A DNA stretch of 64,000 bases from Octopus vulgaris (lineage: Eukaryota): positions 3,844,001 through 3,908,000 of the forward strand of contig OX597842.1 of the NCBI GenBank assembly GCA_951406725.2. The letters run 5' to 3'. Position 1 is the first letter of the stretch. The number at the start of each line of letters is the position of its first letter. Positions 1-64,000 of the stretch are shown piece after piece. The notes beneath the pieces are model-generated. The model had not been told where the DNA came from, did no database searches, and was given only the letters and a program-made list of their open reading frames with translations. Position numbers and translations under genes: made by a program.

Positions 1-114
1 GCAGCCTTCCTGTAGAAGGCGCTTCGATCAAGTAGAGAACCATACAACACCTGCTACTACTGCTGCTGCTGCTACTACCACTACTATTACTACTACTACT
101 ACTACTACTACTAC

Positions 115-1866
<1,752 letters not shown>

Positions 1867-1878
1867 GATGCAGTTTTA

Positions 1879-2322
1879 TGCCCTGATGCAGTACCAGGCT
1901 GTGGCTCTCATGGCTTCTGATCTTAACTGATTGGAAGTGTTATCATGTACATTGTTTTGTCTTGGTATAAAAGATGGGTTTTACAGCAAATATTCTGCTC
2001 AATACCACAGATTTGCTTGTCAGTTATTTGACTTTAACCAGTTGAGCATGTCCCTTAGTGGCTGACGATATGTGCATCTCTGATCACAAGCAGGAGTAGT
2101 GGAGGAGCATCATAGCCATGTGTTGAGAGGAATTCTTTGGGGTTTGAACAATTCACCTTTGGAAACATGGGTGGTTCGTTCAACATCCTTAAACAACCCT
2201 TACTCAAGGACCATTTGAGCGGGATGTGTTGCTCGACCAGAAGAAAATTCTAACTGGGCCCCACCTGCAAGGTCATGTGCTGTTTATCTTGATATGAGAT
2301 CACCATGTTGCGCACATATGGT
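1879..2322 (+). mobile_element. Non-autonomous (AAT)n-associated interspersed repeat, 3'-interrupted
   Basis: Homologous to 18760-19230 (+) and 38266-38783 (-). No ORF. Starts just after an (AAT)n tract. Confidence 0.75.
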
Positions 2323-2548
2323 ATTTTTCACGTTGCTCCAGTCAATTCAGGTGGCAAAAATGAGTTGTTCCTGAAATACAAAGGGCCAACCTTGACCATT
2401 CTATGTCACACTGACTCTGCCTGAGAATTACGTTAAGGGTACATGCGTCTGTGAAGTACTCAGCCACTTGCACGTTAATTTCGCGAGCCGGCAGTTCCAT
2501 TGATCAGATTAACTGGAACAATCATCGTCGTAACCGACGGAATGCCAG
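2322..2548 (+). mobile_element. SINE family C, 3' part
   Basis: Shares ttgctccagtc..ctcag..ggcaaaaatgagt...aactggaac..catcgtcgtaaccgacgga with 12152-12428, 12445-12686 and 58091-58330. Confidence 0.7.
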
Positions 2549-2566
2549 ATTTTTCTTATATTGTGT

Positions 2567-2761
2567 CACGCTTGACAACCGATGCTAGTGTGTTTACGTC
2601 CCCGTAACTTAGCACTTCGGCAAAAAGAGACCGATAGAATAAGTACTAGGCTTACAAAGAATAAGTCCTAGAGTCGATTTCCTCGACTAATGGCAGTGCT
2701 CCAGCATGGCCACAGTCAAATGACTGAACCAAGTAAAAGAGTAAAAAGAGTAAAAGAGTAA
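2567..2761 (+). mobile_element. SINE family B, 3' half
   Basis: cgcttgacaaccgatgct...ccagcatggccacagtcaaatgactgaa..aagtaaaaagag tail, as in the full copy at 24675-25101. Confidence 0.85.
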
Positions 2762-2989
2762 CAGCAGAGCTTGAAGACCACCTCCGAAAGAATGGGGGCA
2801 CGACACATCGAAAATGGTAGAGGATTAGGGGCTGAAACCGGACGTGGTTCCTCCTTAGACACTGAGTCCTATAAAACAGCTTTTGATGTAGCGAACCACG
2901 AAACGTGGTTAAGATTCCTCCTACGTATATATTTACACTTATATAAACACACAACATATGTATAGTGAAAGTGCGTAGCTCAGTGGTTA

Positions 2990-3020
2990 GGTGGTGGTGG
3001 TGGTGGTGGTGGTTGTGGTT

Positions 3021-3091
<71 letters not shown>

Positions 3092-3107
3092 GGTGGTGGT
3101 GGTGGTG

Positions 3108-3149
<42 letters not shown>

Positions 3150-3267
3150 ATAGTAGTAGTAGTAGTGGTAGTGGTAGTGGTAGTGGTGGTGGTGGTGGTG
3201 GTGGTAGTTTTGGTGGTGGTGGTGGTAGTAGTAGTAGTAGTAGTGTGTGGTGGTGGTGGTTTTGGTG

Positions 3268-3302
<35 letters not shown>

Positions 3303-3327
3303 TGTTGTTGTTGTTGTTGTTGTTGTT
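2990..3327. repeat. (GGT)n/(AGT)n/(GTT)n compound microsatellite
   Basis: Directly visible triplet runs. Confidence 0.95.
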
Positions 3328-4102
3328 ATTTCAAAAGTTCGGATCCGGCCAGCAGTTCTGCGCATGACGATAAATTTATTGTGCTTTCGTCTTTATATAT
3401 CAGCGCCATCGTTCTGATACTGGTTTGAATGATTAATTCAACAACATGGCTGTTGACGCAGAAGAACGTAGAAAGGCATGCGACCCACGATCTAATGGTC
3501 TAATGTGTCTTCACATTGTTTCACATTTTGTTTCACATTGTGTTTCACATTTTCACAGCCCAATGTGTTTTCACATACACTGGCTAAAAGGAGATATTTC
3601 TCTCAAGACTATTTCCACAGTGTCGGGCATTCCCATGTTCGAATGTACCCAAACATTTTACATATTCTTGTAATGCATATATTATATTGAACGCTTCTTC
3701 GTCTGACTCCCTACAATTAAACATTATATTGCTAAGAGAAAATTACGACCCCTCTAAACATATAGTACCTCCAATAGTCACCTCTTGTGAACCCATGACA
3801 CCTCTGTAGGACGCGCTAAAGCTCTGATTACCAAACTCTAACCATGACCTAATTAATATTTGTAAATGAAATAACAGAATTAACTGTAATTCAAGGAATA
3901 TCTGGAACAACAATTACGGCCCTACAAAATAACAAAAGCCCCTTCAGCAACCCTTTAATAAGGCCTGGATGTTACAGCTCACTTTGGAGTTCGCAACATC
4001 TCCAAGTGGTGCTACGACACAGACTGAAAATTACTGAGCATCTAATGAATATTCTTAATTGAAATAATCGAAGTAAATTTCATTTAAAATTAAGTTTAAC
4101 CA

Positions 4103-4572
4103 AAGAGCTTATTTCCTAACCTCATGGTTCAGGGTTCAGTCCCACTGCGTGGCATCATGGGCAACTGTCTTCTACTATAGCCTCAGGCCGACCAAAGCCT
4201 TGTGAGTGGATTTAGTAGACGGAAACTGAAAGAAGCCTGTCGTATATATGTATATATAGAGAGAAAATCTTACTTAGAAATGGATGCGTGCGTTCTGTCA
4301 TATAATATGTGAGTGTCTGCGTATATGTTTGTCTGTGTCTGTCCCCCCAACATCGCTTGACAACCGATGCTGGTTTGTTTACGTCCCCGTAACTTAGCGG
4401 TTCGGCAAAAGAAACCGATAGAATAAGTACCAGGCTTACAAAGAATAAGTCCTGGGTTCAATTTGCTCAACTAAAGGCGGTGCTCCAGCATGGCCGCAGT
4501 CAAATGACTGAAACAAGTAAAAGAGTAGATGCGGTGCCCCAGCATGGCCGCAGTCTAATGACTGAAAAAAGT
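4103..4572 (+). mobile_element. SINE family B with duplicated 3' tail
   Basis: B-box-like gggttcagtccc, internal microsatellite, and the tail gcggtgc(t/c)ccagcatggccgcagtc present twice in tandem. Confidence 0.85.
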
Positions 4573-4574
4573 AA

Positions 4575-5175
4575 ACGATTTCAATTTGATGCTGTTTCAG
4601 TTGTGTATACTGCTTAGGATTACCATTTTCCTTAAAAGCAGGACATGGCGACGAGTTCAAATTCCATAGATGCAAAAGAATACCTTGAGCTTGGAGGCTA
4701 ATAAGGACAGATTTAATTGGGAGTCTCAAGGAATTTGGACAACAGAAAGTACCCCGCTTTGATTAGGGCATCAAAAGGTTGTGAATAGGTTCGGTAGAAT
4801 TGCCGGTTTAGTCGGCAATCCTACTAATCGTTCTTAGAAACGGCGAAGGTTATTGTTGGACACCCTGCAGGAGGAAAACGGAAGAAACCAGTAAAATCAA
4901 CAGTCATTGAAAAGCTAGGAGTGAGGAACCCCTGGTCTGTCTTTAGGCATCTCTGTAGGAGAGGGAAATTCCGAAATAACACCTGGCTTATTATGGCAAA
5001 GCCAGAGATCTGGTTTTGTTCGTTTCTGAACAACTTGGCTTTGTAGGTGAGAGTCTGAGCAGTGTTGAAGAGATGTTATTGACTTCAAATTCCAATACAG
5101 TCATTGCTGAAAACCGTTGCTGACAGTCACTGTTTTGGATTCAAAGATAAGATAATTTGTCAGCGATGACATCCA
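4575..5175 (-). pseudogene. Possible heavily decayed Penelope-like reverse transcriptase fragment
   Basis: Minus-strand peptides FRNEQNQISGFAIISQVL, CPTITFAVSKN and FKENGNPKQY loosely resemble PLE RT motifs (Y.QIDGVAMGSPL, HPNIKFT.E.E.N, LxxNGYP) in the right order. Many stops and frameshifts. Confidence 0.3.
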
Positions 5176-5485
5176 CTACATACATACATACATACATACA
5201 TACATACATGTGTGTGTGTGTACATACATATATATCGTTGTTATTATGTTAAACTGTCGTATGTCCAAAGTTGTCCAAATGCGTTTTTTTCAATATTCAT
5301 TTTTGTTTGCAATAGCTGGTTCTTTTGGTGAAACTATCCTATCTCCAGTTGCTTCAGATGCCAAGATATCAAAAATTGTCAAAGTGTAGGACAACGGTTT
5401 TGCTACGGAATGCTGAAACTATTTTTTCGTTTTCTGACATACAACGTTTTGGACTTACGCCACTTTTACATAATAGCAACGATAT

Positions 5486-5817
<332 letters not shown>

Positions 5818-6177
5818 CAAATAAGTAACAAAGATGTCCAAGTATGAGTGCATTACGGCCGTTTCAAGCAGCTCCATTTAATCAATCAAGCATTACATCA
5901 ATTTGAAATAAACCGCTCTCCTCAGAGCATATGGCAATATATATTTCCAATATATATTATACTTCTTTAGCAATTTTTTCATTAGTACTAGAAACTAAAA
6001 TACATTGCTTCATTTTGCTTTTCATTCTGCTACAATAATGCCAATATCCTTATGTTATTATAAGAACCTCTTCCAGTTCAGTTATCTGGCGTGTCTTCGG
6101 ACGAAACAGTGTAGTTTGTTGCACGCATTGTCTTTCATAAGACACACACACAGACACATACGCACACACAGACACAT

Positions 6178-6238
<61 letters not shown>

Positions 6239-6471
6239 AGACGGCGAGCTGTCAGAAACGTTAGCACGTCGGGCGAAATGCGTAGCCGTATTTCGTCTGT
6301 CGTTAAGTGTTCTGGGTTCAAATTCCGCCGAGGTCGACTTTGCCTTTCATCCTTTCGGGGTCGATAAATTAAGTACCAGTTACGCACTGGGGTCGATGTA
6401 ATCGACTTAATCCCTTTGTCTGTCCTTGTTTGTCCCCTCTATGTTTAGCCCCTTGTGGGTAGTAAAGAAAT
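6239..6471 (+). mobile_element. tRNA-derived SINE family A
   Basis: ggcgagctg.cagaaacgttag A-box-like head, gggttcaaattcc B box, and a central gactttgcctttcatcctttcggggtcgataaattaagtaccag resembling the Deu/Nin SINE domain. At least 7 copies in the window. Confidence 0.88.
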
Positions 6472-6479
6472 ATATATAC

Positions 6480-6650
6480 AAGACGGACTTCGATCAATTT
6501 TATCCTTCTAAATCTACTCGCAAGGTTTTGGTGAGCCTGAGGTGATGAGGATATAGTAGCAGACATTTGCATAAGGTACCACGCAGTAGGACTGAACTTG
6601 GAACCATGTGGCTGAGATACAAACTTAGTAGCTCGCAGCCACACTTGCGC
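6480..6650 (-). mobile_element. SINE family B, 5' half
   Basis: Reverse complement of the head gtggctg...cacatggttc.aagttcagtcc.actgcgtgg.acctt. Confidence 0.75.
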
Positions 6651-6779
6651 TTATATATATATATCGTTAGAGAGTTGAAATTATAAGGATTTTTGGGACG
6701 ATAACTCATGAAGAAAAAGCAGCATCCGTGTCTTTTATGCAAATCTTTCGTTTGCTCCTTTGTTGCTTAAGTTGTGGAG

Positions 6780-6856
<77 letters not shown>

Positions 6857-7149
6857 TGTGTGTGTGCATTAAATTTTCGGTTAGAGGTAACTCTTATAAT
6901 GAAAATATCATTGATGTCATATACTTAAAGCATGGGTTTTGTTACAGCGCTCTTAGTCTGTAATATTTTGCCAAGGGGAGGTCCCTTTAAGGGGTCGAAT
7001 ATCTAGAAAAAAAAAAAAACACTGAATATCTCAAATATAGACGAAACGAATTGGCCCAAAGATGAACAAGAACTCCAGAAATAGATATTTCGCTATTAAA
7101 GAGAGGTGGATATTTTCAAAAATACATTACCAAATACATACCTGGTGCG

Positions 7150-7243
7150 AGACTTGAAGACAAGTGCCCAAGGTCCCACGCAGTGAGATTCGAAATCATG
7201 TTGTTGGGAAGCAAACTTCTTACCATACAGCCACGCCTGCACC
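7150..7243 (-). mobile_element. SINE family B head fragment
   Basis: Reverse complement gcaggcgtggctgtatggtaagaagtttgcttcccaac...accttgggc. Confidence 0.7.
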
Positions 7244-7343
7244 TGATATATATATATATATATATATAGAAAACACAACAACGCGAGGACGTGGAACAAG
7301 TATAGTATTATTGGACGCTCAGGAAAGGAAAGAAAGAAGGAGG

Positions 7344-7378
7344 ACTTAACGTTTCGAGCGGAGCTCTTCGTCAGAAAC
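7344..7378 (-). ncRNA. Minimal type I hammerhead ribozyme motif in a small Penelope-like repeat (7269-7446)
   Basis: Minus strand guuu CUGACGA a gagc ucc gcuc GAAA cg UU aagu. Stem III is reduced to the palindrome ACGU. A second copy lies at 51656-51690. Confidence 0.6.
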
Positions 7379-7503
7379 ATAGGAAAAGGAAAGATCCAAG
7401 GAAGGGAAGACGGAGGGGAAAAAATCACCAACGATACACACGCGGATATATATATATATATATAATTATGTAGATAGATAAATAGACAGACAGACAGACA
7501 GAC

Positions 7504-7590
<87 letters not shown>

Positions 7591-7914
7591 CACTTTCAAT
7601 ATGCATATTTGTTATAGAGATACGTAAGAGAGAAAGAAAAATTGATAGATAGATAGATAAATATAGATATACAGATTATACATATATAGATATATATATA
7701 TATATATATATGGAGACATAGGTACGTATAAGTATGTATATATGTCTTGTATATTATATATACATATTTATATATACATACACACACATACATACATACA
7801 TACATACATACATACATACATACATACATACACACACACAAACATACACACACACATACATACACACACATACATAACATACATATACATACATACATAC
7901 ATAACATACATACA

Positions 7915-7949
<35 letters not shown>

Positions 7950-8209
7950 GTATATATATATATATACACACACATACATACCATATATATATGTATATAT
8001 ACACACACATATATACATATATATTATCCATATTGAAAAATGTCGGACAGCTGTGCTCATCTGTGGATGAAAAAACAGTGAGTCAAAAGGGGGCGCTGGA
8101 GTATAGCAAACAATATGGCCACCTCTTTATCTTTATCGCATTGTGTAAACATTGCTTTAACACTAATCACTCCTACCATTAGGACTTGAGTAAATATACA
8201 CAGAGACAG

Positions 8210-8860
8210 CGGCTGCAGCGGAGGCGGAGGCGGCGGCTGCGGTGGTGGTGGTGGTGGTGGTGGTGGTGGTGGTGGTGGTGGTGTGTAGTTTATGCGACTT
8301 GAAGGCAAAGGTTTCCTGGTAGTGATGATGGCTGTGATGGTGGTGGTGGTGGTGATGGTGATGATGATGATAGTGGTGGTGGTGGTGGTCATGGTGCTTG
8401 TAATGGAGGCAGTGTTAGTGGTGGTGGTGGTGGTGGAAGGCTTGTAACACGTGTTCGATGATGGTGGTGGTGACAGTGGTATTGGGGTTGGAGGTGGTAG
8501 TGGTGGTGGTGGTGGTGGTGGTGGTGGTAGCGGTTGTAGTGATGGTGGTAGTGATGATGGTGGCAGTGGTGGTGGTAGTAGAGGAGGTGGTGACGGTGAT
8601 GGTGTTGGTGTTGATGGTGATAATGATGATGTTCGTATTGGTGCTGGTGGTGACGGAGGTGGCGGTAGCGATGGTGGTGATAACGGTGGTAATGATGATG
8701 ATGGCGGTGGTGATGATGATGGTGGTGGTGGTGGTGGTGATGGTTGGTGATGATGGTGGTATAGTGGTGGTGGTGATGGCAGTGGTGGTGGTATTGATGA
8801 TAATGGTGATGCTGATGGCGGCGGTGTGTGTGTTAGTGCTAGAGATGCTGGTAGAAATAA
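8210..8860. repeat. Degenerate (GGT/GAT)n low-complexity tract
   Basis: Directly visible. Confidence 0.9.
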
Positions 8861-9172
8861 TGTTGGTATTTAAACCCAGGCTAAACCTGATCGAGGGGAG
8901 GCCTCTGATCAAAGGTGCTCCAGCCACGACCATCCCATCCTTTTTCTAAAACAAATGACTACATTATCCAACATAACCATCGTCTTTTTTTTAAGACTCT
9001 AAATCTCATTTGAGGGAGATTTAGCTGCCATTTCGAACGGTTCAAACGACATATTAGATTCGTTTCCGCCGTTACCTTAATCAAGCAGACTTTTATGCTC
9101 GATCAACCTTGATCGAGCATTCCTTCCGTGACCATCCCATCTTTTTCATGGATGCAGAAATCCCATATCCAT

Positions 9173-9374
9173 ATGTCAGAATAAAAGATGGGAGAGTCAC
9201 GGCTGGAACATCTTTGATCATAGGTCTGTTGGATCAGGACTGACCTTGGGCTAAACAACATCAATTACACCCCCCTCCACTAATAGAAACTGTTATACTA
9301 TATAACTATAACCACTCATACGAACTAGTCAAAAGATGTTCCAGCCGTGACCCTCCCATCTTTTATTCTGACAT
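9173..9374. repeat. Inverted repeat with ~45-bp arms (MITE-like)
   Basis: atgtcagaataaaagatgggagagtcacggctggaacatcttt (from 9173) is the near-perfect reverse complement of aaagatgttccagccgtgaccctcccatcttttattctgacat (to 9374). Related gaccatcccatc motifs occur near 8930 and 9130. Confidence 0.75.
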
Positions 9375-9769
9375 AGTGTATCTAGGACTACATCGTATAT
9401 CACTAATACAAATTACCAAGTTTGTATTAGAGGTTATAGTTGTTGTTGTTGCTTAACCCAGGCGTGACCACCCCTAAAGCAGAAAGAAACCAACACTACA
9501 TGATTCTACTTGTCCAAGATGGCGGAGGTTGGGGTGATTCTAGTGACATGTGGATGCAATTTCTAACCCATCAGGTGACCACCACATAGGGCAACCTCGG
9601 TAACTTAATAAGCTGAGAGACAATCGCCCTCAGCTGGAGTTTCTTTTCTTGGTGGTGGTCATCAAGGGGAGCGATGCTGGTGGACTTGATATGGTTTGTT
9701 TAGTATTTAGCTATTATTTCTAGCCTGTCAAGTGACCACATACAGATTCTCTCGTTTCGATAATTTGAA

Positions 9770-10290
9770 TGTGGTGGTGGTGGGGGGGTGTTTGCGGTTG
9801 TGGTGGTGATGTTGGTCCTAGCAGTTGTGGTGAACGTAGTGGTAGTAGTTGTGGTGGTGGTGGTGGTGGTGGTGGTGGTGGTGGTGGTGGTGGTGGTGGT
9901 GGTGGTGGTGGTGGTGGTGGTGGTAGTGGTGATGGTGTTTGAAATAATGCGTGTAATAATGGTAGTGTTGTGGTGCCACTGATGGAGGTGGTGATGTCGA
10001 TGGTATGGTGACAGCTGCAATGGTGGGTGGTGCTGGTGGAGTTAATGGCTTTGGTGGTGGTGGTAGTGGTAGTTGTGGTGATGGTGGTGGTGGTGGTGGT
10101 GGTGGTGGTGGTGGTGGTGGTAGTAGTGGTGATGGTGATGGTGTGATGGTGGTGGTGACGGTGGCGTTACTGGTGCTGGTGGTGGTGGTGGTAGTAGTGG
10201 TGATGGTGATGGTGCAGCTGCTGTTGATGATGATGATGGTGGTGGTGGTGTTGGTGCTGGTGCTGGTGGTGGTGGTGGTGATGGTTACGT
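9770..10290. repeat. (GGT)n-rich low-complexity tract
   Basis: Directly visible. Confidence 0.9.
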
Positions 10291-10853
10291 TGGGGTAATG
10301 AACTAAAATGGACAGACACAGAGTGAAATATTCGGGTAATAAAAGGGTAGATGGAAAGGTTGGGGTGTATGAGAAGATAGGGTGTGTGCACATTACGGGT
10401 GAGCTGCGGTCGTAGTGTTGGAAGGGGTGGGCATTTGGAGGGACGGGGGAGACGACAACGACACCAGTTGCTTGTTTAATGTTCCGGAAACTGTAGACGA
10501 GCAGACTCGGTTCAATTCTACTCATTTCCTAATAACCCATCCTTTCCTAAGATGGCCACCACCACCACTACCACCTGTCTGCCCGCACCCTCTAATTTAC
10601 TTATCCTAAATCTTAGACAAATTCCTTCCCTCGCCCCAGATTAGTTACAAGACAAACTTTAAAAACAAGGCGACAAGGGAGACCTCTACATGGCTGATAT
10701 ATCTGTTAGAAATAGCAGCCAAATATCCCTCAAATGACACTCTACTGTTTTATGTATATACATATGAATGAGCCATGGTAGCTGGACCTGATAGAAATAG
10801 ATCCCGCAGATCACATGTATGTATGTATGTATGTATGTACGTATGTACGTATG

Positions 10854-10899
<46 letters not shown>

Positions 10900-10934
10900 G
10901 TACATACATGCATATACATACATACATATGTATA

Positions 10935-11960
10935 TATAGGGTTTGCAGATAAATTGCGTCTAATCTTAAGCGGTTGACTTATTGCCTTTAACATTTCACT
11001 TTTTGACAAATCCTTTCTTGCTTGAAAATCTAATCGTCTTCCTCTTTATTTTTCAGGTAAAAAGTGAACTCATTCGACAACAGAAACTCATGGAACAACA
11101 GAATTGTTCCGCCATTTTGTTTTACGCGCGCCGGGCACACAGCCAATAAAATTGATAAGTTGACGAAACTTCCAAATGCAACGGTTTGTATAAACAATTA
11201 TAGAAGAGGAAAAAAAGTTTAATAGAAAAGAACACAGAACTCGAAGTAATTCCAAAGGCAATCTAAAGTTTCTGGCTGGCCTCAAACACTCGATTGAAGC
11301 CAACCGATCCCCATCCATGACAACTCTTGCAAAGAAGCGCAATGTGTCCCTTTCCATGGTGCCCAGAGCTGGCACGACTAGCTATGTTTGATGCTCTTGT
11401 CACCTCCTAACAGCCAAGGCCGAGAGATGTCCAAAGCTTCTGTCATTCATCAAACATTGTGGACGAGCAGAAGTTCATTGTAGACGCTGAGGTGTGAATC
11501 GCAGAAATTCTCGAGTGATTGCATACAACCGTTCTAACGTCCTTACTGTGTTTGAGACAAAGAATCCTATCTTTGTGATGGTATTTCGAGCCGTAGCGAA
11601 TGATGGAAGTGTCATGGATCCACACTTCTTTGAGTCTGGCTTGAAGATCGACTCAAAGGATTATCTGGATATGCTGAAGAACTCTCTGTTACCTTCGATG
11701 GAGCAGATGTTTGGCTTTACAATATGGTGCTTATCCAGGATTCTGCACGATGTAATAGGTCAAAAGCAACTCAGACCTTCCTGGGTGAGAAGGTGCCATT
11801 TTTTGTAAGGGCCAACATCTAGCCCAGTAACAGCCTAGATCTCAACGTTGTCAATTACTTTTTATGGAAGGACCAACGCATCACAACACTCGAGTGTCAA
11901 CAGTTTGATGACCTGCTTCGTGCATGCAACACGCAAAATCGAAAAGGTGGAGGTTGCGGC
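10935..11960 (+). mobile_element. Decayed Tc1/mariner-superfamily DNA transposon (maT/DD37D-like)
   Basis: Begins tatagggtttgcag (TACAGGGT-like TIR after TA). ORF 11494-11808 reads TKNPIFVMVFRAVANDGSVMDPHFFESGLKIDSKDYLDML, followed in another frame by QDSAR..SKATQTFL...PSNSLDLNVVNYFLW (QDSAP / SPDLNPLDY catalytic motifs). Confidence 0.8.
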
Positions 11961-12151
11961 AACTTCACAGCCATGAATCGACCCCAGTGCACTGGTACTT
12001 ATTCTATCGGTCTCATCTCTATTGCTGAGCCGCTAAGTTAGGAGGACGTAAGGAAACCAACACAGGTTATCAAGCATGCAACTACCACCACAGTCACAAC
12101 CACTTGCCACCACCACTACTACTACTGCCATCTTAACTGCTTACAAATATT

Positions 12152-12428
12152 TAGTGGCTAGGATAATCAGTTCATAATCGTAAGGTCGTGAGTTCGATTC
12201 TCGGCGATACGTTGTGTCCTTCAGCAAGATACTTTATTTTCACGTTACTCCAGTCCACTCAGCTGACAAAAATGAGTTGTACCTGTAATTCCAAAGGGGC
12301 CAGCCTTCACATTCTTTATCATGCTGAATCTCTCTGAGTCCTCTATTGCATGCACGCTAATTTCGCAAGCAAGCCCACCCCCGATCCAGTCACCTGGGAC
12401 CTTTATCATCGTAATGGACGGAGTGCCA
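12152..12428 (+). mobile_element. tRNA-derived SINE family C
   Basis: tagtggctagg head, B box gagttcgattct and gtgtccttcagcaagatactt core. Confidence 0.8.
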
Positions 12429-12444
12429 GGGTTTTTGAGTAAAA

Positions 12445-12686
12445 CATTTCATTTCCCGTTGTTCGAGTCCGCTTAGCCGGCAAAAATAAGTAGCCCCTTT
12501 TTTTCAAAGGGCCCAACTTTGTCACATTCTATATCATGTTGCATTTCCTGGAGAACTACATTAAGGGCACGCATGTCTATGGAGTGTGTCAGCCACTTGT
12601 ATGTTAATTTCTTCCCCGAGCAGGTTATTCCGTTGATCGGATCAACTGGAACCTTCATCGTCGAAACCGACGGAGATCCACCGACG
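12445..12686 (+). mobile_element. SINE family C, 3' part
   Basis: Homologous to 2322-2548. Confidence 0.7.
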
Positions 12687-12989
12687 GAGTTCCACTCAGG
12701 GTGTCGCAGTGGTGATCGCGAGATCTTGGTTTCGAGACCCAAACTGGCAGTAATTGTGCTCATGAGTAAAATCACTCATTTCAAATTGCTCCAGTCCACT
12801 CAGCTGTAAATGGTTAACCCTATGACTGATCGGTGCACAACGGTGAGATGGTGACTCAGGAAAATCACTCAAACGGAGGAGTCGCGAGTCACGTTTTGTA
12901 TTTAGCGATCGAAAGGATGAATAGTACAACACGTACGGTGATTCCTGATTGGTTGTGATTGGTTGTTCCACCAGCAGGCCCAAGATTGC

Positions 12990-13435
12990 AAAACCATCCC
13001 CACTACCACCGCCACCATCACCAACAACATCATAACCAACACTACAACCACTACCGCCTCCACCAACACCAAGCACATCACCACCAACAACACAACCACC
13101 ACAACTACAGCGACCACTACCACAATTGCCACCAGCAACCCCAGCACCAACACCAACAACAACAACATTAACACCACCATCACCACTTGCACCCCATCGA
13201 CTACACCCACCACTACAAGAAATTCCACAACCACCACCACCACATCCACCACCTCCACCACATTCACCACCTCCACAAAATCTATCACAACAGCCATGAC
13301 CACCACTACCAACAATAACAACACCACCATCACAACCATCACAACCATCAAACCACCACCACAACCACTACCATCACCAACACCACCACCACAACCACCA
13401 CCACCACAACCACCACCGCTGCACTACAACATCTA
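12990..13435. repeat. Degenerate (CCA/CAA)n tract
   Basis: Directly visible. Confidence 0.9.
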
Positions 13436-13777
13436 GAACAACACTGCCAGTACCTCACTACTACAACCGCAACATCAATATTCCCGACACCTAAAAAAAG
13501 ACGAGGAAAATTGTCTCCACTGAAACTTCAGCAGGTCAACATCCGGTCGGCCCTCTGGTGGGGGACCTCTCTATTGACCCTTTTTGAACTAACAGTAGGA
13601 ACTTCCGGTCTGACGTAAATAAAGGACCACCAGCAGTCAGCTGCGCAAGCGTGTATGTTTGAGAATACGGTATTGGGGGGGAAATAAATAAAACACATAC
13701 ACACACACACACACATACGTCTATATATCTATGTGTGTGAGTGTGTGTTTGCCGATCTATCCTTATATTATATTCTA

Positions 13778-13946
<169 letters not shown>

Positions 13947-14258
13947 ATACATACATAGATACATAGATACATAGATACATACATGTCATGCATACATGTT
14001 TACATATACATGTCTGCGCGTATGTATGTATGTATGTATGTATGTATGTATGTATGTATGCACATGAATTGATAGATGGTTAGATTGAGAGACACAACCA
14101 TACACACACTGATGTATATATATATATATATGTGTTTGTGTGTGTACACATGGAGAAAGATAGGTAGGTAGTTAGTATTACTGATGGAGAAACAAAGAGT
14201 GGTAGTCAGATAGACATGTGTGTGAGTAGGAGGAGTGTGTGCATATATATGTAGATAA

Positions 14259-14763
14259 GTTTCTTTATTGGCCACACAGGGCTGCACACAGATGGGACAA
14301 GTTACAAGGTAGAGCTTTTCTTTTGGGGGATGAAGAGAACAAAAAAACAAAAGAAAAAAAGGGGTGGTGTAGGTTTTCGATCAAGAGGGATCGGAAACGG
14401 GAAGAAAAGAACAAAAACAAAAAAAAATTGAATAAAATAAAAGGGATAAAAGGAAAAAAAAAAAGAAAAGGAAAAGGAACAAAAGGAAAGAAAAATGAAA
14501 AAAGAAGAAAAAAGGGGAAAAAAAAGGGGATGAGGAAAAAAAGAACGATCAATAGGATCGTGTATCACAGTGTTATGATATATGGTGTAAAGGGGAAAGC
14601 AAGTAAGGTTTATCCGTGGGAAGAAAAGCCTACGAAAAAAACCACGGTAACCTTGGTCAATATTGTTATATGTTACCACATTTGTTTGCAAGTGGGTAAC
14701 CCTCTGTTGTTTTCAAATTCTGGGTTCATAGGATTATGCTCAAGGTGGCTTCGTCATTTATAC
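14259..14763 (-). mobile_element. Tx1/L1-like LINE 3' end (last codons and 3' UTR)
   Basis: Minus strand encodes ...NDEATLSIIL*, identical to the ORF end at 39703-40224. Ends gcagccctgtgtggccaataaagaaac. The 5' side abuts (ATCT)n. Confidence 0.85.
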
Positions 14764-14881
<118 letters not shown>

Positions 14882-15123
14882 ATAAAACGCTTCAGTTATG
14901 AATACAAAATCGCGGCAAATGCCAGTAGCAATCCAAAAACCTTCTTTGCACATATCCAGCGGAATTCCCGCTTGAACAACCAGATTGCAACGTTGGTAGA
15001 CTCAACAGGCGTATCGATTGAGGACCCTTATCAACAGAGTCAACTATTTGCCGAGGCTTTTTCAACTATTTTCAAACAAGATGATGGTCGTGAACCCCTC
15101 CATTTGATAGATCGGTACCTCCA

Positions 15124-16131
15124 ATGCTTCGATTGATCATCACGCGGGACCAAGTCAAACGTGTTATTGAAGGCCTCGATGTCAACAAGGGTCACGGCCC
15201 TGACGGCATACACCCACGGGTTATCAAAGCGTTGGCTCCGGTCATCTGCGAGCCCTTAACACGACTATTCAATATGTCATTGGCGACGGGTGTTATACCT
15301 GCAGACTGGAGAACAGCGATAATCTGCCCAATTTTCAAGAAAGGGAGCCGCGAAGACCCGCTTAACTACCGACCGGTTTCCCTTACATCAATAATCAGCA
15401 AGATGTTCGAAACCATCCTTAAGAAAAGTATGATGCTCCACCTCCTAAGCACAGCCTCGATCACTGATTCCCAACACGGCTTCGTGCCGAAGAGATCATG
15501 CTTGACCAACTTACTAGTAATGGAAGAATTGGTGACGCGCATCCTCGATGATAGTGATGCTGTTGACATCGTTTTATTGGACTTTGCCAAAGCTTTTGAC
15601 TCGGTAAACCACCGCCTACTACTTGTCAAGCTTCAAGCATATAGTTTCCATCCGGATATTGTACGATGGGTTGGTGCCTTCCTCTCAGATCGCTCCTTCC
15701 AAGTTCAAGTTAATGGTTCGCGGTCCGACGTCTCCAGTGCGAGCAGTGGCGTGCCTCAAGGTTCAGTGCTTGGGCCCTTGTTGCTCTTAGTCTTCATAAA
15801 TGACTTGCCCGACGACCTCACGCAACACACCCTTCTATTTGCCGACGATATCAAACTGGTCGCTCCCCGCGGTAGTATAGAGGATCTTCGTCGATGCCTC
15901 CACCAAATTTGGAAGTGGTCTAACGATTGGGACCTGTGTCTGAACGTGTCAAAGTGCTGTCATCTGCCTGTCGGCTCTACTCCTGCAACTCAACTTGATT
16001 TCGAGCCGGGTCGTCTGCTGCTGGAGAGGACCGATCAGGTAAAGGACCTGGGTATCTTGGTGGATTCCTCCTTTTCGCCTTCGGCCCAGTGCGTCCATGC
16101 TGCCAACAAAGCGCGCGGAATTCTGTTTTGA
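15124..16131 (+). CDS. Reverse transcriptase domain of LINE ORF2 (frameshifted at both ends)
   Basis: RT motifs DFAKAFDSV, GVPQGSVLGP and FADD. The stop at 16129-16131 arises from one missing T in gttttg (ARGILF/LIRRSFG). Confidence 0.9.
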   Translation: MLRLIITRDQVKRVIEGLDVNKGHGPDGIHPRVIKALAPVICEPLTRLFNMSLATGVIPADWRTAIICPIFKKGSREDPLNYRPVSLTSIISKMFETILKKSMMLHLLSTASITDSQHGFVPKRSCLTNLLVMEELVTRILDDSDAVDIVLLDFAKAFDSVNHRLLLVKLQAYSFHPDIVRWVGAFLSDRSFQVQVNGSRSDVSSASSGVPQGSVLGPLLLLVFINDLPDDLTQHTLLFADDIKLVAPRGSIEDLRRCLHQIWKWSNDWDLCLNVSKCCHLPVGSTPATQLDFEPGRLLLERTDQVKDLGILVDSSFSPSAQCVHAANKARGILF

Positions 16132-16637
16132 TTCGACGGTCATTCGGAATGCTCACAGCAGCCATATTCCTGCCACTCTATGTCACGCTGGTGAGACCCA
16201 TATTGGAGTATGGGATTCAAGCCTCTTCTCCTTATCTCCTCAAAGACATACAGCACCTCGAAAGAGTCCAGAGGCTGGCTACCCGCCTGGTTCATGGTCT
16301 CAAAAAATTGTCCTACGAAGAAAGGCTGAGGACGCTCGACCTTTATTCTCTTGAAAAACGCCGCCGCCGTGGTGATCTCATTCTCGCCCACAACATCATA
16401 AGCGGAAAGTGTAACCTCTCGAAAGAGCTGTTCTTCACTCCTGCTCCGGAGCGTCGGCTGCGGGGTCATTCCGAAAAGCTCTACCTGCGACGATTTCATC
16501 TCAATCGAAGGAGAGGAGCTTTCTCCGTCCGGGTTGCGGATCCGTGGAACAAGCTGCCAGACGAGATGGTGAAGATGCCGACGACCGCTTTGTTCAAAGC
16601 CTCCCTGGACCTCAAGTGGCCTGAACTCTTTGCATGA
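16089..16637 (+). CDS. C-terminal part of LINE ORF2 (continuation after frameshift)
   Basis: LYVTLVRPILEYG, LERVQRLATR, LSYEERL, RRRRGDLI and FSVRVADPWNKLP are typical of the CR1 ORF2 C-terminus. Confidence 0.85.
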   Translation: MRPCCQQSARNSVLIRRSFGMLTAAIFLPLYVTLVRPILEYGIQASSPYLLKDIQHLERVQRLATRLVHGLKKLSYEERLRTLDLYSLEKRRRRGDLILAHNIISGKCNLSKELFFTPAPERRLRGHSEKLYLRRFHLNRRRGAFSVRVADPWNKLPDEMVKMPTTALFKASLDLKWPELFA

Positions 16638-16740
16638 ACACCACCCTGTACTTAACTCCATGTCCCCCTACATGGCCTTGCTATTTGCTTTTGAGCCAAA
16701 TTAACTAACTAACTAACTAACTAACATACATACATAGACA

Positions 16741-16905
16741 GAGAGTCCGTTGCTGTGTGGTAAGAATTTTACTTCCCTAACATATGCTTCCGCGTTCAAT
16801 CCCACTGCATGACAGCTCGGGCAAATGTTTTCAACTATAGCCTCGGGCGGAGTAGAGACTTGAGAGTGGATGTGGTAGACGGAAACTGAAAGAAACCCGT
16901 CGCGT
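16741..16905 (+). mobile_element. SINE family B, 5' half
   Basis: gctgtgtggtaagaa...gttcaatcccactgc...ggtagacggaaactgaaagaaacccgtcg. Confidence 0.8.
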
Positions 16906-17495
16906 ATGTGCATAATATATGTGTGTGCGTGTATGTGTGTGTATGTGTGTGTATATGTGTGTGCGTGTGCATATATATATATAAATAATATATAAATATA
17001 TGCATATATACATACATATAAGTACATACCTATATATATATGTATATATTCATGCATATATGGGTACAGGACATCAAAAAAACGTTGAACACGATGAGAA
17101 ACGAAAACATAAAAACAAAAATATGGAAACGAACTATTTTCCAGACAACGGAAAACCAGAGTACAAGACATACAACACAAGGAATATTCCCCTTCTTCAG
17201 TTGTCCCTGTTTCATCTACTTCCACGTTTCGAAGGTAAGGACAAGACGCGACTTCGTTCAAACAGTCCTTCCCGCAAAGCAAATTAATTAAAATTTGGGA
17301 TTTTTTTGGAGGGGTAGAAGTGGTAACAAGAACAGGACAGTAAGAACAAAACAAGACAGTAAAAACAGTAAAAGTCAGAACAAAGACAATAACACGGTAA
17401 AAACAAACGATGAGGGTTGTTAACACTTCCAATCAGTTAAGATGAGAAGCCACGAGAGCCATCGTCTGGTATTATTATTATTATTATTATTATTA

Positions 17496-17803
17496 CTTTT
17501 TTTTCTTCTTTCAAATTTGCTTCCATTTCTTGCCGAGTGTCTTCCCGACTCCTAGGGCAAAGAAACTCATAGTGTATATTGGTAGGCCATTAAACCAAAC
17601 TCAGTAGTTCGTTCATTTTTTTTTTTTTTTAAGTCAAATTAAAATACATGAGCAGCAACACTTCTCACATCGACAATGCTCTTCTCAATACGTGTGATGT
17701 ACCAGTTAAGACAATCTTTTGCACTTCTTGCAGGGATGGTAAGCCAGGGATCATTCTCATATAATTTTCGGTTCCCTTCTTGATCATTCCTAGTGCTCCT
17801 ACG
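17496..17803 (-). mobile_element. 3' end of a second R4/Dong-like retrotransposon family, in (AAT)n
   Basis: Minus strand IVGALGMIKKGTENYMRMIPGLPSLQEVQKIVLTGTSHVLRRALSM*, then a 3' UTR and an A-rich end. (TAA)n on both flanks. Confidence 0.8.
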
Positions 17804-17816
17804 ATTATTATTATTA

Positions 17817-17875
<59 letters not shown>

Positions 17876-17901
17876 AAAAAATTAATTATTGAAATAAAAG
17901 A

Positions 17902-17969
<68 letters not shown>

Positions 17970-18554
17970 GTGACAAACTTCTGTACAGTTTCCATCTACC
18001 ATATCTACTCACAAGGCATTGGTCAAACCGGAGCTATGACAGAAGACACCCGCCCCTGATACCACACAGTGTGACTAAACATGAAACCATAACCACACAG
18101 CCTATGTAACCTACGCCTACATAATTAATAATATTTTTACATTTCTGCTTTGTTGATGTTGTTCGTGTCGTTGTTGTTGTTGTTGTTGTTATGGTCGTCG
18201 TTATTTGATATGTTTTTAAGCCGCGCCATTCAATCCTTCCAATCAACTCCCCAGAGAATACAGGACGAGACAATATGGCCGACTAATTGGTGAATAAATA
18301 GAATAAGTTCGTTTGTGATGCCATTGGAAAACAAGCGGTCGTGTTTGTGTGTATAGTGTAGCTGTTGCAGCTCTGTGTTACTGTTAGTGTGCGTGTTTGC
18401 GTGTATGTGTTACATGTATGTGTGTGTGTGTCTGTATGTGTATATATATAATAATATATATTATATAATAATAATGATAATAATAATAATAATGATAATA
18501 ATAACAATGATAATAATAATGGATGCAAATTTTGCTACAACAGCAGCAATTTTG

Positions 18555-18712
18555 CGGGGAGGGGATCAGTCGATTATATCGACCCTAATGTTTCACTGGT
18601 ATTTATTTATCGATCCTGAAAGGAAATTTGAGCTCAGAACATAAAAGACGGATGAAATGCTGCTAAACATTTTCCCCGGTGTGCTAACGATTCTGCCAGC
18701 TCGCCGCCCTTA
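18555..18712 (-). mobile_element. SINE family A, internally deleted
   Basis: Reverse complement ggcggcgagctggcagaatcgttagcacaccgggg...gttctgagctcaaatt. Confidence 0.8.
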
Positions 18713-18759
18713 AAAAGAAAAAAGCACAGAAGGGGACAATAAAAATAATAGACTCTTAA

Positions 18760-19230
18760 GGCTTCTGATCTTAAGTATTGGTAGCGTTATCATGTACATT
18801 GTTTTGTCTTTGGTATAAAAGATTGGCTACAGCAAATATTCTGCTCAATACCACAGATTTGCTCGTTAGTTACTTGACCCTTACTGGCTGACGACATGTG
18901 CATCTCTGATCACGAGCAGAAGTAGTGGGGAAGCATCATAGCCATGTGTTGAGAGGAATTCTTTGGAGTTTGGATAACTCACCTCTATAAACATGGTTAT
19001 TTCCTTCATCATCCTTAAACAAGTCTTACTCAGGGACATTTTATGTGGGATGAGCCATGTGACCTGAAGAAAATTCGACCTGCGCCCCATCTGCTAGGAC
19101 CTGTGCTGTTGTGATGGATGAGCTTGGTGTATGTACCCTTATCAGACTTGTAGTCATAATGGATACATTGGGCTTCGTATATTTTACCCCACTGTCACTT
19201 TGGTGGCATACGCCTCTCTCTCACGCAAGA
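18760..19230 (+). mobile_element. Non-autonomous (AAT)n-associated repeat
   Basis: Homologous to 1879-2322 and 38266-38783. Ends ctctctcacgcaag followed by (AAT)n. Confidence 0.75.
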
Positions 19231-20728
19231 ATAATAATAATAACGACAACAACAACGATGATGGACTCTCCCGTCGAAAACAACATATGAGCGTTCAGCT
19301 CTTGCCGAACGACCTGTAGAAATGATTTCTTTATAGTGATCAGATCTTTATGATGTACATTACCTCACTCCCTCCATCAAATTGATGTTACTTGAATAGG
19401 AGCATGGTGTATCACACGTCAGGTGTCGAAGAGATTGCAGAGTAACATGAGATGAAGTGTTTTACTCAAGAATACAATGCACCACCCGGTCTAGGAATTG
19501 AAACCACAATCTCTAGCAGTGCACCCTAAGAAGAAGAAGAAGAACAACAACAACAACAACAACAACAACAATAATAAAAATAATAATAGTAGTAATTTCA
19601 TTGGGTACGTAATCGTTCTATTTACCTTATTAAGCTCATCCACGGATATTGACCGTACGACAAACTCTAAGCTGGAGATTATTTTGTTTAATAATTAAAT
19701 GTCAGAAAATCCATAGGTTTTATAATGACAAATAGGTAGAATGGAGTGATGGACTCATTTTATACTACTTCAGTTTGCAATTGTTTCACTTCAATTCAAT
19801 CTTGCAACATTATGTAATAATAAATGTAACTATTGATTACTTTCCAGTTGATCCTAATACATGTTGGATCAGAATTTTTAGAACTGCGTATAAAACATAA
19901 CAGGATATTATTTTATACGTAATTTTGAAGAATCTCATTCAGCATGTGTGAATTGGGTAGCGTGAAAGAAATTAGCAGTTGTGTGTATTATTATATATTA
20001 TTGTAAGATTGATTTTTTTAATTCAGCTGAAATAATTGTAAACTGAAGCTATAAAATTACTCTTTTACGTATTACTTGCTTCAGTCATTAAACTGCGGCC
20101 ATGCTGGAGCACTGCCTTGTTTGTTCACTCCATTTGTTTTATTTGTCATTATATATGTGTGTGTTTGTGTCTTAGTGTTGCTTTTTTATGATCTGGTGAT
20201 TTCGCGCTTCAGCAATAGAAACGGATAGTGTAAGTACCGGACTTACAACAAAATAACAATGAAGAATTCCTAGGAGGTAAATAGTTCGACAAAAACCTTT
20301 CAAGGATATGGTTTAGTATGGCCGCATTCCAATAACTGAAATATGTAAAAAAGAAAATTAATGATACAGTATTAGTTATATAGAAATATTAGTAATAATG
20401 AGAGAAAGACAGAGAGAAGAGAAAAATAAAGGGAGGAAGGGAGAGACAAACAGAGAGAGAAAGAGAAAGAGGGAGAAAGAAACAGAGAGGGAGAGACAGA
20501 AAGTGAGATGTCGGATAGCAACAGAAAGCACAAAACCATTTGGAAAGTGAAAGTAGAAATTGCTGATATTTTCAGATGGAATTCCTTGATTCATTAATAA
20601 TGTTGGGTGGGGTGGGGGTTGTGCTGGTAAGGTTTGGCTTTATGCTGTTGTGGTTTTTATACTGATGTAGTTGTTGAGATAATGAGGTTTATATATATAT
20701 ATATACACACACATGCATATATATGCGT

Positions 20729-20759
<31 letters not shown>

Positions 20760-20866
20760 CAAATATACAGAGAGAGGGAGGGGGAGAGAGATATATATGC
20801 ATGAGTTTTGCAGACATATATATGTATGTATGAATGTATGTATGTATGCATGTATATATATATTTG

Positions 20867-20933
<67 letters not shown>

Positions 20934-20943
<10 letters not shown>

Positions 20944-21166
20944 AGGGCTTAGTAAAATAAATTACTTTGCCACATACTGAACTCATTAGAAATAGCAGCT
21001 AAAGAAATTTCTTCAGCTATTTCTAATACTTAAAGAAGATCTCTCTCAGATAGAGAGAGATCTTCTTTAAGTATTAGAAATAGCTGAAGAAATTTCTTTA
21101 GCTGCTATTTCTAATGAGTTCAGTATGTGGCAAAGTAATTTATTTTACTAAGCCCTTATATATAAT
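20934..21166. repeat. Perfect inverted repeat, 114-bp arms, 5-nt spacer
   Basis: 20934-21047 is the reverse complement of 21053-21166, with spacer agata. Each arm contains its own internal hairpin attagaaatagc...gctatttctaat. Confidence 0.92.
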
Positions 21167-21259
21167 GTAATATTTTGAATTCGCCTATAATGGTCCCTTT
21201 ACATACTGAATACTTGGTGAAATTGATTAATAATTAATTAATTTTACCCTCAATTGTTG

Positions 21260-21297
<38 letters not shown>

Positions 21298-21785
21298 GGA
21301 TCACGCCAAGGACCCATAATCCTTTAAGAGATGCTTGCATCCTAGTTCTCCGGTTTATACCAGTGTTCAATGAAAACTAAATACTTTAGTTTTGCATTGG
21401 TGTATATTGGTATCTAAGATATTTATGAATGAGAAAAAAGAAGAAAATGGAGAAATTGACGTACAGACATCAGTTTATTCAAAGATATTCCAATTAATAT
21501 GAAATGAAATTTTTATTCCTACAGCCGTTTCCATATCCAATTAGTTCAATTGGAGAAATTAAATAAAGAGAGTTAAATTAATTTAAAATTTTCAAATTGA
21601 AACTGATCGAATGACATTCAAACGTGTTGGTTGACCCTTGACAGACACATCTCTTATTTTACTTTTATTTTGCTATTTTTACTTTTATTCTCTTATTTCT
21701 CTTTATACTTCTTATTTCCATGTTTTTCCAAAATAACTCCTTATATTCAAATCTAATATTTCCTTCTTTTTAACCATCTCACATC

Positions 21786-21833
21786 GTCTCTGATGAAGGG
21801 ATGTCCCTAATATCCCTGAAACAGCTGTAAGAC
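21786..21833 (+). ncRNA. Type I hammerhead ribozyme, intact core
   Basis: gucu CUGAUGA agggau(gucccuaau)aucccu GAAA cagcug UA agac. Stem I is 4 bp, stem II 6 bp and stem III the palindrome ACAGCUGU. Predicted cleavage after A21829. Confidence 0.82.
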
Positions 21834-21983
21834 TAACTTTCTCTTTGTAATTATCCTGAAAATTCCACACAGCCTTGGCTTTGTTGTCTCATTTTATTTA
21901 ACACACACTCACACACATACGTATGTATGTATATATGTATGTATTTGGATGTTACATAAATTTTTGCATCTATGCATACATAT

Positions 21984-22067
<84 letters not shown>

Positions 22068-22104
22068 ATATATATGTATGCATGTATACATAAGATATAG
22101 ATAT

Positions 22105-22708
22105 GTTTCTTTATTAGCCACACAGAGCTGAACACAGACGGGGCAAATTACAAAGTAGCACTTTTCTTTTTGGGGAGAAAAGAAAAAAAAAGTGGGGTAG
22201 GTTTTCGATTAAAAAGGATCGTAAAAAAGAAAGAAAAAAACGATCAATAGGGATCGTGTATCACAGAAACGTCATGATGTAAAGTGTAAATGGGGAAACA
22301 GATAAAGTTTATCCGTGGAAAGAAAAGCCTACGGAAAAGACCACGGTAACCTTGGTCAATAATTTTACATGTTAACACATTTATTTGCAAGTAAGTAACT
22401 CTGTTTTAAATTTCTCCGGGTTCATAGGATCATGCTCAAGGTGGCTTCGTCATTCATACGTGCCATCCTTGCTACATTCACCCATCTTTTTTTAAAACAT
22501 TCGCTAGACAAAACTTGCCTCTCTACTCTCACTTTCCTTTTCAAGTGATACTTGAAGAAGTTGATGAGAGATTGACCAGAGAAGAAAGTGTTTGTCTCTA
22601 ATCCTTTCAGATGCGTCCACCAGATACATTCTTTCGCCATAGCCACAAGAATGATGAAAGTAGCCCTTCCTTCCCGTTTGAAGGAAAGAGGCGGGACGAT
22701 ATTGACGA
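22105..22708 (-). mobile_element. Tx1/L1-like LINE 3' fragment
   Basis: ORF 22422-22718 is nearly identical to the C-terminus of 39703-40224. The same 3' UTR ends aataaagaaac. Confidence 0.88.
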
Positions 22709-23477
22709 ATACGTACATATATATAGGTACTGTTGTTGCTGTTAGTGATGATGATGATCGTGTGACTGTTACTCAATTTGATATTATTTTTTTAAATCTA
22801 TGTTTTAGTCTCTATTTTCAATGTGTTTCTTTCCTGTTAACGCATGGGATGTGTTCTGCCTGGCTGTAAAAGGCCTGCAAGACTTTGTGTCGCGTGGAGC
22901 CGATTCAAACTGTTTTCAATAACAATATATGTAACTCCTTACTAAATGTACTGAGCGACTTTTTCTTTCGTTTGTCCACTCACCATTGAGAAAGAGAGAG
23001 AGAAAGATATCATGATGTATGTACGTATGTATTCATTATTGCAAACATTGAAACCCTATCGATTTCATAAACCTGTCCCAGATTATCTTAAACAAATATT
23101 GAAAGTCTTAATTAATTGCTTTCATAAAAGTTTGTGTGTGAGTGTATGTGCAAGTGTGTATATATATATATATATGCATGTATATACATATATATATGTG
23201 TATGTATGTATGTATATGTGTACACACACACACATATATATGTCCGTGTGTGTGTGTGTGTGTGAAAACGGGATGTCTACTGGTACACTGGGTACAGCGT
23301 AGAAATTTAGACACGTTAATACACACATGTTTGTGTTATTTTTGTATGTTTATGCGTGTGTGTGTATGTGTGTGCAAATATATATATATGTATATATATA
23401 TATATGTGTGTGTATATTTATCCACATATATGTATATGAATGTATGTATGAGATGCATTCCAGAAATTTTTCCATTT

Positions 23478-23857
23478 ACTCTTTTACACTTTTGTTTCAG
23501 TCATTTGACTGCGGCCATGCTGGAGCACCGCAATTATTCGAGCAAATCGCCCCCAGGACTTATTCTTTGTAAGCCTAGTACTTATTCTATCAGTCTCTTT
23601 TGCCGAACTGCTAAGTTACAGGGACGTAAACATACCACCATCAAGCGATGTTGGGGGGACAAACACAAACAAACACACACACACACAAATATACATATAT
23701 ACGACGGGCTTCTCTCAGTTTCCGTCTACCAAATCCACTCACAAAGCTTTGGTCGGCCCGAGGCTATAGTAGAAGACACAATTGCCCAAGGTGCCACGCA
23801 GTGGGACTGAACCCGGAACCATCTAGTTGGTAAGCAAGCTACTTACCACACAGCCAC
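23478..23857 (-). mobile_element. SINE family B, near full length
   Basis: Reverse complement of 24675-25101. Confidence 0.9.
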
Positions 23858-23879
23858 ATTTATCAGTTTCTATGAAGTA

Positions 23880-24672
23880 CAAAATTGAAACCTCCTTCAA
23901 ATTAGGCGGCGCCTCTGGCTTTACTGCATGTGTTGTATTGTTCCAAAGGCTTTGTGATGGCTCCATGGAAGCTTTCGAAGGCGACGGTGTCCAGGATCCT
24001 TGTCACAACCTCCTTCATCTTTTCTTTCAGCTTGAGGAACAGCCAGAAAGCCAGACGGGTCCTGATCTGAACTGTGGGAAAGTTGAGGAACAGTTTTCAT
24101 GCTCAGCTCTGTCAAGTAATTTATTTCCAGGGTGGAAATGTGGATTGGTCCGTTGTCCTTGTGCAGGTTCTCGGGTCTTTTGCCACAAAACCTCTCGCTG
24201 GACTCTCACAAAGCTTCCACAAAAGGCTCTTTGAGGACCACCTGACCATAGGAAACCCAGTGGACGTAGATAATGGCCTTGCAATTGAAAAGAGGAATCA
24301 TCATGAACTTCGCGGTGGGCTTGCTTTGCTTGGTCTCTTGTCCCAGTAAAAAACAGACATTTCGTTCATACAAGTTCATTCTTGAGCAGTTTGGATCATT
24401 TCGTAAGTTTTCACAGCGTTTTTGCTCAGTTTAGCCTAAAACTTTATTGCATAAGGAGCTTCCAATTTGTCTTCACATCCCGCCTGCATTCTGGAAATTA
24501 GCCAGCAGCGACAAGCAGGGTGTGTTCAAAGTGTTGTTACAGCGGTGTCCTTCGAACTGGAATAATATTAGGTGGCAGGTCAGCTTATTCAATGTATAGT
24601 AATTATGTACTAAAATTACAGTAATTTAGGACAATTATGACGGCTTCTTAAAACAATCACTAAACTTCTGAA
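23880..24672 (-). mobile_element. Decayed mariner-like transposon
   Basis: Minus-strand frameshifted peptide ...AFWLFLKL...KMKEVVTRILDTVAFESFHGAITKPLEQYNTC..ARG resembles the mariner C-terminus (SPDLAPCDFWLFPKLK). Confidence 0.6.
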
Positions 24673-24674
24673 AT

Positions 24675-25101
24675 GCACAGGAGTGGCTGTGTGGTAAGTA
24701 GCTTGCTTACCAACCACATGGTTCCGGGTTCAGTCCCACTGTGTGGCACTTTGGGCAAGTGTCTTCTACTATAGCCTCGGGCCGACTAAAGCCTTGTGAG
24801 TAGATTTAGTAGACGGTAACTGAAAGAAGCTCGTCGTATATATGTATATATATATATGTGTGTGTGTGTTAGTGTGTGTTTGTTTGTCTGTGTTTGTCCC
24901 CCCCCCCCCCCAGCATCGCTTGACAACCGATGCTGATGTGTTTACGTCCCTGTAACTTAGTGGTTCGGCAAAAGAGACCGATAGAATAAGTACTGGGCTT
25001 ACAAAGAATAAGTCCCGGGGTCGAGTTGCTCGACTAAAGGCTGTGCTCCAGCATGGCCACAGTCAAATGACTGAAACAAGTAAAAGAGTAAGAGTAAAGA
25101 G
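24675..25101 (+). mobile_element. tRNA-derived SINE family B, full length
   Basis: gtggctgtgtggtaag A box, gggttcagtccc B box, ctttgggcaagt CORE-like motif, internal (TA)(TG) microsatellite and a (gtaaaaga)n tail. Confidence 0.92.
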
Positions 25102-25594
25102 CACCTAGTATACACATATACACATCCGCGCGCACACACACAAACAAACAAACAAACACAGTACGCACATCAGCTAACATCTCTTGCTGTTTTATTAACG
25201 AAAAATTCGTTCTGTCCTGACTGTGAAGGGCAGATTTGGTGTTGGTAAGTAGCGACACTAAAAAATGCCGAAAGGCATGGTCCTACAAGCCAATAAGGTC
25301 GTTCACAACCCAGTGTTCTCACATCTGTCGTCTGGGAGGAAAATTTCCTCTCGGGACTATTTCTGCAATTAAACGTCTTCTCACGTCCGAGTGTACCTGA
25401 GCATGTTATATATATAGCAAAATTTCACAGCTCTAGTATCACTGCTTCATAATCACCCGACGAAACTTTCAGGCCATCAACGTAGAAATGTTATCAACGT
25501 AGAAATGTTAAAAAACAAATCTAGTGAAAATTTGAAAATGTTCTCGTGGGTAGAAAAATTCATGAAGATCCACAACAAATACCTGTACAGCCTC

Positions 25595-25641
25595 CACCAC
25601 CACCACCACCACCAACACTACTGCCATTGCTGCAGAGGCTG

Positions 25642-25690
<49 letters not shown>

Positions 25691-26063
25691 GAGCTCCCTA
25701 TAACTACTACAACTAATTCTATATATACTACTCTTACCATCACCACCATCACTTCAACCATCAGCCAACACCACCACTACATCACCACCATCACCATAAT
25801 CACCAACACCACTACTACAACAAGCACCACCACCACCACTACTACCTCTACGACCACAACCATTACTACCACTCCCGCCGCCACCACCACCGCTACTACT
25901 ACTACAACCAACACCACCAGCAGTAGCACGCCACCACCATCACCACCACCACCATCATTACTAGTAATACTACTACAACCAACACCACCAGCAGTAGCAC
26001 GTCACCACCATTACCACCACCACCATCACCACAAACACCACCAACACCAACAACACCACCACC

Positions 26064-26104
<41 letters not shown>

Positions 26105-26148
26105 AACTACTACTACATCCAGCACCACTAGCAGTAGCACACCACCAT

Positions 26149-26212
<64 letters not shown>

Positions 26213-26220
26213 ACAACTAC
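25595..26220. repeat. (CCA)n/(CTA)n compound tract
   Basis: Directly visible. Confidence 0.9.
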
Positions 26221-26307
26221 TGCACAGTAATTATAATATGAAAGCAAGGCAACAAACAGTATGGCAGTGAAACACTAGTTAACATGAAAAATTAATTTGC
26301 ACGCGCG

Positions 26308-26355
<48 letters not shown>

Positions 26356-27190
26356 CATGCGTGTGTATGTGTACGGTTGTATGTGTGTTTCTGTGTGTGC
26401 ATGTGTACCTGCATGTGTATACGTGTATATGCTTGTGAGTCGTACGTGTGCGTTTGTTTATAAACGTATATGTGTGTATGAGCTACAAGAGGTCTGCCTT
26501 CCACCCGCCGACAATTCATATCTATCTATCAATCGGCACTTCAAAACCACCCAACCCCCATCACCAGGCCACCCCGGGCCACCCAGCAACCCCTTTATTT
26601 TCAAATTACCAAAAAATACATACAACGCAAGAGAATGGGAGGTGGGAGAGAGAGAGGGCAGATGAGAAAATAAGGGGTGTGTCTTCTACCCGAAACCCAC
26701 CTCCACCCCTATTCTTCCACCCTTAACAGCAATAAGGATACCTATTTAACACGTGGAGTATTCGCTTGTTTAAAGAGGGTAGCTACTTGGGAGCCACTTG
26801 TGCCGTGTTAAGTAGATTTTTACCTTGGAGGTATGTATGTACGTATCTAGGATAAAGGGGTAGGTGATACGGGTAGCTTGGGGTGGGGGCTAGTGTTGGT
26901 AGAGTGAGAGAGAAGTGGTGGAGAATGGCGAGGCGTTATTTCCTTGTAGTTGTTGATGTTGCTTACGTTCTTTTAACATTTGTCTTTTGTTCTTTACTTG
27001 TGTCAGTCATTAGACTGCGGTCATGCTGGAGTACCTCCTTGAAGACTTCTTAAGGTGAAGGTATCGACCTCAGTATTCATTATTTTTGTTTTCTTGTAAA
27101 ACCTGCTTCTTATTCTATCGGTATCTTTTGCCGAACCACTAGGCAAGGGTGACGTAAAGACACCAATAAATATATATAGATATATATATA

Positions 27191-27608
27191 CTCTTTACTC
27201 TTTTACTCTTTTACTTGTTTCAGTCATTTGACTGTGGTCATGCTGGAGCACCACCTTTTAGTCGAGCAAATCGACCCCAGGACTTATTCTTTGTAAGCCT
27301 AGTACTTATTCGTTCGGTTTCTTTTGCCGAACCGCTAAGTTACGAGGGACGTAAACACACCAGCATCGGTTGTCAAGCGATGTTGTGGGGACAAACACAG
27401 ACACACAAACATATACACATACGCATACATATATATACATATATACGACCGGCTTCTTTCAGTTTCCGTCTACCAAATCCACTCACAAGGTTTTGGTTGA
27501 CCCGAGGCTATAGTAGAAGACACTTGCCCAAGGTGCCACGCAGTGAGACTGTACCCGGAACCATGTGGTTGGTAAGCAAGCTACTTAGCAAACAGCCACT
27601 CCTACGCC
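27191..27608 (-). mobile_element. SINE family B, full length
   Basis: Reverse complement of 24675-25101. Confidence 0.92.
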
Positions 27609-27726
27609 TATATATATATATACTTAGATATCTATATAGAGTATTAAATTTTTACAAATTTATTACCAGTGGCCTAGCATGTATAAAAAAGTCAATAGAC
27701 AACATACTATTCAATATAAAATAGTG

Positions 27727-27896
27727 TACATTTAAACACTAAGAGAAATTTACCTATAACAAGCAGGGTTAAAGCTTATATTTTTCATTCCCTTTAAAAT
27801 TGCTTAAATTTTTGGGGGAGTCTTTAGTCGTTTTGACTATCTCCTAGTGTGTAGAAATTGCCTGTTATAGGTAATTTCTCTTTGTGTTTAAATGTA
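27727..27896. repeat. Inverted repeat with ~35-bp arms
   Basis: tacatttaaacactaagagaaatttacctataaca versus tgttataggtaatttctctttgtgtttaaatgta. Confidence 0.75.
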
Positions 27897-27924
27897 TATT
27901 ATTGTATATATATATAAGTGTGTG

Positions 27925-27957
<33 letters not shown>

Positions 27958-28381
27958 TGGACCAAAGCAATTTGATGCTAATCTTCAGCCATGTTGAATT
28001 TGAATGAAAGAAGTTGATTTGGACTGTGATTGGTTGAGGAAGGTCACGTGGTGTCAAGGTTTGATGTTGGTACAACCGTGTATCAGTATTGAAAGTTAGT
28101 TGGAAAACATTGCATGGTGAACAAGAAATTGACCACGTGGTTGACAGGAAATTGACCGCGTGGTGGGCAGGAAATCGGTCAGTTTGTTGGAGAAGAGGTA
28201 CGAAGGAGCGGTATGCGCAAGTATATAGTTGTATATATGTGTGTGTGGATGTACTCATGGCTTTCCGCGCATATATGTATATATATGGTTTCGAGTGCGC
28301 ATCCGTACATGGTCGAGTACGCATCCCCCATACATACATATATATATAAATATATACATATATATATGTATATATAAAAAT

Positions 28382-28434
<53 letters not shown>

Positions 28435-28843
28435 GGACATGCGCATACACACGCACATGCATACACATGGGCGCATATACACGCATGCATGCATACTTGC
28501 ACGCCTGTGTATTAGTGTGCACATGCTTGAGTATATATGCGCATAACAAGCATTGGGGTTGGTAAGCGTTGAGAAGTGGTAAGCGTTGGGGATTGGTAAA
28601 AACTGGGAATTGGTAATTGGCGATCCCATTCATGGGGTTGGTTGGTGACGGTGACCTTGGTGCAGTGCAGCAGCTGGTACTAAGGTGGTATATTCGGGTT
28701 GTCGGCAGTCAGGGACTTGGAATTTGCCAGAAGGGCATAACTCTGGTGACAGCAATAAGGTAAATCGTATTTCATGTTGATGGATACTGCGGGTTGCTAG
28801 AGGATATACAGTTTTTCGCAGAGATAGTGTGGGCAGTTGGGGC

Positions 28844-28942
<99 letters not shown>

Positions 28943-29329
28943 ATATAAAAAATATATATGCATATATATATATATATATACATGTACATATACACACATG
29001 CATATATGGAACAGGACGTCACTAACAGTAAACACGATGAAATACGAAAACAAATGAGTTCAATACGTAAACAATGAGAGAAACAAATTGAAAACAGGAC
29101 AAGTGTCACGAAGAGCGACCCTTCGTTAGTTGTTGGCTGTCTATCTATTCTTCATTTCGAGCATTGAACGACAATATGAGTCTTCGAAGACAGTTGCTAC
29201 CAAAAGTACCAAAATGAAATTTTTGATTTATGGAGGGTCAAAGTTGGGAACAAAAACGGGACAATGGAGACATATTATTTGATTGAACACCACGCATCCA
29301 TTTCCAAGTATATATATTACGCACACACA

Positions 29330-29430
<101 letters not shown>

Positions 29431-29473
29431 GCATATGCATTTATATACATATTCATAATCACATCTCTCTGTC

Positions 29474-29554
<81 letters not shown>

Positions 29555-29580
29555 ATGTATGTATGTATGTATGTATGTAT

Positions 29581-29666
<86 letters not shown>

Positions 29667-29762
29667 GGATAGAGTTGAAATTTACAGAAAATCAAAAGAC
29701 GAAGACAGGTGTATAAACAGCAAACAGGTGTATTAGTTTAACGCTCGTGAAGGTGAGAAGCA

Positions 29763-29798
29763 CTTTTACGTTTCGAGCCTACGCTCTTCAACAGAAAG
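29763..29798 (-). ncRNA. Hammerhead-like motif with variant core (CUGUUGA)
   Basis: Minus strand cuuu CUGUUGA a gagc guag gcuc GAAA cg UA aaag. Lies in a repeat (about 29675-29800) homologous to 36205-36395. Confidence 0.5.
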
Positions 29799-30129
29799 GA
29801 ATATATACAGACATACATATGCAGACAGACGGACAAACAGACCGAAAGAGAGAAACAGAAATGCATATAAATATGTATATATATAGGGATTCATGAATAT
29901 AAATGCGCGCGCCCATACGTTGTCTCTCTCTTTCACAGACGCACACATATATTTGTGCGTGTAGTATGTGTGTGTGTTCACACATAAATGTGTGTGTGTG
30001 TGTGTAAATACCAACCCGTTTATCCAAACTTCTCTGCATTAGGTTTACCCCATAAACCACCACCTTACCCTTAATACACATCCAAAAGTTAAATTGCAGA
30101 GCTTCCAGGACGCCATCGTTGCTGTCTGT

Positions 30130-30469
30130 GATAATGGTGGTGGTGGTGGGGGTGTTGATGGTGGTGGTGATGGTGGTGGTGGTGGTGATGGTGGTGGTGG
30201 TGGTGGTGGTGATGGCGGTGGTGATGGTGGTTGTGGTGGTGGTGGTGGTGGTAGTGGTGATGGTGGTGGTGGTGGTGATGGTGGTTGTGGTTGTGGTGGT
30301 GGTGGTGGTGGTGGGCGGTGGTGGTGGTAGTGGTGGTGGTGGTGGTGGTGGTGGTGGTGGTGGTAGTGGTGGTGTGGCGGTGGTAATGGTGGTGGTGGTG
30401 GTGGTGGTGGTGGTCGGGTGGTGGTGGTGGTGGTTCGGGTGGTGGTGGTGGTGGTGGCAGTGGCGGCAG

Positions 30470-30500
<31 letters not shown>

Positions 30501-30560
30501 GGTGGTGGTGGTGGTGGTGGTGGTGGTGGTGGTGGTTGCGGTGGTAGTGGTGGTGGTGGT
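30130..30560. repeat. (GGT)n/(GGC)n tract
   Basis: Directly visible. Confidence 0.93.
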
Positions 30561-31007
30561 ATCGCCGTTTAATGAGCATTCCACCCGCTACATGTAATTG
30601 TCTGTTGCTTTTGAAGTTTCGTTCTGACTGTCGTTTTGTTGTATTACTTGGGTGTGGTAGATAATATATATATATATATACACATGCATTTATATACGTG
30701 CGTTTGTGTGTATACAAACATATAGAGATATACACAGCAGACACACATTTATATAGAGTTAAGTATATACGCACAAGTATAAACAAAAATTTATATATTA
30801 TAAATGTTATGATGTATATATTACCCTATAGTGATGTTGGCATTGTCCGTACGCATACACACTTATATAGAAGTGTATATAGGTACCCATGAATGTACGT
30901 AGATACGTATATGTATATGCACATGCATATTAATATTTATATACATATATATATGTATTTATTTATATATATATACACACACACACATACTCACACATGC
31001 ATAGTTT

Positions 31008-31200
31008 AAGGTGGCGAGCTGGCAGAATCTTTATCACATTATGCAAAATGCTTAGTGGCATTTCATCAGTCTTTCCGTTCTGAGTTCAAATTCCTCCAAG
31101 GTCGACTTTGCCTTTCATTTCTCTTGGGGTACATAAAAGAGGTATCAGTGGAACGCAGGGGTTGATGGAATCAACTTACTCTCTTCTCCGAAATTGCTGA
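31008..31200 (+). mobile_element. SINE family A
   Basis: ggtggcgagctggcagaatc...gagttcaaattcc..ggtcgactttgcctttcat. Confidence 0.82.
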
Positions 31201-31301
31201 TCTAATGTTTATGAACATTAACATATACTTTTATATATATATATATATTAATATAAATATTTTTTGACACATATCTACATGCATATATATGTATATATAA
31301 A

Positions 31302-31990
31302 TTTAAAATGAGGGTGAGAAATTGGATATTAACTTAATTAACATTAATTTAACACCAGTGGTCTAGCATATAAAAATCTGAAGGTTCAGTAAATTGTATT
31401 ATATACATATGAGAGGGATGACCACTGTGGACAACCCTTATGCTAAAAGTAGATCCGCTATGGTCTTACCACTAAGAAATGTTCTCAAGAAAAAATTCAG
31501 CAAATACCGGAACATAAGTGAGCAAGACAAATGAAAAGCAACAAAAATATAGATTATTCACATACATGTTTCACTATTAACAGATTACGTAATTTTACTT
31601 ACGCAATTTGTCTGTAGATCTTCGGTGTCACCGTCCATACAAATATAATTTGCAGAACTATATACGGGGACGTCTGCACAACGTTTGACCTGTATATAGT
31701 TCTACCTATTACACTCGGGGTTACTTTCCAAATGTCTTCGTTTTGGCGCGCTAAATTACCGGAAACTAAAACTGCAGAAAATAATTTACTGCAGTGGCTT
31801 TTGCCGGTTAGAGAACGTATTAATTTAAACTTAAATTTTAAAATGAGGGTGAGAAATTGGATACTAATTTGATTAACATCAATTTCACACCAGTGGTCTA
31901 TCATATAAAAATCTGAAGGTTCAGTAAATTGTATTATATACCTATGAGAGCGATGACCACTGTGGACAACCCTAATGCTAGAAGTAGATC
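31302..31990 (-). mobile_element. Partial-tandem (535-bp period) Penelope-like/retrozyme-like repeat
   Basis: 154-bp direct repeats at 31302-31455 and 31837-31990 enclose a minus-strand hammerhead-like motif. Related fragments occur near 34795-35040 and 40840-40940. Confidence 0.6.
31560..31628 (-). ncRNA. Degenerate type I hammerhead (U4C core variant)
   Basis: Minus strand aca CCGAAGA [extended stem II: cua/uag, acaga/ucugu, uugcguaa/uuacguaa] GAAA caug UA ugu. Stem III is the palindrome ACAUGU. Confidence 0.5.
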
Positions 31991-32029
31991 GTAAGTACGA
32001 TGTTCTAACCACTTAGCCATGCGCCTTCA

Positions 32030-32763
32030 AAATAAAGGGCACAGTGAAAACTAATATGCACATGACAAATTTTGCAACACCACTACATCATATATGAAAA
32101 ATGACATCGCCTAAATGTCAGCTATTTTCGGCTTTGCACACCCGTGCTCTTTCCAAAACTTGCACCATAACACCAGTTATTTCTCTGATTTCTCTATTGA
32201 TGTTCTTCAGTTGCACCTGGGACTCGGGTTTGTTGACGCAATCCCTCTCTTTCAGATATCCATGACTGAGACATTTTTTTGCGCCCGGCCGTTCAAAGTA
32301 GACCTCACACATGGTTCCAACTGCTCATACTCCAAGAAAAACAAAGCAGTTGCTACGGCAGTGCTTTGGAGAGAGAATAATCTCCTGCTACGGCAATGTC
32401 AACAGGACTTCGTGTTCCCCAGACTTGACTAGCCCGGATTTTTTCTTGTGGGGATACCTGAAAGAGAGGGTTGACGTCAACAACCTGGAGACCCTGGTGT
32501 AACTGAAGGAAATCATCAATAGAGAAATCAGAGAAGCAGGGTCTGAAACTATTGAGGGTGTTATGATGCATGTTTTAGAAAGAGCACGGTCGTGTGAAGC
32601 TGAAAATAGCTGCCATTTAAGCGATGTCAATTTTCATATGTGATGTAGTGGTGTTGCAAAATTTGACTTGTGCATATCAATTTCCATTATGTCCTTTACA
32701 TTGCACCAAACCTTCATGCATTTATTTTTAAAGTTAAGGAAGTGACTTTTGGGACACATTGTG
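32030..32763. mobile_element. Tc1/mariner transposase 3' end present twice in inverted orientation
   Basis: Plus strand SPDLTSPDFFLWGYLKERV (32311-32502) and onward; minus strand GYLKERDCVNKPES...VLERARVCKAENS (32118-32312). The right end ttttgggacacattgtg resembles a Tc1 TIR. Confidence 0.8.
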
Positions 32764-32847
32764 TGAGTATATATATATATATATAAATGTATGTGTATTT
32801 TTTCAATGTGTACAAATAACGCGGAAAAAAGAAATAGTTATATATAT

Positions 32848-33003
32848 GCGACTGGTTTCTCTCAGTTTCCATCAACCAAATCCACTCACAAGGTTTTGAT
32901 TGGACCAAGGCTAGAGTGGAAGACACTAGCCCAAAGTACCACACAGTGGAACTGAACCCGGAACCATGTGGTTGGGAAGCAAACCTCTTACTACACAGCC
33001 ATA
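32848..33003 (-). mobile_element. SINE family B, 5' half
   Basis: tttccatcaaccaaatccactcacaagg...actgaacccggaaccatgtggttgggaagc. Confidence 0.82.
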
Positions 33004-33698
33004 CGTATGTGGTAAAAAATTATATACAATATTAATGTTTATATTGATATAAACATATATATGCTTACACACACATACACACACACAAATATATACACGC
33101 ACACACCCGTGCACGCACGAAATATATTTATGAGTGTGAGAGTTATTTTTTCGTGTCTACACACACAATTATGAACAAAGCTCGATATTGTAATCCGAGA
33201 TTTGGAACCGGTTCCGAAATTCCATTTGTTATTGTTATTGTTGTTGTTGTTGCTATGCTCCTTTCAAATGCCTTATACATATTCATGCGCATACGCGTGC
33301 ACAGCGTGGGAGAATGACAAGGTAGACATGTACACAACCACCCCTATCCACACACCATATAAACATATATACATACATATATATACATACATACGCATAC
33401 ATATACACACACATATATATATATGTATAAATGTATTATTATGATAATTAGGCATTTGTATGTTTGTATATGTTTATGTATGTCCCTTTGTGTCAGTTAT
33501 ATAACATGTTTCTATATCAATACACGAAAAAAAAAGTAACTGTTCAGTGGATTTATATACATATATATATGTGTGAATATATACATACATACATATATAT
33601 AGACATGTATGTATATATACATATATACATATATATACATATATATATATATATGTATGTTTATACATATGTATGTTTCTATATATATATATAATATA

Positions 33699-33735
<37 letters not shown>

Positions 33736-33847
33736 ATATATATATGTATATATATATATATACTTACATATATATACATATGCATATATATATACATATA
33801 TATACATATATATAGAGACAGACAGATAGATAGATAGATGGAGTCAG

Positions 33848-33886
<39 letters not shown>

Positions 33887-34512
33887 ATATACAGAGAAAT
33901 GGAGAGAGATAAATAGATAGGTATGTTGACTGATATATATCTGAACGGCAGAGAGATCATTTTTCAGAAGATTGTGAAAAATGTATAAAGTAGACATATT
34001 CGAATCTCAACACCTAAGACTTGTCATAGCGTTCTAACATCATTTCTTGTACATATCATAGCGATTTGTTACAAATATTTTTACCCATAAGTGTCATATT
34101 CACACATAACTTTGTCAAAGTTTTAAATTCTGTGAACCTCGTGTATTTATTGCGTAAGGAATGGTTATTGCCAAAACGGAGACAGGAAATATAATCCTTC
34201 GCTAAGATTCCAAACGGAATTTTCTGTTGCCAATGCCAGGTTCCTATCTAGCTTGAGAGGCGCTGTAGAGTTTCAGAACCTGATCAGCCAAGAGTGATTG
34301 CATGTGATATTTCATGGCCGTTGACGTGTTTTGAAATATTCTCACAGTGGCAGATTTCCATGCAATATTCTGGTAATCTTTTCTAACTCTTTGCCTACCA
34401 TCAAAGTCACTTGTGACTCCCTACGCTATATTCGTAATATACCACGGGAGTCAGCGTTGACTCCCCAAATCATTGCCTTTTTCTCAGAGCCTCCAAAGTG
34501 AACACCCTGTTG

Positions 34513-34537
<25 letters not shown>

Positions 34538-34543
<6 letters not shown>

Positions 34544-34668
34544 TATATAGAAGGAGCTTCTACAGGACTAGAACTGTTTCATTCAAAAGAAATCATCAAG
34601 AGCTTTCTGATGATTTCATTTGAATGAAACAGTTCTAGTCCTGTAGAAGCTCCTTCTATATAATAAAT
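34538..34668. repeat. Inverted repeat (~60-bp arms) with a hammerhead-like core
   Basis: The arms are near-perfect reverse complements around agagctttc. The right arm carries CTGATGA (34607-34613) ttc/gaa GAAA (34626-34629). Flanked by (TA)n. Confidence 0.8.
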
Positions 34669-34733
34669 TAATTTACTCTGCTATGTATTGAGTACCTTAT
34701 TTACTGTGGTTAACCCCGACTCAACCCGGGACC

Positions 34734-34797
<64 letters not shown>

Positions 34798-35058
34798 AAT
34801 TAAATAATAAGGGTAGAAATTGATGTTAATTAAACCAGTGGCTTAGCATATTTATAAATATTTAAAAATATGCTAAACATATGCTAAATGGCTTAGCAAA
34901 TTTAAAATATCCGAAGATTAAAAATTGTGATACATATAAAATTAAGAGGAATGACCACTAAAGTGGACAGCCTATATGCTAAACATAGACGACAAATCGG
35001 CATTACCACGAAGAATGTGTTCTCAAGAAAAAATCTCACTTTAGTGGTCATTCCTATA

Positions 35059-35089
<31 letters not shown>

Positions 35090-35430
35090 AATATAAATAT
35101 AAATATAATTGGATACAACTCACCCAACAAAAACTCACTGCTTGAATGGACCATAAACAAAACTTGACTTAAACAGGATTTAGATAATCCTATTAGGTGG
35201 TGCTATTAAGTTAGACATGGCCTGGACCAATCTTTGGTCGAAACATATCAAAGTTTATATATATATATATATATATATATGCATGGATATATAAGCATAA
35301 ATATATATATGTATATATATATGGTGGGCTTTAGAGTCTGACGAGACGTTCACGGGGCTAAGACCTTTGTAGATACCAAACGATTGGTTTTTCTATGACC
35401 GGACAGGGACTTAACTACTTATAAATAAAT

Positions 35431-35504
<74 letters not shown>

Positions 35505-35582
35505 CTTCACACACACACACGCACAAACACACTAAAACACACTTACACACACATATGTTAAGTAATGGAGTTGATAAGATTC

Positions 35583-35668
35583 GGGTTACATATGTTTCAT
35601 AACGAGTGGGACCTTGGAAGTGGTAAACGTCCAAGCGAGGAGTAAACCGCAGGCTATTCTTCAGGCCA
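35583..35668 (-). ncRNA. Type I hammerhead motif, long stem II
   Basis: Minus strand ggc CUGAAGA auagc...guuau GAAA cauaug UA acc. Stem III is the palindrome ACAUAUGU. The first stem I pair is mismatched. Confidence 0.6.
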
Positions 35669-35837
35669 AGGGTATCTCGATTGGATGAATGTTTACATCG
35701 TCGCAAGGAAGTACATGTTAACACATGGAAGATTCGGTCAGAATGTGACACATTCAGACACATTCTGATCGAATCTTCCATGTGTTAACATGTACCCACT
35801 TGCGCCAATGTAAACTTTCATTCAATCGAGATACCCC

Positions 35838-35923
35838 TGGTCTGACGAGTAACCTGCAGTATACACCTCGCTTGGACGTTTACCCCTTCCGAGGTTCCGC
35901 TATCTATGAAATATATGTAGCCC
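35838..35923 (+). ncRNA. Type I hammerhead motif, long stem II (partner arm)
   Basis: ggu CUGACGA gua...uau GAAA uauaug UA gcc. Confidence 0.55.
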
Positions 35924-36156
35924 GGATCTTACCAACTCCATTCCTTAATTTTTTTTATTCTTATTCGCATACCTGACAAGCCTGGTTTCCTACCGTGAAA
36001 TATCAAAGGAAGTTTTTCAGCTTATCGTACTTCCATACAAAAAAATCCGCAACCTTCCGCTTCAATAAACCACTGTTGTTCCTGAAAGCTGTTTTCTATT
36101 TGTACTGCAGATTGCTTGCAGCTAACTTTCTTATAACACCTCGAACCTCCTTGGAT

Positions 36157-36206
<50 letters not shown>

Positions 36207-36267
36207 TCGCAATGATAGATCGCTAGTCACTACACATTTTTTTCTCTCCTTGTTTCTTTCTCTATTC

Positions 36268-36303
36268 CTTTCTGTGGAAGAGCATAGGCTCGAAACATTA
36301 AAG
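36268..36303 (+). ncRNA. Hammerhead-like motif with variant core (CUGUGGA)
   Basis: cuuu CUGUGGA a gagc auag gcuc GAAA ca UU aaag. Same family as 29763-29798. Confidence 0.45.
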
Positions 36304-36392
36304 ACTTTTTCACTCCCCGAGCGTTATACTAATACTTCTGTTTGCTGTCTACACCACCTGCCTTCGTCTTTTGTTTTTTTGTTAATTCTCCC

Positions 36393-36604
<212 letters not shown>

Positions 36605-36638
36605 GTATGTATGAATTTATGTATTTATTTTTTTTTCT

Positions 36639-36894
36639 TCTTTTACTTGTTTCAGTCATTTGATTGCGGCCATGCTCGAGCATCACAAACACAAGACACA
36701 CAAGCACATATATATATACACTCACACACATGTATAATAGGCTTCTTTCAGTTTCCGTCTATCAAATCCACTCACAAAGCGTTTTGTCTGCCCCAGGCTA
36801 GAGTAGAAAACACTTGTCCAAGGTGCCACGCAATGGGTTTGAACCCGGAAACATGTGGTTGGGAAACAAGCTTCTTGACAGAACCACGCCTGCA
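36639..36894 (-). mobile_element. SINE family B, internally deleted
   Basis: Tail and head present, middle part missing. Confidence 0.8.
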
Positions 36895-37477
36895 CGTACA
36901 TACATATTTATATATATATATATATGTCATCCGAACTACCACCATCACTGCAACCTGTGGAATTACCATCACAATCCCCTCACTCCACTTTCACCGTCAC
37001 ACCCCAGAATACCCAGCCCCCACCCCTAGTACCACCCCTACCCTGGACAGTACATCTACCCTGTCTCCGAAACAGTATAACCAGATATAAGCTACCTGCT
37101 AATGAGAAGACAAGGCGGATGATACCCCTAATTCGGCGTCTTCCCAGGCGCCCCTACCCGTTATATACCCGATGTCAGTCTGCTCCAGGGACCCAGCTCT
37201 TTGCAAAGTGTGTTTTGATTGCAGTAAAAGCAGCCTCATCTCCCTAAAGGGCTTGTCCCGTCCATAAAGATAAGCAAATCTAAGCGGAGTTTAAACTCGG
37301 GTGTGGTTGGCTTACACACACGTACACATATTTATGAATATGTGAATATGAATAGAGAGTGCGTGTGCGCGCGTGTCTATATATATATAGATAGATATAG
37401 ATATATAAATACAAAAATATATACAAATATATGAACATTTATAAATGTATATGTATATATATGTCTGTATATATACA

Positions 37478-37513
<36 letters not shown>

Positions 37514-37515
37514 TG

Positions 37516-37567
<52 letters not shown>

Positions 37568-37861
37568 CATATATAGATGCATGTACATACGCACTCGCTC
37601 ACATAAAACTTCCTATTTACTCACATGCATATATATGGTTCTCCTATGTGTATGCCTGTAGGTGTGCATGTGAGTATAATAGTTTTAGTGTATGTATAAC
37701 GGTGTGTGTACAGACATGTAATGCAAACAAACGGATGCTGGTGCACTGGTGCTCACATGTACTTTAGCGTCCCAACCATATTATGTTCCCACAGTTATCT
37801 TCTGCGAATGTATTTTTCATTAGTTTCTGAATAAAATATTATTTTTAAATAGCATTATGTT

Positions 37862-37910
<49 letters not shown>

Positions 37911-37954
37911 CCCCCCCCCCACACATATATATATATATATATTATATATAGAGA

Positions 37955-38150
37955 GAATCGTTGGCACGCCGGGCAAGATGCTTTGCGTCATTTTACCCAT
38001 CACTACATTCTGAGTTCAAATTCCGCTGAGGTCGACCTTGCCTTTCATCTTTTCAGGGTCGATAAATTAAGTACTAGTTGAGTACTGGGGATCGATGTAA
38101 TCGACTTAGCCTCTCCTCACAAATTTAGTGCTTTGTGCCTATAATAGAAA
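37955..38150 (+). mobile_element. SINE family A
   Basis: gaatcgttggcacgccgggc...gagttcaaattccgctgaggtcgaccttgcctttcat. Confidence 0.82.
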
Positions 38151-38201
38151 GTATTATTATTATTATTATTACTATTATTATTATTATCATCATCATCATC
38201 A

Positions 38202-38254
<53 letters not shown>

Positions 38255-38265
38255 GTTATTATTAT

Positions 38266-38783
38266 TGAGTGAGAGAGCAGTACATGCCATCAAAGTGACA
38301 CTGGGGGTAAAATATTCGAAGCCCAGTATACCCATCATGACTACCCAGCTGATAAGGGTACACCAGGCACATGCATCACAACCATATGTGCGCGCGACAT
38401 GGGGATCTCATATCAAGATAAACGCATGACCTTGCAGGTCGAATAGCCCATCCCGCTAAAAAGTTCCCTGAATAAGGATTGTTTAAGGGTGTTGAAAGAA
38501 CCACCCATGTTTCCAAAGGTGAATTATCCAAATTTCTAAGAATCCCTCTCAACACACGGCTATGATGTTCCCCCACTACTTCTGCTCGTGATCAGAGATG
38601 CACATATCGTCAGCCACTAAGGGACATGCTCAACTGGTTAAGGTCAAACAACTGACAAGCAAATCTGTGGTATTGAGCAGAATATTTGCTGTAATCCATC
38701 TTTTATACCAAGACAAAACAAGGGACATGGTAACACTTGCAATCAGAAGCCACGAGAGCCAGTGCCTGGTACTGCATCGGGGC
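38266..38783 (-). mobile_element. Non-autonomous (AAT)n-associated repeat, both ends present
   Basis: Flanked on both sides by (ATT)n. Homologous to 1879-2322 and 18760-19230. Confidence 0.8.
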
Positions 38784-38835
<52 letters not shown>

Positions 38836-38837
38836 AC

Positions 38838-39160
38838 GCTGGCTAACACGTAAAATTTTTTGTAGCGTTTCGTCCGTCCTTACGTTCTGAGTTCAAATTC
38901 CGCCTATGTCGATGAAATAAATACCACTGGCGTACTGGGGTCCATGTAATCGACTAGGCCCCTCCCCCAAATTTCAGGCCTTGTGCTAGGATTATTATTG
39001 CTGCTGTTGTTGTTGTTTTGTTGTTGTTATTAAGGCGGCGAGCTGGCAGAGTCGTTAGCACGGCGGGGTAAAATGCTTAGTCGCGTTTACTCCGTCTTCA
39101 CATTTTGAGTTCAATTTTCGCCGAGGTCGACTTTGCTTTTCATCTTTCGCGGTCGACAAA
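38838..39160 (+). mobile_element. Two adjacent SINE family A copies (38838-38990, 39032-39160)
   Basis: Two B boxes (gagttcaaattcc, gagttcaatttt). The second copy starts ggcggcgagctggcagagtcgttagc. Confidence 0.75.
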
Positions 39161-39610
39161 ATATACCCATCATGACTACCCGTCTGCTAAGGGTATACCA
39201 GGCACATGCATCACAACCATATGTGCGCGACATGGTGATCTCATATCAAGATAAACCAGGAACATGCATCATAGAACCCTGGAGTCGAAGTAATCGACTT
39301 CCTCCCTTCCTCGAAATTGGTGGACTTTTGCAAAAATTTGAAATCATTATAATTTATTTTCTTTTTCTTTTTATCTCAGGTTTTGTTGTAACTCTTGCAT
39401 GCGTAGCGCGCTATTATTTACAGTGGTTTCATTCCGCTCCATGCGACTTAGAGTTTCGTAAGCTTCTAACAGAAACCCGTCTTATTTAGGCATAGATTAC
39501 TGGAAAACGGGTCGCTATTGGTCGTGTATGAGTGCCATTTTCTTTCATTTGTCCACTCAGTCACGTGTATGTATTCGTGTATATCTATGCCCATCTATCT
39601 ATCTATCTAT

Positions 39611-40611
39611 AGGGGAGGTACGACGACGAGCTCGGGACGAACCTGAACGTCGACGAGGAGTACCTGACCCGCCTGTTCAGGACGACTTTCGGGCCAGGGC
39701 CCATGGACAACTTCCAGAGATCCCTGGCCTGGCAGTGCTACCGAGAAGCGCTACCCATTCGGGATAAGCTCTACAGACACGGCTCGAGAAACACGGGGTC
39801 GACCTGCCCGAGATGCGGTCAGAGCGACGAAACCGTTCTGCACGCACTCGTTCAGTGTCCAACAATTTCCGACCTGTGGGCTTATGTCGAACAACTGCTG
39901 TCACGTGTGGGACGAGTCGGTTTATCAGCTGAGTCTATCGTCAATATTGTCACGCCTCCTTCCTTCAAACGGGAAGGAAGAGCTATTTTCATCATGCTTG
40001 TGGCTATGGCGAAAGAATGTATCTGGTGGACGCATCTGAAAGGATTGGAGACAAACACTTTCCTCTCTGGTCAATCTCTCATCAACTTCTTCAAGTACCA
40101 CTTGAAAAGGAAAGTGAGAGTAGAGAGGCAAGTTTTGTCTAGCGAATGTTTTAAAAAAAGATGGGTGAATGTAGCAAGAATGGCACGTATGAATGACGAA
40201 GCCACCTTGAGCATAATCCTATGAACCCAGAAATTGAAAACAGAGATTTGCTTATTTGCAAAAAAAAAAAAAAAAAAAAAAAGAAATATAAAATGTGACT
40301 TCATTGACCGAGGTTACCGTGGTCTTTTCCGTAGGCTTTTCTTTCCACGGGTAAACCTCACCTGTCCTCCCTTTACACTTCATATTGACATTTCTGTGAT
40401 AACGATCCCTATTGATCAATTTTTTTTTCCTCTCCCCCTTTTTTAACCCCCCTTTTGTCCTCTTTCTCTCCTTTTACGATCCCTTTTGATCGAAACTCCC
40501 CCTTCCTTTTTTTTTTTTTTTTTTTTTTTTATTTATTAAACCTTCAAAAGAAAAGCTCTACCTTGTAATTTGTTCTATCTGTGTGCAGCCCTGTGTGGCT
40601 AATAAAGAAAC
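39611..40611 (+). mobile_element. Tx1/L1-like LINE, 5'-truncated, inserted in (TATC)n
   Basis: ORF2 C-terminus, 3' UTR and an aataaagaaac end, with (TATC)n on both flanks. Confidence 0.88.
39703..40224 (+). CDS. LINE ORF2 C-terminus with CCHC zinc knuckle (zf-RVT-like)
   Basis: AWQCYREALP...CPRCGQSDETVLHALVQC..LW...CIWW matches the L1/Tx1 pattern W...LP...CxxC....ET..H....C. Confidence 0.8.
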   Translation: MDNFQRSLAWQCYREALPIRDKLYRHGSRNTGSTCPRCGQSDETVLHALVQCPTISDLWAYVEQLLSRVGRVGLSAESIVNIVTPPSFKREGRAIFIMLVAMAKECIWWTHLKGLETNTFLSGQSLINFFKYHLKRKVRVERQVLSSECFKKRWVNVARMARMNDEATLSIIL

Positions 40612-40612
40612 A

Positions 40613-40697
<85 letters not shown>

Positions 40698-40718
40698 ATA
40701 TATATATATATATTTATA

Positions 40719-40805
<87 letters not shown>

Positions 40806-57330: not shown

Positions 57331-57728
57331 CATGATGATGGCCGTCCACTCGTGACCGAGGAAAACCATTGCTGACCCTCAGGAACGTTGTGCGCTCAAG
57401 GTCTAACTAATATTTGCATTTGCGGCTCCGTTGGTGGCTAATGAGCCCTGCTCTTGACAGGCATACACGACTGCAAACATTGCAGACCAAGCTTTCCCCC
57501 ATTCACTACACCAGCAGTTTGCGCTTTCGAGCAGCTCGCTTAAGTTCTCCATGCAGAATACGTGCTCTCCCAAAGTTGTCGACGCCCTTCTCAATCTGCT
57601 TCCCCCATCTGTGGTGATGGCAGACATTGCTCTCCCAGTCAGTTCCCTGCATATCACAGGGCCTTAATGAGGACTTGATACAGTCCTTAAATCGCAGCCT
57701 TGATTTCTGCCCCTGTCTCTTTCCATTA
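57331..57728 (-). mobile_element. RTE-clade (BovB-like) LINE 3' end
   Basis: Minus strand [20 protein letters not shown]...WE....RW...IEKG, then CNVCSRVCLSRAGLISHQR (C2H2-like finger) and a (CAT)n tail. Confidence 0.8.
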
Positions 57729-57769
57729 ACATACATACATACGTACATGCATACATACACATTCATAGA

Positions 57770-58075
<306 letters not shown>

Positions 58076-58090
58076 CTATCCATATAACTA

Positions 58091-58330
58091 GCTCTCCGTC
58101 GGTTACGACGACGTGGGTTCCAGCTGATCCGATCAACGGAACAGCATTCTCGTCAAATTAACGTGCAAATGGCTGTGCACTCCACAGACAAGCGTACTCT
58201 TAATGTAGTTCTTAGAGAGATTCAGCACAAAAACAGAGTGTGACCTGTTGAGTGGACTGAAGCAATGTGAAGTAAATCGAACACACGACTATACGATCGC
58301 GAGACGAATACCCTAACCACTAAACCACAA
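58091..58330 (-). mobile_element. SINE family C, internally deleted
   Basis: ctccgtcggttacgacga...gttccagctgatccgatcaacggaac...gagtggactgaagcaa...ccctaaccactaa. Confidence 0.75.
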
Positions 58331-58394
58331 ATTTTCACGCACGCATACACACATACACACATGCACAACGCACACACAGACAAATACACATACA

Positions 58395-58433
<39 letters not shown>

Positions 58434-58496
58434 ACACACACATATCGTCATTGCACAGCCGATTTAGCCTCTATCGGCGTACCTTCTCTAATTTAC

Positions 58497-58678
<182 letters not shown>

Positions 58679-58719
58679 TGTGCGTCTGTGACTGTGTTGT
58701 GTGTGCATCGTGTATGTGT

Positions 58720-58840
58720 CACCGATAGAATAAGTACTAGGCTTACAAAGAATAAGTCTTGGGGTCGATTTACTCGACTAAAGGCGGTGCTCCAGCATGG
58801 CCGCAGTCAAATAACTGAATCAAATAAATGAGTAAAAGAG

Positions 58841-58841
<1 letters not shown>
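58720..58841 (+). mobile_element. SINE family B, 3' end
   Basis: accgatagaataagtactaggcttacaaag...ccagcatggccgcagtc. Confidence 0.85.
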
Positions 58842-58909
<68 letters not shown>

Positions 58910-58946
58910 CTGTAAATATAATAAGTGACAATTATTCGGTAGCCAT

Positions 58947-59007
58947 GATAAAACACCGATTTTCGGATGTCGGGGCGGAGACACACGCCGGCATCACATC
59001 AGTTATC
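58947..59007 (-). ncRNA. Degenerate type I hammerhead motif
   Basis: Minus strand gauaa CUGAUG(U) gaugccgg...ccgacauc c GAAA aucggug UU uuauc. Stem I is a perfect 5 bp. Core A9 is altered. Confidence 0.45.
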
Positions 59008-59401
59008 GGGCCATCGAAAAAAATGCTATGAAAATGACCGGTCATTTCCTCTATTTACATAATATCGAGGTATCCTTCATTCTTTTGTTGTCTTGCCATT
59101 TCTATCAATATATATATCTATAATATATATATATAATACAAAATGGGACATGAACGCAAAACATCCGGACAACTAGGTGATACAAAAAGGGACAACAAAA
59201 CATCCAGATACAAAGAAAACAAGGACAGGTCATTCGAAGTTTTCTATCTTCAGTCAAGAACCAGATTATCCTCGCAATTTCGGCTGATTATTCTTGAGAA
59301 TGTTCCAATCTGGCCAGCCCCAAGGAAAAACTAAGCTAAGCGCATTAGATTCCTCGGAAGAAAGCAGCGAATGTATACAAAAACAAGGACGGAAAAACGG
59401 C

Positions 59402-59435
<34 letters not shown>

Positions 59436-59629
59436 TAGTTGAATGAATTATCCTAGTATGGATAATTCGGTTAACCGATACCTGGGTAGCAAATTCACGT
59501 CAGAAAACGCGGTTGAAGCTACATGCCAAGGGCAGAGATCACGTGCTTTCGTGTGGAAATTTGTGTGTTTTTTTACTATAAATAAATGAAAGAATGGAAT
59601 CGAACGACGATTTAACAAAATTCCTTTAT

Positions 59630-59710
59630 TCTCGACATATGTTTCGAAGACTGCATATTCCTAATTCCGAAGAAATAAGGGGTGCATTATGCCGCCTTCT
59701 CATCAGGAAA
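59630..59710 (-). ncRNA. Type I hammerhead ribozyme (left arm)
   Basis: Reverse complement of the motif at 59850-59930. Confidence 0.78.
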
Positions 59711-59849
59711 GACAAGGAACTTATGTCAGCATCATGACGAACAAAAATTTTTAGATGACTGCCCACACGGAGTCCATAGCGATAATGAGTGTTTCTTTAA
59801 AGAAACACTCATTATCACTATGGACTTATGCTGACATAAGTTCCTTGTC

Positions 59850-59930
59850 TTTCCTGATGAGAAGGCGGCATAATGCACCCCTTATTCCTTCGGAATTAGG
59901 AATATGCAGTCTTCGAAACATATGTCGAGA
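59850..59930 (+). ncRNA. Type I hammerhead ribozyme (right arm), intact core
   Basis: uuuc CUGAUGA gaaggcggcaua...uaugcagucuuc GAAA cauaug UC gaga. Stem II pairs at 11 of 12 positions and stem III is the palindrome ACAUAUGU. Predicted cleavage after C59926. Confidence 0.8.
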
Positions 59931-59992
59931 ATAAAAGAATTTTGTTAAATCGTCGTTCGACTCCATTCTTTCATTTATATATATATATATAT

Positions 59993-60552
59993 ATCCCAAT
60001 CGTCCCCCTGAAATCGTAACTCCACCATCGAGGAGGCCTTCCGGGTGGTCGTTTCCGCTCGCGTGGGTACCACTCGACAACTGCGCGGGTCCACCGATTA
60101 TTGGTGAGCCGGGTGACGTGTCCAGCCCATCCAAACTTGCTGCGTGTATACTCTGCGATGACATCCCTCACGCCGGACTTCTTTCTGATGACCTCGCTAC
60201 TGATGTGCTCTCTCAACGAGATTCCAAGCATTGACCTTTCCATGGCTCTTTGAGCCGTTACCAGTCTCTGCTCTTCTCTCTTTGTGGTAGCCCATGTTTC
60301 ACTACCATATAACATTGCAGGTAGAACTGTACTGTTGATGAGGTTGGCGAGGGTTGTCCTGTCCAACCTTCCCTTGAGCACATCCCTTATGCCATTAAAC
60401 GCCTTCCATCCGGCCCTTACTCTCCGTGAGATCTCCTTTTCGATATCACTTGTATGAGAAAGGCGCGATCCAGAGAGGAGTGAACAGCGTGCTGTGACCA
60501 GCGGTGTCAAATGGACACCTGGCGGACTGGTCGGTCAAGGTGATCAAGGTGA
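59993..60552. mobile_element. RTE-clade LINE 3' portion with a 5' inversion
   Basis: 59993-60450 (-) encodes EISRRVRAGWKAF...VLPAMLYGSETW...QRAMERSMLGI...WAGHV...RPPGRPPRWW. 60453-60552 (+) continues MRKARSREE to a (tcaaggtga)2 tail. Confidence 0.85.
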
Positions 60553-60567
60553 TATATATATATATCA

Positions 60568-60782
60568 TCTTGACACCGCTGGTCACAGCACGCTGTCCAC
60601 TCCTCTCTGGATCGCGCCTTTCTCATCCACGTGATCCCAATCGTCCTCCTGAAATCGTTACTCCAGCGTCGTGTATATATTAATATATCATCAGAAAGAA
60701 GTCCGGCGTGAGGGATGTCATCGCAGAGTATACACGCAGCAAGTTTAGATGGGTTGGACACGTCACCCGGCTCACCGATATA
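60568..60782. mobile_element. Second, rearranged copy of the same RTE 3' region
   Basis: 60568-60672 (-) encodes RRWSNDFRRTIGITWMRKARSREEWTACCDQRCQ. 60688-60782 (+) encodes IRKKSGVRDVIAEYTRSKFRWVGHVTRLTD. Confidence 0.8.
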
Positions 60783-60786
60783 AACC

Positions 60787-60826
<40 letters not shown>

Positions 60827-60928
60827 GGTTTAAGCAATTGAGATTCAAGTGAGTTTTGTAGCCTTATTAAAGATGTCCTCGTACGAAACAATTGTACCGA
60901 TATATTGATACATTCTTGTTGCTTTTTT

Positions 60929-60965
<37 letters not shown>

Positions 60966-60968
<3 letters not shown>

Positions 60969-61380
60969 GTAGGAAGAAATGGAGCTGAACGAAGATTTAA
61001 CACAATTCCTTTTTATTATTTTCTACGGGCTCCTCGTGAGCGTTTGTCGAAAAGCTTGCTGTGCATTTTGTTGGAGAATTAAGTTCCTGAATTTTCCTGA
61101 AGAGAAGGCTGCAAAATGGACTCCTTATTCAATCCGAATTAGGGACTTTGCAGCCTTCGAAACATATGTAGAAAATAATAAAAAGGAATTTTGTTAAATC
61201 TTCGTTCAGCTCCATTTCTTCCTACACTCAGTATATAAAACTTCAAATTTCCGCACTAAGGCACGGATTTTATGCCCCATGGTCGTAACTTCAACCGTGC
61301 TTTTTCTGTTGTGATTTTTGCTACCCAGGTATCGGTTATCATTTGAATTATCCGTAATAAGATAATTCATTTATCTACTT
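60966..61380 (+). mobile_element. Penelope-like terminal repeat with a short inverted 5' copy
   Basis: 60966-61026 is the reverse complement of 61168-61228. The body is a diverged homolog of 59430-59730 and is flanked by (TA)n. Confidence 0.7.
61091..61176 (+). ncRNA. Type I hammerhead ribozyme, best-formed example
   Basis: auuuuc CUGAAGA gaaggcugcaaa...uuugcagccuuc GAAA cauaug UA gaaaau. Stem I is a perfect 6 bp, stem II a perfect 12 bp, and stem III is ACAUAUGU. Predicted cleavage after A61170. Confidence 0.88.
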
Positions 61381-61383
61381 CAA

Positions 61384-61427
<44 letters not shown>

Positions 61428-61494
61428 GCCATTTTTTCCGTCCTTGTTTTTGTATACATTCGCTGCTTTCTTCCAAGGAATGTAATATATATAT

Positions 61495-61638
61495 ACGACG
61501 AGCTTCTTTCTGTTTCTGTCTTTCAAATCTACTCGCAAGGCTTTGGTCGGCCCGAGTCTCCAGCAGAAAAGACTTGACCAACGTGCCGCGAACTTGGCCA
61601 CAACTCGGAACCATGAGGTTATGAATCCTACTCGTTAC
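61495..61638 (-). mobile_element. SINE family B, 5' half, diverged
   Basis: acgacgagcttctttctgtttctgtc..caaatctactcgcaaggctttggtcggcccgag. Confidence 0.75.
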
Positions 61639-62522
61639 CACACTGCCATGGCTGCACCTATTTGTACTAATTTCTAATATGAGTGGCGTTGAGGTCTTTC
61701 CAAGAGAGGCCCCAACTGTTGAGAAGTGAAAGTATTTAGCAGACTCCATGAAGAGGAAACTACGCCCATTTTTTTTTTTTTGGTGACGTGGGGAGGGGCA
61801 GAGTTTTTTTAGGAGATCGTCTTAATGACAAACGTCCACGGGTACGTGGTAGGCTATACCGGGTGGCAGGGTGTGTTTCAGTCCATTGAATTACGAAACA
61901 AGCAATAAAGAACGAACGACGACACACAGACAAATCAATGGTGCGTAACCGGGTTACACTGGGAGCATTGTGTACGAAACCGGGTGTGTTTGTTTATCTA
62001 AGTCTGCATTAAATTTTATGAGTTGTTTTGCTTGCCACACCTCATCCCACACCCACCCACCACAAAAACCCCACACTGCACACACCATACACCACCACCT
62101 ACCCCACTCCATGCCCCCCCCAGCTGAACCCCACCCCTACCCCATAACTCTTTCTATTTAGGGAAAATGTTATGGGTTTGTTTTACGTTTTTTTTTGTTT
62201 TTCTCCAGCTTTGTTATTGATGGTGGTGGTGGTGGTGCTGCTGCTGCTGCTGTTGTTACTGTTATTGTTGTTGTTGTTGGTGGTGGTGGTGGTGATGAAG
62301 GTGGTGTCGGTAGTTGTAAGTGTGGTGGAGGTAGTGGAAGTGATGTTGCAGTTGCTGTTATGTTGCTGCTAGTGGTTGCAGTGGTTGTGAGTTAGTGGTG
62401 AGATGGTGGTTGTGGTGGTGTTCTCGGTGTGGTTGTTGTTCTTGTTGTTATTGACGTCTCTCCAGTTCGTGTAAGCTACCTGTTTTTTTTTATTTTGTGC
62501 ACAGACAGACACATGCACACAC

Positions 62523-62719
<197 letters not shown>

Positions 62720-63171
62720 TGTATGTGTGGGTGTGTGGGTGTGAGCGTGTGTGTCTGTGTATGTGTGTGTATACATATTGATATAAATAAAATAAAATGA
62801 GATAGATAGGGACAGAGACAGACAGACAGATAAATAAATAGACAGGCAGATGGGCAGGTAGGCAAATACATAAATTCAAATGTAAATGTGTCTCCGCTGG
62901 TTTTGTTTGCTGATCGAATAACTAAATACCTCGATGAACAAATAGGACAATCCTTATAAATTGCAATTTTATTATCAGTCCGAATGAGCGTGATGCATGT
63001 TCGAACTGGGGAACAAGCTATTCACTGCGTTTTGTCACGGAATATATATCTCGGAGAATATACATCTCGACAAATGGTGTGTATACATTTTATCAGCTCG
63101 CAGCGCCACCTACCTAGACTATGAGCTACTAGCATTTCAGAGTAGTTATCTCCTCATCAGTCGCAGACACT

Positions 63172-63256
63172 AAGCAGATGACACTACGAAGCAGACGACA
63201 CTACGAAGCAGACGACACTACGAAGCAGACGACACTACGAAGCAGACGACACTACC
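63172..63256. repeat. 17-bp minisatellite (agcagacgacactacga), about 5 units
   Basis: Directly visible tandem units. Confidence 0.92.
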
Positions 63257-63488
63257 AGCTGAATTAAGAGATTACCTCTCTCATGCTTTTCCAGTAACCG
63301 TACGATGACTGCAGCGCTATACGGCGGCTTACCCTAACTAAATTAACGGAGAGGCAGCTCCTCGTCCGCAGTTCCTTATAAAATCCCGACATGCAAGCAC
63401 AAGTGTGGATTGTGTCGCTCTTCTATGGGGTCTGTCATTCATGTTCAGCTACAAAATGTTGAGCTGCTACATTTCATAGCAACAATAT

Positions 63489-64000
63489 ATGAGGGTGGGC
63501 TGAAAGGTTCATAGGCTGTGAAGGAGTGATGCTAGAGCGGTGAAATTTTACAAATATTAATTTCAAACCTTTCTTGTTAATAATTGCATTGTTTTTTTCC
63601 TAGTAAACTAACATCTGACTGTTCAAAAAACATTTCAAAAGTAACTGATAGTGATTCTCTTGAAAATGGATAAAATTTGGCATCATGATGTTATTAAGTA
63701 CCTTATTTCTATATTGCCCACAAGGGGCTAAACATAGAGGAGACAAACAACGACAGACAAACGGATTAAGTCGATTACATTGACCCTAGTGAGTAACTGG
63801 TACTTATTTAATCGACCCAGAAAGGATGAAAGGCAAAGTCGACCTCGGCGGAATTTGAATTCAGAACGTAACGGCAGACGAAATACCGCTAAGCATTTCG
63901 CCCACTTTGCTAACGTTTCTACCAACTCGCTACCTTTATTATTAAGTACCTGTAAGTAAAAAGGGTTTAACCCTCAATGACATTCGTACTGATATGATTG
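63489..64000 (+). mobile_element. 5' end of a mariner-like transposon, interrupted by a SINE
   Basis: TIR-like atgagggtgggctgaaa (TACGAGGG type). Reads MDKIWHHDVIKYL / KKGLTLNDIRTDMI, resembling the mariner N-terminus R.VIKYL..KG....IH..M. Confidence 0.7.
63704..63936 (-). mobile_element. SINE family A, full length, with 13-bp target-site duplication
   Basis: Reverse complement of 6239-6471. ttattaagtacct occurs at 63691-63703 and 63939-63951. Confidence 0.92.

What the first reader, a model, noticed from the sequence alone, without database searches (positions are those of the whole stretch)
59850..61176. Covariation between two diverged hammerheads with an unusually long, two-tier stem II
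Seen: stem II is gaaggcggcaua/uaugcagucuuc at 59850 and gaaggcugcaaa/uuugcagccuuc at 61091, giving a U-A to A-U compensatory pair and a G-U to G-C change. Both keep a second apical helix (ccuuauuc/gaauuagg). N7 (U versus A) and H17 (C versus A) vary only at positions tolerated by the hammerhead consensus. Inference: structure and catalysis were under selection while these subfamilies diverged.
Basis: partly seen in the sequence, partly recalled or inferred. Interest (0 to 1): 0.72.

Follow-up and report, generated by a model that had tools for sequence, protein, structure and literature searches.

The report
Long-armed hammerheads of Penelope-like retrotransposons
The two motifs are hammerhead (predicted self-cutting RNA) sequences in cut-off tail ends of two subfamilies of one Penelope-like jumping gene; the jumping gene's lineage has kept the catalytic core unchanged and the unusually long arm paired, but the single base-pair swap that drew attention is weak evidence, and cutting, likely as pairs, is untested.

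Summary
The motifs are real: type I hammerhead cores at 59854 and 61097, a third inverted copy at 59706, and a 54-55 nt stem II that Rfam misses. Each is the 3' end of a high-copy Penelope-like element (RT + GIY-YIG, Hydra-like), about 570 nt behind the ORF. On a tree of 126 copies the 11 core bases have 0 lineage changes (about 24 expected), while private mutations hit them at the neutral rate. So selection acted on the transposing lineage, not on these dead fragments. The basal stem II covaries as a helix (p 0.001-0.011), but no single pair is significant. The apical tier is conserved in sequence but shows no covariation and holds a U·U mismatch. Relatives in marine metagenomes have spacers of 10-25 nt. 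This scan has reported the same long-armed class before, on other DNA. New variant of a known kind; cleavage untested.

The parts
59408..59801 (-). 5'-truncated copy of the subfamily A element end: last part of the 3' UTR, hammerhead (core starts at 59706 on the minus strand) and the long extension, ending in (TA)n
   Evidence: 92% to the 3' end of the long copy L349; core found
59828..59989 (+). inverted short copy of the subfamily A element end, holding motif A, ending about 45 nt past the predicted cut site in (TA)n
   Evidence: 94% to L349; 98% over 148 nt to the minus-strand twin
59841..59853 (+). motif A, 5' strand of the two-tier stem I (Ib 59841-59846, Ia 59850-59853); partner 59927-59939, with an A at 59936 where most copies have G
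59854..59860 (+). motif A core CUGAUGA
59861..59914 (+). motif A stem II, 54 nt: basal helix 11 of 12 pairs, internal loop, apical helix 7 of 8 pairs
   Evidence: fold z -2.7
59915..59926 (+). motif A GAA, palindromic stem III ACAUAUGU (59918-59925), predicted cut after C59926
60969..61026 (-). short inverted piece of the subfamily B end, complementary to the stem I 3' strand of motif B and what follows
   Evidence: 98% over 58 nt; predicted to pair with 61171 onwards
61019..61393 (+). 5'-truncated copy of the subfamily B element end: 3' UTR tail, motif B, long extension, ending in (TA)n
   Evidence: 85-87% to the tandem element L351; same hammerhead as in the ORF-bearing copies L054 and L061-L080
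61083..61096 (+). motif B, 5' strand of the two-tier stem I (Ib 61083-61088, Ia 61091-61096); partners 61171-61176 and 61184-61189 around an A-rich loop
61097..61103 (+). motif B core CUGAAGA
61104..61158 (+). motif B stem II, 55 nt: basal helix 12 of 12 pairs, apical helix 7 of 8
   Evidence: fold z -5.4
61159..61170 (+). motif B GAA, palindromic stem III ACAUAUGU (61162-61169), predicted cut after A61170

Best explanation
Both motifs are type I hammerheads in the 3' UTR / pseudo-LTR of one Hydra-like Penelope-like retrotransposon lineage; the source elements kept the core and the basal stem II under purifying selection, likely because two ribozymes of a tandem transcript pair through the ACAUAUGU palindrome and cut out a unit-length RNA. 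Shown: the link to an RT + GIY-YIG ORF, the tandem layout with two same-strand motifs 3682 nt apart, lineage-level constraint, helix-level covariation of basal stem II, and a self-complementary loop III across unrelated spacers. Inferred: cleavage; dimer formation; re-ligation to a circle that serves as RT template, which would explain why new copies read through the intact cut site. The apical tier is likely a lineage-specific hairpin inserted into loop 2, outside the catalytic core, kept for its sequence (probably a binding site for the element's protein or a folding aid). The copies in this window are dead fragments, predicted to be trapped by their inverted twins.
For: 126 of 140 loci found by the endonuclease alone carry the motif downstream, median 566 nt. 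ORFs of 804-934 codons with RT and C-terminal GIY-YIG. L351: motif, ATG 263 nt later, ORF, second motif. Lineage changes per site: core 0, stem III 0.33, Ia 0.50, Ib 0.58, apical II 0.75, basal II 0.88; codon positions 0.93 / 0.67 / 2.77; UTR 2.16; Poisson p 5e-11 for the core, 1e-6 basal, 9e-6 apical. Basal stem II: 7 of 12 pairs with changes on both sides among 20 representatives; helix-level p 0.011, and 0.0007-0.0013 with the farther family W included. Lineage changes end paired in 16 of 21 cases, private ones in 13 of 38 (p 0.003). Loop III self-complementary in 19 of 20 long motifs when the search did not ask for it; chance 0.147 each. Its centre runs U-A, U-G, C-G. Monomer stem III has pairing probability 0.015-0.12, the 8-bp duplex -7.0 kcal/mol. 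Dimer cleavage of metazoan PLE hammerheads is reported as low but real (PMC4209133; PMC6765202).
Against: No cleavage or RNA-end data. No single pair passes the phylogeny-aware test (best E 0.10-0.14). Pair 4 is an A·C mismatch in 76 of 126 copies, and subfamily F carries three mismatches in the basal helix. The stricter contrast (pair kept against pair broken, 9:5 versus 11:17) is not significant (p 0.19), and the 16 of 21 count depends on the midpoint root. Free folding of motif A does not favour the hammerhead (stem Ia probability 0.02; whole motif z -0.8). 123 of the 126 motif-bearing copies run 40-239 nt past the cut site and none of them stops at it, which fits a ligated circle but also an RNA that is rarely cut. 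The two partners would be 3.7 kb apart. G10.1-C11.1 is G-U in 46 of 126 copies.
Confidence: 0.7

Rival explanations
1. The hammerhead fold is kept as a structural signal (RT or RNP binding, end formation, translation control) and cuts rarely or never in vivo.
For: Copies read through the cut site. A non-ribozyme stretch just downstream is as constrained as the stems (0.81 per site). Cervera and de la Pena report low in vitro activity and do not exclude other functions; Craig et al. raise that hammerheads may merely ride on PLEs.
Against: All 11 core positions are invariant along the lineage while only N7 and H17 vary, and H17 is never G in the 126 copies. This is the pattern catalysis demands (established hammerhead consensus, recalled).
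Confidence: 0.17
2. The apical tier is a working part: its invariant UUAUU opens and pairs with the A-rich ARUAA loop of stem I, replacing the loop 1 / loop 2 contact of classical hammerheads or acting as an off switch.
For: UUAUU and A(A/G)UAA occur together in 117 of 126 copies. A to G changes in the loop keep a G-U pair. The apical partner strand is less conserved and the helix breaks in D. In A3 this pairing beats the apical helix (-10.9 versus -7.4 kcal/mol).
Against: Post hoc. No change on both sides. In 15 of 20 representatives the apical partner binds better, and in B and F types the pairing is no better than 12-18% of random UTR windows.
Confidence: 0.1
3. The long stem and its 'covariation' are neutral: inherited sequence of a young repeat, with chance pair swaps.
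For: The single pairs are not significant; long-lived mismatches; the apical tier lacks covariation.
Against: Rates 2.5-3 times below the UTR, a fixed 54-55 nt length over endonuclease identities down to 60-72%, and helix-level covariation.
Confidence: 0.03

Closest known systems
Hammerheads of Hydra-clade Penelope-like elements (Craig et al. 2021, PMC8557442; read: abstract, introduction, sections 11 and 12, passages, File S1 Hydra sheet, File S2)
   Same: 3' UTR type I hammerhead, short palindromic stem III, single ORF with RT and C-terminal GIY-YIG, DKT and LYRDD motifs, (TA)n targets, inverted 5'-truncated copies.
   Different: The 26 Hydra rows of File S2 have spacers of at most 26 nt by my reading (23 nt in Hydra-1_oBim); 65 motifs near Hydra-type ORFs in metagenomes have 10-25 nt. 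Here 54-55 nt. The basal helix alone (12 bp) is close to the longest relatives (10-11 bp); the new part is the 30-nt upper tier. The ORF lacks the CxCX5C linker and the unit is 3.7 kb.
Minimal and palindromic-helix-III PLE hammerheads (Cervera and de la Pena 2014, PMC4209133; read: parts 1-2 of 4, passages)
   Same: Dimer-type architecture, place in pseudo-LTRs, opposite-strand pairs 100-700 nt apart, families with compensatory changes, proposed circular template.
   Different: Helix II of 6-8 bp with a simple loop; no second tier described in what I read.
PLE-X1_sMoe / PLE-X1_sTam hammerheads and Naiad 'HHR_half_core' cases (PMC8557442 File S2 and methods)
   Same: Spacers of about 50 nt (PLE-X1) or core halves 35-50 nt apart (eight Naiads): long stem II is not without precedent in print.
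   Different: Other PLE clades, single rows flagged as deviating, no structural or evolutionary test given in what I read.
Non-LTR retrozymes (bioRxiv 10.64898/2026.07.22.740005; read: parts 1-2 of 5)
   Same: Type I hammerheads related to PLE pseudo-LTRs.
   Different: Retrozymes are non-coding tandem units; these motifs belong to a coding element and are dispersed.

Membership tests
Type I hammerhead ribozyme | CUGANGA ... GAAA ... UH core | tested here: met
   invariant along the lineage
Type I hammerhead ribozyme | three helices, stem I open-ended, G10.1-C11.1 closing stem II | tested here: met
   stem Ia 95% and basal II 87% of cells paired; G-C in both window motifs, G-U in 46 of 126 copies
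Type I hammerhead ribozyme | site-specific self-cleavage after H17 | not testable with these tools
   no assay; no run on record as RNA
Type I hammerhead ribozyme | loop 1 / loop 2 tertiary contact of fast hammerheads | tested here: inconclusive
   no short loop 2 at the usual height; candidate UUAUU / ARUAA pairing not distinguishable from chance
Dimer-type PLE hammerhead | short stem III with palindromic loop | tested here: met
   ACAUAUGU; 19 of 20 long motifs self-complementary
EN+ Penelope-like element | single ORF, RT followed by GIY-YIG endonuclease | tested here: met
   (motifs read by eye and by alignment to homologs; Pfam scan gave 0 families)
EN+ Penelope-like element | pseudo-LTRs from partial tandems, inverted 5'-truncated copies, extension at one end | tested here: met
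   L351, L347-L349; two end classes
Hydra clade | DKT motif; no CCHH cysteine pair between GIY and YIG; CxxC and CxH around the conserved E and N | tested here: met
   SDKT, single Cys in IYQC, CALC, CTH against section 11; LYRDD as in Hydra-named proteins of the supplement
Hydra clade | insertion into (TA)n | tested here: met
   123 of 126 copies reach a (TA)4 run 40-239 nt past the cut site
Hydra clade | CxCX5C linker before the endonuclease | tested here: not met
   absent in L347, replaced by an Asn-rich stretch; present in the three homologs aligned; also absent in subfamily A. Filed as Hydra-like, not as a member.
Hydra clade | RWK motif; length generally under 3 kb | tested here: not met
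   RWL; unit 3682 nt
Hydra clade | RT tree position among reference clades | not tested
   no reference set was on hand in the tools

The most novel reading that the evidence does not exclude
A lineage-wide subclass of active dimer hammerheads, tens of thousands of copies in this genome and invisible to Rfam and to the published descriptors, in which an inserted apical domain docks on the stem I loop or binds the element's protein and so sets when the transposon RNA is cut and circularised.
Probability: 0.12. Interest if true: 0.7.

Novelty: new variant of a known kind. Interest (0 to 1): 0.4.

Why it matters
What PLE hammerheads do is open: Craig et al. call the function unclear and raise that they may be passengers. 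A ladder of dated subfamilies in one genome gives a direct selection test, and it says that the core is held more tightly than second codon positions of the element's own endonuclease while copies still read through the cut site. That makes the cut-and-circularise model directly testable. The long arm also shows that hammerhead counts miss a large class: 25 of 47 strict motifs in the sampled Mb have spacers of 30 nt or more, roughly 50,000-70,000 in the genome by extrapolation. The association itself, the dimer architecture and occasional long spacers are already in print, and these two genomic copies are ordinary transposon debris.

Tried and rejected
Rfam: nothing at gathering score, only hairpin-type noise at E<=10. 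Pfam: 0 families for two translations. One search used a structure string off by one column; its numbers are void and were redone. In alignment A3 the aligner's gap puts the outer apical pairs out of register, so one search counts only the inner four; I moved the gap. One intended representative (A6) dropped out through a wrong coordinate (20 rows remained); E in A3 is a mutated copy and was replaced by a typical one. R-scape was not available: my test imitates it (G-test with APC, substitutions re-placed on the tree) and has low power with 20 rows; the re-pairing control does not remove all phylogenetic signal. Expression: no RNA holder listed; contigs of four runs laid on the motif showed no joints and cannot show ends. 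Nematis or Neptune identity, my first guess from memory, was dropped when the supplement showed the LYRDD-type proteins under Hydra. No endonuclease was found beside the 30 loci each of two other long-stem families (W and the ACGAU type), so their parent elements are not shown here; family E is linked (52% identity). Lunse et al. (PMC5785218) was not held; I saw only its title. Literature searches for a described long or two-tier stem II found none beyond the cases named; 'long helix II' in PMC13725137 (passages) means 6-8 bp. Supplements of PMC4209133 and of the bioRxiv preprint were not seen and could hold further long variants.

Full report
Observation. The region holds two plus-strand hammerhead cores, at 59854 (A) and 61097 (B), and a minus-strand twin of A at 59706. 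The quoted coordinates mark stem I, not stem II. A has a G·A mismatch at basal pair 7, and the apical helix has a U·U mismatch in both. The spacers fold better than shuffles, z -2.7 and -5.4. Rfam does not see the motifs.

What they belong to. Both motifs are high-copy: 2564 and 1420 first-look candidates, the best 40 scored in each. Many occur as inverted pairs ending in (TA)n. Walking upstream from B led to a GIY-YIG-type frame and then to frames with RT and endonuclease. Subfamily A has its own endonuclease, 59-68% identical to B over the C-terminal part. Of 140 loci picked by endonuclease similarity (the top 30 of each 150-hit list plus 80 spread down the lists), 126 carry the motif downstream at a median 566 nt. 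L351 shows the intact layout: motif, ATG 263 nt past the cut site, ORF, second motif, 3682 nt from site to site. The window's pieces map to the last 160-400 nt of such elements: no ORF, dead on arrival. The best named RT homolog is from Argonauta hians (45%), others from corals, a sea cucumber and a bryozoan; the host is likely an octopod (inference). The protein matches the Hydra description of Craig et al. (PMC8557442) in DKT, the endonuclease cysteines and the (TA)n target, but lacks the CxCX5C linker and has RWL for RWK. I file it as a Hydra-like PLE.

How unusual the arm is. Near Hydra-type ORFs in metagenome contigs, 65 motifs in 51 of 78 loci have spacers of 10-25 nt, none of 30 or more. 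File S2 of Craig et al. gives at most 26 nt for Hydra rows, but about 50 nt for two spike-moss PLE-X rows flagged as deviating, and the methods note eight Naiad half cores 35-50 nt apart. In 100 stretches of 10 kb taken at round coordinates in this genome, a strict descriptor found 47 motifs, 25 of them with spacers of 30 nt or more, in 20 stretches; shuffles gave 0.6 long motifs per Mb. A few of the 25 look spurious. The density differed between the first 400 kb (18) and the next 600 kb (7), so 50,000-70,000 genome-wide is a rough extrapolation.

Selection. I built a tree from endonuclease and UTR of the 126 copies, leaving the ribozyme out, and mapped changes by parsimony. On internal branches the 11 core sites changed 0 times; the UTR rate predicts 23.8 (p 5e-11). 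On terminal branches they changed 11 times, 1.0 per site, like second codon positions (0.94). So source elements were under selection and inserted copies decay. N7 and H17 changed 3 times on internal branches. Basal stem II (0.88 per site) and the apical tier (0.75) are as constrained as first and second codon positions. A stretch 20-50 nt past the cut site is equally constrained (0.81).

Covariation. Among 20 subfamily representatives, 7 of 12 basal pairs show changes on both sides; 91% of 580 cells pair, above all 500 shuffles and all slid registers (that tool warns that relatedness alone can beat the shuffles). Summed over the helix the signal is real: p 0.011 within the clade, p 0.0007-0.0013 with family W anchored by distance from the core (homology of W rests on the core, stem III and a shared downstream motif). 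The apical helix has p 0.34, stem Ib 0.42, stem Ia 0.08. On the tree, pair 11 goes from U·U (23 copies, subfamily F) to A-U on one side and U-A on the other; pair 5 goes G-C, G-U, A-U on the A side and is G·A in 27 copies; pair 4 is A·C in 76 copies. The one clean double change in the apical tier (C-G to U-A, 17 copies) is followed by U-G and C·A states.

Stem III is a 2-bp stem closing AUAU, predicted to form in 1.5-12% of monomers, but the 8-nt palindrome gives a -7.0 kcal/mol duplex between two molecules. With no palindrome asked for, 19 of 20 long motifs had a self-complementary loop (chance 0.147 each; about ten families, not twenty independent events). Stem I has two tiers around an A-rich loop. 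In a read-through transcript of this window A is predicted to sit in a 148-bp hairpin with its twin, and B loses its stem I 3' strand to 60969-61026, so neither would be expected to cut here.

Mechanism. Established (PMC4209133 parts 1-2; PMC6765202 passages): metazoan PLE hammerheads with short palindromic stem III cut poorly or not at all alone and weakly as dimers, and a ligated circle was proposed as RT template. Inferred here: a tandem transcript brings two motifs together, is cut at both, and the 3.7-kb unit is ligated. This fits the copy ends: of 126 copies, 51 end 40-79 nt and 72 end 180-239 nt past the site, none at it, 2 without a (TA)n run and 1 without a site (the 14 loci lacking a near-full motif were not examined). 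An uncut tandem RNA would give the same ends, so this does not prove cleavage. The upper tier lies beyond the core, where the catalytic consensus sets no requirement (recalled); its constraint points to a binding or folding role. A pairing of its UUAUU with the stem I loop is possible but weak.

Earlier notes. My reading was fixed before I looked. Six notes of this scan, two from this genome, report the same long-armed Hydra-type class; none lies near this place. They are unchecked and add no support.

Verdict. Real, structured, under lineage-level selection; a new variant of a known kind; cleavage untested. Interest 0.4.

Noticed in passing
L347:1977-4673 (+), L228, L226: The ORF has lost the CxCX5C linker that Craig et al. 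associate with (TA)n targeting, replaced by about 130 Asn-rich residues, yet copies still insert into (TA)n. This argues that the linker is not needed for that targeting.
   Followed up: partly
window 35664 (-) and 35842 (+): Inverted pair of another long-stem family (W, 59-nt spacer, 1343 candidates) with a C·C / U·U internal loop in the basal helix and the same downstream motif.
   Followed up: partly
window 5925 (-), 42379 (-), 42814 (+): Further long-spacer hammerhead-like cores with palindromic loops.
   Followed up: no
window 7374 (-), 21790 (+), 41653 (-), 51686 (-), 53863 (+), 63160 (-): Short-stem hammerhead-like cores of the usual PLE type.
   Followed up: no
window about 59965-59975 and 61205-61225: A motif 35-50 nt past the cut site, next to the short element end, is as constrained as the ribozyme stems and is shared with families D, E and W; a candidate end-formation or RT-priming signal.
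   Followed up: partly
window 59995-60540 (-) and 60570-60780 (+): Frame of 181 codons resembling the C-terminal part of an RTE-type LINE protein (label recalled, not searched), with an inverted partial copy, between the two hammerhead insertions.
   Followed up: no
window 59340-59405 and 61425-61480: The same unrelated sequence follows the (TA)n end of both the A and the B insertion, in inverted orientation, as if both sit inside one older inverted repeat.
   Followed up: no
L171:2307-4513: Seven short hammerheads, five in a row spaced about 355 nt apart, a retrozyme-like tandem array with an inverted part.
   Followed up: no
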